This document shows, in pieces, positions 1 through 50,831 of a DNA stretch of 50,831 nt. This DNA is from Armatimonadota bacterium. Lineage in GTDB: Bacteria > Armatimonadota > Fimbriimonadia > Fimbriimonadales > Fimbriimonadaceae. Within the stretch, counting starts at the first letter, position 1; each line of letters begins with the position of its first letter. Where the stretch lies: contig JANNQV010000014.1 of assembly GCA_031400935.1 (NCBI GenBank), positions 1-50,831 of the forward strand, given 5' to 3'. The notes below the pieces were generated by a model. It had not been told where the DNA came from and did no database searches. It was given only the letters and a program-made list of their open reading frames with translations. Both the position numbers and the translations under genes were made by a program.

Positions 1-1205
1 CCTTCTGCGCCTTGAAATAGCAAGCCATCTGTTTCATCCATACAGATTCCAAAATCAGTGCCTTGGGTATGCCATCGGAAGATTTCGTCTAGCATATCCG
101 CCATATCTTCCGCGAATTTCTTGTTCCATTTCGCCTTGAGAGTTTTGTACACTGCATTTACAAACCAGAGCGTGCCATCGGCAGTGTTGTATTCCGGCTC
201 GTCTCCATCTTCAATAAAGCGATTGGGAATCAACCCGCGCCTCATTTGATTACCATAGCTTCGCAGGATGCTTCGAGCTTCTTCATGCTTCCCTCGAACC
301 AGGCAAATTCCCGGTAGAGAAATCATCGTGTCTCGTCCCCAATCGGTAAACCACGGGTAACCCGCCAGGATCGTGGTTCGAGTATCGGATGAGACCAAGA
401 ACTTTTCGGCTGCTACATCCAGTTGGTCCTCAAGAGTGCCGATTGAAGCCGGTGAATGGTTCGTTTCCCATTTTTCAATTGCGCCGTCTGTCGAGGCAAT
501 TAAGCTGAATCGTTCTTTCGGGCGAAGAGTAACTACCAACTCGCATGGGCAATATAGATCGTCTCGCGGATTCAACCCTCGTACCACTTCACGAGCATGT
601 TCAAATCGGTAATACCAGCCTTGAACAGGCGCCCTTTCTGCTCCAATATGTCCAATCCAAAGCGCAACTCCATCGTTTTCGATGGTAGTTGATTCCGGCT
701 CAAATGAAATCGCGCCAGGAAAGGCTGCGTCTTCCGAAAAGTTGTCATGGTAGGAACGCATACAAACTAGCGGACGCAATGCAATTTGGATTGGCTTATC
801 GCCCAAATTGAGATATTCCGCTTGACAAGCATTTCTTTTCCTAGCCAGGCTTAAGCGTTTTTCAACCCTTGATTTGCCTGCTCGATAGCACCACACGACA
901 AGCGAGTCCGAACTCTCAAAAGATTCTAAGAATTGATAGCCTTCTGGATGAATCACTCCCGAGTATTGATTCGACGAAATTGGAAAAGAACCTGCACTAG
1001 ACGTAACTTCTGCTTCAATTCCTGCTAAAACCAACGTTCGTTCAATTGGCGGACGAGTGGCCGAGACTAAATGCCCGTGATACCTTCTCGTATTGATTGC
1101 GCTTACAGTTCCCATGGCATATCCGCCAATGCCGTTTGCCAGCATCCACTCGGTTTGAAGAGCGAAATCGAGACTCTTGCAGTAGGTGTCGTCTATTCGG
1201 TACAC
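1..1205 (-). CDS. Amylo-alpha-1,6-glucosidase / glycogen debranching enzyme (partial, runs off left edge)
   Basis: Not in the ORF track. Manual minus-strand translation from GTG at 1205 gives EWMLANGIGGYAMGTVSAINTRRYHGHL (GDE N-terminal motif) and, in the same frame, ILAGYPWFTDWGRDTMISLPG (GDE C-terminal motif). Confidence 0.92.
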   Translation of the reverse strand, partial: MYRIDDTYCKSLDFALQTEWMLANGIGGYAMGTVSAINTRRYHGHLVSATRPPIERTLVLAGIEAEVTSSAGSFPISSNQYSGVIHPEGYQFLESFESSDSLVVWCYRAGKSRVEKRLSLARKRNACQAEYLNLGDKPIQIALRPLVCMRSYHDNFSEDAAFPGAISFEPESTTIENDGVALWIGHIGAERAPVQGWYYRFEHAREVVRGLNPRDDLYCPCELVVTLRPKERFSLIASTDGAIEKWETNHSPASIGTLEDQLDVAAEKFLVSSDTRTTILAGYPWFTDWGRDTMISLPGICLVRGKHEEARSILRSYGNQMRRGLIPNRFIEDGDEPEYNTADGTLWFVNAVYKTLKAKWNKKFAEDMADMLDEIFRWHTQGTDFGICMDETDGLLFQGAE

Positions 1206-1287
1206 AGTAGCTCATTACAAATTTCGGCAAAACCCATTCCCATATACAGGGCAAAATGGGCTCCTTTGGAAAAGCAGTTGATTTGAA

Positions 1288-2454
1288 TCAGTGAACCTTC
1301 CTTCGTGCCGCAGGTTTCCGTTCAGTTTGGTGCAGAAATTTCGCAAGCTCAACATCAAGCCGTCGTGCAACCGAGACCGCCACACTTGGCGGAGGATTCT
1401 CCCTTACCGAATTCTCTGCCATTTTCATTGCTTCAGCTAAGGCTTCTGGCATGGCTCGATCGCGAACATCTGTTGGAGTGTCCATTGTCAATTTCAATCT
1501 CCGGCGAATCTCTCGGTCTGCGTCCGCGACAAAAACCTCCATCGAGATTGAGTTCGCCTTAGATCTTCGCAAGAGACTTGCAATCGCATCGGCGAAATCC
1601 TTGCCTCCTAGTTGCGTTGCTCGAATTGTATTTGGGTACCCAAAACGAACCCCCAAACAGCAAATGAGTGCCACGAATATGATGTTCAGTTGCCACCATG
1701 CGCCATTTGCCCAGCCACCAATTGTCTCTACGAGTGAAGGCTCTTGCGCGGCACCATGAGACGCTTCATAGAAAACAAATTTGCCAGATTGGCTGGATGT
1801 CATACTCGCCAATTCAAGAAAAAGCTCGGCATTTTGATCCTGATCAAGGTAGCGGTTCATAGCTCCGAGTCCGAAATTGACAGTCAAGGCCTTTCCTTTG
1901 CCTACAATGTCAACCCAGGCGAAGGGTTCATCGTTTTTCGTCCAAACAACATAGTCTTTGTTGGCATATTCAAGACCGGTCGCGTCCGTCCATGTGTTCC
2001 CGGAACTCGTTGTGGCTACTTTGATTTTTCGGTTCGTCTCCTGTCTGGATTGAATCAAGACATTCGAATTCTGAGCATCTGCACTGGCCCTAATGAAGTC
2101 TCTTGGCACTGCGAGAATGAAAGCATTCCCTCCACTGTCTAAGTGTTTTTTCAATGAGATATGAACGCGGTCTTCTTTGCCCCAGTCGTCGTTTGAAACT
2201 TCAGGAACTTCATTCGAAAAGAAGAATGCGATGACGGTTTCATCCGGATTGGCCGGACGCAAAGTGGACCTAACTGTTCTTGTCTTGAATCCATTTGCTT
2301 CAAGCAGTTCCCGATACGCGCGAACACCGCTAGCCGCGTAGGAGTCAGAATCCGGATTGGATTGGCTCTCGCGTGAACCGAAAAGAATGAGCCCGGTTGA
2401 AATGCAAAGCAGGGCGAAAAGAACCCAAATCCATCTCGGAATTTGAATTTTCAT
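1288..2454 (-). CDS. DUF4350-type membrane-anchored protein
   Basis: N-terminal TM helix, SYAASGVRAY motif, NRYLDQDQNAEL and a late TM followed by RFG. Start set at ATG 2454, which overlaps the upstream stop (TAATG). Confidence 0.75.
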   Translation of the reverse strand: MKIQIPRWIWVLFALLCISTGLILFGSRESQSNPDSDSYAASGVRAYRELLEANGFKTRTVRSTLRPANPDETVIAFFFSNEVPEVSNDDWGKEDRVHISLKKHLDSGGNAFILAVPRDFIRASADAQNSNVLIQSRQETNRKIKVATTSSGNTWTDATGLEYANKDYVVWTKNDEPFAWVDIVGKGKALTVNFGLGAMNRYLDQDQNAELFLELASMTSSQSGKFVFYEASHGAAQEPSLVETIGGWANGAWWQLNIIFVALICCLGVRFGYPNTIRATQLGGKDFADAIASLLRRSKANSISMEVFVADADREIRRRLKLTMDTPTDVRDRAMPEALAEAMKMAENSVRENPPPSVAVSVARRLDVELAKFLHQTERKPAARRKVH

Positions 2455-3464
2455 TAGGCAGCCTCCTTGTTTGCAAGTGCATCGGTGACGCGCCCATACC
2501 ACTGGCGAAAACATTCGACATCTTCGATTCCCTTGATACGAAATCCGTACCAAACAGAGTCGAACGCTCGAGTGGGATCAGTAAAATTCAGTCCAGACGG
2601 CAATCTTGGACTCGTTTGAATCCTTCGAAGGTGCTCCCAATTGGTTTCAGAACGTATGAATCGGGCGACTCCTGCCTCATCAAATCGCAGCAGAGAAGCA
2701 AGATATAGGCAGCGAACCGCTTCTCTGTACCGGCCTTCGGCAGTCAACTTCGCCGCCATTTCAAGCCATTCATCGCGGCTTCGCTCTGGCTCGTCGTCAT
2801 CGAGAATCGCTGTCGCTGTTCGAGACAGTCTTCGCTGCCAGCTAAAATGCCTTGCTACAAAGTAAATGAAGAGTCCGAGTAAGCCAGCCAAGATCGCAAA
2901 GACCAAAACTTTCAGTAATGGGCCAATTGCTGCGAAGAACGCCCCGAGTGCGCTCATATCCGGCGTATTAGGAGTTTGATGCTGATCGCCAAAAAGAGAT
3001 TTCAACAAGTTGCTCAAAAGCTCTCCGAGCCGGGTCATGGACCTACTAAACCAGTTGCTCGATTCTTGTTGACCTGGGTCCCTGTAAAGCGGGTTAGCCT
3101 TTATTTTCTTGGCCTGTTCAGCCGGTTTTGCAGCTGAAGTTGGCTTCGCCGGGCGAAGAACGATCGCGCGGACTTCAATCATTTCCAAGACTTGCGTTGG
3201 CGCCCATTGGAAGCCGCTGTCCCACGCTCCGATCAGTTGGCTCAAAGCGCCTTGAAGGTCGTCGTCCGCTTCGCCATTTTCAAACAATTCGCGCAAAATA
3301 ATTCGCTTAGCCTGAGGTGTCTTGGACGACGCCAACTGACGCTGCACTTTGACGTAATCCACTTCCGCCGAAGCGAAAGCGACTAAAATCAGAACGAGGC
3401 TAAAGCTCGAAACGGATTTCTTTACGATTGCGAACCATAGACCGTGCCAAAGTTTCAATGTCAT
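2454..3464 (-). CDS. DUF4129 domain membrane protein (start uncertain)
   Basis: GRYREAVRCLYLASLLRF...SETNWEHL...FDSVWYG C-terminal pattern after a TM segment. Confidence 0.8.
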   Translation of the reverse strand: MTLKLWHGLWFAIVKKSVSSFSLVLILVAFASAEVDYVKVQRQLASSKTPQAKRIILRELFENGEADDDLQGALSQLIGAWDSGFQWAPTQVLEMIEVRAIVLRPAKPTSAAKPAEQAKKIKANPLYRDPGQQESSNWFSRSMTRLGELLSNLLKSLFGDQHQTPNTPDMSALGAFFAAIGPLLKVLVFAILAGLLGLFIYFVARHFSWQRRLSRTATAILDDDEPERSRDEWLEMAAKLTAEGRYREAVRCLYLASLLRFDEAGVARFIRSETNWEHLRRIQTSPRLPSGLNFTDPTRAFDSVWYGFRIKGIEDVECFRQWYGRVTDALANKEAA

Positions 3465-4443
3465 ACCCCTCCAATCGAGTTCGTCGTTCAAAATACAATA
3501 TCGTGATGCATGTGCTCCAAATCGGAACGATCACCCACAAAAAGACGTAAAGCGGCGAAATGGCGAACAGCTTAAGGAGTGCTTCGCCCAAAATCGGAAT
3601 CGGGCTTGCGACTTTCAGTCCACTTTCAATATCTAGTATTGACATCGTCATGAAGATTGCTGGCCAAAGAATCAACGCAATGAATCCAAGAATGCAAAAC
3701 AAGCTAACAATTGTTCCCATTGCTGACGGATGGTTTAACGTTGCTTTCATCAAGCGAACGCTTCGTTTGGCAGCCGGAAATGCCTTCGTTCCCTCAAGCA
3801 TGACGATGGCCGGAGTCAATGCGTGCCTTCCCATGACGATGAGAAAAATGAAGAACCCAACCATGTAGCCAAGAATCCCTACCCCGGCAATAAAACCCGA
3901 CAATGCTTCATTTCCTTCGCCGGCAGAATCAATCCATGCGCTGAGAACCAACAGAATCCCCGAAACAATGACTCCCGAAAATGCCATTAGAGCTTCGTAA
4001 ACCGTCAAGCCAACCATTCGCTTGAGCGAATGAAGTGCGGCGCGAACGGCACCTCTTTCATCAGGGATTGAGCCATTTACATAGTCGGCAACTAGTCGAA
4101 CCACGATTCCAGTTGTCAGCGAAAATCCCACCATGATGATCGGCAAAGCAACTCCAGTGGAGATCGCAAGCGTCGCCAAGACCTCAAGCACTTGAGTGTT
4201 TATGCTTCCCGCATCTCGCGTTACAGTTAGCATCGGCAACAAAATGAAGAAAAGAAACGCAAATCCCGCAAAAGTGAATGTGGCAGGCAATGCAGTCAGC
4301 CTCAAAATTGGTCGTCCCAAAGTTTGGTAGATCCTTAGGGCACTGTCAATAATCTCGCCAGACGCCATCTTGCGAAGGTTCAACCGAGCCTCGGAGGTCG
4401 AGCGTCGCAATAACAGGTACCTTTCTAGCGGATCAGCAGACAT
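3400..4443 (-). CDS. Multi-pass membrane protein of the type found with DUF4129/DUF4350 genes
   Basis: LRKMASGEIIDSALRIY N-terminus, several TM helices, LYFERRTRLEGYDIE C-terminus. Confidence 0.75.
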   Translation of the reverse strand: MSADPLERYLLLRRSTSEARLNLRKMASGEIIDSALRIYQTLGRPILRLTALPATFTFAGFAFLFFILLPMLTVTRDAGSINTQVLEVLATLAISTGVALPIIMVGFSLTTGIVVRLVADYVNGSIPDERGAVRAALHSLKRMVGLTVYEALMAFSGVIVSGILLVLSAWIDSAGEGNEALSGFIAGVGILGYMVGFFIFLIVMGRHALTPAIVMLEGTKAFPAAKRSVRLMKATLNHPSAMGTIVSLFCILGFIALILWPAIFMTMSILDIESGLKVASPIPILGEALLKLFAISPLYVFLWVIVPIWSTCITILYFERRTRLEGYDIETLARSMVRNRKEIRFEL

Positions 4444-4654
4444 AGATTTCTAAGAGTGTAGCAAAACTTTGCTATCAAGGATGGCGTTGTTGGAATTGCT
4501 GTCAGGCCATAACGATCTTTGCCGAATCAGATTGCGCTTTTTCAGTCTGTTAAGCCAGTTGGCACTCAAAAAGATGTACAGTCCGCCCCGAACGCACGTC
4601 TAGAATCATAATGCGAGCAAGTCCGCACGATTTTTGTTGCCATAAGGAAATCAA

Positions 4655-5365
4655 ATGACCCACTTTTTAGCTTTTGCTGCACTTGCAGCTCACATGCCAG
4701 ACCCCAAAATCGAGGACGTTTTTCAGCGTTCCTTTCGAGACGCCTATTTTGTAGCCACGATTGATATGGCAAAGCAATCCGAATTGGTGAAAATTCGGAA
4801 AGAGTTTGGAACTCAATATCGCTTCAAAGAAACAAAGGTATGGCTCAAGGAGCCTCACAAGATCCGCTTAGAGGCCAAAGTTGACGACACATTGGTGATC
4901 TACCTTATCAACGGCACCAAGAAACAGTTCAAAGTCCCTCGCGTGAATATGTCCCAAGTCGAAGACGTTGCAGATGCGCCAGGCAAGCGACAAACCTTTC
5001 TTGATTTTGGGATTATGACTTCGACGATGTTCTCCGACCCTTTCAGTTCTGACTTCATAAGAGTAGATCGTCAAAGCGGCGAATTGGTTTTTGACATCAT
5101 CTTCAAAAAGCGATACGAATACAACACCCGGCATCGAGTGTGGATTGATGCTGCCAAAAAGTACACGACAAAGCGGGAATGGTTTGCCCAAGAAGGCTTT
5201 CAGCTCGCAACCTTTTTTTATACCGATCCAATCAATTTAGGGGGCGTTTGGTTTCCAACTAAATGCACGGTGAAAAACGTTGAAGGCAAAGTCGCTGGGA
5301 TCACATCTTATAAGAAAGTGGCCATAAACGCCGGGATCGCTGAGTCCTTGTTTGAGATCAAATAG
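4655..5365 (+). CDS. LolA-like / outer-membrane lipoprotein-sorting family protein
   Basis: Signal peptide; KEPHKIRLE, RVWIDAAKK, GVWFPT and INAGIAESLF motifs typical of LolA-like folds. Confidence 0.65.
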   Translation: MTHFLAFAALAAHMPDPKIEDVFQRSFRDAYFVATIDMAKQSELVKIRKEFGTQYRFKETKVWLKEPHKIRLEAKVDDTLVIYLINGTKKQFKVPRVNMSQVEDVADAPGKRQTFLDFGIMTSTMFSDPFSSDFIRVDRQSGELVFDIIFKKRYEYNTRHRVWIDAAKKYTTKREWFAQEGFQLATFFYTDPINLGGVWFPTKCTVKNVEGKVAGITSYKKVAINAGIAESLFEIK

Positions 5366-5481
5366 GGTTGTTGGTTGGCAGACCGGCGAGACGCCCGCGC
5401 TCCATGAGCCGCTAATACCCAACAACCAACAACCAACAACCAACAACCAAAACCCAGAGCCCAAAACCCACATCCCCGGCA
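5365..5481. repeat. Composite intergenic repeat: GGTTGTTGG arm, REP-like palindrome, (CCAACAA)x4 plus degenerate heptamers
   Basis: CCAACAA repeated perfectly four times at 5419-5446, continuing as CCAAAAC/CCAGAGC; REP-like GGCGAGACGCCCGCGCTCCA at about 5385-5404. Confidence 0.85.
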
Positions 5482-5488
5482 CTTCACG

Positions 5489-5523
5489 AAAAAAAGACCT
5501 CCAACCCAAAGGGTTGGAGGTCT
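5489..5523 (-). terminator. Intrinsic terminator of the S8 protease gene
   Basis: Perfect 13-bp stem AGACCTCCAACCC-aaa-GGGTTGGAGGTCT followed by a U-tract on the minus strand. Confidence 0.85.
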
Positions 5524-5576
5524 GCTGCTAGGGCTCAATTTCACTAAGTTGGAACAGAACTGCTTAACATCCCAAC

Positions 5577-7436
5577 TTAATTTTCACCTTGCAATGCGAT
5601 GCTTGTAAGGTCGCAGGTCGGATTTGCGCTACCCCAAACGGCTCGGGTCTCTTCTACGAATGTAGTGTTTCCCCAAACGGCTCGGGTTCCTTCGACCATT
5701 CCGACCGTGGTTCCCCAAACAGCTCGCAAGCCACCAACTTCCCAATTGCCCCAAACGGCTCTAGTTCCCCAGATCATTTTAGGATCAAGTCCTGCAGATC
5801 CCCAAACTGCCCGATTTGTCCATACAGTGTTGTCGAAGTTGAATACAAGATTGCCCTTTTCATCCAATGTCATGCAAGGACTGAGTGCTGGGCCAGCTGG
5901 CACAAATGTTGAGTTGATTGCGGTTGCAACGTTCAAGAATCCTGCTCCGAAAGTGAATGGATCAGTATCGCCATTGGGAACTACCATGCTCTTTTTGTAA
6001 CTTCCTGGATATGCCCATTTGTCGGCGGTAATCATCAGTCGTGCCTTCACCGTGTCTGGAGTTAGCCAAGGCGACTTCTCAAGGATCATCGCAACTGCAC
6101 CCGCGACTGCTGGTGCCGCCATTGATGTTCCTGAGAGCACATAGTAGCTGTTACTATTTAGCGGCCTTATATTTGGATTATCAAGATAATCTGCCACCGG
6201 AACAATGTTTGAGGAGTGACTCTGAAACAAGTATCCAGCACTTGGTCCGATCGAGACAACTAGGTTGCCTGGAGCCACAACATCTGGCTTCAAAACATAG
6301 TCGAAGATCGAAGGTCCGCGGCTTGAATACGTCGCGACTTTATCTTTAACTCGAGTCAGTTTGTCAGTTGGAGCCTGCTTCATGGCACCGACCGTAATGA
6401 CATGGGGCGAATTCCCAGGCACCTGGATCGAGCCATAAGCCGTTCCCCAGCCCTCATTGTCATTACACTCATTCTGCTCGTCGTTCAGGCGTCCCATGTT
6501 GCCTGCCGCACAGACGACCACAACTCCGGATTCCCAAAGCTGCTTCATCATAACGCACATCGGATCAGTTTTGTACGACTCGCCAACAGGATGTCCAAGG
6601 GATAAATTAACTACGCGAATGTTCCAAAGTGTCCTATTATTGTAAACCCATTGGAGGCCAGCTAGAACCGTGTCAACGGTTCCTGTGCCATTTCGCTCAA
6701 GTACACGAACGCCAATTAGGTTTGCATTGGTTGCAGAACCACGATATTGCCGTTTCGCGTTAGTGCCGGATGCTGAATTACCGCTTCCAGCGGCAATTCC
6801 GGCAACGTGAGTTCCATGGCCGCATGGATCTGTCATACCCATTTCAGTGGCTACGTCACTTAAGCCTAGGCTGAAGTTCACGTTTAGTAACAAACGCGAA
6901 CTATAATACGCTCCTGTAAAGTCAAGTGCAGGCTGAATCCCAGAATCAACAACCGCGATGTTAATGTTGTCGCCTTCGTAACCAGCACCTCCTGGAAGCC
7001 CATTCCATTGCGTGTCCGCAAATGTGTGCTTCGTTGTGAAATCGTCGTACTTGCGAACCGTAAAGTTTGTAGATATCCTCTTAACCCACGAGAATTGGCT
7101 CAATTGCCTAAGGTTATGATTGGGCAAAGTGACCGTTGCGCCGTCAATAATGTCAAACGATCTGACAACTGTTCCACCAATCTCGCTAATCGAAGCCTTT
7201 CTAGCATCGGTCATATCGCCTTTCATTTGGACGATTACGGTAGTCGTTCCTTTCTTATCTTGGTCAAGCGAGCGTTTAAGTACGAATTGGTCGCATTTTG
7301 TACGTACTGAATCTGCGGCTTGTGCATTAGATGAGAGGACAGCGAAAACGGCAAGCGCCGCTAAGCTTGAAATCACCGGTTTCCTAAATGCAAATAAATC
7401 ATAAGCCGAAGCAGTTGTTTCGGGTTTCAATCCCAT
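5577..7436 (-). CDS. Secreted S8 (subtilisin-like) serine protease with propeptide and C-terminal RAVWG repeats
   Basis: VVDSG, HGTHVAG and GTSMA catalytic triad; AAGN oxyanion motif; signal peptide ending AQA. Start moved to ATG 7436 because the longer ORF start lies inside the riboswitch. Confidence 0.92.
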   Translation of the reverse strand: MGLKPETTASAYDLFAFRKPVISSLAALAVFAVLSSNAQAADSVRTKCDQFVLKRSLDQDKKGTTTVIVQMKGDMTDARKASISEIGGTVVRSFDIIDGATVTLPNHNLRQLSQFSWVKRISTNFTVRKYDDFTTKHTFADTQWNGLPGGAGYEGDNINIAVVDSGIQPALDFTGAYYSSRLLLNVNFSLGLSDVATEMGMTDPCGHGTHVAGIAAGSGNSASGTNAKRQYRGSATNANLIGVRVLERNGTGTVDTVLAGLQWVYNNRTLWNIRVVNLSLGHPVGESYKTDPMCVMMKQLWESGVVVVCAAGNMGRLNDEQNECNDNEGWGTAYGSIQVPGNSPHVITVGAMKQAPTDKLTRVKDKVATYSSRGPSIFDYVLKPDVVAPGNLVVSIGPSAGYLFQSHSSNIVPVADYLDNPNIRPLNSNSYYVLSGTSMAAPAVAGAVAMILEKSPWLTPDTVKARLMITADKWAYPGSYKKSMVVPNGDTDPFTFGAGFLNVATAINSTFVPAGPALSPCMTLDEKGNLVFNFDNTVWTNRAVWGSAGLDPKMIWGTRAVWGNWEVGGLRAVWGTTVGMVEGTRAVWGNTTFVEETRAVWGSANPTCDLTSIALQGEN

Positions 7437-7460
7437 TTTTTCACAGTTCCCCCAAGGTCG

Positions 7461-7558
7461 CCATTCGGTAGCCCGGCCATCTTTTCGATCCAATGATCGA
7501 AGAAGACCCGTTGGTTTTGCGTCGCCGGTTTTCACCGGGTTTGCCTTTTTTCACATGG
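7461..7558 (-). promoter_or_regulatory. Cyclic di-GMP-I (GEMM) riboswitch
   Basis: Minus strand reads AAGGCAAACCCGGTGAAAACCGGCGACGCAAAACCAACGGGTCTTC...GATGGCCGGGCTACCGAATGG: GGCAAA, GAAA-capped P2, GACGCAAA, P3 and GCTACCG, with a P1 CCAT/ATGG pairing. Confidence 0.9.
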
Positions 7559-7816
7559 AGCTATGTTGTGTTCCGGCCAATTCCGGAGTCATGCGCCTTC
7601 GCAAACACAGCCCTGCCTTGTACTAAGGTATTTCCACAGCGGTAAGTCGTTGAGGACAAAAGAAATGACAGGTTTTTGGATGTTGGAGAAGAAGAGAGAT
7701 GCTGGAACGTAGTGGACAAGTCAAACCTGGAGAGCTTGTAATTGCTCATTTCAAAGTCTCATCCCTGGCGCTTGCAATCAATGTGTGCCGGTTTTTGTTT
7801 GTTACTTATCGGATTG

Positions 7817-7845
7817 GCTCTCCGTTCTCCGCCCTCCGCTCTCCG
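7817..7845. repeat. Heptamer tandem repeat (GCTCTCC)-like x4
   Basis: gctctcc gttctcc gccctcc gctctcc. Confidence 0.7.
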
Positions 7846-7868
7846 TAATGACGCTCGGAAACTACGAC

Positions 7869-8243
7869 TCAGACCCTTCCGGCCAGAATTTGCCCCGTGA
7901 TGAACAATGCCATCCCGATCGCGGTAAAGAAAAACAAGACTCGGACCAATCCTTTGAGTTTCTCAGTCCTCTCGGCTCGTTTGAGTTCCTCACCGTGGGC
8001 GCCCTTTCGAAGTTCGACCAACTGCATGCTTTCGCCGAACTTCGTTGCCTCGGGCCAATGGCGCAGGGCCTGGCCCACTTGAGCAGGCGATGGGTCTTTC
8101 TCGAGGGCAACCCTAAGCGCGCGCATCTCTTCCCTGCTCGCGTTGAGCTGTGCAGCCAAAAAGTGGCACACAACGGCGGTAACCCCCGTTGCAATCGCAA
8201 CTATCAAGCTGACTATGCCCACAATTTTGATAATCTCTTCCAT
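7869..8243 (-). CDS. Hypothetical small membrane protein (2 TM)
   Basis: ATG start with TAGAGT -10-like box 8 nt upstream; hydrophobic N- and C-terminal helices. Confidence 0.7.
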   Translation of the reverse strand: MEEIIKIVGIVSLIVAIATGVTAVVCHFLAAQLNASREEMRALRVALEKDPSPAQVGQALRHWPEATKFGESMQLVELRKGAHGEELKRAERTEKLKGLVRVLFFFTAIGMALFITGQILAGRV

Positions 8244-8483
8244 GCACTAACACTCTACCGGGCTAAGCTCTATCAATGCCCGCAATCGGGTCTGAGGCTG
8301 GTTGAATCATGGACTCTGGATTTTGGAATCCCAGTTCTTCCCAGTGATAAACACTAACAACCTTCCAACAACCTCGCATTCCTGCTAGTTACATGAGCTA
8401 AGTAACCCCGTATAATGATCTTGATTCGCAACACAATACGATTCTAAAATGTGTTGTTGATGAAGAACTGGAGGAATTTCAAA

Positions 8484-9398
8484 ATGAGTAGATTTGGTTT
8501 GGCAGCTTTTATCGTTATTGCAGTTGTAGGATTGACAATTTTTGGATGCGGCGGCGGCAATATTTCTAGCGGCGAGGTCGCAATTCTTGCCAGCATTGAC
8601 ATGAGCGAAATGGCAAACGATGCCAACTTTCGATGTGGAACCAAAAACCTGACGCCGGGGCAGCAGATTCATGCTGAAGGTGGAATCGCGTCGGTCCTAC
8701 AGAGGAAAGGAAATGTTCCTGGTGGAACGATCAATGTTTATTGGCATGTGATCAACAACGGCGTGGGAATATTGAACGGTGATATTCCGCAGACTCAAAT
8801 TGATGCTCAGATTGCTGTTTTGAACGCTGCGTATGCTCCCGGTGGTTGGACATTCAACTTGGTTTCAACCAGCCGAACAACAAACGCTGACTGGTACGCG
8901 GCTGGTTTTGGCAGTCCTGAAGAGATCGAGTTCAAAAATGCCCTTCGACAAGGTTCTGGTGATGATTTGAACATTTATTCGTCGAACAACTTCAGCGCTC
9001 TTGCAGGCTGGGCAACGTTCCCAGTCAGGTACAAATTTGAGCCAGAAATGGACGGCGTCGTAATTCTTTATTCTACGGTTCCTGGCGGCACTGCTGCTCC
9101 CCTCAATGAAGGAGACGTGACGACTCACGAAGTTGGACATTGGATGGGCTTGTTTCACACTTTCCAAGACGGATGCGTTAGAGGACAGAATCAGGGTGAC
9201 AAGGTTGAAGACACACCTGCTGAAGCGGGGCCAGCGTTCGGATGTCCCTTGAACATAGACACGTGCCCAGATCTTCCAGGCCTTGATCCCATAGAAAACT
9301 ACATGGATTTCACGGCGGACTCATGCATGGTTCAATTCACCGCTGGTCAATACGAGAGAATGGACGCTCAGTTCATGAAGTACCGGTTCGGGGAATGA
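8484..9398 (+). CDS. M43 (pappalysin/ulilysin-like) zinc metalloprotease, probable lipoprotein
   Basis: HEVGHWMGLFH zinc motif, NYMDF Met-turn, pro-domain RCGT, lipobox-like IFGC; GGAGGA RBS before ATG 8484. Confidence 0.92.
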   Translation: MSRFGLAAFIVIAVVGLTIFGCGGGNISSGEVAILASIDMSEMANDANFRCGTKNLTPGQQIHAEGGIASVLQRKGNVPGGTINVYWHVINNGVGILNGDIPQTQIDAQIAVLNAAYAPGGWTFNLVSTSRTTNADWYAAGFGSPEEIEFKNALRQGSGDDLNIYSSNNFSALAGWATFPVRYKFEPEMDGVVILYSTVPGGTAAPLNEGDVTTHEVGHWMGLFHTFQDGCVRGQNQGDKVEDTPAEAGPAFGCPLNIDTCPDLPGLDPIENYMDFTADSCMVQFTAGQYERMDAQFMKYRFGE

Positions 9399-9508
9399 GC
9401 ACTTTCCGGAGCATTCACGACGATGGAAACAAGAGTTTGATGTGAAGTGCTCCTGCTGTTTGAAGCGGAAGTGCCATCGAAATCTTTGATGTCACGACCC
9501 TCTTCCAA

Positions 9509-10264
9509 TCACTTAAGGCACTTGGAAAGAGCAAACGCCGCCAAAAATCCGGCGACAGTCACCAGCCCTGCCATGTCGTGAGCTTCTTCAAAGGCCTCTG
9601 GGATCATGGTGTCGGCGATCATGGCAAGAATCGCGCCTGCTGCCACGGCGGTTGTCCCTGCGACAACGTCAGGCGATGCATTTCGAAACGCAAGAAACCC
9701 AACAATCGCCGAAATTCCGGAAACCAGCGCGATAGCACTCCACAGCCCCATCACGTAAGCAAAACTTCGTTCCGCCCTTTTCATTCCTGTTGCACTCGCC
9801 AGCCCTTCGGGAAGGTTCGACATAAAGATCGCCACAACCGCAACCCAGCTTACTGCGCCGCCTGTTACCAAACTCAAACCAATGACAATTGACTCTGGTA
9901 TTCCATCTAGCAAGGCACCGAGGGCAATCGCCATTCCGCTGCCTTCGTCTTCGCCTTCTGTTGGTTGGTGTTCCCCTGAACGTTTTCGGTGCTTTGCGCC
10001 TTGACGAGCCAAAATCAGGTTTGCAACGGTGAAAATTCCTGCGCCAGCGACAAACCCGATTGCAGTGCCAACAATTCCGCCATGCTCAAATGCTTCTTCC
10101 ATCAGCTCGAATGAAAGCGCAGAAATCAGTACACCGCTGCCAAAAGCCATAATCAGGGCCACCAGTTTTCGCGGCACATTCAGGCGAAAACCGATGACCG
10201 CACCGATCACAAGTGCGCTACCCGAAAGTAATCCCCATAAGCCCGCTTCAATCCATCTTGGCAT
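9509..10264 (-). CDS. ZIP family divalent metal transporter (ZupT-like)
   Basis: MAFGSGVLISALSFEL, LLDGIPES and SNLPEG motifs; about 8 TM helices. Confidence 0.9.
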   Translation of the reverse strand: MPRWIEAGLWGLLSGSALVIGAVIGFRLNVPRKLVALIMAFGSGVLISALSFELMEEAFEHGGIVGTAIGFVAGAGIFTVANLILARQGAKHRKRSGEHQPTEGEDEGSGMAIALGALLDGIPESIVIGLSLVTGGAVSWVAVVAIFMSNLPEGLASATGMKRAERSFAYVMGLWSAIALVSGISAIVGFLAFRNASPDVVAGTTAVAAGAILAMIADTMIPEAFEEAHDMAGLVTVAGFLAAFALSKCLK

Positions 10265-10300
10265 TGTTAAGTATAGGACACTCTTCTGGCGTGAAAAGAG

Positions 10301-10329
10301 TTGACCTTTTGAACCAATTGTTGTAGGAT
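10301..10329 (+). promoter_or_regulatory. Sigma70-type promoter (leaderless) for the 10337 gene
   Basis: TTGACC-17 nt-TAGGAT, with ATG 7 nt downstream. Confidence 0.65.
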
Positions 10330-10336
10330 GTAATTT

Positions 10337-10627
10337 ATGGATGGTTCAAAAATTCGTTCTGGAATCGGATGGACAGTTGCTCTTTGCGCCGCCATCGCCA
10401 TCATGGTGGTCCCAATGTTTGCTCCAAGTGCTGCCTCTGATTCGATACGAGATGGCCGAGCCGAGGGATCTCATTCCATTCTCTGGTTTTGCGGCTTGGT
10501 ATCAACTATTCTCATATTCCTATCGGGGCAAAGAAACGATTGGCCCGCATCTGGCAGGGCACTTGCCTTGGTTTCCGGATTTCTCTTTGGCCTTGGTGGC
10601 TTTGGCTGGGCATTGGGCTGGTTCTGA
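10337..10627 (+). CDS. Hypothetical small membrane protein (3 TM)
   Basis: Promoter directly upstream; hydrophobic helices; stop overlaps the next start (TGATG). Confidence 0.7.
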   Translation: MDGSKIRSGIGWTVALCAAIAIMVVPMFAPSAASDSIRDGRAEGSHSILWFCGLVSTILIFLSGQRNDWPASGRALALVSGFLFGLGGFGWALGWF

Positions 10628-11031
10628 TGGATATTCGGCAAGCTGTCGCACCCATTGATCAGATTCTCGAAAAGCCTCGGCAGGTTCTCGACGATGCGGT
10701 TCGATCCCAATTAGAACAAATTGGAAGTTCCCTCCGAAATGACAAGAAATGGCAAATCCTACTGACTGTGGCAACCATAATCATCCTTAGCTACGAAGCC
10801 TGGTCACTCTCGCCATTTGGGCCGGGTAAAGGAGACACCTATTCTGAAAAGGCTCGTTTGATTGCGGACCAGCATATTTGGATTTATTCAATCGGCGGCG
10901 GCTTCGTTGGGCTATTTTTGATGATTCTGTTGACAGGCGGTGAACTGAGGCCTTGGATTCGTCTTTGCCTGATCGGATGGATCGCGACCTTCGCGCATAT
11001 CTTTTGGTGGTTCACCTGGCCAATAAAATAG
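10627..11031 (+). CDS. Hypothetical membrane protein
   Basis: Translationally coupled ATG at 10627 (MDIRQAVAP...), in the frame of track ORF 10489..11031; three TM segments. Confidence 0.65.
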   Translation: MDIRQAVAPIDQILEKPRQVLDDAVRSQLEQIGSSLRNDKKWQILLTVATIIILSYEAWSLSPFGPGKGDTYSEKARLIADQHIWIYSIGGGFVGLFLMILLTGGELRPWIRLCLIGWIATFAHIFWWFTWPIK

Positions 11032-11046
11032 TCTGCCAACTATCAG

Positions 11047-12327
11047 CTAGGCCGCAAACCGACTTTGAGACTTGTTTCGATTCCGGAACCACTCAATTGC
11101 TTCGTCAAGCGCTATGGGGGGCGAGTACAAATATCCTTGAACTAAGTTGCATCCAAGTCTTCGCAGAGTGTCCTCTTGATGTTTGGTTTCTACACCTTCC
11201 ACGATGCAATTCTTTCCCAGTCCAATTGCAACGTCAATGACCGATTTGACGATAGGAATTGTGCAACTACTTGAATGCAAACCGGCACAAAAAAGTCTGT
11301 CAACTTTGAGCGTTTCGAAGACTTTGCTGGCAAGCCCAAGAAGATTCGAATATCCGCTACCAAAGTCGTCGAGCAATATGTGAAATCCGAGGTCCCGAAG
11401 GTTTGCAATCACGGTCTCTGATTCCGATCCAGTCTCAAGAATTCTGCTTTCTGTTATCTCAAGGCCGATAGAACTGGCCTGGATGCCATTCACTATTAAC
11501 ATATACGCAAGTGCATCATCAAATCCTGGTTTCAATTGAAGTGGGGACACATTAACTGAAATTCTTATGGTTTCGTTGGTGGCACTTTCAAGCTCTTTGG
11601 AACACGCCATGGCTTCGCGAAGAACCCAATTTCCTAAATCGCAAATCAGTCCAGAATCTTCAGCAACTCGGATGAATTCGTCTGGGCGTGATACAGGTTT
11701 ACCGTCTCGCTCCCATCTGCAAAGTGCCTCGAACGCCCAAATTTCACCAGTAGCAAGGTTTAAGATTGGCTGAAAAGCTAAGCTTAGCTCTTCATTCACG
11801 ATTGCTCTTTCAAGTTGGCTAGCCAATTTCCTATCAGTTCGAACTTGATTGCTCGTTCTTGCGACAACTGATTGAACAATTTGCTGTACCTCATCAGGTG
11901 CAAACGGTTTGTGAAGAATCAAGAAATTGGATTTCATTCCAAGTTCCCGAACTATGTCGTCGAACGAATGATCTGAGTACGCCGTACACAGCACCACAAA
12001 CTGGTCTGGAACGATCCTCCAAATTTCCTTCATTGTCTGCAGTCCGTCCCAACCTGGCGGCATTCGCATATCAACAAAGACAACATCGTAAGGCTCAGTT
12101 AGCTTGGCTTGACGAATCTTTTCTAAGCCTTCATCTCCCTGCATTGCCGTGTCAACAATGCAATTTAGCCTGGCACTGACATCTTCAGTAAGCTTCTCGC
12201 CAAAGAGCGCGTCTTCCATGCCAGACATATCTTCCGGCTGAGGTTTAGACACAAGTACCTTAACGTAATCATCCAAGACACCCTTGTTATCGTCAATAGC
12301 GAGGATTCGAATTTGAGTGGTGCTCAA
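11047..12327 (-). CDS. Response regulator with EAL c-di-GMP phosphodiesterase domain (REC-EAL)
   Basis: REC: IDD, DMRMPPGWDG, KPF. EAL: FEALCRW, SVNVS, LEITES, LDDFGSGYS, LKVDR, VEGVET, QGY. Confidence 0.93.
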   Translation of the reverse strand: MSTTQIRILAIDDNKGVLDDYVKVLVSKPQPEDMSGMEDALFGEKLTEDVSARLNCIVDTAMQGDEGLEKIRQAKLTEPYDVVFVDMRMPPGWDGLQTMKEIWRIVPDQFVVLCTAYSDHSFDDIVRELGMKSNFLILHKPFAPDEVQQIVQSVVARTSNQVRTDRKLASQLERAIVNEELSLAFQPILNLATGEIWAFEALCRWERDGKPVSRPDEFIRVAEDSGLICDLGNWVLREAMACSKELESATNETIRISVNVSPLQLKPGFDDALAYMLIVNGIQASSIGLEITESRILETGSESETVIANLRDLGFHILLDDFGSGYSNLLGLASKVFETLKVDRLFCAGLHSSSCTIPIVKSVIDVAIGLGKNCIVEGVETKHQEDTLRRLGCNLVQGYLYSPPIALDEAIEWFRNRNKSQSRFAA

Positions 12328-14231
12328 GCCGCCACCTCGCCCTCGAGGCTTTCTCTGCCAGTCAAGATAAATTTCGCTCCCTTATCAAGACCATCGCTTT
12401 CTGCACGAATTGACCACCCCATCTCCGCTAGCGCATTCGCGCAATAGTGCAATCCGTATCCAATACCCGATTTCTTGGTCGAGAATCCCTGTTGAAAAAT
12501 CTGTGTCAGTTTTTCTGATTCAATTCCTCTTCCATTGTCCTGGAAGACAATCTCAGGCAGTCCGGTAGCAGTGTAGCCAGCAGAAATTTTTATCAACTTG
12601 TTTTCTGTGGTCGCGTCGTTAAATGCTTCCTTGCCATTTGTCAGGATGTTTACCAGTACTTGGAGGAGCTTCAATGGATCGCCGAGACAAACAAACTCGG
12701 TCCCAACGTGAAATTCTGTCTTTATGCCATTGCGCTCAAACGCTCTGTGAACGATTTGAATTGCATCTCGAATGATCTTGTCTAACTGCATTGGAATTTC
12801 CTGATTAGGTTTTGTAGCGAAAATATGTTGTCCCTGAACAACGTCGCCTAGGTGCTTCGTAAGGGAGCATAAATCATCAACCTCGGCATCAAATTCGTCA
12901 TGTTCTCTTTCCAATGCCGCCGAAAGTTTTGTTAAATATGGCAACACTTGAACGCCTTTCGCATTATTTTGAAGGAACTCTCCAAGATCTGAATCATTTT
13001 CCTTCATTAGGCTCACGGTTTTCCCTAGCCCAGAAATTTTTGATTGGTTAAGCATCAGTTTCAATTGATTAACGGAAACCGTTACCGAGTTGAGGACATT
13101 GCCCGCATTGTGAAGAACGCCCCGAGCCACTTCAGCCATTCCAGCTTCGCGCGATGCATGCATCAATCGCGTTTGAGTCGTCGAAAGCCTTTGTAGCGCC
13201 TCTTGAAAATGCCGCGAAAGAACTCCGATTTCGTCATTCCGATTGACGAAGCCACTCCCAACATCTACGGCTTGATCATTTCCGATTTCCGAAAGTCGAG
13301 TCGTAAGACGAAATAGCGGTGCGGCGACTATCCAGTGTACTAACAGCAGGCCGAAAGCTGCAGCAAGAACTGCAATGTAGGCAACGAACCGAACTACTTC
13401 ATCAACTGTTGCGATTCCATCTCGCAGAATGTCTGGATCCGTTTGGCTTCGTACGACAAATTGACTCGGACCGCTTGTGCTTCTTATTGGCCCGTAGCAA
13501 TTGATATCATCGTCTGTATCTGGCCGAGATCGAAAAGTGCCTCCTAAGTGCTTCACGGAAGAAATGGGATTGGTATCTGAGCCAGCCAGAACAGATTCGG
13601 TTGTTTCGAGAGCGAAAGGAACTGAGACAGCTTCACTAAGTCCCTTCAAAGAAAGAGGAAGCAAAAATCGTCCCATGAATATGGCGCCCATAGTTGCCCG
13701 GCTTTCGTTACTGTCAACGATCGGGCGGCCAAAAACAAGCGTTGGAATTCCTTCAATCGAATCAAGACCTGAAACAGTTGCGTTGGAATCTATTCCAGGT
13801 CCCGGTTTGCTATCGGTTCCAAGGGTTAGTCCGACGGGGTCGAAGCCTTTCAATTGGTTTACAATTTTGCCATTCGGCAATCGCGCTGATCCGTGAATCA
13901 CTCTCCCCTTAGAATCAACAATGTAAATGAAATCCATATGGCTTGTGTCATAGATTCCTTTCGAAAGGTTTACCCGTCGGAAGTTCTCATTCTTGCCTTG
14001 AACGAAATGATATGTATCATCCCAACTGCCCCAGTCTTGAGTCTGCCTTCCGATAGCGGCGATCTCAGTCGCTATTGCTTCGCGGCTTCTTGACAAGTTA
14101 CGCTTTGCCATCTTATATTGAAGCTCTCGAAAGTTATCAATGAGGACGGGCCGCTGGAATGCGATAAACATTCCAACTACTGTTACGGTGATTCCGAACA
14201 AAGCCAGCGCGATTTTCTGCCCAATCTTCAT
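12324..14231 (-). CDS. CHASE4-HAMP sensor histidine kinase
   Basis: DWGSWDDTY CHASE4 motif, two TMs, HAMP (NDEIGVL), H-box VLHNAGNVLN, N-box NILTNG, DNGRGI and GIGYGL G-boxes; 4-bp overlap with the REC-EAL gene. Confidence 0.92.
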   Translation of the reverse strand: MKIGQKIALALFGITVTVVGMFIAFQRPVLIDNFRELQYKMAKRNLSRSREAIATEIAAIGRQTQDWGSWDDTYHFVQGKNENFRRVNLSKGIYDTSHMDFIYIVDSKGRVIHGSARLPNGKIVNQLKGFDPVGLTLGTDSKPGPGIDSNATVSGLDSIEGIPTLVFGRPIVDSNESRATMGAIFMGRFLLPLSLKGLSEAVSVPFALETTESVLAGSDTNPISSVKHLGGTFRSRPDTDDDINCYGPIRSTSGPSQFVVRSQTDPDILRDGIATVDEVVRFVAYIAVLAAAFGLLLVHWIVAAPLFRLTTRLSEIGNDQAVDVGSGFVNRNDEIGVLSRHFQEALQRLSTTQTRLMHASREAGMAEVARGVLHNAGNVLNSVTVSVNQLKLMLNQSKISGLGKTVSLMKENDSDLGEFLQNNAKGVQVLPYLTKLSAALEREHDEFDAEVDDLCSLTKHLGDVVQGQHIFATKPNQEIPMQLDKIIRDAIQIVHRAFERNGIKTEFHVGTEFVCLGDPLKLLQVLVNILTNGKEAFNDATTENKLIKISAGYTATGLPEIVFQDNGRGIESEKLTQIFQQGFSTKKSGIGYGLHYCANALAEMGWSIRAESDGLDKGAKFILTGRESLEGEVAA

Positions 14232-14435
14232 GAATAACTTATAGTTATTTCGGAACTTAAATTTTCAGAAATTAGGCTAAACGGCAGTAATGCGTGAATT
14301 TCTCAATCGAAACACAATTCCGCAAGCGTTTCACGACTTTTCCGGCACAAATAGGATTGGTGAGACACGCAGGAATATTTTCCAAATTCAAGAAGTACAG
14401 CTGACTTAATTTCTATTCCAAGTCTATTGCTGCTC

Positions 14436-14984
14436 TTAGCTCTTGCGAATCAAATCCGCAAATGCTACTAGTTGCTTTTGAATATTAGCAATCGTGATTT
14501 CATCTGTCAAATTCCCAGCAGAGTCAAACTTGGTTTGTGCCGAAGAAACAAAGACTTCAGGATGATAAAGCTGAATGGCAGGGAAAAAGCCAAATACTTG
14601 TCGAAGGTGATATTGGGCACGCGAACCACCCATATATCCTGGAGAGGCACTTTGCAAAGCAACGGGCTTGTTTACCCAATGGTTCGATCCATAAGGCCTT
14701 GATGCCCAATCAATTGCCGATTTGGTCACAGAACTGTAGGAGAAATTGTATTCTGGCGTAACAATAATGACCCCATCTGCGGCCGAGATTTTCTCCTTAA
14801 GCTCCCTGACTACATGTGGCGGGTCGGTTTCCAAATCTTGGTTGAAATTTGGCAGCCCATCAAGCCGAAAATGCTCAATTGCCATTCCTTCTGGAGCGAG
14901 ACGAACATTGCTTTCTGCAAGGAGACGATTGACTGATTCTTTACGAAGTGAACCGGCAAAAACGAGGACATTTAACTTTTTCAT
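14436..14984 (-). CDS. NADPH-dependent FMN reductase (ChrR/SsuE family)
   Basis: GSLRKES, TPEYN, KSAIDWASRP and GGSRAQYHLRQ motifs. Confidence 0.92.
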   Translation of the reverse strand: MKKLNVLVFAGSLRKESVNRLLAESNVRLAPEGMAIEHFRLDGLPNFNQDLETDPPHVVRELKEKISAADGVIIVTPEYNFSYSSVTKSAIDWASRPYGSNHWVNKPVALQSASPGYMGGSRAQYHLRQVFGFFPAIQLYHPEVFVSSAQTKFDSAGNLTDEITIANIQKQLVAFADLIRKS

Positions 14985-15321
14985 TTTCTTTGATCTCGAA
15001 CGCATAAGTGACGTTGCGAGACTGCGGTTCCAAATTCAAAGAAAAAAGACCTGGAATCCGATGACGGTATTCCTAGCGCACTCCCAAAAACCAGCGCCGC
15101 CAAACTCAGGATTGCATTATTTTAGTGTGCTAGAAAGGAAAAGATTGCTTACATTGGGGTCAATGTCGCCTTGCACATGCTTCGGTTCGCTTCAACTATC
15201 AGGATTCAGACAGCGTCTACAATTCGGCATTGCCGGTTCCAGGAGTCGAGCAAGGTTTCAGTAACATTCGTGGCTCAAATTCTACCGCTACATTTCCACA
15301 ATTCTGGATTATTAGTCGAAA

Positions 15322-16611
15322 CTACGGCACCTTCGGCTTCTCGCCCTTTGGCTTGTGCTCAACTTGAAACATCTCGAAAAGCAACATCTCGTCTTTCGAA
15401 GACTCTCCCGCCTCAACCACCCTTGACGGCGAGTGTGGATTGCGCGGATTACTTTTACTGTTATCGTAGGTTCCGGTCACGTAAATCTTCGAACCCTTGG
15501 GCACTCGCATTGGAGTCTTCAAATAATAGAGCAACTGCCAATCCGGATCCCATTCGTCAATGGCCACCAGTGGCTTTGAATATCCACCTGGGAACTTCAC
15601 CCACGCCTTGAAGGTCATTCCCAGATAGTGCATATGCGGCCAAACCGAATAGATAGTTGTGTCATGCTCCGACTTCTCACCAATCGCGAAAAAGCGAGCA
15701 TTGCTTTGCTCAGGTTGCAAGTAAATATCGCCGGTTGAAATCACATTAACGGACAACTCATCCTTGGGCGTCTCGTCCTGAAGATAAAGGGCAACTTGTG
15801 GCTGCTCCATTTCAGGCTTGCCCTTTGGCTTGTAGTGGATGTCAAGCAAGAAGCAGTCTCCTGGCTTGATCAGGAACGCGGTATCTTGCGGCGCAACGAA
15901 GGGAGACGAGCCAGTTGACCAAAAGCCTAACATATTGTAGGTTTTGATGTCTTCGACGGTCTTTTGCTTCCAACTATGGTCGTCGAAGTCATATTTGATT
16001 TTTCGTAACTTCTCCGCCTCTTCTTTGGTAATGAGTGAAGGGATGATGTGGTGGACTGTGCCTTGTTCTTTGGGAAGGAAGTCGATCGCTCGTACCCATG
16101 TCGGCTTCGTAATATGAGGATCAATCAGATAATCCCGGAAGAAGTCTTTGCCCTCCGCAGGGACGAGCGTCGGAAGTTCCGGAGCCAATATGAGATCTGG
16201 TTCGCCGACCCTCCACCCAGGAATGAATAGTGGCGGGGCTGGTGTCTCCTTTGGATTCCCTTCTGGCGTTCCAGTATTTGCCCAACGCTTTAGAATCTGC
16301 TTCTCATTTGGAGTCAATGCCTGAACTTCTTTGAACTCGCCAAAATTTGCTTTTGCCTTCCATGGCGGCATGAAGCCGCGCTCAGTAACGGCTGCAATGG
16401 TGAGCGCCCATTTTCGAGCATTCGTGTAGCCTACTAGCGAAAATGGGGCGATTTTGCTTTCGCTATGGCAGGAGATGCACCGTTTGTAGAGTATGGGGGC
16501 GACATCTTTGGAAAACGTAGGCTTCGGCGGGGTCACTTGTGGATGACCGCCGAATCCAACTACGACAGCTAAAGTTGGGATCACTAGTAGAGAAATACGC
16601 CACATTATCAT
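15322..16611 (-). CDS. Exported c-type heme (CxxCH) / copper type II monooxygenase-like protein
   Basis: CISCH heme motif, MPPW, VHHII, LDIHY, PHMHYLG and DEM copper-ligand motifs of the PHM/DBH fold. Confidence 0.8.
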   Translation of the reverse strand: MIMWRISLLVIPTLAVVVGFGGHPQVTPPKPTFSKDVAPILYKRCISCHSESKIAPFSLVGYTNARKWALTIAAVTERGFMPPWKAKANFGEFKEVQALTPNEKQILKRWANTGTPEGNPKETPAPPLFIPGWRVGEPDLILAPELPTLVPAEGKDFFRDYLIDPHITKPTWVRAIDFLPKEQGTVHHIIPSLITKEEAEKLRKIKYDFDDHSWKQKTVEDIKTYNMLGFWSTGSSPFVAPQDTAFLIKPGDCFLLDIHYKPKGKPEMEQPQVALYLQDETPKDELSVNVISTGDIYLQPEQSNARFFAIGEKSEHDTTIYSVWPHMHYLGMTFKAWVKFPGGYSKPLVAIDEWDPDWQLLYYLKTPMRVPKGSKIYVTGTYDNSKSNPRNPHSPSRVVEAGESSKDEMLLFEMFQVEHKPKGEKPKVP

Positions 16612-16789
16612 CAGTTCGACAGATTATGAGCTATTGTCTTTTCCGCATGTGACAAAAAGTGGATTGAGACAGTCGAAACAACGACTTCTGAAGGGCTCCG
16701 CCGAGCAATCGTTTCTGTCTCTTGCCGTCAGCACATACAATTTTTTGTGGATTCAATTATGATGCGCGTATGGAACAGTACACTTCGTT

Positions 16790-17983
16790 TCATGCCGATG
16801 TGGATTCTAGGGCCCGTGATACATTTCTCACCTTGGGGTTGATGTTCTCTGTTACAGTCATCCGAGTTGCCGAACAGTACATCATGAATTCTTTCATAGT
16901 CCGTTTCAATTCATCATAGAATTCCTTGCCTACCTCCGTGGATTCAAAGTGCCACTCTCTCACTTCCAAGACTCCGTTGCGGCAATAGAATTCAACTCGA
17001 GCCACAAGTTCATTTCCAAACAAAACTGGCAACACATAGTATCCCCATTTCCGCTTAGCCACAGGCGTATAAATCTCCCAAATGTAGTCAAAGTCAAAGA
17101 CGTGCTTGATCATCTTTCGATCCCACACGAATTGGTCAAGCGCTGCGACGAAAATAACCCGGGACTCTAGCGATGGCTTGTCTAGAAGTGAAAGAAATTC
17201 CGGTGTTGCATGTGCCTTAACGCCCTCTACTTCTACCGGCACGATTTCACCTCTTTGAACTAGTTCGGTCATCGCTTCTATTTTGCCGTATGACAAAACC
17301 TCTAACGACCAAATTTCGGGTGGAGCCGACGGTCTAACAATGCCCATTGACCGGTGCCGTTCCAATACTAACTCGCGCACTGCCACTCTGTCATCTAGAA
17401 TTGGCTGGCTGAATAGATGGCTTGGAACTACGCGCTCCGTCAAGTCATAGATGTGCTGGCCGTTTTTGCGCCCTGCAGTCATGATTTGCCCGGAATGCCA
17501 AAGCGCCTTGAGAATATTCTTGGTAACGCTTGGGCCGAACCAACTTCCCTTCCATTCTTCGCGCCGCTGTTGAAAATTGAATTCTCTCGGCAATAGCGGC
17601 CCTCTATCTATGATTTCTTTCAAAATCAGATCTGCGGCTTCTCTGTGATCTTTGAATATCTTTTCTTCGAACCAGCGACGGTGTACAGTGTAGAAGATTC
17701 GTCGCAGAGGCCAACCTTCAAATGGCACAAGTGAGGCCATCTTGTCCCATCCATCGTAAATGTGCCGATCCTCATAAGCGAGCTTCTGCCAGTCGCCAAT
17801 TTTGTAGAGTGAGACACGGGCTTGCAAAACTAGGTCATGGTTGCAGCCGACAGGCGCTATGGGGTCGAATTGGATGCTCCGAAGCCGGTCGAAGACGTCC
17901 ATCTGCGAAGCGCAAGGCGTGAAATGATGCCGAACCATCGCCTTCCTGACATCGAATTTAGATAGTTTGACGGGAAATGACAC
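16790..17983 (-). CDS. YcaQ/AlkZ-family (HTH_42) DNA glycosylase, crosslink repair
   Basis: IQFDPI QxD motif, YDLTERV, DQFVWDR, FDFDYIWEIYTPVAKRKWGYYVLPVL. Confidence 0.9.
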   Translation of the reverse strand: MSFPVKLSKFDVRKAMVRHHFTPCASQMDVFDRLRSIQFDPIAPVGCNHDLVLQARVSLYKIGDWQKLAYEDRHIYDGWDKMASLVPFEGWPLRRIFYTVHRRWFEEKIFKDHREAADLILKEIIDRGPLLPREFNFQQRREEWKGSWFGPSVTKNILKALWHSGQIMTAGRKNGQHIYDLTERVVPSHLFSQPILDDRVAVRELVLERHRSMGIVRPSAPPEIWSLEVLSYGKIEAMTELVQRGEIVPVEVEGVKAHATPEFLSLLDKPSLESRVIFVAALDQFVWDRKMIKHVFDFDYIWEIYTPVAKRKWGYYVLPVLFGNELVARVEFYCRNGVLEVREWHFESTEVGKEFYDELKRTMKEFMMYCSATRMTVTENINPKVRNVSRALESTSA

Positions 17984-18082
17984 GGCACATTTTATCTTGA
18001 TCTGCCCAGAAAATGAGGTAGTGAAGTGATGACGCGAAGCGGACGCGCTTTGAACTCTTTGCGAGAATGGTAGTCTCTCGTC

Positions 18083-18604
18083 ATGTGGCTGAACGACTGC
18101 ATTATCAAGGATCCGTCACAGCTGGAACTTCTCATCTTCGGCTCTGAGGCGGCATATAGCGCGGCAAAGCTGGATAGGGATCGTAATTCTCAGGCCATCC
18201 TTGATATCGGCCCAACATTCACGATCGCTGAGGAGTTGTTCGAAGTTCTTGACAGTGATCAGTGCAAGAGCATAATCGCGTCTCTGGGTGCGGGCATTGT
18301 GTTCCCTGGCCGTGAAGTTGAAGGCGGGAGCTTCAACATTGCGAACCTTAGGTACCACAAGGTCATTATCGTTTCAGAGATGTGCGAAGCTGGCCGAGAC
18401 TTTCGCATCGAAGTTTTGCGATTTTTTTTCACCTATATGCGCCCACTCATTGTGTACGGCCACATTTTCGTTCTCGAGAGGTCTCTTGAGCAAGGGTTCA
18501 CCCAGCAAGAGTTTGTCGAACATGTCCTCGATCCGGTAACTCGACGCTTGAGAGTCATCGAAGGTGCGGACACTTTGGAAGCCGTCCTTTCAAGGCTCGA
18601 CTAG
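18083..18604 (+). CDS. Stand-alone degenerate GyrB/ParE TOPRIM plus C-terminal tail homolog
   Basis: LNDC..KDP..LELLI, DRDRNSQAIL, IIASLGAGI, FNIANLRYHKVII, FFFTYMRPLIVYGHIF and LDPVTRRL align by eye to the GyrB C-terminal half; catalytic EGDSA and DxDxDG motifs are replaced. Confidence 0.85.
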   Translation: MWLNDCIIKDPSQLELLIFGSEAAYSAAKLDRDRNSQAILDIGPTFTIAEELFEVLDSDQCKSIIASLGAGIVFPGREVEGGSFNIANLRYHKVIIVSEMCEAGRDFRIEVLRFFFTYMRPLIVYGHIFVLERSLEQGFTQQEFVEHVLDPVTRRLRVIEGADTLEAVLSRLD

Positions 18605-18617
18605 CTTCGGAAACAAA

Positions 18618-18694
18618 TGGTACTCCCGACGGGATTCGAACCCGCGATCTTCGCCGTGAGAGGGCGATGTCCTAAACCGCTAGACGACGGGAGC
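18618..18694 (-). tRNA. tRNA-Glu (CTC)
   Basis: GCTCCCGTCGTCTAGCGGTTTAGGACATCGCCCTCTCACGGCGAAGATCGCGGGTTCGAATCCCGTCGGGAGTACCA; cloverleaf, anticodon CTC, encoded CCA. Confidence 0.97.
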
Positions 18695-18736
18695 ACACGT
18701 GGAGTGAAAAAGGTACCTGATTTGGAGGGCACGTCC

Positions 18737-18790
18737 GCAAGTGGTTGGCAGGTAGTTGGCAAGTTGCAGACAACTTACAAACGGCTCTAC
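18737..18790. repeat. 11-bp-period repeat (GCAAGTAGTTG-like)
   Basis: gcaagtggttg gcaggtagttg gcaagttgcag; same family as 22482-22520, 22632-22680 and 23811-23832. Confidence 0.7.
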
Positions 18791-21039
18791 CAACCCATCG
18801 TCTTGTAAAGCCATGATCTAGAAAGCGATATTTGGTCAGTCGAATGCGCTCCCAATTCCGCAACGCCTGGCGAAACAATGTTTCTGCCTCTAACTCCAGA
18901 TGGAGGAAGCTCGACGACCTGAATGTACGTTCCGCGATCAATGTAGGGAATCTTGTCTTGACCCGCAAATTGGATTCCAGAAGCGACAAATCGCCATTTT
19001 GAAGGCTCATCAAGCTTTTCAAACATCCGATTGAAACTTGCGGCCACCACGTCGCCTGTTGAGCGTTTCTGCCGGTAATCAACCTTAGTCTTCCCTTCCA
19101 AAGCTTCCAGAATCACGCTAGGTTGAGCCACCGTTCTAAATGTTGCTTCAGAAAGAAAAGTGCCTGTCGTTTCTATAAACAATTCCTCGCGAAGAGCGCG
19201 GAAAAATGCGGAATAGAGGAATGCGCCTGGGGAGCCATCGAGGTTGCGACCGTCGAATGCCAGCAGCACTTCTAATGCCTCCACGAACCGGCCATTCACG
19301 CGAACATTTGGCTTCGGATTACGCAGTTGGGCAAGCATTGATGCTAATTGGGGCCGAATAAGTGGCATCGTCTGCATATACGTTGGTTCAAGCCTAGCGA
19401 TCCACCACGCCGCCATTTCAAGGTCCGAAATGCCGATTGAATCTTTCGGAAGTGCTTTGCGAAGAGCCTCAAGTCGGAATGTCCTTCCCCAAACCGGGGT
19501 ATCCACGTTGGGCCACCATGCCACGGGCTTGTTGTTCCAATTTGAAATCACTCCACTTTCGGGGGCGCGAACCGCTGGCATTTGAGAGTACGCGAACATG
19601 CCTCTCCAATTATTTTTCGGCTCTCCAGGAATTGGGAATCGGTGGTCCAGGCCAGTCGCCCGAATTGGCGCGGCGCCAAGGTATCTGTAACCGATTTTCC
19701 CAGCTTGCAGTGCATAAAAGAAATTGAAAGAAACTGTTGCAGGGCGAAGCGCATCGTCAATGTTCTGGGGTGTGGAAGCCTTTGCAATCAGTCGAACTGA
19801 CTCAAACGATTCCATTTCTCGCATCCACCAACTAGACTTTTGCGAAAATGCATACCCCTTTGTGTTAAGGATGACGGGCCCAAAGTGGGTTCGGTTTTGA
19901 ACAACCTCAGTTTCCTTTCCGCTCTTTGATTTAAGGTGCCATGAAAACTTTTGCAAGGGTCTCGATTCAGTTCCATAAATGTACTTGTCCGTTCCATCCA
20001 GCTTCGAGAAAAACACATCTGTTGTGTCCATTACCCCGCTCGTCATTCCCCATGCGGCAGTTTTAGAATGTCCTATCGCGATTCCGGGCACACCTGGCAC
20101 GTCCATGCCTACGGCAGAATATTCGGGACACGAAATCGAAATTTCATGAACAACGCTCGGCATTGTATGCCCCATTTGCGGTGCCGAAAGCAGAAGCGGA
20201 TACCCAGTCTTGGAGTGTTTGCCATCAACGACGATTGCATAACTGCCTACTTTGTAGGGAACGTTCAGCGATTCCGCAACCAAGGTCGAAGTTTCCCTTT
20301 GCGCCAACCTGATCGAAGGCAAGACGTCCATCAAAGTCAATTTGGGCATCGAGGCAATATGGGCTTCCGTGATGGCACGAGTTCGCTTTGGAAAGAGCGA
20401 GGCGCTTGCCTTTCGGTGATCGTCGTTGGACTCCACAGTCGTCGGCGCATTTGGCGAGTTCTCCCAAAGAAAATCGTCAAAAATGTCGAGTGCCTGCGCC
20501 TTGTTTGGGCGACTTTGCAAATACATCAGCATCGCCATGTTTCGCATTTCACCGCCGCCGCCTTGGCCAAACATTTGGAAAAGGCGAATGGAAATTGCGA
20601 CAGAATCAAGGACATCCCAAGCCCTTGGTGCGAAACCGTTTTCAGCATATCCGGATGGCAATTGGTTTGCCCTTTTGCGGTCTTGAATTGCTAGATTCAC
20701 GCCTTCCGCGTAGCTCCGAAAAATCATCCGAGATTCTTCCGATAACTTGTCGAATTGAGTTTTCAATTCAGAGTCGGTATAAGCTGTTGCCAATACTTCC
20801 TTGTCAGAAGCCAAAAACTTGTCGCCGAATGCCTCGGACATTTGCCCACGGGCCAATCGTCTGGAATTCTCCATTTGCCAAAGGCGATCCATCGCAACGG
20901 CATAACCAGAATTACGAAATGCTTCGTTCAAGTTGGAAGCTGAAATATGGGCTATGCCAAAGGAGTCTCTGGGAATCTCAATTGCGGGAGAAATTAGGGC
21001 AGTAAAAACCAAAAGGCTCAACATTGCATATTTTGGCAT
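18787..21039 (-). CDS. Penicillin acylase family (S45, Ntn-hydrolase) protein
   Basis: RDSFGIAHI, GYAVAMDRLWQME, beta-chain start GSYAIVV, PGVPGIAIGHS, THFGP, NWNNKP. Confidence 0.9.
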   Translation of the reverse strand: MPKYAMLSLLVFTALISPAIEIPRDSFGIAHISASNLNEAFRNSGYAVAMDRLWQMENSRRLARGQMSEAFGDKFLASDKEVLATAYTDSELKTQFDKLSEESRMIFRSYAEGVNLAIQDRKRANQLPSGYAENGFAPRAWDVLDSVAISIRLFQMFGQGGGGEMRNMAMLMYLQSRPNKAQALDIFDDFLWENSPNAPTTVESNDDHRKASASLFPKRTRAITEAHIASMPKLTLMDVLPSIRLAQRETSTLVAESLNVPYKVGSYAIVVDGKHSKTGYPLLLSAPQMGHTMPSVVHEISISCPEYSAVGMDVPGVPGIAIGHSKTAAWGMTSGVMDTTDVFFSKLDGTDKYIYGTESRPLQKFSWHLKSKSGKETEVVQNRTHFGPVILNTKGYAFSQKSSWWMREMESFESVRLIAKASTPQNIDDALRPATVSFNFFYALQAGKIGYRYLGAAPIRATGLDHRFPIPGEPKNNWRGMFAYSQMPAVRAPESGVISNWNNKPVAWWPNVDTPVWGRTFRLEALRKALPKDSIGISDLEMAAWWIARLEPTYMQTMPLIRPQLASMLAQLRNPKPNVRVNGRFVEALEVLLAFDGRNLDGSPGAFLYSAFFRALREELFIETTGTFLSEATFRTVAQPSVILEALEGKTKVDYRQKRSTGDVVAASFNRMFEKLDEPSKWRFVASGIQFAGQDKIPYIDRGTYIQVVELPPSGVRGRNIVSPGVAELGAHSTDQISLSRSWLYKTMGW

Positions 21040-21061
21040 GTTGAGCGGTTTGGGAATTGAG

Positions 21062-21109
21062 CCCCTCCCTTATCTGAGGAACGAGAATGAGGGAGGGGTT
21101 GGGGTGGGA
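21062..21109. repeat. Palindromic interspersed element (CCCCTCCC...GGGAGGGG plus GGGGTGGG tail)
   Basis: Arms CCCCTCCCTTAT / ATGAGGGAGGGG; relatives at 22525-22594 and 26424-26484. Confidence 0.7.
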
Positions 21110-21222
21110 GTAAAAAAGAAAAAACTCAAATCACGAGACAAAAAGCAAGTGGACGCGAAAACAAGGATCGTCCACCAAGTCAAAAAATAGGGAGGAAGGG
21201 AGGCAGTTGCACTCCTAAAAAC

Positions 21223-21411
21223 CTACGGCAAATATCTGCGACCGCCGCCGAGAGCTTTGCGATTGATGAAACTGTACAGGATGAGCCCAATACCTCCAAC
21301 GATGGCTAAAGGAAGAATCAAGTTGATGAGACTGCTCGCGACTCTGAGCACAATCACAACACCAATTGCTCCTAAGATCAGATAAAGGCCAAGTTTCATT
21401 GGGGATGACAT
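21223..21411 (-). CDS. Hypothetical small membrane protein (2 TM)
   Basis: GAGGAG RBS before ATG 21411; two hydrophobic helices; basic C-terminus. Confidence 0.75.
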   Translation of the reverse strand: MSSPMKLGLYLILGAIGVVIVLRVASSLINLILPLAIVGGIGLILYSFINRKALGGGRRYLP

Positions 21412-21580
21412 ATTCAGTTTTCTCCTCACCTCGGACGATTTCTTCAAAACGAATGTTCGAGGCGGACTTATCTATAGGTACAACTATTGTGGGCGGTTAG
21501 CTACAAAATTCGTTTAAACCGGGACTTTTGGCCCTAATCGAATGATCCAGGAACTCGCTCCCTTTCGGTAATCTTAGCTC

Positions 21581-22465
21581 ATGGCTCTGCCCGTTTATCA
21601 AGGAACGCGATTTGATCCAGGTTCAGATTCGCCGTTGCATATTGATGCACCGCTTGTCGCCGATTGGCTTGTTCGATTTCTGAAAGACGAATGTATCCGC
21701 CGCCGAAAGATGAATAGGGCGATTCTCGGACTTTCGGGAGGCGTGGATTCGGCAGTAGTTGCCTATTTATGCGCTAAGGCGTTTGGACCTGAAAACGTCA
21801 TCGCTTTCCGACTTCCTTACAAATTATCGAGCCCAGAAAGCCTTTCTCATGCCCAATTAGTGATTGATGATCTTGGAATCCACGAAAAGACAATTGATAT
21901 TACAAAAATGGTGGATGGCCTAACGACAGAGGTGAATGGCTTCGTTTCAATTGCTGAGCCAAACATTTCCCCAGCAAGACTTGGGAATATTTGCGCCAGA
22001 TGCAGAATGATCGCCCTATTTGATCAATCCGCCAGTTTTGGTGGCCTTCCGATTGGAACTGGAAACAAGACTGAACGGCTCTTTGGATACTTCACTTGGC
22101 ATGCCGACGATACCCCACCCATAAATCCCCTCGGCGACCTCTACAAAACCCAGGTATGGCAATTGGCTTCATTTTTAGGTGTGCCGCAGGTGATCATTGA
22201 CAAACCCCCAACAGCCGACTTAGTTCAGGGGCAAACGGACGAGGGCGACTTTGGCATTTCGTTTCAGAACGCCGACCGTATCCTCCACTACCTAACGCAG
22301 GGCTACACAAAAGAGAAACTGATCTCATTAGGATTTCGTGAGGCTGAAGTTCTTCTCGTCTGGGACAAAGTAGCGGGAACTCATTGGAAAAGGCGTCCGC
22401 CAACGGTTGCAATGCTTTCGACGACGGCGATCGGGGAATATTACTTACGGCCAGTTGATTATTAG
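21581..22465 (+). CDS. nadE: NH3-dependent NAD+ synthetase
   Basis: GLSGGVDS, GNICARCRM, GTGNKTE, GDLYKTQV, KPPTADL and QTDE motifs; no glutaminase domain. Confidence 0.95.
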   Translation: MALPVYQGTRFDPGSDSPLHIDAPLVADWLVRFLKDECIRRRKMNRAILGLSGGVDSAVVAYLCAKAFGPENVIAFRLPYKLSSPESLSHAQLVIDDLGIHEKTIDITKMVDGLTTEVNGFVSIAEPNISPARLGNICARCRMIALFDQSASFGGLPIGTGNKTERLFGYFTWHADDTPPINPLGDLYKTQVWQLASFLGVPQVIIDKPPTADLVQGQTDEGDFGISFQNADRILHYLTQGYTKEKLISLGFREAEVLLVWDKVAGTHWKRRPPTVAMLSTTAIGEYYLRPVDY

Positions 22466-22481
22466 TCGTTTGGGGACGTTT

Positions 22482-22680
22482 GCAAGTTGTTTGCAAGTAG
22501 TCGGCAAGTAGCTGGCCAGGCACCCCTTCCCCCGTCATGCCACTCGCATCCAATCATTCTAGTCTGATTTGACGGGGGAAGGATGGGATGGGGGCAGATC
22601 GCAAAACCTCTCTGCTGTACGACAGAATAGGTGCTGACCGCTTGCCGACTACATGCTGACAACTTGTCAACTACTTGCCA
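22482..22680. repeat. Nested composite element: inverted 11-mer arrays flanking a 13-bp GC palindrome
   Basis: GCAAGTAG-type 11-mers at 22482-22520; CCTTCCCCCGTCA / TGACGGGGGAAGG stem at 22525-22582; inverted 11-mers ending CAACTACTTGCCA at 22632-22680. Confidence 0.8.
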
Positions 22681-22703
22681 TCCATAGTCAAATCCCCTAT
22701 AAT
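22675..22703 (+). promoter_or_regulatory. Near-consensus sigma70 promoter (leaderless)
   Basis: TTGCCA-17 nt-TATAAT, with ATG 6 nt downstream at 22710. Confidence 0.75.
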
Positions 22704-22709
22704 AATCAC

Positions 22710-23792
22710 ATGAAGTTCTGGATGTTGGCGGTTAGCTGGGGATTGCTAGGAATATTATGGATTAGCGGGGTTGGCCAAGGTTCATCTTCTGCACTCCGCA
22801 CTCCCTACTCGTCACTCATTGTTTCCCAGCCATCCCTCGCCAATCCCAACTATTCCCTACTTCCCCAATCCAAACGCTGCCCGAAGGGGCATGTGAATTC
22901 GGCGGATCGAAAGGTCTGTAAAGAATGTGGAGCAAAGTTACCTGCCACAGTAGCAATAATCACAATAATGGTGTGTTCAAAAAATGGACTGTTGGCCACA
23001 TCGTATTGTCCATTAACGAAGTCAAAGCGAGTTGCAAAGAATTCAGTTCCAAAGTCATGCACAACCCACATTCAATTGCAAAATCCAGCTATTAGAATCG
23101 AATCGAAAGTCAATGACAAAGGCATCGAAATGATGCGAGTTCCCGCTGGCGAATTTACAATGGGATCGAATGATCGCAAAGATGAGACGCCGATTCGCAA
23201 GGTTTATCTTGACGAATATTGGATAGGAAAGACAGAAGTTACCGTCGCCCAGTTTCGCAAGTTTTGCGATGCTTCAGGTTACACCTACGACTGGAGCAAA
23301 AACAAGCCAAAATGGGGCTGGCTTGACGACCATCCCATGGTGATCGTAACTTGGCACGAAGCAAGTGCGTTCTGCAATTGGGCTGGCGGCGGTCTGCCAA
23401 CAGAAGCGCAATGGGAGAAGGCTGCAAGAGGACCAAACGCCCTCAAGTTCCCTTGGGGCAACGAGTGGGATGGCGGCAAATGCCAATGCAGCAAGACTGA
23501 AGCTGCCGACGCTAAGCGGACCGCTCCGGTTGGAAGCTTTCCGCGTGGCGCTAGCCCTTTTGGCTGCTTAGATATGGCTGGCAATGTAGCGGAATGGTGC
23601 GCAGATTGGTATGAGAACTACGACGCATCAAAGAAACGAAACCCGCAGGGCCCTCTTGGTGGGTATTGCCGCATGTTGCGCGGCGGCTCGTGGCCATTCA
23701 ACGATTCCGTAAGCTTCCGTTCTACTGATCGGCACAACAACGATCCGACAGCTCTGGGAGACTACTACGGCTTTCGCCTCGCAAGTCGATAG
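22710..23792 (+). CDS. Exported Cys/His-ribbon plus FGE-sulfatase (SUMF1, CLec-fold) domain protein
   Basis: Signal peptide; CPKGHVNSADRKVCKECG ribbon; CSKNGLLATSYCP; GEFTMGS, TEVTVAQF, LPTEAQWEKAARG, DMAGNVAEWC, RGGSW, YGFRLA. Confidence 0.9.
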   Translation: MKFWMLAVSWGLLGILWISGVGQGSSSALRTPYSSLIVSQPSLANPNYSLLPQSKRCPKGHVNSADRKVCKECGAKLPATVAIITIMVCSKNGLLATSYCPLTKSKRVAKNSVPKSCTTHIQLQNPAIRIESKVNDKGIEMMRVPAGEFTMGSNDRKDETPIRKVYLDEYWIGKTEVTVAQFRKFCDASGYTYDWSKNKPKWGWLDDHPMVIVTWHEASAFCNWAGGGLPTEAQWEKAARGPNALKFPWGNEWDGGKCQCSKTEAADAKRTAPVGSFPRGASPFGCLDMAGNVAEWCADWYENYDASKKRNPQGPLGGYCRMLRGGSWPFNDSVSFRSTDRHNNDPTALGDYYGFRLASR

Positions 23793-23823
23793 CTTCTGAT
23801 AGCAGTTTGTGGTTGGCAACTAC

Positions 23824-23852
23824 TTGCCAACCCATTCTCAATCCTCTATAAT
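23824..23852 (+). promoter_or_regulatory. Near-consensus sigma70 promoter (leaderless), paralog of the 22675 promoter
   Basis: TTGCCA-17 nt-TATAAT, with ATG 6 nt downstream at 23859. Confidence 0.75.
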
Positions 23853-23858
23853 AGTCTC

Positions 23859-25013
23859 ATGCGGTTTTGGATGCTGACTCTTGGCTGGGGATTGCTGGGG
23901 ATCGCTGGGATTGGCCTGGGGGCATTTTCCGCTCTCCGCTCGCCACTCTCCGCACTTATCTCTTTGCACTCATCACTCATCTATTCCCAGCCACCTCAAG
24001 CCTTCCAAACCAAACGCTGCCCGAAAGGGCATGTCAACTCGGCGGATCGCAAGGTCTGCAAAGAGTGTGGAGCGAATTTGCCAAAAACGAAACTGCCAGC
24101 AAGAGTAACGATCAAGGTGTGTTCGCAAACTGGGCAATCGGCCAACAATTATTGCCCAGTAACGAAGTTAAAGAATCTTGCTACAACTTCGGTACCCAGA
24201 AAATGCAGTTCTCATAAAGCCTTACCTAAAAATCCCGTTGGAGTTCGGATCACAAACAACTCAGCAGAAGATAGAAGTCCATCATGGGGACCGAATCAAA
24301 TGATCGCGTTCGTTTCCAAACGCGATGGGACTGATGAGATTTACAAGATGAAATCAAATGGTGAAGGAGTAGTGCGACTCACCAATAGTTCCGGAGGAAA
24401 CTACTGGCCCACTTGGAGGCCCGATGGCCGAATTACTTTTGTGTCATTTCGTGATGGTAGTTCCGAAATCTACGTGATGAACGCCGACGGCAGCAATCAG
24501 ACTCGAATCACTACCAATGCAGTGGACGAGACGAGCCCTTCAAGCGGTCCTTTTCAGCAAATAGTGTTTGAATCTGGTCGCGAAGGAAACCCTGAAATCT
24601 TTCTGATGACCGCAAACGGGGAACAGTCTCGTCTCACGAACAACGCAGAATTTGATATCCATCCGAATTTTACAAAGGATGGACGAATTGTTTTTTGCTC
24701 CGAACGCGACGAGAGTTACGGAATCTTCATTATGAATTCTGATGGTAACAACATAAATCGGCTGACAAACAATGTTACTGGAATGGATTGTTTCCCTTGT
24801 TGCGGGCCCGACGGAAGAATAGCATTCATATCCGATATCAGCGGGACACTTGAGATTTATGTAATGAATTCTGATGGAAAAAACTTGATTCGAATTACTC
24901 GCAATTCATCGGATGAATCACAACTTGCTTGGGGACCAGACGGCAGAATTGCTTATGTCTCTAAGCGTGATGGAAATTCTGAGATTTACTTGATGAAAGC
25001 TCCGCCTAAATAA
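23859..25013 (+). CDS. Exported Cys/His-ribbon plus TolB-like (PD40) beta-propeller protein
   Basis: Same N-terminal ribbon as the 22710 protein; repeated PxW-x-PDGRIxFxSxRDGxxEIYxM blades. Confidence 0.9.
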   Translation: MRFWMLTLGWGLLGIAGIGLGAFSALRSPLSALISLHSSLIYSQPPQAFQTKRCPKGHVNSADRKVCKECGANLPKTKLPARVTIKVCSQTGQSANNYCPVTKLKNLATTSVPRKCSSHKALPKNPVGVRITNNSAEDRSPSWGPNQMIAFVSKRDGTDEIYKMKSNGEGVVRLTNSSGGNYWPTWRPDGRITFVSFRDGSSEIYVMNADGSNQTRITTNAVDETSPSSGPFQQIVFESGREGNPEIFLMTANGEQSRLTNNAEFDIHPNFTKDGRIVFCSERDESYGIFIMNSDGNNINRLTNNVTGMDCFPCCGPDGRIAFISDISGTLEIYVMNSDGKNLIRITRNSSDESQLAWGPDGRIAYVSKRDGNSEIYLMKAPPK

Positions 25014-25015
25014 CC

Positions 25016-26323
25016 ATGCAAAACTACCAACTCGGCGAAAAGATAGGGCAAGGAGGAATGGGCAGCGTGTGGCGAGGAAGGCACACCGGCCTAGACCGTG
25101 ATGTCGCCATCAAGTTCATGGATGCTGCCATCTCCGAAGACCAAGTTGCTGTTGAGAGGTTTCTTCGAGAAGCGAAGCTCCTCGCCAAAATTGACCACCC
25201 AAACGTTGTTCGAGTGCATGACACCGGCAGGGACGATAAAGGGCAGCCCTATATTGTCATGGAACTTCTCGATGGCATTTCTCTCTCGGATCGGCTCAAA
25301 AGGGGCCCGATGCCTGAATCGGAAGCAGTGGACATCGCTTGCCAGGTTCTGAACGCGCTGAGTGAAGCCCACAAGCTAGGAATCGTTCACAGAGACGTAA
25401 AGCCAGCCAACATCCGCCTTTGCCCTGGCGGAAAGGTGAAGCTGCTCGATTTTGGCATCGCATTTGGAGCAGACCTTTCCAAACTCTCTCTACCGGGCAA
25501 GGCGATGGGAACTCCAAACTACATGTCACCAGAACAAGCCGAAGGGCAAGAGCCAGTTCCTCAATCTGACATTTATGCGCTGGGAATCGTGCTTTACGAA
25601 ATGCTAACAGGCGAAGTTCCGTTTCGTGCTTCAACGCCGCTTGCCGTGCTTCGCATGCACACTGACAACCCACCTCCAGCATTGCCCGGATTCGTTTCCA
25701 AAAAGCTGAGAGAAGCTGTTGGTTGGGCATTGGAAAAGCGTCCAGAGCGAAGGTTCAAGTCTGCGGATGCCATGCGGGAGTCTTTGACTGGGGCTATTGC
25801 GGTGACTCCAGCAAAGCCAGAACCTGTAGCGAAGATGCGCAACGATCCTGAAGCCACGATTGCCGCCAACAAGCCACTTCCTAAAGAGCAGCCAGCATGG
25901 AGAATTCCTGCAATAATCGGAGTAGTCTGCATTATTGCTATCGGTGGTTTAGGAATGGCTCTCGGCTGGTTTGGGGGCGGGAAGACTCATGAGACGATAG
26001 CCGTTCCAGAGCCGATCTATTACGGTTGGAAGCCAAAGTACAGTGCAGATATCGCAAAGGGCCGCTCAAAAATTGAGTCGCCGGGCAAGAACGGCGAAAA
26101 GTTAATCACATACGACGTGACTTACGAAGGCGGCAAGGAAATTAGCAGGACCCAAGTAGGCGAACCTGACATAACTCCTCCCATTGAAGAAATTCGACTC
26201 ATCGGAACCTCCGCGTTTGTGTATTGCTCAAAGGGGCACAAAAACGAGTGGGACGCCAAGTTCTGCGGATGGTGCGAACCTGCAAATCCGCTTCCGCCGA
26301 TAACGGAAAAAGTAGGGCAATAA
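25016..26323 (+). CDS. Hanks-type Ser/Thr kinase with TM helix, G5 domain and C-terminal Cys/His ribbon
   Basis: GQGGMG, VAIK, HRDVKPAN, DFG, GTPNYMSPEQ; TM; G5-like GKNGEKLITYDVTYEGGKEISR...IRLIGT; CSKGHKNEWDAKFCGWC. Confidence 0.93.
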   Translation: MQNYQLGEKIGQGGMGSVWRGRHTGLDRDVAIKFMDAAISEDQVAVERFLREAKLLAKIDHPNVVRVHDTGRDDKGQPYIVMELLDGISLSDRLKRGPMPESEAVDIACQVLNALSEAHKLGIVHRDVKPANIRLCPGGKVKLLDFGIAFGADLSKLSLPGKAMGTPNYMSPEQAEGQEPVPQSDIYALGIVLYEMLTGEVPFRASTPLAVLRMHTDNPPPALPGFVSKKLREAVGWALEKRPERRFKSADAMRESLTGAIAVTPAKPEPVAKMRNDPEATIAANKPLPKEQPAWRIPAIIGVVCIIAIGGLGMALGWFGGGKTHETIAVPEPIYYGWKPKYSADIAKGRSKIESPGKNGEKLITYDVTYEGGKEISRTQVGEPDITPPIEEIRLIGTSAFVYCSKGHKNEWDAKFCGWCEPANPLPPITEKVGQ

Positions 26324-26386
26324 ATCCACTCGAACAGATTCAAATTCCGCATGCTCTCTGATCTATATCGGATGTAGGTTCTTCGC

Positions 26387-26484
26387 AATCCAAAATCCAA
26401 AATCCAAAATTCGAAGCGCCATTCATCCCTAAATCCCTTCCTCCCTTTTCATGAAATGTACAAGCTTGGAAAAGGGAGGAAGGG
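26387..26484. repeat. (AATCCAA)x3 heptamers followed by a 16-bp palindromic element; may double as a bidirectional terminator
   Basis: aatccaa x3 at 26387-26407; CCCTTCCTCCCTTTTC / GAAAAGGGAGGAAGGG stem at 26435-26484 between convergent genes. Confidence 0.75.
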
Positions 26485-26494
26485 GAATTTGCCT

Positions 26495-28594
26495 TCAAAA
26501 CGTGAACAAGGAGTTCCCGCCAGGAAGGCCATCACCTGAAGGTAAAGCATACTTCGGCCCTGAAACTTCTCCATCAAGTGACATACTTGAATTAATAGCT
26601 GAAATCGAATCCTTAATGGTTAACTTTGTTCCCGCCAGCCGAACGTTCGCGGGGGGAATTAGCTTTGCCTTGAACGTCGCATTATCATAAACTAAGGAGA
26701 ATGGAATTGCAGTGTTTCGACTCGATTTGAGCTCAAAATCTGCTGCCGTCAAGTTCACGTCGCTGCTGAAAGAGATGTGAATAACCCCTAAATTACGATC
26801 AAGCCTTGGGCCAGGGCGAACCGAAACGGCCACCACTTTTGGAGGGCCGGCTGCGTAGGCGACTGCTTGAGTCGTGCCAGTAGTCAAAATCCAGCCATCG
26901 TTATCCAAAGTAACTGCGCTTGCCGCCCCGTTAGTGGGAATTGCATACCATTGCGTTCGTGCCGAATTCAAAATGACCTTTAACTGAGCACCTGAACTGT
27001 CCGTGTAGCGAAGGTCAATTGGCATCCGATATGTCGGGTAGGTAGTGCTTTGCGTTTGGCCGATTTGAACCATCAGATAGTTTGTGCCGTTCAAAGTTTG
27101 GTTCTGAGTTGCCAGCGAATATCTCACCCCACCGATCTCATAAACCCAAGGCTGGAAGAACCAATCTAAATCTTGCCCAGTTGTTGCCTCTGCAACGTTT
27201 TGGAAATCAGAAGTAGTGGCGCTGTCATATTGATAGAGTCCGCGATAATTTGCAAGAATCTGCCAAAACGCGGTTTCTCCAGCAATTTTCCGAAGCATGT
27301 GAAGCACCCAGCTTCCCTTTCGGTAAGCATAATTGGAACTGAAAATCGCGCCTGTGGAGCTAGTATCGTATCTGAAAACCGAACCCGTATACGCTGATGG
27401 CTTTCTTGCTGCCATTGCTGTCTTCAGGGCTGGAAATCCGGTGGAACCAGCCTTATATTGAAGATAAATCGCCTCGCAATAGGTCGCAAATCCTTCATTG
27501 AGCCATATATCTCCCCAGAACTTGCAGGTGACCATGTCGCCCCACCATTGGTGGCCGAGTTCATGAGAAGTAAGGCTCTCGCCAAATCCGCCCTGACCTG
27601 TAAAAGTCTGGTGTTCCATGCCCCCGCCAAAGCCAAACTGATAGATTCCATATTGGTCATTTCGAAATGGATAGAAACCAAATTTGGATTCAAAAACGCC
27701 AAGCATTAAGCTGCAATTTTCCCAGCTTGCACGATTTCCAGCAGTATCGTTTGTAGGGAAAATCATGAATCGAAGGGGCATTGAACCGCCCGGAAAATTG
27801 AAAGTGGTGCTCCATTCGTTGTAATTCGTGGCGGAGAACATGAGAAGATAATCCACCATCGGATAAGAGCACTGGTAGCGATATTTGAGCTTGCCACCGG
27901 CAATCACATCGGTCCCGATAAGTCTGCCGTTTGCCGCAACCTTCTGAGTATTCGGAACCGTAACGGCGATCTTGTTGAGCGCCTTGTCGTCGTTATCGTC
28001 CTTCGAAGGCCACCATGTATAGCTGTAAAAAGGCTCGCTTAGTGTGAAATCAAGTGGCTGGCCGTTTTGGGTAGTGAAGACAATTGAGCCAAAACCAGCA
28101 CCTGCGGTCGCTGGCCCGCCGTAGTTGATTTTCAAAGTGAACGTTTGTCCAAAGGCATACGGAAAGTCGAAGTTTGCTCTAACAGTAACCGAGTCGAGCC
28201 TTGTAAAAGTGATCGTGCGTCCATCCAATAAGATTGAGGAAATCGCAAATGTGTTGGCAAGTCGAAATGTGAACTGGTCGAGGTTGTTCAGAAGCGAACG
28301 CAATGTCATCGTGTTCGAGCCTGAGATATTTGAAGTCGCATGAGTTACTTCAATATCAAGATCGTTGTTGAGAAGGTCGGTATCAGCCCAGGTTTCGATT
28401 GGCTTCAATCTGGGTGCCGATTTGGCATTTATCCGAGAAGAATTGATCAGGTGAGCACAATTCAACTCGCTTTCCACCGCCAAACATGAACAAGCGAATC
28501 CAAAAAAGAAAACAATGCTAGAAACTTGTCGAATATTCACGCCGCTTAAACCCTCCAAGGCCACATCCGTCCCCATACGAGACGACGTAATCAT
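26495..28594 (-). CDS. M1 family aminopeptidase with C-terminal Ig-like domain (start may be near 28540)
   Basis: GGMEH, HELGHQWWGD...WLNEGFATY, AYRKGSWVLHMLR; signal peptide. Confidence 0.92.
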   Translation of the reverse strand: MITSSRMGTDVALEGLSGVNIRQVSSIVFFFGFACSCLAVESELNCAHLINSSRINAKSAPRLKPIETWADTDLLNNDLDIEVTHATSNISGSNTMTLRSLLNNLDQFTFRLANTFAISSILLDGRTITFTRLDSVTVRANFDFPYAFGQTFTLKINYGGPATAGAGFGSIVFTTQNGQPLDFTLSEPFYSYTWWPSKDDNDDKALNKIAVTVPNTQKVAANGRLIGTDVIAGGKLKYRYQCSYPMVDYLLMFSATNYNEWSTTFNFPGGSMPLRFMIFPTNDTAGNRASWENCSLMLGVFESKFGFYPFRNDQYGIYQFGFGGGMEHQTFTGQGGFGESLTSHELGHQWWGDMVTCKFWGDIWLNEGFATYCEAIYLQYKAGSTGFPALKTAMAARKPSAYTGSVFRYDTSSTGAIFSSNYAYRKGSWVLHMLRKIAGETAFWQILANYRGLYQYDSATTSDFQNVAEATTGQDLDWFFQPWVYEIGGVRYSLATQNQTLNGTNYLMVQIGQTQSTTYPTYRMPIDLRYTDSSGAQLKVILNSARTQWYAIPTNGAASAVTLDNDGWILTTGTTQAVAYAAGPPKVVAVSVRPGPRLDRNLGVIHISFSSDVNLTAADFELKSSRNTAIPFSLVYDNATFKAKLIPPANVRLAGTKLTIKDSISAINSSMSLDGEVSGPKYALPSGDGLPGGNSLFTF

Positions 28595-28649
28595 TGTGAA
28601 CCATCGTTCGCCACTTGATGCTAGGGTTTTTACCAGTTCAGCGGATTAT

Positions 28650-29699
28650 TCAAAAATCAACGGAAACAGGGGCAGTCGGTCCTGAATAATTTGGGTCGCG
28701 AGGCAACGTCGAACCAATAATCCTGACCCGAAAATTGCTCCTCAAATACATCGTGACAGGACGGCGCCAATCCACCGCTTCAGTAAATCCTGCTATGGCA
28801 GCTGGGCTTCCTCGAAATTCTAAACCACCAGCGCCATTTTCGTTGACAGGCTTCAAACTTGTCAGGGAACGCGAGTCGCCGCCGTTTCTTACAAGGCTGC
28901 TGGCACTCTGAGCCATTTTGAGCAATTTAGAACCTAGAAATTGCTTTGTTGACCCTTCCATAAAGATTGCTGCTTCGCTATCTTCCGTTTCAAACGCTTT
29001 TTGAATATGAAGATCACTCGCAATGCTCAGCGCAAATTGAGTCATTTCAAGTCTCCATTTATCTTGCTGATTCAGCTTGCCAACTTTTTCTGCTGGTGCA
29101 TATTTTGCAATTGTTGCGTTTGCCCTTCTGCGAAATTCGGAGGGGACCAGCTTGAATGCAAAACCCGCTTTTGTCTTATCCAATCGCATTCCTGCGGCTT
29201 TAGCTAAATACTTTAGAAACTCTGCTTCCGGAATGTCTTTGCAAGCCACAGAAAGCGTGTAACTTCTCATTGTCCAATGCCAGTCAACTTCGCTTTTCCA
29301 CTCGTGGTTGAAAATATCTTGCATGGACTTTGTCGAAGCTCGATCATCAGTTGAAACAATCCCATCCTTAACTTTGAAAAACTCACTTTCAATCGAATAT
29401 CTTGGGTTGGCACGCTCAACAATTGGAGCCAGACTAATCAAATTTCGTGAAATCAACCCATCTGAGAAAGCGAAATCCAGCCCTGGCGCTTGGCGCAATT
29501 TGGCGACCGAGTTTACGATCCACGAAAAATGGCTGGTTTGTGTCGGATCGGCAGAAAACTCTTTGTAGTTATTGTCTGGCGCGTATGAAAACAGGACAAC
29601 ACATTGCCTTGCCGTTGCTGGTCCTAGGGCCTTTACAAAATCATGAGGCGATCCTGCCGGAAACTTGATGACGGATAAGAGCGCTAATTCTAAGATCAT
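28650..29699 (-). CDS. Hypothetical protein
   Basis: 349-aa ORF filling the gap; no motif recognised. Confidence 0.7.
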   Translation of the reverse strand: MILELALLSVIKFPAGSPHDFVKALGPATARQCVVLFSYAPDNNYKEFSADPTQTSHFSWIVNSVAKLRQAPGLDFAFSDGLISRNLISLAPIVERANPRYSIESEFFKVKDGIVSTDDRASTKSMQDIFNHEWKSEVDWHWTMRSYTLSVACKDIPEAEFLKYLAKAAGMRLDKTKAGFAFKLVPSEFRRRANATIAKYAPAEKVGKLNQQDKWRLEMTQFALSIASDLHIQKAFETEDSEAAIFMEGSTKQFLGSKLLKMAQSASSLVRNGGDSRSLTSLKPVNENGAGGLEFRGSPAAIAGFTEAVDWRRPVTMYLRSNFRVRIIGSTLPRDPNYSGPTAPVSVDF

Positions 29700-29742
29700 A
29701 ACTTTATGACGGACAACCGCTGTAATGATTACTCAATTGGGT

Positions 29743-30897
29743 TCAAATAGTTACCCATTGTCTCGATTCCGAGCTCCGCTCTACCGCATCGAGCACCTTT
29801 TGATTTGCAACGCCATCATAGAAATTTGGGGTCGGCAGTTCCCCTTTTGAAATGGCGGTTAAAGCATCTGCAACTAGATTTGTGAAAGTGTGCTCATATC
29901 CGATGATGTGCCCTACCGGCCAATAGTGTCCTGCGTAAGGATGAACGTCCTCCGTAACTTGAATCAGTCGAAAGCCGTGTTCACCGGATTTATCCTCGGT
30001 CGAGTAATATTCAAGTTCGTTCAAGCGTTCCAAATTGAACGCAATAGAGCCCTTCGATCCATTGATTTCAAAACGATTGTGGTTCTTCCTCCCTACGGCA
30101 AATCGGCTTGCTTCAAAAACTCCCAATGCTCCATTTTTAAACCGGGCCAACATGGCTGCGGTATCGTCAACCGTCACCTCACCCATTTCTTGTTTGGCTT
30201 CGGCTCCAAGTCGGTCTGAAACCTCCCCCGCCAATGGACGCTGTTTGATGAATGTATGCAACATACCACTTACTTCAGAAAACTCGCCAACCAAATGCCT
30301 TCCAAGGTCAATAATGTGGGAGTGAATATCGCCGTGAGTGCCCGAACCCGCCAATTCCTTCTGAAGGCGCCAAACGAGAGGGAAATTTGGATCGGCGATC
30401 CAATCCTGAAGATAAACAGCCCGCATGTGGTAGATGGTTCCTAGCCGCCCTTGATCAATCATTTTCTTCGCCAATGCAACAGCAGGGACTTTTCGGTAGT
30501 TATGAAAGAGGGCGTGTGCCACACCGGCTTTTTCGACTGCCTCTAGCATTTGCTCAGCTTCAATCAATGTATTTGCAAGAGGCTTTTCGCAAAACACAAT
30601 TTTGCCATTTTGGGCGGCGGCAATCGAAATCTCAGCATGGCTGTCTCCAGGAGTTGAGACGTCAATGATGTCAATTTCTGGGTTCTCGACCACCTTTCGC
30701 CAGTCTGTTTCCGCATTTTCCCAGCCAAGAGTCTGTCGAGCTTTTTCAAGCGGTTCAGCCGATCTTCCACAAATCGTGTGCATTTTCACTTCGACGGGAA
30801 GATCAAAAAAACGATTGACTTGTCGGTAAGCGTTACTATGAGCCTTGCCCATGAACTGATAGCCAATCAAACCGACGTTTAGCTCAGACTTTGCCAT
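29743..30897 (-). CDS. Gfo/Idh/MocA family oxidoreductase
   Basis: [29 protein letters not shown]. Confidence 0.93.
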
Positions 30898-30947
30898 GCC
30901 AAGATGTTACTTTGTAGAGCAGAAAATATCCTGTCTCATCAGCCAAA

Positions 30948-32207
30948 TTATTGGCCGGTGATCCGAATCGTGTCCCACTTCGTGTTGAACCTGACAACTT
31001 CTTCAGAAAGCGGATTTACCCGCAAACGAATTTCAACTACGCCGTCAGATCGCACAAAATTTGCTGGCGACGGAACAACGATGGTCTGAAAAATGTCGGT
31101 TCTCGTGAGAAAGAACCCACCAACGCTAACCATTAAATTGGTCACCTGATTTCGCATGTCAACTGCGCACCACGAGAGCCTAGGACCTGCACTGCCTTCG
31201 ATGTTAAGAGTTAATGAAGTTGGGGGAGATGCTGTAGTTGTTCCCGTCAACGTCATTTCGAAATGCTCTTTCGTTACTATCGAAGTCGTTCTTGTCTGGG
31301 TGCTCATGTACACATTATCTGAAAGGTACAAATCTGCGGCACTACCTCCGGTGATTTGGCCAATTGAAAGTTGTGGAGTATTTAAGATAGATCGGCCTAA
31401 GTCGTTCACACTCGTCGCGAGCCATGGAGCTACCGATTGCAGAAGCGCTCCACCGCCGAACCCGCCCCAATCCAATGCACGAACCACACCGGTGCCATTG
31501 AAAAATCCAATAATTCCGCCGATCGCTAATACTCGATCCCGCCCATTGTCAAGCAATGTCCACGGGCATCCAGAGTCGAATGTGGACATTCCTCCCTCAT
31601 CTGCCCCTACCGCAGGCCCACCCAAGATGTTTACGGTAGATTGCCCTAGGGGATCATCTAGATCGTAAAAAACGTAATCACTCGTCTTGATGTTTCCTCC
31701 ACCAATGTCAACTTGAACCTGAGGGATAAAGAGGTCAAGACGATTCCTGCATTGCCTCAACGTTCCCTGGGTACCTGTGATTACTGTAAAGCCTGTGGCG
31801 GTTCTATTTCCTGTCCAGCCCATGCCTTGAAGCTTCAAGATTTCTCCTGCCAATGTCGTTTGAACCGTTGGTACACTGCCCGGAAAATAGTTGAGTTTCA
31901 TCGGCAATGCCGTATTCAACGGCCCGACAACTCTTCTAAGCGAAAGGTCAGCAGTTGGGTGATTTATGGTCTGCACGACCTGAAAAACAGTTCCGTTTTG
32001 GTCAAATTTGTCTCCGCCGACGTGCGCTGCTGTCAAAATCCAGGTCGGAGATATAGCCACGGCAGTACCGCCAACCGTGAAAACCGTTCCAGAAACCGAG
32101 CCTATTTTGCCGACTCCAGGCACAACTCCTATCGGATTATCTGGCACAATGGCAAGAGCAGGAACAGCAGAAACGAGGCAAAAGCCAAAAATAAATCCTT
32201 TCAACAT
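30948..32207 (-). CDS. Secreted trypsin-like (S1) serine protease with C-terminal beta domain
   Basis: Signal peptide, WILTAAHV, ADLSL, FDSGCP (GDSGGP-like). Confidence 0.78.
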   Translation of the reverse strand: MLKGFIFGFCLVSAVPALAIVPDNPIGVVPGVGKIGSVSGTVFTVGGTAVAISPTWILTAAHVGGDKFDQNGTVFQVVQTINHPTADLSLRRVVGPLNTALPMKLNYFPGSVPTVQTTLAGEILKLQGMGWTGNRTATGFTVITGTQGTLRQCRNRLDLFIPQVQVDIGGGNIKTSDYVFYDLDDPLGQSTVNILGGPAVGADEGGMSTFDSGCPWTLLDNGRDRVLAIGGIIGFFNGTGVVRALDWGGFGGGALLQSVAPWLATSVNDLGRSILNTPQLSIGQITGGSAADLYLSDNVYMSTQTRTTSIVTKEHFEMTLTGTTTASPPTSLTLNIEGSAGPRLSWCAVDMRNQVTNLMVSVGGFFLTRTDIFQTIVVPSPANFVRSDGVVEIRLRVNPLSEEVVRFNTKWDTIRITGQ

Positions 32208-32234
32208 GGGCAAGAAACCTTACAGCCAAACTAT

Positions 32235-33377
32235 ATGATACAGGATGATTCTGCAATTTCCAAACCAAACCGCCACGATCCTAGTACGGTTGCTAGGTCA
32301 TTTACTATCGGGGGACTAAAAATTGATCCGCCGCTGCTCCTTGCGCCCATGGAAGATGTGACCAATCTTCCTTTTCGGCTCATCGCAAAGCGCATAGGAA
32401 ATCCAGGCCTGCTTTTTACAGAATTCGTTTCGGCGATGGCGATTCACCACAATCCCTCAAAAACAACCCGGAAGATGACTGTAAACGATGGAGAACGCCC
32501 AATCGGAATCCAAATATTTGGCGGCGACGCAGAAATCATGGCGGAAACTGCACTGGTTGCAGAAGAAATGGGTGCCGACTTGATTGATATCAACATGGGA
32601 TGCTGGGTTCCCAAAGTCGTGAAGACAGGTGCCGGAGCGGCACTTTTGAAAGATCCGGATCACGCTGAAAGAATAGTTTCAGCCGTTGTTAAAGCGGTCA
32701 AAGTTCCGGTGACGGTGAAGGTGAGGGCTGGCTGGGATTACTCTCTGTTTGCCGCGCCTGAACTTGCCAAACGATTTCAGGGAGCGGGCGCGCAAATGCT
32801 GACGCTTCATGCCAGATTTGCCAAGCAAGGCTTTGAAGGTGAAGCGGATTGGAAGCTGATTTCTCAATTGAGAGAGGCGGTTTCGATCCCCCTAATTGGA
32901 AACGGCGACGTGAAAACGCCCGAAGACGCAGAGCGAATGTTGCGAGAAACTGGATGCGATGGCGTGATGGTTGGCAGAGCAGCGATCAGCAATCCATGGG
33001 CTTTGGCTACGATTTCTGCATGGATGCTAGGACTTCCGACTCCGCCCGCTCCCACTCTTCAAGACCGAATCGAAACAGCTTTGGAGCACTTGAGACTGAT
33101 GATTGAGTTTGTGGAGGGTTCGGAATTGCGGACTGAGTGTCCGCGGACCTTGAGCGGACCAAGCGTCCGCGCTTCACACTCTCCACTCCGCACTCATCAC
33201 TCCCCACTCCCCGCTCCAGATTCCGAGATTCGAGCGGTGCGACAATTACGCGGTCAAATCCCCATGTACATCAAAGGCGAACCAGGGGCTGCTGCGATTC
33301 GAAATCGGCTTACGGCATGCAACAGCTACGAGGAAATTGAAGAAATCTTGCGTGAGTTTTCAAGTGGCCAAGAGTAA
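32235..33377 (+). CDS. dusB: tRNA-dihydrouridine synthase B (start approximate)
   Basis: LAPMEDVT, IDINMGC, GAALLK, VTVKVR, IGNGDV, GVMVGRAA..NPW. Confidence 0.92.
   Translation: MIQDDSAISKPNRHDPSTVARSFTIGGLKIDPPLLLAPMEDVTNLPFRLIAKRIGNPGLLFTEFVSAMAIHHNPSKTTRKMTVNDGERPIGIQIFGGDAEIMAETALVAEEMGADLIDINMGCWVPKVVKTGAGAALLKDPDHAERIVSAVVKAVKVPVTVKVRAGWDYSLFAAPELAKRFQGAGAQMLTLHARFAKQGFEGEADWKLISQLREAVSIPLIGNGDVKTPEDAERMLRETGCDGVMVGRAAISNPWALATISAWMLGLPTPPAPTLQDRIETALEHLRLMIEFVEGSELRTECPRTLSGPSVRASHSPLRTHHSPLPAPDSEIRAVRQLRGQIPMYIKGEPGAAAIRNRLTACNSYEEIEEILREFSSGQE
33111..33220. repeat. REP-like doublet plus heptamer array read in frame inside dusB
   Basis: GCGGACTGAGTGTCCGC and GCGGACCAAGCGTCCGCGCTTC followed by actctcc actccgc actcatc actcccc actcccc. 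Confidence 0.7.
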
Positions 33378-33450
33378 ACGATATTCCTTGATTTTCTCAA
33401 ATGCTGAATTAGATGCCGAAAACGGCAAATGACGAACAGGACGATTTGCC

Positions 33451-34884
33451 TCACACGAATAATGGAGCTTTCGATTCTACTGGCAACCCTAATGCCTTCC
33501 AATCCCCAAACCCTGCAGGCATGGAAATCAGGTTTGTCTTCCCTGCCTTATGGAGCAAAGAAGCGGCGATTGGGCTCCGATTTCCACCCGCGCAATAAAC
33601 AACAACGGGCTTGCCTTCCAGCAATTTCGATACATTTGCTGGAAGTACGTTTAGTGGAATAGAAATCGCGGAAGGCATGTGCCCCGATTCGAACTCGGAG
33701 GCTGTTCTTACATCCAAACAATAAACCTCGCCGTTTTCGATGCGCTCCGCGACACTTTGCGGATCTAGGTGAACCAGGATTGCCAGAGTTTGATGCTGGC
33801 GCTCGTAAGCTCGAAGCGCATCTAAGCCGCACCACGCCACTGGGACATTCATTCCAATGAGCCGCATTGCGGTCTCTGCAAGTTCAACGTCCTTTGGACT
33901 GGAAACAAGCAGGACTGTAGACTCGGAATAGCTGATTAACGAGCCTGTCCAATTCAGAAAATCTGATCCCATTGGGAGATTGATTGAGCCTGGAATGAAC
34001 CCAGCGGCATATTCTCCGCTGCTTCTCAAATCAAGGAGAGTTGCCCCAATCGCGAAGTGCTCTAGAAGTCCGTCGCCAGTTGCTCTTACTGTTGTTGTTA
34101 AGCGAGCTTCGGGCAGAATCTTGTTGATCCGCTTCATTTCTTTGAAGTACGCCGGAGGCTCAGGTTGACCGTGCAGAACCTCTTTCACAAATTCTTCTTC
34201 GGAGCCAACTTTTAACGCCCAATTCGTAATCTTTTCGTATCCAAGCGTCGAAACGGGAACGTCTCCCAACTTTTTGCCACACGAGCTTCCAGCGCCATGT
34301 GCAGGGAAAATTAGAATATGGTCTTCGAATCGGTTCTTGAATTCTTGAATGGTTTGGAAAAGCACCTTTGCACTGGCTTCCATCGTTCCCGCCAAGCCAG
34401 CCGCACGCTCAAGCAAATCCGGCCTGCCGACATCGCCAACGAAAAGAAAATCGCCTGTGAAAGCAGCAAGCGGCTCGGTCGAAGCCGAAGCATCTCTAAG
34501 AACATACGACACGTGCTCTGGCGTGTGTCCGGGCGTCGCAACGACCTCAAATTCCAGGTTTGATAGGCTTATCTTTTCGCCATCGCATACGGATCGGACA
34601 TTGTCTTCTTGACTAAACGCATACTTCCATTCGGCAGGCCCTTCATCGGAAATATACAATCGCGCACCTGTTCGCTTTGCCAACTCGTACGCACCGGAAG
34701 CGTAGTCTGCATGAATATGAGTTTCTAAAACAGCAACAATTCTTAAGCCGGAAGCCGCTGCGGTAGAGAGATATTTGTCAATGTCTCGATTTGGGTCAAT
34801 AACGGCGGCTTCGCCATTTTCTGCACCGACTAAATAGCTCCAATGTGCGAGCGTTGGTTCCCATATCTGTTTGAGCGTTAACAT
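33451..34884 (-). CDS. MBL-fold persulfide dioxygenase with tandem rhodanese domains (CstB-like)
   Basis: ETHIHADY, TPGHTPEH, FTGDFLFVGDVGRPDL, PAHGAGSSCGK, C-terminal YCAGGNRS. Confidence 0.9.
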   Translation of the reverse strand: MLTLKQIWEPTLAHWSYLVGAENGEAAVIDPNRDIDKYLSTAAASGLRIVAVLETHIHADYASGAYELAKRTGARLYISDEGPAEWKYAFSQEDNVRSVCDGEKISLSNLEFEVVATPGHTPEHVSYVLRDASASTEPLAAFTGDFLFVGDVGRPDLLERAAGLAGTMEASAKVLFQTIQEFKNRFEDHILIFPAHGAGSSCGKKLGDVPVSTLGYEKITNWALKVGSEEEFVKEVLHGQPEPPAYFKEMKRINKILPEARLTTTVRATGDGLLEHFAIGATLLDLRSSGEYAAGFIPGSINLPMGSDFLNWTGSLISYSESTVLLVSSPKDVELAETAMRLIGMNVPVAWCGLDALRAYERQHQTLAILVHLDPQSVAERIENGEVYCLDVRTASEFESGHMPSAISIPLNVLPANVSKLLEGKPVVVYCAGGNRSPIAASLLHKAGKTNLISMPAGFGDWKALGLPVESKAPLFV

Positions 34885-35438
34885 TAACTATGCCCTTGCG
34901 TAACGGTTGAATTTGGTTTTGAAATCGGCTTGTTCCAGGGCAAAATTGCGAAGAGCTTTGCCATACCGCAGATGTTGGTGAGTCCAGCAAAAGTAAGCCC
35001 GGCACCCACAAACATAGCCAGATACAGCCAGCCGGGTGCTCCCAACGCAGTCAACACCGTTCCAGCCAAAACCATGAGGCCCGCTGCCAAGCGAACTTGC
35101 CTTTCAATCGCCCAAGTCGAGGATGAAATTTGAACAACGTCGGCGCCCGCGTTGATCCAAGCCATTGTGCCGCCGTCCAGCACCATTACGTTGTCTCGAT
35201 GCGCGCCTAGCTGCTTCAAGCAAATGCCTGCTCGGTCACCTGAATTACAAACGAGAACCACAGGTGTATCTGACCGCAAATCTTCGAGACGATGATTTAC
35301 TTCCTCCAGCGGAATATTGACCGCAAACGGAATGTGGCCAGAATCATATTCGTCGCGGGATCGAACATCAATCACTTGAAGCGCGTTGCCTGCAGCCAAT
35401 TGCTCTCGCAATTCGGGGATGTTAATAGTCTGTTTCAT
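34884..35438 (-). CDS. Rhodanese plus DUF2892 membrane protein (YgaP-like)
   Basis: IDVRSRDEY..GHIP, VCNSGDRA, ERQVRLAAG, FAGLTNICGM. Confidence 0.9.
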   Translation of the reverse strand: MKQTINIPELREQLAAGNALQVIDVRSRDEYDSGHIPFAVNIPLEEVNHRLEDLRSDTPVVLVCNSGDRAGICLKQLGAHRDNVMVLDGGTMAWINAGADVVQISSSTWAIERQVRLAAGLMVLAGTVLTALGAPGWLYLAMFVGAGLTFAGLTNICGMAKLFAILPWNKPISKPNSTVTQGHS

Positions 35439-35483
35439 TCTAGTTAGGAGGCAACAATTGCACGATCAGTTACAAAACTAATT

Positions 35484-35957
35484 TCAGGCAAATGGCCAAG
35501 GCTCATCTAGTGGTAACCCTTGGCTGTAAAAGAACTTCCATCCGTCAGGTGCTCTTTTAAGAGTTTCTGCATATCGCCGAGTGAGCTTCATCTTCACCCA
35601 ACGGTCTCCTTGCTTCGCCGTGTAATGGACGACGACCGAAATCCATGCCATTGCCTCATCAAAATTCCCACCAACATGGACAACCGTTGTCTTCAAAGTC
35701 ACGTCCTTCGTCGCAGCAACCATTTGCAAATAGTTTGATTTGACTTCAGGATAGTTCATCGCTTTGCCTTGAACATCAACAGTTGTGAAACCCTTGTGAA
35801 ACATATTTAGAACACTTGGAATCTCCAATTTAGTCACAAATTGGTCGAATTGGCGGTAATGCTTTTGCAATTCAGCTCGAAGCGCTGGGTCTTCGCTTTG
35901 GGTGAACGCAGAAGCTGAGAGTGAAACGGCAGCTACGAGGAATAGTAATTTTTTCAT
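35484..35957 (-). CDS. Secreted NTF2-like (DUF4440-type) protein
   Basis: Signal peptide; helix plus beta pattern ending ETLKRAPDGWKF. Confidence 0.65.
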   Translation of the reverse strand: MKKLLFLVAAVSLSASAFTQSEDPALRAELQKHYRQFDQFVTKLEIPSVLNMFHKGFTTVDVQGKAMNYPEVKSNYLQMVAATKDVTLKTTVVHVGGNFDEAMAWISVVVHYTAKQGDRWVKMKLTRRYAETLKRAPDGWKFFYSQGLPLDEPWPFA

Positions 35958-36011
35958 ATTTTGTCCATTTGTGTTCGACTATTTGACTTTGATAATTCCT
36001 TGCTAAGTCCG

Positions 36012-36482
36012 TCAGTTTCGTTTTGGCCTTGGGGCGGAAAGTGCAGCTTGATATTTGGAAATGAATTCTTCGACGGTCCACAATCTAAGCGCTTCGGCAA
36101 CCAGTTCTAATGGAAGGTCTTCAAGCGTTTTGAACCGAACGCAACATTTTCCCATATCAAGTTTTTTGCCGGACTTCTTGTACTCACTAACAAACCATTC
36201 GGCAACGCAGTTGTCCATGTAAATGTGGCACATATACAGTGCCATGTAGTTCTTCTGCGATGCCAAGCCAAGAAAGCCAAGTGGCTGTTTAGGATCGCAG
36301 TGGTAACCCGCCGGGAAGATTCTGTGCGGCACAAAATAACTCATGCTTCCGTATTGCATTCCCTCTTCAATCCCCTTTGGGAGGTTTTTGAGAATAACTT
36401 CACGAACGGCGGAGATAGCTTCCCTTCGATCTTCTGGCAGTTCTGAAAGATATTGTTCGACGCTTGATGCCTTGCTCGTCAT
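36012..36482 (-). CDS. DUF1801 domain protein
   Basis: VEQYLSELPEDRR, EEGMQYG, LASQKNYMALY, LDMGKCCVRFK. Confidence 0.88.
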   Translation of the reverse strand: MTSKASSVEQYLSELPEDRREAISAVREVILKNLPKGIEEGMQYGSMSYFVPHRIFPAGYHCDPKQPLGFLGLASQKNYMALYMCHIYMDNCVAEWFVSEYKKSGKKLDMGKCCVRFKTLEDLPLELVAEALRLWTVEEFISKYQAALSAPRPKRN

Positions 36483-36502
36483 GTCCTGATTATACGCGGC
36501 AG

Positions 36503-36632
36503 ATTGGGTGACATGGACGACCTGGGTGATTTGGGTGAAGTGGATGAAATCGGTGAATTAGATAGTTCGACATTTTTCTCCGCCAACTGTAACCGCTAAC
36601 CAACAACCAACTGCCAGCAACCAACCGCCAAC
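36503..36632. repeat. 9-mer tandem array (NNTGGGTGA-like x6) followed by CCAAC-type heptamers
   Basis: attgggtga catggacga cctgggtga tttgggtga agtggatga aatcggtga; then cgccaactgtaaccgctaaccaacaaccaac... Confidence 0.7.
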
Positions 36633-37183
36633 TATCCCGCTGCGGGCCAGAGCCAAGCAAACGTACCTGCGGTTAGCAAAGCATACGCCAAGCTATCTAA
36701 GAAATTCGGCCAGAATTTGCCAACACGGAACCAGATAAGGAACGGAATCCAGCCTAACGTATGCGCTGCAAAGGCAACGGTTCCACAGATTCGGAATCTG
36801 AAGAGGTATTCGGTCGTATCGCCGATTGCATGGTGCCCTAAATAGGCGACGAACACCCCGACGACCATGTAATAAAGAAAAGTAAGCCCTAAATTTCGCC
36901 CCATGTTTACAGAGCCCGGCCAAACGACTAAAACCCCATTTGGGTTGTTTTTCATTTTTTCCGCAAACTCAGGAGTATTCATATCCTTCATGTCTGCAGG
37001 GCATGGGAACATGTAGCCACCTGGCGTAACGCTCTTCACGGAATCTAGGACGGCGTCTTCATTTGGCAATTTGACAAACTCCGACTTATGATGTGGGAGC
37101 ACCATGTGGGTAAGGAAACTCGCAAAAAACACCAAAACCGATGAAACGACTATTGGCATCCATAGCTCTGCTAGAAACTGCAT
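36632..37183 (-). CDS. Conserved hypothetical membrane protein
   Basis: GAGGTG RBS before ATG 37183; four TMs; HMVLPHHK and PGGYMFP motifs. Confidence 0.8.
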   Translation of the reverse strand: MQFLAELWMPIVVSSVLVFFASFLTHMVLPHHKSEFVKLPNEDAVLDSVKSVTPGGYMFPCPADMKDMNTPEFAEKMKNNPNGVLVVWPGSVNMGRNLGLTFLYYMVVGVFVAYLGHHAIGDTTEYLFRFRICGTVAFAAHTLGWIPFLIWFRVGKFWPNFLDSLAYALLTAGTFAWLWPAAG

Positions 37184-37239
37184 CTTGCACCTCTTGCAAT
37201 CTTGACGGTTATGCATGGGAAAAGGAAGCGGGGAGGAGT

Positions 37240-37322
37240 TTTGGATTTTGGATTGTCGATTGTGGATTCAGTTGAAGTGCAAACTGGGGTAACGGATAAC
37301 CAACAACCAATAACCAACAACT
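37240..37322. repeat. Heptamer arrays (TTTTGGA-type and CCAACAA-type)
   Basis: ttttgga ttttgga ttgtcga ttgtgga; ataaccaacaaccaataaccaacaac. Confidence 0.7.
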
Positions 37323-37344
37323 CCCCCGTGTCAAAATCCCCTAG

Positions 37345-37686
37345 ATGTCGAATGTCGAAGACTTACGATCCCTGTGCATGAGCCTTCCCGGCACGACAGA
37401 GGAGTACCCTTGGGAACACGTCGTATGGAAAGTTGTTGGGAAAATCTACGCGATCACGAGCGATCCAGCCGAAAACGTAACGGTCGTCAGCACGTTGGAT
37501 CGCCAAGCCGTCCTCATCCAAGACCCTTCGATATGGGTTGCAAGCCACGTTGGCCGGTACGGCTGGGTAACGATTGGGCTTTCTGAAACTGCGATGCTTG
37601 AGGTCGCTAAGGAGTTGATTCGAGATTCATACGCGATGGTTTTTGGCAAGCTTTCAAAGAAGGCAAGGCAGTCCATTGGAGCTTAG
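37345..37686 (+). CDS. MmcQ/YjbR family DNA-binding protein
   Basis: CMSLPGTTEEYPW, WKVVGKIYA, HVGRYGWV, ELIRDSY. Confidence 0.9.
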   Translation: MSNVEDLRSLCMSLPGTTEEYPWEHVVWKVVGKIYAITSDPAENVTVVSTLDRQAVLIQDPSIWVASHVGRYGWVTIGLSETAMLEVAKELIRDSYAMVFGKLSKKARQSIGA

Positions 37687-37740
37687 TTTTCGCCCAATTC
37701 TGGCATTTTGGTTGTTAGGGATTGGGGTATAAGTCGGTCT

Positions 37741-37941
37741 ATGTCCATTGCAAAAACAATCGAACTAAGTTCTTCATCAACGGTCAGTTTCGAAACCGCA
37801 ATAAAGGAAGGCATTGCGCGTGCTGAAAAGACTCTAAAGAACGTTGAGGGCGCCTGGATCAAAGATCAGAAAGTGATCGTAAAGTCTGGCAATGTGGTCG
37901 AATATCGTGTTCACATGATGGTCACATTCGTTCTTGAATGA
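37741..37941 (+). CDS. Dodecin family flavin-binding protein
   Basis: MSIAKTIELSSSS..SFE.AI..GI.RA.KTL.NV..AWIKDQ...EYRV..VTFVLE. Confidence 0.9.
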   Translation: MSIAKTIELSSSSTVSFETAIKEGIARAEKTLKNVEGAWIKDQKVIVKSGNVVEYRVHMMVTFVLE

Positions 37942-37980
37942 TCCTTGTTTCAATCTCCGGCTCAACCTTGCGAACTGGTT

Positions 37981-39048
37981 TCAATTTGAATCTGTCAAGA
38001 GCGCCCGCCGCACTGCGAACAGTTCGACTGGCACTTCTTTGCCTTTAAGCATGCTCGGTCCCAGAGGCACCACCGAATAGCCTGAGGCGTCAGTTCGATC
38101 TGCGATTTCCTTGGAAACCAATAGATCGTGTCCAAGCGAAGAGCACATTCCCACAATCCGTGCTGTCGTGTTGACCGCGTCGCCGTGATAAACAATCTCA
38201 CTCTTTGCCCGCCCAACCTCTGCAGCGACCACGGAACCCATATGTATTCCAGCCTTAAACGTTGGAATGACGCCAAATCGGTCCTGATAGAACTGCGATC
38301 GCTTTTCGATCTCCTCTTGAAGCTTTGAGAAGATTCGAAAACAGTTTGCGTTCTTGAACGCTCGATCAGGCCGCCAAACGATGACCGCTTCATCGCCGAT
38401 GTAGTGCGACACCGTACCCTTTGTCGCCCACAGCGCCCAACCAAGGTCGCTAAAAAACTCTTGGATCAGCGCCGAGAACTCCAGACTCCCCAGACGTTCG
38501 GCGAGAGAAGTCGAGTCCTTCAGATCTAGGAACATGAACACCAGTTGCTCTTCGCGGGGCCGATGGTACTTGCCAGTAATCCAGTTCCACAGCACTCCTG
38601 GGCCGAGTTTGCGCAGCACTTGCAGAAACATAGTCCCCAGAAAGAAAAAGCCGACACTGATCGCAAATGCCAACTGAACATCAGGGCCAGCAATGATCTC
38701 GCGAGTCCATTCAATGACACTGGGATCAGTAATCGGGCGACGATCTAGCACCGCAACCACGATAGCAACGTTGAGAGTGATGAGCACTACGCCCACAGTC
38801 AAGAACGACAAATACTGGATCAAGATTGCTGGGAGGAAGGAAAACCGGCGTGTGTACGGCACGATGAAAGCGAACAGAAATGTCATGCTCGGCCCCGCAA
38901 GCACGGCGTTGATTGCCCCTGCAAGCAGCGCCGCTTTGAAGTCCCTTTCGCCGCTAGCGAGGACGATCACAGAAACGAAAGGGAAAAGGAAAGCAAACGC
39001 CGAACCCCATAGCGTATGCCGCAACCGAACTTTCCACTTATCGTTCAT
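37981..39048 (-). CDS. Membrane-bound class III adenylate/guanylate cyclase
   Basis: Four TMs; FLDLKDST, IGDE, KAGIHMG, GDAVNTTARI, LKGK. Confidence 0.9.
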   Translation of the reverse strand: MNDKWKVRLRHTLWGSAFAFLFPFVSVIVLASGERDFKAALLAGAINAVLAGPSMTFLFAFIVPYTRRFSFLPAILIQYLSFLTVGVVLITLNVAIVVAVLDRRPITDPSVIEWTREIIAGPDVQLAFAISVGFFFLGTMFLQVLRKLGPGVLWNWITGKYHRPREEQLVFMFLDLKDSTSLAERLGSLEFSALIQEFFSDLGWALWATKGTVSHYIGDEAVIVWRPDRAFKNANCFRIFSKLQEEIEKRSQFYQDRFGVIPTFKAGIHMGSVVAAEVGRAKSEIVYHGDAVNTTARIVGMCSSLGHDLLVSKEIADRTDASGYSVVPLGPSMLKGKEVPVELFAVRRALLTDSN

Positions 39049-39110
39049 CTTGAAGAGGATACTTCGGCGTCACAGAATTGGACACTGACATTGTTCAAGG
39101 ACTTAGAAAC

Positions 39111-39845
39111 TCACTTCCCTGTCAAAAACGGATTCGGCCGTTCCAAAAACCACTCTTCCGAGATTCTCTCTTGCTCGGCATACACTGAAGCATCGCCCAA
39201 AGAAGCAACACCATAGCAGCATTCGTTCAGCCCCATCCGCACCGCCCAAGCCGCGTCGCCCCAACTGTAGTGCCACCATTCGTCGCGGCAATTTGAAAAG
39301 CCCACTTCTAGCATTGCAGAAACAAGGATTTCACGGTGCCTCTTCGCATCATCAGAAAGTCCAAGAGTAAATGTGGCAGCCGCGTCGAATCTGCCATACG
39401 GCGCGCACACGTCCATCACGTTGCCCTTAAGGTCAAGGAGCCAAATGTCTAGCGCGGCGCCTGTGCAGTGCCCAGGGGGAGCTTTTTGGTCGGTCGGTGC
39501 CGCCCAGCGGTTTACGGTTCTCCGTAGCGACGCATAGCTTCTATCAGGATATGCGACCTTTGCGCATTCAAAAACCCAATCGTAGATTCTTCGTTGGCGT
39601 TCGATTGGCCGCCATGCATCTACAACTCCGAGCCGAAACTCCTTTGGAATGAGTCGAGCTGCCCTCTCACCCATTTCTGCGACAGTTTTGCGAGCAAATG
39701 GGATCACGGATTTGCGATGAATGACCAAACTTGGTGCGGCAATTCTAAGGTCAACAAGCGGCTCGCCGTTCTCGATCTCAACAATTCGGTTGCATGCCGA
39801 TATCGGCTCAGGGACGCCTTTGGTCCAATCTCTGGCTACTTTCAA
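39111..39845 (-). CDS. M15D D-alanyl-D-alanine dipeptidase (VanX/DdpX-like)
   Basis: DAWRP, PGHCTGAALD, EWWHYSWGD. Confidence 0.88.
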   Translation of the reverse strand: MKVARDWTKGVPEPISACNRIVEIENGEPLVDLRIAAPSLVIHRKSVIPFARKTVAEMGERAARLIPKEFRLGVVDAWRPIERQRRIYDWVFECAKVAYPDRSYASLRRTVNRWAAPTDQKAPPGHCTGAALDIWLLDLKGNVMDVCAPYGRFDAAATFTLGLSDDAKRHREILVSAMLEVGFSNCRDEWWHYSWGDAAWAVRMGLNECCYGVASLGDASVYAEQERISEEWFLERPNPFLTGK

Positions 39846-40888
39846 AGTGCACCGTTGGCGGGTTTCCTAGACTTCACTTCAATCGAATCGCCAGGCATTA
39901 AGATCGGATTCTCCTGCTCCCTCTTCAAGATCTTCTCATAGTTGAACTTGAAACGGTCGAACTTTCCGCTTGATAGTCGCACGACCAAAATCTCTGTTTT
40001 GATGGCTAAGGGGCTAAACCCGGAAGCCAAATTCAGAGCGTCCGTTAGGCGCATTCCTTCTTTGAAGGCGTATTGTCCTTCTTTGCCAACCGCGCCCATT
40101 ACTGAAATCCATGCGTCAATGTTTCGGGCTGGGACTAGAATTCTATCGCCTATGGCAAGCTTGAATTCGTCGCTCACATTTAAGTTGACGATCCGAACAA
40201 TCTTGCCATCGCGCCAAATTTCGACAGCCTCAGGGTTTCCGTTTCCGGAGATTCCGCCTGCCAAGCCGATTGCAGTTTTCACGGTAATGCCGATTGAAAA
40301 ATCAACCTTGCTTGGTTGACGCACTTCCCCTAAAACCGAGATTTCTGCGACAGATTCGAGCAATGGAAAAGTGACTGTGTCGCCAGGCTTCAGAACGACA
40401 TTCCAGCCATCAGAACTAGACTTTAGCGTTACAAAGCGATGAAAGGTTCTCCTTCCGTCAGAATCTAGGACTTCAATTTTATCAAGGTCGGCTCTGTTTG
40501 TTGGATTAGCAGCCAAAACAATATCAGAAAGCCGTATTCCATTGCGCCAAGGTTGGCTTCCTGGATTGCGGACGGCTCCTGTGATGAAAACGGAATGGCT
40601 CTTGACTCCCAAACGGCGAATTTCAAGCCCACGAATGTTAAATCCTGCGAACTTCAAATTGATGGAAATTTCGGCTTTCGCGTCCACCCATTTCATCCCT
40701 GCAACAACCAATCTAATGTTTCGAGGAAGCCAAACGGAGCCGTCATTTCCAATTTCAGCATCAAAATTGAGTGCGGCTTCGGCACTGCTTATAAATCGTA
40801 TTTGATCTTGCGGCTTTAGCGACACATGACCTTGGGCAAGCCCCAAACTGGCCAAAAGCAATGCAATCAACAGGGAGATGGGCCGCAT
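39842..40888 (-). CDS. SLBB-repeat polysaccharide export-type protein
   Basis: Signal peptide; three SLBB units (VFITGAVRNPG, VLGEVRQP, VMGAVGKEG, each ending LxxGD). Confidence 0.82.
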   Translation of the reverse strand: MRPISLLIALLLASLGLAQGHVSLKPQDQIRFISSAEAALNFDAEIGNDGSVWLPRNIRLVVAGMKWVDAKAEISINLKFAGFNIRGLEIRRLGVKSHSVFITGAVRNPGSQPWRNGIRLSDIVLAANPTNRADLDKIEVLDSDGRRTFHRFVTLKSSSDGWNVVLKPGDTVTFPLLESVAEISVLGEVRQPSKVDFSIGITVKTAIGLAGGISGNGNPEAVEIWRDGKIVRIVNLNVSDEFKLAIGDRILVPARNIDAWISVMGAVGKEGQYAFKEGMRLTDALNLASGFSPLAIKTEILVVRLSSGKFDRFKFNYEKILKREQENPILMPGDSIEVKSRKPANGAL

Positions 40889-40914
40889 AATATATTAGAC
40901 GCATCAAAAAAGGG

Positions 40915-40990
40915 TGGTGCCGCAAGCCGGACTCGAACCGGCGACCCAAGGATTTTCAGTCCTTTGCTCTACCAACTGAGCTACCGCGGC
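40915..40990 (-). tRNA. tRNA-Phe (GAA)
   Basis: GCCGCGGTAGCTCAGTTGGTAGAGCAAAGGACTGAAAATCCTTGGGTCGCCGGTTCGAGTCCGGCTTGCGGCACCA. Confidence 0.97.
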
Positions 40991-40995
40991 ACAAA

Positions 40996-41072
40996 TGGCG
41001 CGGACGACGGGATTTGAACCCGCGACCTCCGGCGTGACAGGCCGGCGCTCTAAACCGCTGAGCTACGCCCGC
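40996..41072 (-). tRNA. tRNA-Asp (GTC)
   Basis: GCGGGCGTAGCTCAGCGGTTTAGAGCGCCGGCCTGTCACGCCGGAGGTCGCGGGTTCAAATCCCGTCGTCCGCGCCA. Confidence 0.97.
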
Positions 41073-41084
41073 GAACAAGAGAGG

Positions 41085-41113
41085 AGTATGGCATAGTCTG
41101 GGCAAGTTTGCAA
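41085..41113 (-). promoter_or_regulatory. Promoter of the tRNA-Asp/Phe pair
   Basis: Minus strand TTGCAA-17 nt-CATACT just upstream of tRNA-Asp. Confidence 0.6.
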
Positions 41114-41168
41114 CTATCCCATCCGAATGACATCTACGTTTTTTCCAGACTGAAGTTTGGGGTCAAAA

Positions 41169-41191
41169 TGCAGACTAAAGTCTGCGTTCCA
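41169..41191. repeat. REP-like palindrome GCAGACTAAAGTCTGCGTTCCA
   Basis: Hairpin GCAGACT-aa-AGTCTGC with a TCCA tail; degenerate partner CCAGACTGAAGTTTGG at about 41145-41160. Confidence 0.6.
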
Positions 41192-41224
41192 TTGTCGTAA
41201 ATTGCAACATCCTTTCGTCATTGG

Positions 41225-42313
41225 CTAGGCTTCGAGAATCCCAAGGAAATCGCGTAATGCGTTGCCTTGTTCTTCAGAATCCAACAAAAATGCGTCATGA
41301 CCGTACGATACTTCGATATTCTTCCAGGTGGCGTTAAGGCTTGCATCAGTCGCCATTTCGAGCAGCTGACGACTTTGTTCGGGCAAATACAGCCAATCGC
41401 TCGTGAAACTTGTAAACAGAAACTTTGCTTTGGCACCTTGCAACGATTTCAAGTCGAAATAATCAATCGCCCTGGTCAATACAAGCAACGAATTGGGATC
41501 AAATCGCCCTGTGAACTTGTCGCCTTGATAGTTTAAGTAGCTCTCGACTTGAAACTCAGGCGACCACGTAAAATCAAATTTTTGTTTGTCTTGAAGTCGC
41601 CTGCCAAATTTGGCGGCAAAAGCAGATTCGCTCAAAAACGAAAGATGGCCGATCATTCTTGCAACTGCAAGTCCTTGAATTGGCGGGTCTGAAGAGTCGT
41701 AATCTCCGTTTTGCCATTTTGGGTCGCGAATAATCGCTTGGCGCGCGGCTTCATTAAAACCAATCTGCATTGCATTGTGGGCGGCGCAGCTAGCAGTCGC
41801 CCACACGCCTCTAACGCGGCTTGGGAACCGTACAGACCACTCCAAGGCTTGCATCCCGCCCATTGAGCCGCCACAGACTAGTAGCCAGCTTTCAATTTGA
41901 AGAGATTCTCGCAATCGTCCTTGAACCGCAACTATATCTCCAACTGTCACCATCGGAAATCGCGAGCCATACGGTTTGCCGTCGTCAAAAACTGAACTCG
42001 GCCCAGTGGAGCCGTCGCATCCGCCCAAACTGTTCACACCAACAACAAAATACCGATTCGTGTCTATTGGCTTGCCCGGTCCAATCATTCGATCCCACCA
42101 TTGCTGGCAGTTCGCATTACCGCTCAAAGCATGGCAAACAAGAATTGCGTTGTCTTTGTTGAGGTTCAACTCCCCAAAGGTCATGTACGCAATGTTAACA
42201 GTTTGGATGAATCCGCCCGAATCAGTTGTGTATGAGCCCGTTCTTAGGATTAAAGGCAGCTGTTCAGAAGCAGTGCGTTCGTTTTCTTGAAACAGTCCAG
42301 GATCAATATCCAC
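41225..42313 (-). CDS. metX: Homoserine O-acetyltransferase
   Basis: LVCHALSG, IGPGKPIDT, GGSMGGMQ, VESYLNYQG.KF, SDWLY, GHDAFL. Confidence 0.93.
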   Translation of the reverse strand: MDIDPGLFQENERTASEQLPLILRTGSYTTDSGGFIQTVNIAYMTFGELNLNKDNAILVCHALSGNANCQQWWDRMIGPGKPIDTNRYFVVGVNSLGGCDGSTGPSSVFDDGKPYGSRFPMVTVGDIVAVQGRLRESLQIESWLLVCGGSMGGMQALEWSVRFPSRVRGVWATASCAAHNAMQIGFNEAARQAIIRDPKWQNGDYDSSDPPIQGLAVARMIGHLSFLSESAFAAKFGRRLQDKQKFDFTWSPEFQVESYLNYQGDKFTGRFDPNSLLVLTRAIDYFDLKSLQGAKAKFLFTSFTSDWLYLPEQSRQLLEMATDASLNATWKNIEVSYGHDAFLLDSEEQGNALRDFLGILEA

Positions 42314-42316
42314 AAC

Positions 42317-43504
42317 TTACTCTTTGCGATATCCAGGGCGATTGGGTTGATTTTGGACACCCCCACCAGGCTTTTGGGGTGTCGTGGGTCCAGCCGATGG
42401 AGCGACCCGGCCTGAACTTTGGCCTTCGCCCTTCCCTTTTGAAAGGCTAACCAAACGGTCAAATTCGCCTGGGTCCTTGGCCCGTGATCTGGCTTCCTCA
42501 AGAGAGACTAGGGATCGTTCTACTAAATTCGCAAGAGACTGATCAAGGGTCTGCATCTTGGCTCTCGCGCCTGTCTGAATCATTGAACTAATCTGGTAAG
42601 TCTTGTTTTCCCGAATCAAATTTCGAACGGCAGGCGTGGCGACAAGTGCTTCAAAAGCTGCAACTCGTCCTCGCGCATCTTTTCTCTTAACAAGCGTTTG
42701 TGAAATGACACCGACTAGGTTTACGGACAGTTGCATTCGCACTTGCTGCTGTTGGTGGATCGGGAATACGTCAACGATTCGATCTACAGTTTGAACAGCG
42801 TCAACGGTATGCAACGTTCCAAATACCAAGTGACCGGTTTCGGCGGCGGTGATCGCGAGGTGAATGGTGTCTAGGTCGCGCATTTCTCCAACCAAAATCA
42901 CATCGGGGTCTTGTCGCAGAACGTATTTGAGCGCGTTTGCAAAACTATTTGTATCCACGTTCAATTCCCTTTGATTGATTAGGGCCTGATGGTCTCCGTG
43001 AACGAACTCAATCGGATCTTCTACGGTCATGATATGAACCGGGTGCGTGCGATTGATATGGTCAACCATTGCGGCAAGCGTCGTAGATTTGCCGCTGCCA
43101 GCAGGCCCTGTAACCAAGACGAGGCCTCTTGGCCGTTCTATGAAATCGTAGCACGCAGTGGGAAGCTGCAGCTCCTCCATATTTTGAATTTCATAGGGAA
43201 TAACACGGAAAGCAGCCTGCTTGTTGCTTCTTTGCTGGTAGAGGTTGCCGCGAAAGCGCGATACCCCCACGATTTCGTGGGCAAAGTCGAGTTCAAGGTC
43301 ATTGTAGAATCTGTCTACTTGCTCTGACGATAGGATCAGATGAAGTGCTAAATCAAGTTCTTCCTGAGAAAACTTTGGAATGTCCTCGAGTTCGATAAGG
43401 TCGCCAAAAACTCGAACATAAACTCTTCCCGTGTCTGTCTTGATGTGCAAATCAGAACCGAACATATCCACGCAACGACTCAAAAGCTGATTAATGTCAA
43501 GCAT
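42317..43504 (-). CDS. pilT: Type IV pilus retraction ATPase PilT
   Basis: GPAGSGKST, TVEDPIE, LRQDPDVILVGEMRD, AETGHLV.GTLHT, AVRNLIRE. Confidence 0.92.
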   Translation of the reverse strand: MLDINQLLSRCVDMFGSDLHIKTDTGRVYVRVFGDLIELEDIPKFSQEELDLALHLILSSEQVDRFYNDLELDFAHEIVGVSRFRGNLYQQRSNKQAAFRVIPYEIQNMEELQLPTACYDFIERPRGLVLVTGPAGSGKSTTLAAMVDHINRTHPVHIMTVEDPIEFVHGDHQALINQRELNVDTNSFANALKYVLRQDPDVILVGEMRDLDTIHLAITAAETGHLVFGTLHTVDAVQTVDRIVDVFPIHQQQQVRMQLSVNLVGVISQTLVKRKDARGRVAAFEALVATPAVRNLIRENKTYQISSMIQTGARAKMQTLDQSLANLVERSLVSLEEARSRAKDPGEFDRLVSLSKGKGEGQSSGRVAPSAGPTTPQKPGGGVQNQPNRPGYRKE

Positions 43505-44600
43505 TGGTGCCCTCTACCAATCCTTGATTCATTGCGCGTCGCTGAAAATCAAACGGCTGCGAACATTTTGCCAGCGCATGTTCGTAGTCAATTTTGCCTT
43601 GGCGCAGCAAGTCGAGCAACGAACCATCGAGAGTCTGCATTCCTAGGCTCGCGCCAGTTTGAATGTCGTGATACATCTGGTGAGTTTTGCCATCCCGAAT
43701 GATCGTGCGAATCGAAGAAGTTGCCGTCATTACTTCAAATGCGGCTGTCCTTCCATTGCCATCCTTCAGAGGGAGCAATGTTTGCGAAATAACGGCTTGA
43801 AGCGTAACACTCAATTGTGTTCGGATTTGAGCTTGCTGGTCCGGTTCAAAAACGTCAACAATACGATCTATGGTCTGGGCAGCATCAACCGTATGAAGGG
43901 TTGAAAGGACTAGATGGCCAGTTTCGGCAGCCGTAATTGCAAGTTGGATCGTTTCGAGGTCACGCATTTCGCCAACCAGAATCACGTCAGGGTTTTGGCG
44001 CATAACATGTCTGAGCGCGTCCGTAAAAGTATGGGTATCCGTCGCCAATTCGCGTTGGTTAATGATGCTCATCCGGTCTTCATGAACGTATTCGATTGGG
44101 TCTTCGATTGTCATGATGTGAGCTCGCCTTTGCGTATTGATGTGGTGGATCATTGCCGCAAGCGATGTTGATTTGCCCGACCCCGTCGGTCCCGTCACTA
44201 AAATCAGTCCACGAGGCAACAATGCCAGCGTCTTCGTTACTTGCGGCAAATTCAAATCGTCAATCGTACGGATTTTGAATGGGATTACGCGAAAAACCGC
44301 ACCAATGTTATGTCGTTGCCAAAACATATTGACCCGGAATCGAGACACTCCTGGAACATAGTAGGAGAGATCAAGTTCTTTGAAACTGAAGAGCCGGGCT
44401 CTTCTCTCTTCGTTTACGATTGAAAGGAGAAAATTATTGGATTCTTCAGCGCTTAGAGTAGGGAATTTGTCCATGCGCTTAAGATCGCCATGGATACGAA
44501 AGACCGGCGGTTGGCCGGCCTTGAAGTGAAGGTCGCTGGCGTCATTAGCCACCAGCTCCTTAAGCAAATCGTCTATCGAATAGCTCAACTTTCTTTGCAA
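43497..44600 (-). CDS. pilT: PilT/PilU family ATPase (paralog 2)
   Basis: GPTGSGKST, TIEDPIE, RQNPDVILVGEMRD, TLHT, SIRTIIRD. Confidence 0.88.
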   Translation of the reverse strand: MQRKLSYSIDDLLKELVANDASDLHFKAGQPPVFRIHGDLKRMDKFPTLSAEESNNFLLSIVNEERRARLFSFKELDLSYYVPGVSRFRVNMFWQRHNIGAVFRVIPFKIRTIDDLNLPQVTKTLALLPRGLILVTGPTGSGKSTSLAAMIHHINTQRRAHIMTIEDPIEYVHEDRMSIINQRELATDTHTFTDALRHVMRQNPDVILVGEMRDLETIQLAITAAETGHLVLSTLHTVDAAQTIDRIVDVFEPDQQAQIRTQLSVTLQAVISQTLLPLKDGNGRTAAFEVMTATSSIRTIIRDGKTHQMYHDIQTGASLGMQTLDGSLLDLLRQGKIDYEHALAKCSQPFDFQRRAMNQGLVEGTNA

Positions 44601-44602
44601 CC

Positions 44603-45682
44603 TTATCTACGAAGCAATTGCTTCAACTCAGAAGCCACACCCGCATATTGCATAGCAGACTCTTCCGTAATCACTCCAGCTTTGACATACCGAAGCAAGC
44701 TCTGGTTCATAGTTTGCATTCCCCAGAATTCGCCCTCGTTCATCGCATTGTACAAATCGTGGAAATGTCCGTCTTCAATCATCTTCTGAACGGTTGGCGT
44801 ACATACCAAAATCTCTGTGGCCGCAACTCGTCCCTTCCCATCTGCCCTTGGAACCAGCTTTTGCGCGACAATTGCGCGTAGCGAGTTTGCCATTCGAAGG
44901 CAAAGGTGATCCTTTTCATGCGGCGGAAACATATTGACAATTCTGTCCATCGTTTCGTATGCAGAAGATGTGTGAACTGTTGAAAAAACCAAGTGACCTG
45001 TTTCACCAGCTTGAAGGGCGACATTCATAGTCATTACGTCGCGCATTTCACCGATGAGAATGATATCGGGCGCTTCACGAACAACTGCACGAAGCGCAGG
45101 TTGGAAATCTAAGGTGTCAATTCCGATTTCTCGCTGAGTTAAGTAACCTTTCTTATCCTTATGGACAAATTCAAGAGGGTCTTCAATAGTAACAATGTGG
45201 CACAGGCGGTTTTCGTTGATCAAGTCAATCATCGCCGCAAGAGAAGTCGTCTTTCCTGAACCGGTAGGCCCGGTGACAAGTACCAAGCCCAATCGGTGCT
45301 TGCAAAACTCTTTGATTACTGGAGGCAACCCGAGTTGGTCAAGAGTAAGAATTTGTAGTGGAATGATTCGGCAGACGATTCCCCATCCGCCTCGTTGCAT
45401 GTGAACGTTTGCTCGAACACGGCACTTGTCCCCGACCGCAAAGGCAAGGTCCATTTCCATTGTCTCTTCAAAAACACGGCGCTGCTTTTCATTTAAGAGA
45501 ACTTCAATAATCTTCTGCGAGTCTGCAGCCGTGAGAATTGGAAAGTCTCCTGGAAGCGGTTTCACGAGCGCATGTTGCCGCATCATGATCGTTTGCCCAG
45601 CCTTGATGAAAACGTCAGATGCCCGTTCTTGATAGCCAATCTCAATCAACTCGTGAATGTTAATACTTGCAGCGTCACGCAT
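44603..45682 (-). CDS. PilT/PilU family ATPase (paralog 3, PilU-like)
   Basis: GPTGSGKTT, TIEDPLE, REAPDIILIGEMRD, GETGHLV; AIRNLIRE motif degenerate (TVQKMIED). Confidence 0.88.
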   Translation of the reverse strand: MRDAASINIHELIEIGYQERASDVFIKAGQTIMMRQHALVKPLPGDFPILTAADSQKIIEVLLNEKQRRVFEETMEMDLAFAVGDKCRVRANVHMQRGGWGIVCRIIPLQILTLDQLGLPPVIKEFCKHRLGLVLVTGPTGSGKTTSLAAMIDLINENRLCHIVTIEDPLEFVHKDKKGYLTQREIGIDTLDFQPALRAVVREAPDIILIGEMRDVMTMNVALQAGETGHLVFSTVHTSSAYETMDRIVNMFPPHEKDHLCLRMANSLRAIVAQKLVPRADGKGRVAATEILVCTPTVQKMIEDGHFHDLYNAMNEGEFWGMQTMNQSLLRYVKAGVITEESAMQYAGVASELKQLLRR

Positions 45683-45705
45683 ACTATTTCAAAACCTCTT
45701 TTCCC

Positions 45706-46431
45706 CTAGGATTTCAAGCTCTTAATACCCGGCTTAAGGAGCGACAAGTATACCAAAGCACCCGCACCAAGCGCGGCTGCTCCGATACCAACCCAGCCTA
45801 CGATTGGAAACCCATCGTCAGAATGGGACGGTATTTGTGCAGGCTTTGGTTCTGGCAACCTATCAGGAAACTCAATTTGATCGGGCTTTTTGGCGATGAC
45901 TTCGATTCGGTATTCAATTGCCGGCTTAGGACTATTGAGAATTCGAGCCTCGGCATTCAAAACACTTTCTATTTTAAATGACTTGACCGTTCGTTCATTT
46001 GGCCGAATGCCTTCGAACAACAACGAAAAACCCTTGATTTGCAACGGTTCTGGATCACCGACAAACGCTTTCAAAAAAGGTTCAATTCGCATCGTATTCG
46101 AATTAGAATCCATTAGGCCGTTAATCGAAAACATTCCCTTTACAAACACCATCTTTGGATCATTGCCAGAAAGTGGGTATTTTCCTGTTACCACACCCCT
46201 GGTTTCGGCTCCGAGATTTCGACCCAACTGAAGGATCCTCTCGTTGAGCAATTCGGGCGGGTAATTCGGGTTCAACATCGTAATTTCAACCATGTTTGCA
46301 CCGGTTGGATGAGGTTTGACGACTACCGTTATGTCCGGTCTGACTGTCGTGAAAAGGCTCTCGGCAACTTTTGGCTCTTGTGCAGAAGCGAATGCAAAAC
46401 AGAGCAATCCAAGAAAACCGTACGGGCGCAT
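45706..46431 (-). CDS. Hypothetical exported protein with C-terminal membrane anchor
   Basis: Signal peptide ending ASA, Pro-rich linker, C-terminal TM plus basic tail. Confidence 0.75.
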   Translation of the reverse strand: MRPYGFLGLLCFAFASAQEPKVAESLFTTVRPDITVVVKPHPTGANMVEITMLNPNYPPELLNERILQLGRNLGAETRGVVTGKYPLSGNDPKMVFVKGMFSINGLMDSNSNTMRIEPFLKAFVGDPEPLQIKGFSLLFEGIRPNERTVKSFKIESVLNAEARILNSPKPAIEYRIEVIAKKPDQIEFPDRLPEPKPAQIPSHSDDGFPIVGWVGIGAAALGAGALVYLSLLKPGIKSLKS

Positions 46432-46682
46432 AAGGAAAGACTACCTTCCAATTTGGAAATCAGGTCATTTTGTGGAAAGATTGTAGGAAGCCTAAAGAAA
46501 TCGGCAAATTGTGAAACGCTCACTTGAAACTGCGCGTAATTGAACATTTCGGGACGTTTGTGCCCGTAAAAATTACAAGTGAACCGATATCAAACCTTGA
46601 GTCGTCAAACGGTGATATTCGCAAAGAGACAATAGTTGGATATAATCGCACGACTTACCTAGTGGCCTAAGTGGGGCAAATA

Positions 46683-47174
46683 ATGGCAATGAATGACGCA
46701 TCAGGTGGAATATGGCTTACAGCCGGGGGATTTAAGGCCCTTCAAAAAGAGTTAGAGCATTTGACGCTTGTCAAGCGCCCGGAAATTGCTGATCGGATTC
46801 GCGCGAGCCAAGAACATGGCGAATTCTCAGAAGACAATAACGAACTCGATGAAGTGAAGTTTGAACAGGCCATTGTCGAAAGTCGGGTTGCTGAACTCAA
46901 AACTATTTTTGGCACGGCTCAAATCCTCGATACGAATATGATTCCAACGGAACACGTTGGCATGGGTTCTGTTGCCACGTTGGAGGACAAGGAGTTTGGC
47001 GAAACGTTTCAAGTTCGCGTAGTATCTACGATTGAAGCTGATCCGAACAAGGAACTAATTAGCAACGAATCACCGATGGGGCAAGCCCTATGGGGTGCAG
47101 CAGCTGGAGAAATTATCTCGTTTGTAGCACCAGACGGCAAGAGAAGTTACAGTCTTCTCTCGATCAGTAAATAG
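46683..47174 (+). CDS. greA: Transcription elongation factor GreA
   Basis: LTAGG..L.KELEHL..VKRPEIA, HGEFSE, EADP, ISNESPMGQAL.G. Confidence 0.9.
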   Translation: MAMNDASGGIWLTAGGFKALQKELEHLTLVKRPEIADRIRASQEHGEFSEDNNELDEVKFEQAIVESRVAELKTIFGTAQILDTNMIPTEHVGMGSVATLEDKEFGETFQVRVVSTIEADPNKELISNESPMGQALWGAAAGEIISFVAPDGKRSYSLLSISK

Positions 47175-47203
47175 CCATTGCCGGCTTTTGAAGCAAATCT
47201 CTG

Positions 47204-47743
47204 CTACAGCGTTGCTCGAACTGTTTCAAGCCATTCAATCCGGGCTTGGATTTGGATTCTGTACCCCGTAACGATAAGCGACTCAAAGCTCTTTTCGTTC
47301 TGGTTCAACTTCGCAATATCGGATTCCGACTTCTCCAGCAGAGATTTCGAGTCAGATATCCAGGATCCAACGACTTCGCGTCGGTCTCCAAATGGAATCA
47401 GTTTCAAGAAGCTAGCGCGAGCTCGGACAGGATCGTCTAAGACTTCGGCCAGATCTTGGTCAATCGCCGAACACATCCACAGATTCAATAGTTTGGAACC
47501 AGTGGAAGAAACACGATAATCAGTTCGCTGACGATTTGGCGAGCCTGCTTTCCCTGACTCCTCTATTAGATTTGCCGCGAGCAAGCGTTGTAAGGCTCGA
47601 TAAATCGAACCCGATTCTGTGCTCCACCGTGTTCCTCTCAAAGCAATGATGTACTTTCTCATCGCATAGCCAGAAGTTACATTTACAGCGATCATTGCCA
47701 TTACCATGTATTCCAATTCACTGCAATTTCCTGATCGTGCCAT
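47204..47743 (-). CDS. PadR family transcriptional regulator
   Basis: SGYAM, WSTESGSIYRALQRL..LI, R..YRVS..G winged-helix pattern. Confidence 0.82.
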   Translation of the reverse strand: MARSGNCSELEYMVMAMIAVNVTSGYAMRKYIIALRGTRWSTESGSIYRALQRLLAANLIEESGKAGSPNRQRTDYRVSSTGSKLLNLWMCSAIDQDLAEVLDDPVRARASFLKLIPFGDRREVVGSWISDSKSLLEKSESDIAKLNQNEKSFESLIVTGYRIQIQARIEWLETVRATL

Positions 47744-47975
47744 TTTTCACCGCCTTTTCCGATTCTTAACGATCGGATATCTGACATTATTCCCACATTG
47801 TTCCAGCACAAATGTTCAAAAAAGCATGTGCGACCAGCAATAGGTACGCCAACAATGCAAACCAAAAGCTAAACTTTCGATAACACTATTATAAGTGCGA
47901 ATGGAACAAAATTCCGTACTTTTTCAATAATTTTCGTGGTAGAATTCTGATTCCCCCTGCTTTAGCAAGGGAAAA

Positions 47976-48224
47976 ATGGCTATGTCAAAATCATCTAATC
48001 AACCGCCAGCCGGTAGCGTCCCGCTTCCTGGCAGCAAACGTGGGCCTCGCGCGTTCTTTCATGAGGTCGGAAGAGAATTGAAAAAAGTCAGCTGGCCCGC
48101 AAGGTCGGAAACGAATCGCATGACTGGCGTAGTGCTAATTTTGTGTGCCATCGCCATTGCATTTCTGTATGGTTTGCAATATGCATTTCAGATCATCGTG
48201 CGATTGCTGACGGAGGGCTTTTAA
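47976..48224 (+). CDS. secE: Preprotein translocase subunit SecE
   Basis: FFHEVGRELKKVSWP.R.E motif, single TM, directly upstream of nusG. Confidence 0.93.
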   Translation: MAMSKSSNQPPAGSVPLPGSKRGPRAFFHEVGRELKKVSWPARSETNRMTGVVLILCAIAIAFLYGLQYAFQIIVRLLTEGF

Positions 48225-48227
48225 GAC

Positions 48228-48755
48228 ATGCCTCGATGTTGGTATGCCGTTCACACAATTGCTGGTCACGAAAATAAGGTCAAAGATGTTTTGACTCGGC
48301 GAGCACAGGTCGAAGGACTTTGGCAATCTGACCTTTACGATATTTTGATTCCAACAGAGCGAGAAATGACCACTCGAGGCGGAAAGCGATATGAAATGGA
48401 TCGAAAGGTCTTTCCGGGCTACATTCTGATTCAAATGCAGCTTACAGACCAGGCTTACAAACTCGTAAAGTCAACTAGTGGAGTGACAGGATTCGTGCAA
48501 TCTGGAAATAAGCCGGTGCCACTTGAGGACTACGAAGTTAGACGAATTCTTCAAAACCTAGAATCCAGCAAGGAAGTGCCGAAAATCGCCTGGAGCAAGA
48601 GCGACGCAATTCGTGTAGTTGAAGGTCCGTTTGCCGATTTCACTGGCAAGATCGAAGAAGTCAACTCGGAAAAAGAAAAGCTCAAAGTTCTTATCAATAT
48701 TTTTGGACGCGACACGCCAGTTGAACTCGAATTCACTCAAGTTGAGAAGCTGTAG
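48228..48755 (+). CDS. nusG: Transcription termination/antitermination factor NusG
   Basis: WYAVHT..GHENKVK, FPGYILI, GVTGFV, GPFADF.G, IFGRDTPVELEF. Confidence 0.97.
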   Translation: MPRCWYAVHTIAGHENKVKDVLTRRAQVEGLWQSDLYDILIPTEREMTTRGGKRYEMDRKVFPGYILIQMQLTDQAYKLVKSTSGVTGFVQSGNKPVPLEDYEVRRILQNLESSKEVPKIAWSKSDAIRVVEGPFADFTGKIEEVNSEKEKLKVLINIFGRDTPVELEFTQVEKL

Positions 48756-48761
48756 GGAGAA

Positions 48762-48848
48762 GTGTTTAGGGTCTAGGGTTTCGGGTCCATAATACTCAGG
48801 GCTTGCCCATTACCCTAATCCCCATACCCCATCACCCTAACCCCAACT
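48762..48848. repeat. Inverted heptamer arms (TTTAGGG-like / CCCTAAC-like)
   Basis: gtttagg gtctagg gtttcgg ... ccctaat ccccata ccccatc accctaa ccccaac. Confidence 0.7.
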
Positions 48849-48849
48849 A

Positions 48850-50565
48850 ATGACGCACCCAACAATTTGGAAACTCGCCGAAACCGATTCCAAAATCGTG
48901 GAGTCATTATGGCAAGAACTCAATCTCAAACCGATCGTCGCCAAAGCGTTAGCAACACGCGGAATCACAACAATTGAAGAAGCGAAAGTCTTTCTCTATG
49001 CTGGACTCGAAGACTTGCATTCGCCATGGCTTTTGCCTGATATGGAGCTTGCAGTTCAGCATATTTTGGCTGCAAAGGATGCAGACGAGACGATCTTTTT
49101 GCATGGCGACTACGATGTGGACGGCATTACGAGCACAACGCTTTTCTACAAGTTTCTAACCAAAATCGGCTGCAAAGTCATTCCTCATGTCCCCCACCGG
49201 ATAAAAGAGGGCTATGGAATTGCAATCGAGCAAGTTGATGAGGCTGCAGCTCAAGGCGCAAAACTCTTCCTGACCTGTGATTGCGGCGGAAGCGCATTCG
49301 ACCAAATTGATCGAGCAAGAGAGCTTGGAATGAAGGTGGTTGTCACAGACCACCACCACGTGACACAAATTCCAAATGCCGAGGCCTTTGTGAATCCACA
49401 TCGAAGCGACAGCAAATATCCGTTTAAGGACATTTGCGGAGTGGGTGTGGTTTTTAAGGTTTGCCAAGCAATTGCAGAAGAGTTGAAACTGCCAGTTCAG
49501 AGCTTTCAAAACGCATATCTTGACCTAGTTGCTCTCGGCACTATTGCCGATGTAATGCCGATTACAGACGAAAATCGAATCTTTGTTCGGCTGGGATTGC
49601 CGCTGCTTTCAAAAACGAAGAAGCATGGGTTGAATGCCCTTTACGACCAATCCGGCCTAAAGGACAAAGCAATAAAGGGGTTGACAACTTACGATGTTGG
49701 ATTTGGAATTGGGCCAAGAATCAATGCAGCGGGGCGAATTGATGACGCAGCACTTGCCCTGGAACTGATGCTTTCTGATTCCTATGAAAACGCATTGCCA
49801 ATCGCAAAACAAATCGAGCAGCTAAATCTTGACCGCCGAAAGCACTCGGAAGAAGTGCTTGAACAAGCCGTTCAACAAGTATTGGACTCGAATCAAGAAA
49901 ACGACTCGCTCGTGATTGTTTCGGGGCAAGGATGGCATCCTGGAATCGTCGGCATTGTCGCAGGCCGGCTTCGCGAAAAGTTCAATCGCCCCGCTTTTGT
50001 CTTGACCTATGATGAAGAAAAACAAGCGTTTCATGGGTCTGGACGCTCCATTGACGCCTTTCATTTGGCTGAAATGATATACGGGCATCCCGAATTGGTT
50101 TCGGGCGGCGGACATGCAAAAGCTGCCGGAATGTCGATTCCACTCGCAGTTTTTCCCGAAGCAAAGGAAATTCTCAAAAAGTACGCCGACATGTTGCTTG
50201 CCGGTATGGACTTACGGCCAGAACTTTCCATTACTGCTGAAGCAGATTTCGAGGAAATTGACCTAAGCGCCGCAGAGCAATTGCAACTTTTGGAACCTTA
50301 TGGCGAAGGCAACCCTAAACCCAAATTTGTTGCACGAAATGTGACTGTAGAATCCATAAAACCAACAAAAAATCCTGATCATCCACAATTGTTTCTTCGT
50401 CAAAATGGTTCAAAAGCGGAACGATTTAGTGCATTTGGGTATGGCGAACAGGCTGGATCTTGGAATTGCCCTTTTCAAGCCGACATTGTATTTGAATTCG
50501 GAGCAAGCGAATGGAATGGAACTCGAAGAGTCGAATGGTCGCTGAAAGATATTCTATTTCTTTAG
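48850..50565 (+). CDS. recJ: Single-stranded-DNA-specific exonuclease RecJ
   Basis: GDYDVDG, TCDCG, TDHH, LGTIADV, PRINAAGR, GSGRS, GGHAKAAG, LEPYGEGNP. Confidence 0.96.
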   Translation: MTHPTIWKLAETDSKIVESLWQELNLKPIVAKALATRGITTIEEAKVFLYAGLEDLHSPWLLPDMELAVQHILAAKDADETIFLHGDYDVDGITSTTLFYKFLTKIGCKVIPHVPHRIKEGYGIAIEQVDEAAAQGAKLFLTCDCGGSAFDQIDRARELGMKVVVTDHHHVTQIPNAEAFVNPHRSDSKYPFKDICGVGVVFKVCQAIAEELKLPVQSFQNAYLDLVALGTIADVMPITDENRIFVRLGLPLLSKTKKHGLNALYDQSGLKDKAIKGLTTYDVGFGIGPRINAAGRIDDAALALELMLSDSYENALPIAKQIEQLNLDRRKHSEEVLEQAVQQVLDSNQENDSLVIVSGQGWHPGIVGIVAGRLREKFNRPAFVLTYDEEKQAFHGSGRSIDAFHLAEMIYGHPELVSGGGHAKAAGMSIPLAVFPEAKEILKKYADMLLAGMDLRPELSITAEADFEEIDLSAAEQLQLLEPYGEGNPKPKFVARNVTVESIKPTKNPDHPQLFLRQNGSKAERFSAFGYGEQAGSWNCPFQADIVFEFGASEWNGTRRVEWSLKDILFL

Positions 50566-50831
50566 TTCGAGTCGTCCCATTCAACCCGAATCATCGTTCG
50601 CATCATGCCATTCGGGGCTTCTGTAGTGCTGATTTGAGTGAGAGTCAAGCCCGACTCCGTTTCGACTGATTCCTCGCCTTCTAGCTTCACAAACTGGTTG
50701 TTGCCCTTATCCCAAACGATCTCGACCGTTGGGCCCGATTCATCAGCGAACGCAAACCAAAGTTGAGCTCTTCCGCCAGCTACAAAGACGCGAGTTCCGG
50801 CCAGAATTGTTGCTGTTTGCGGGCTCTTTGC
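50562..50831 (-). CDS. Hypothetical protein, 3' part only (starts beyond right edge)
   Basis: Open minus-strand frame from the window edge (AKSPQTATIL...IRVEWDDSN) to TAA at 50562-50564, overlapping the recJ stop. Confidence 0.6.
   Translation of the reverse strand, partial: AKSPQTATILAGTRVFVAGGRAQLWFAFADESGPTVEIVWDKGNNQFVKLEGEESVETESGLTLTQISTTEAPNGMMRTMIRVEWDDSN

Follow-up and report, generated by a model that had tools for sequence, protein, structure and literature searches.

A free-standing TOPRIM protein family descended from gyrB, stripped of its catalytic residues and a candidate gyrase mimic, in Fimbriimonadaceae

A short open reading frame from an Armatimonadota bacterium of the family Fimbriimonadaceae encodes a stand-alone GyrB TOPRIM that descends from gyrB, retains the parental fold, evolves under purifying selection and belongs to a family in which the catalytic set of GyrB has been lost throughout. 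This family is conserved and so far unnamed and, as judged from its sequences, is a pseudoenzyme paralogue of a topoisomerase domain. We tentatively favour the reading that the protein is a non-catalytic mimic of a gyrase subunit, which would pair with the TOPRIM of GyrB or fill the TOPRIM site on GyrA. The frame, here called mini-GyrB (18083..18604), lies in the window, that is, the whole stretch of 50,831 nucleotides that was analysed (contig JANNQV010000014.1, 1..50,831, of assembly GCA_031400935.1). The host genome comprises 67 contigs and 2.97 Mb, with a completeness of 95.6%. Features of the window, and genomes in which related frames were found, are collected in Table 1.

Table 1 Features of the mini-GyrB locus and genomes carrying related frames (mini, short free-standing GyrB-like frame)
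Feature	Position	Strand	Description
AlkZ-like (YcaQ-type) glycosylase	16790..17983	-	PF06224, E 5.5e-42; divergent from mini-GyrB
-10-like element TGgTAGTCT (TGGTAGTCT)	18068..18076	+	Hexamer TAGTCT 18071-18076, ends 6 nt before ATG
Mini-GyrB ORF	18083..18604	+	173 aa, ATG start, pI 4.8, net charge -10
GSEAAYS, residues 20-26	18140..18160	+	Replaces GyrB EGDSAGG; catalytic Glu position is Gly
DIGPTFTI, residues 41-48	18203..18226	+	Replaces GyrB PLRGKILN; Arg/Lys and Lys DNA-contact positions lost
SEMCEAG, residues 98-104	18374..18394	+	Replaces GyrB TDADVDG (DxDxD metal site)
Junction, residues 135-137	18485..18493	+	About 39 residues of host GyrB (PPLF to GLGEM) have no counterpart
Metatranscriptome contig, 228 nt, run X7 (sediment)	18438..18656	.	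1 mismatch, depth 31.6
Minis of full architecture (13 genomes)			163-237 aa, profile matched to end: G000, G014, G046, G065, G066, G072, G078, G087, G116, G138, G140, G148, G152
Shorter minis (3 genomes)			G058, G059, G111
Mini of G151			Frame continues to 429 aa
Neighbours of the G138 mini (L060)			AlkD-like enzyme PF08713 and DinB_2
Neighbour of the G148 mini (L058)			Glyoxalase/bleomycin-resistance fold protein

The original prediction had matched the frame, motif by motif, to the C-terminal half of GyrB, and every pair that it listed is present in the alignment to PDB sequences and in our column table. The best NCBIfam GyrB models match mini-GyrB with E values of 5e-21 to 2e-20, over profile positions ~404-535 of ~640 only; with the ParE models included, matches range from 5e-21 down to 3e-9. 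Against TIGR01059 and NF004189 the protein scores 72.9-74.6 bits, below the curated GyrB/ParE cut-offs of 740-882 bits. Because the match is confined to ~404-535 of 639-641 positions and the score lies far under the cut-off, the protein is without the ATPase or transducer part of GyrB. The reading frame itself agrees with the two further claims of a missing ATPase domain and an in-frame upstream stop: it begins at the TOPRIM, with no N-terminal GHKL ATPase or transducer, and a TAG stop lies in frame three codons 5' of the ATG. A Pfam scan of mini-GyrB returned no match at E <= 1.

Structural comparison, which had been proposed as a check against GyrB and ParE, leads to the same domain. The best matches among PDB sequences are Staphylococcus aureus GyrB TOPRIM constructs (E 2e-17, residues 3-167), and sequence identity to GyrB TOPRIM is 28-45%. 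An AlphaFold2 model built from the 55-member family alignment has a mean pLDDT of 93.6 and a pTM of 0.89, and Foldseek places it on S. aureus GyrB TOPRIM chains with TM scores of 0.83-0.85 and a probability of 1.00. In this model the Toprim fold, with its Rossmann-like α/β core, is present; the protein is made up of that fold together with one helix, one strand and one short helix from the GyrB C-terminal region. An intact gyrB was anticipated elsewhere in the genome and lies on another contig (C59), as a 724-aa ORF with EGDSAGG, PLRGK and DADVDG intact; it is the only complete gyrB of the host. There is also one gyrA (contig C18, 823 aa, 1015 bits against TIGR01063). The host's GyrB is about 50% identical to GyrBs from many phyla alike.

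Compared with the host's GyrB, three parts are absent from mini-GyrB: everything before LxDC, about 39 residues from PPLF to GLGEM, and the last ~29 residues, including LMGDxVExRRxFI. In keeping with the central gap, hmmsearch with the mini profile gave two matches per full-length GyrB (3-135 and ~124-168), separated by 27-40 residues. The S. aureus crystallisation constructs that provided the best PDB matches also leave out the stretch that follows the TOPRIM and precedes the C-terminal helices, known as the 'Greek key'. None of the 55 minis matches PF00986 (DNA_gyraseB_C) at E <= 0.01; in the host genome this domain is found in the real gyrB only. Given the three missing segments and the lack of a PF00986 match, mini-GyrB is a TOPRIM with a stump of tail. 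The earlier description as 'TOPRIM plus tail' therefore holds for the TOPRIM but not for the tail.

Loss and retention of residues were counted in the column table of an alignment of the 55 minis with 104 full-length GyrBs. In mini-GyrB, FGSEAAYS (residues 19-26) is aligned with VEGDSAGG of GyrB, and the catalytic Glu of EGDSAGG, present in 104 of 104 GyrBs, occurs in only 3 of the 55 minis. The Lys of RGK is likewise found in all 104 GyrBs, and in none of the minis. The residue before the Gly of RGK is basic in 69 of 104 GyrBs (R in 47, K in 22; W in 32) and Asp in 29 of 55 minis. All three Asp residues of DxDxD are invariant among the GyrBs (104 of 104 at each position). Among the minis, the first position has D in 25 and E in 17, so that 42 of 55 are acidic there (Glu in mini-GyrB itself); the second retains D in 1, with S or T in 39; and at the third, D occurs 8 times and E 16 times (acidic in 24 of 55). 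The original prediction that the Mg-binding motifs are gone was accurate for the Glu, the second Asp and the RGK Lys, but went too far for the first Asp position, which is still acidic. Mini-GyrB does not have the acidic signature of Toprim proteins (Glu plus DxD cluster), and PF01751 (Toprim) matches 25 of the 55 family members at E <= 0.01, the best at 1.5e-7. The Toprim domain is said to go back to Aravind et al. 1998.

The scaffold has been kept. Conserved in 87-100% of minis are L3, D5, C6, E15, R32-D33-R34, Q37, A38, L40, G69 and G71, and also L89-R90-Y91, G104, G126 and R154, with eleven positions conserved in at least 90%. The β-2 strand motif QA(I/V)L is among the best preserved (Q 98%, A 100%, L 87%), and mini-GyrB retains it together with LxDC, E15, RDR, G69/G71, LRY, G104, G126 and R154. 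A second set of residues is conserved in the minis and unlike GyrB: D57 (80%), A66 (84%), F144 (91%), V148 (73%) and T153 (74%). HIRTLLLTFF, QPPLY and GLGEM, which are conserved in GyrB, are not conserved in the minis, so several GyrB surfaces have drifted. The pattern first proposed for a single ORF, an intact scaffold with catalytic and DNA-contact residues lost, is therefore seen across the family, in the residue counts, the column table and the fold model. The median pI of the 55 minis is 4.86. Together, the catalytic and DNA-contact losses and the acidity make it very unlikely that mini-GyrB cleaves DNA, and the protein probably does not bind DNA either.

To place these proteins, we combined searches of genomes from the phylum with searches of protein libraries. 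Of 175 species genomes from the host's family, 17, representing 10 of its 50 genera, have look-alike short frames, and every one of these 17 also has a full-length gyrB. No minis were found in 53 genomes from four other families of the order (a set that includes the unpublished G198), and none at E <= 1e-46 in 353 genomes from the other families of the phylum, a threshold set to exclude gyrB matches and one that weaker minis outside the family could escape. Of 1.84 billion representative proteins searched with the profile, 3547 matched at E <= 0.001, and the best 150 of these 3547 include at least 51 minis (151-188 aa, without catalytic motifs, and with the match running from their first residues through to the end). 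With four sequences read from loci, the 51 library minis form alignment A2, whose 55 members have 26-55% identity to mini-GyrB. A word-based search with the mini-GyrB sequence alone found only itself. A profile query of a name-bearing protein database returned 68 matches, namely three minis and gyrB fragments, and the three minis had neither a name nor a precomputed Pfam domain.

Several groups of candidates were rejected. Library matches of 200-330 aa that start at the TOPRIM (P0065, P0080, P0098 and others) still have their catalytic motifs and are pieces of gyrB or frameshifted gene calls. All 80 loci from a search with a 6-sequence alignment are ordinary full-length gyrB genes from many phyla and added no further minis; locus L120, which seemed to match to residue 173, encodes an 843-aa GyrB. 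The look-alikes in the ESM Atlas are clusters of catalytic Toprim fragments outside the mini family.

We computed a maximum-likelihood tree (FastTree, LG+gamma, 194 trimmed columns) from the 55 minis together with the TOPRIM-to-tail segments of 104 full-length GyrBs. In it, the minis make up a single clade with a support of 1.0 and a stem of 0.63, a grouping that is partly by construction because the minis had been chosen by length and coverage beforehand. The same does not apply to the placement of this clade inside the GyrBs of the order: it is nested in 27 GyrBs of the host's family and a sister family (0.984), and also in the clade uniting all 33 of the order's GyrBs (0.999). Measured from the parent node, the minis lie at a mean distance of 2.58 and the single sister GyrB at 0.19, a 13-fold difference. 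The tree is most simply explained if the lineage's gyrB was duplicated and truncated once and the copy then diverged fast and was often lost. A library protein, P0085, seems to stem from another GyrB lineage, so the dead-TOPRIM solution may have more than one origin.

The minis appear constrained despite their rapid divergence. Orthologous ORFs read from the DNA are open in 12 of 12 cases. Nei-Gojobori (NG86) dN/dS ratios, taken from the two closest pairs as remoter pairs are saturated, are 0.35 for G087-G065 (dS 0.80) and 0.25 for G000-G046 (dS 1.38, near saturation). Differences always fall in the order third > first > second codon position (80, 54 and 40 for G000-G046). These ratios indicate that the minis are under purifying selection, looser than is typical of housekeeping genes. 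The gene is also patchily distributed: it is found in about 10% of species, and in G001, a genome of the same genus that is 85% complete, the flanks match at 82-86% nucleotide identity, other genes lie beyond both flanks and there is no mini, so the gene is dispensable. The search for homologues of similar length and the estimate of dN/dS, both proposed at the outset, thus turned up a family under constraint. With occurrence in 10 genera, monophyly, a retained fold and open orthologous frames, they bear out the view that the protein was repurposed and is not a decaying pseudogene.

The frame has a recognizable promoter-like element. An extended -10 of its own, placed 6 nt before the ATG, had been part of the original prediction and gains support both from its position, which is the modal one genome-wide, and from its recurrence at orthologues. 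Of 13 orthologues, 7 are preceded by a GGTANNNT element at equal spacing and two more by near-variants (7-9 of 13), and GGTANNNT-N5-8-ATG has four matches in the window, all at ORF starts (the mini and three others). When 2675 long ORFs of the genome are compared, TANNNT begins at offset -12 in 176 of them, whereas other offsets give ~35, and GGTANNNT begins at -14 in 50, compared with ~3 elsewhere; the element of mini-GyrB occupies exactly these modal offsets. A generic sigma-70 scan did not call it, giving only an intragenic match at chance level. As the element ends so close to the ATG, a leaderless mRNA is implied, and the element looks like the ordinary leaderless-type promoter of the host. 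Its position at the modal offsets also indicates that translation of mini-GyrB most probably begins at M1, right where the TOPRIM starts. The upstream stop TAG (18071-18073) falls inside the element.

One metatranscriptome contig, from run X7, spans the last 167 nt of the mini ORF, a 13-nt spacer and part of a convergent tRNA-Glu. It carries no strand information and could therefore equally be the 3' trailer of the tRNA-Glu precursor. The rest of the stretch, including the 5' three quarters of the ORF, is uncovered in X7 beyond 18438-18656, which says nothing against expression. Two DNA runs with a small share of matches, X4 and X6, mostly match the tRNA and neighbouring genes of relatives. 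Two runs that contain nearly all of the stretch, and are maybe its source, are labelled freshwater sediment metagenome.

Gene context did not single out a partner. The YcaQ-like glycosylase reported as a divergent neighbour is there, with a PF06224 domain, and its link to the mini is a weak, non-conserved association. Across the 17 mini loci, no neighbouring family is common to more than 3; penicillin amidase, present at 3 of 17, reflects residual synteny. The 53 nearest neighbours that were scanned include no integrases, and two adjacent HEAT-repeat proteins have no detectable relation to each other. Genes for coping with DNA damage adjoin minis in several loci, a pattern that was noticed post hoc and is not conserved. 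The lack of an operon partner fits a partner encoded elsewhere, for example by gyrA or gyrB.

How might such a protein have arisen and what could it do? An ancestor in the host's family would have duplicated its own gyrB, and the copy would have kept only the TOPRIM fold, from LxDC onward, and gained a leaderless promoter. It would have shed the ATPase-transducer half, the ~39 residues that follow the TOPRIM and the C-terminal conserved domain, and would also have lost the metal-binding and DNA-contact residues and turned acidic. The result would be a non-catalytic 'pseudo-TOPRIM' protein that is predicted to be expressed. A protein that neither cuts nor, probably, holds DNA would be expected to work through protein-protein contact, and gyrase appears the likeliest partner because the best-kept motifs are shared with GyrB, no operon partner is seen and interface fragments are known to inhibit. 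By such contact the mini could dampen or shield the gyrase cleavage centre, acting as an accessory modulator limited to some species.

Work on other gyrases bears on such contacts. According to PMC2761264, residues F514, I517, L518 and P519 of Mycobacterium tuberculosis GyrB', the counterpart of QA(I/V)L, belong to the Toprim-Toprim dimer core. PMC11831152 maps an Escherichia coli GyrA 12-41 fragment to the GyrB interface and describes growth inhibition in vivo by gyrase interface fragments. Set against a mimic, the conservation of QA(I/V)L may merely reflect folding, the C-terminal domain is absent, several GyrB surfaces have drifted and the gene is dispensable. The C-terminal region of GyrB anchors it on GyrA and carries much of the GyrA contact. 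As most of this region is absent from mini-GyrB, simple GyrB-style docking on GyrA is less likely than first assumed. A more specific version of the mimic is conceivable, although we regard it as doubtful: an endogenous dead TOPRIM could slot into A2B2 or pair with the GyrB TOPRIM gate, reversibly blocking cleavage of the G segment, and would be the first gyrase modulator built from gyrase. If so, some species would have a switch for turning supercoiling down or for keeping poisons away from the cleavage centre.

The features that set the minis apart from GyrB could instead mean that the TOPRIM fold now binds another partner or a small ligand, gyrase ancestry being only its history. The mini-specific residues listed above, the S or T that replaces the second Asp in 39 of 55, the long stem, the branches 13-fold longer than that of the sister GyrB and the loss of many GyrB surface motifs would all fit such a change of function. 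However, gene context yields no candidate for the new partner, and the most strongly retained motifs are those in common with GyrB. We consider this explanation unlikely, if still a serious one.

Protection of the real enzyme is another option, in which a TOPRIM-shaped surface acts as a decoy or sponge and soaks up molecules directed against the GyrB TOPRIM, for example proteinaceous toxins, phage anti-gyrase proteins or natural-product poisons. An accessory, patchy and fast-evolving gene is what conflict genes often look like, the Asp found in 29 of 55 at the DNA-contact site reverses the charge there and would suit basic ligands, and genes against DNA-damaging agents adjoin minis (AlkZ-like; AlkD-like with DinB_2; glyoxalase/bleomycin-resistance fold). 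Those neighbour associations are not conserved, though, and none of the 55 minis has a match to a PADLOC defence model at E <= 0.01. Known drugs that contact the TOPRIM bind a composite site of GyrA, GyrB and DNA, and a lone TOPRIM without contact residues cannot form it. A decoy role seems distinctly unlikely to us.

A residual enzyme, that is, a metal-dependent nuclease or phosphotransferase with an altered TOPRIM site, is highly improbable. The acidic residues at the first and third Asp positions and the S or T at the second might be read that way, but the invariant TOPRIM Glu is nearly gone from the family (Gly here), the second Asp survives in a single mini, the site of mini-GyrB reads E-M-C-E-A with no DxD, and the acidic surface speaks against nucleic-acid substrates. 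Decay of a duplicated gyrB fragment, which truncation at both ends, destroyed catalytic motifs and absence from most relatives, including G001, could suggest, is hardly credible for ORFs of equal length that share a start point across 10 genera at 27-55% identity to mini-GyrB, with dN/dS of 0.25-0.35, conserved core residues and promoter element and a confident fold prediction.

Whatever its partner, the family bears on an essential enzyme that is a major antibiotic target and whose internal regulation is poorly understood. A dead copy of the cleavage domain maintained by selection would be a natural probe of the TOPRIM surfaces used for assembly and gate opening. The family also offers a clean case of pseudoenzyme evolution, with a single origin, a dated parent and the loss of both catalytic and DNA-contact residues.

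Comparison with known systems helps to define what is new here. The closest is the GyrB TOPRIM itself (B' module; S. aureus GyrB27 constructs 6qx2, 5cdn and 2xcs), with which mini-GyrB shares the fold and a collinear order of elements. Unlike GyrB, it is free-standing and acidic, and it is without the ATPase-transducer, the catalytic Glu, DxDxD and RGK, the last ~29 residues and PF00986. By descent and fold, mini-GyrB is a GyrB TOPRIM; its score falls below the GyrB/ParE cut-off, and the ATPase half, PF00986 and the catalytic residues are missing.

Stand-alone pieces of gyrase-like subunits occur elsewhere. Gac of Borrelia burgdorferi is reportedly the GyrA C-terminal domain as a separate protein, made within gyrA and still able to bind DNA. 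Mini-GyrB is similarly a natural stand-alone domain of a gyrase subunit, but it is a separate, diverged paralogue that has lost the ancestral activity. In phage T4, gp60 is said to be a separate C-terminal piece of a GyrB-like topoisomerase II subunit and a working part of an active split enzyme. Like gp60, mini-GyrB is a small separate polypeptide with part of a GyrB-like TOPRIM region; unlike it, it is found in a host that has a complete gyrB and appears to be catalytically dead.

A third comparison is with the small chromosomal protein modulators of gyrase, among which a 2024 review of protein inhibitors of gyrase (PMC10886550) includes YacG, GyrI/SbmC, MurI and the pentapeptide-repeat proteins Qnr and MfpA. 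Of these, YacG works on the part of GyrB that contains the TOPRIM; the host genome yielded no YacG. None of the modulators in the section headings of that review derives from gyrase itself, and no description of a free-standing dead GyrB TOPRIM was found in searches of full-text literature or in the outline and a term search of the review. Mini-GyrB has no sequence or fold relation to YacG, GyrI, MurI or Qnr/MfpA. If the mimic reading is right, it would resemble them as a small protein that modulates or protects gyrase without being an enzyme and, by binding gyrase, would represent a new, self-derived class of topoisomerase regulator.

The window copy of the mini, a free-standing, catalytically dead GyrB-TOPRIM protein, lies at a synteny breakpoint beside tRNA-Glu(CTC), because a genome of the same genus (G001) has other genes past both flank matches and lacks the mini. 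In this comparison, which set window positions 17986-18787 against two G001 contigs (C117 and C506; loci L191-L193), the flanks shared 82-86% nucleotide identity, extending on one contig as far as the AlkZ start, and the tRNA-Glu and amidase of the window were matched on the second. The G001 assembly is only 85% complete. Just 13 nt separate the mini stop codon from the tRNA gene, on which contigs from many organisms, RNA and DNA alike, were found to stack.

A leaderless-type promoter signal is present throughout the genome that contains the window (G000). Of its 2,675 ORFs that reach 150 aa or more, 176 have TANNNT beginning 12 nt upstream of the start codon, versus ~35 at other offsets, and 50 have the -10-like element GGTANNNT beginning 14 nt upstream, versus ~3 elsewhere. 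All four matches to GGTANNNT-N5-8-ATG in the window, including that of the mini, terminate precisely at an ORF start.

Genes for handling DNA-damaging agents adjoin minis in several genera. Two minis also have HEAT-repeat neighbours, which showed no relation to each other by BLASTP.

Features at minis, promoter-element matches and gyrase genes
Feature	Location	Strand	Remark
tRNA-Glu(CTC)	window 18618-18694	-	convergent to mini
GGTANNNT-N5-8-ATG	window 18068-18085	+	mini's own element
GGTANNNT-N5-8-ATG	window 21567-21583	+	
GGTANNNT-N5-8-ATG	window 46429-46445	-	
GGTANNNT-N5-8-ATG	window 8241-8259	-	
AlkZ-like glycosylase	window 16790-17983	-	beside window mini
AlkD-like 'DNA_alkylation' enzyme	L060:8520-9224	+	beside mini
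DinB_2	L060:6656-7135	+	beside mini
Glyoxalase/bleomycin-resistance fold protein	L058:9467-9832	+	beside mini
HEAT-repeat protein	L053:6414-7931	-	immediately adjoins mini
HEAT-repeat protein	L061:8544-9890	-	immediately adjoins mini
Full-length gyrB, G000	C59 (L151:940-3111)	-	genome's real GyrB
Mini in 429-aa frame, G151	L068:7995-9275		continues into low-complexity Arg/Pro-rich extension
Second full-length GyrB/ParE-like gene, G110	L069:6764-8702		646-aa frame, catalytic motifs intact

The real GyrB of G000 carries a ~25-residue insertion within TOPRIM, flanked by GVGI and FDLSKLRYHK, which is why its matches to the mini are split. GyrB with such an insertion occurs in most mini-bearing genomes, a tally that ignores phylogenetic kinship. 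Over-long frames with broken matches were seen in a sister family, for gyrB (1187-1361 aa; G030, G209, G210, G216 and G223) and gyrA (1231-1468 aa; G027 and G039), and probably represent inteins. The extended mini frame of one relative (G151) could reflect a fusion, read-through or a lost stop, and another relative (G110) has a second GyrB/ParE-like gene.

P0085, a 175-aa protein from a library of 1.84 billion, is likewise a dead mini-TOPRIM, with altered motifs FIVQGEATAQ, LPILGTF and LLTTPNPVG. Judged from its sequence, P0085 may have come to the mini architecture independently; its other motifs (GIGEGPGAF...QQMPELI) resemble a different GyrB type, such as the Verrucomicrobiia GyrB of L120.
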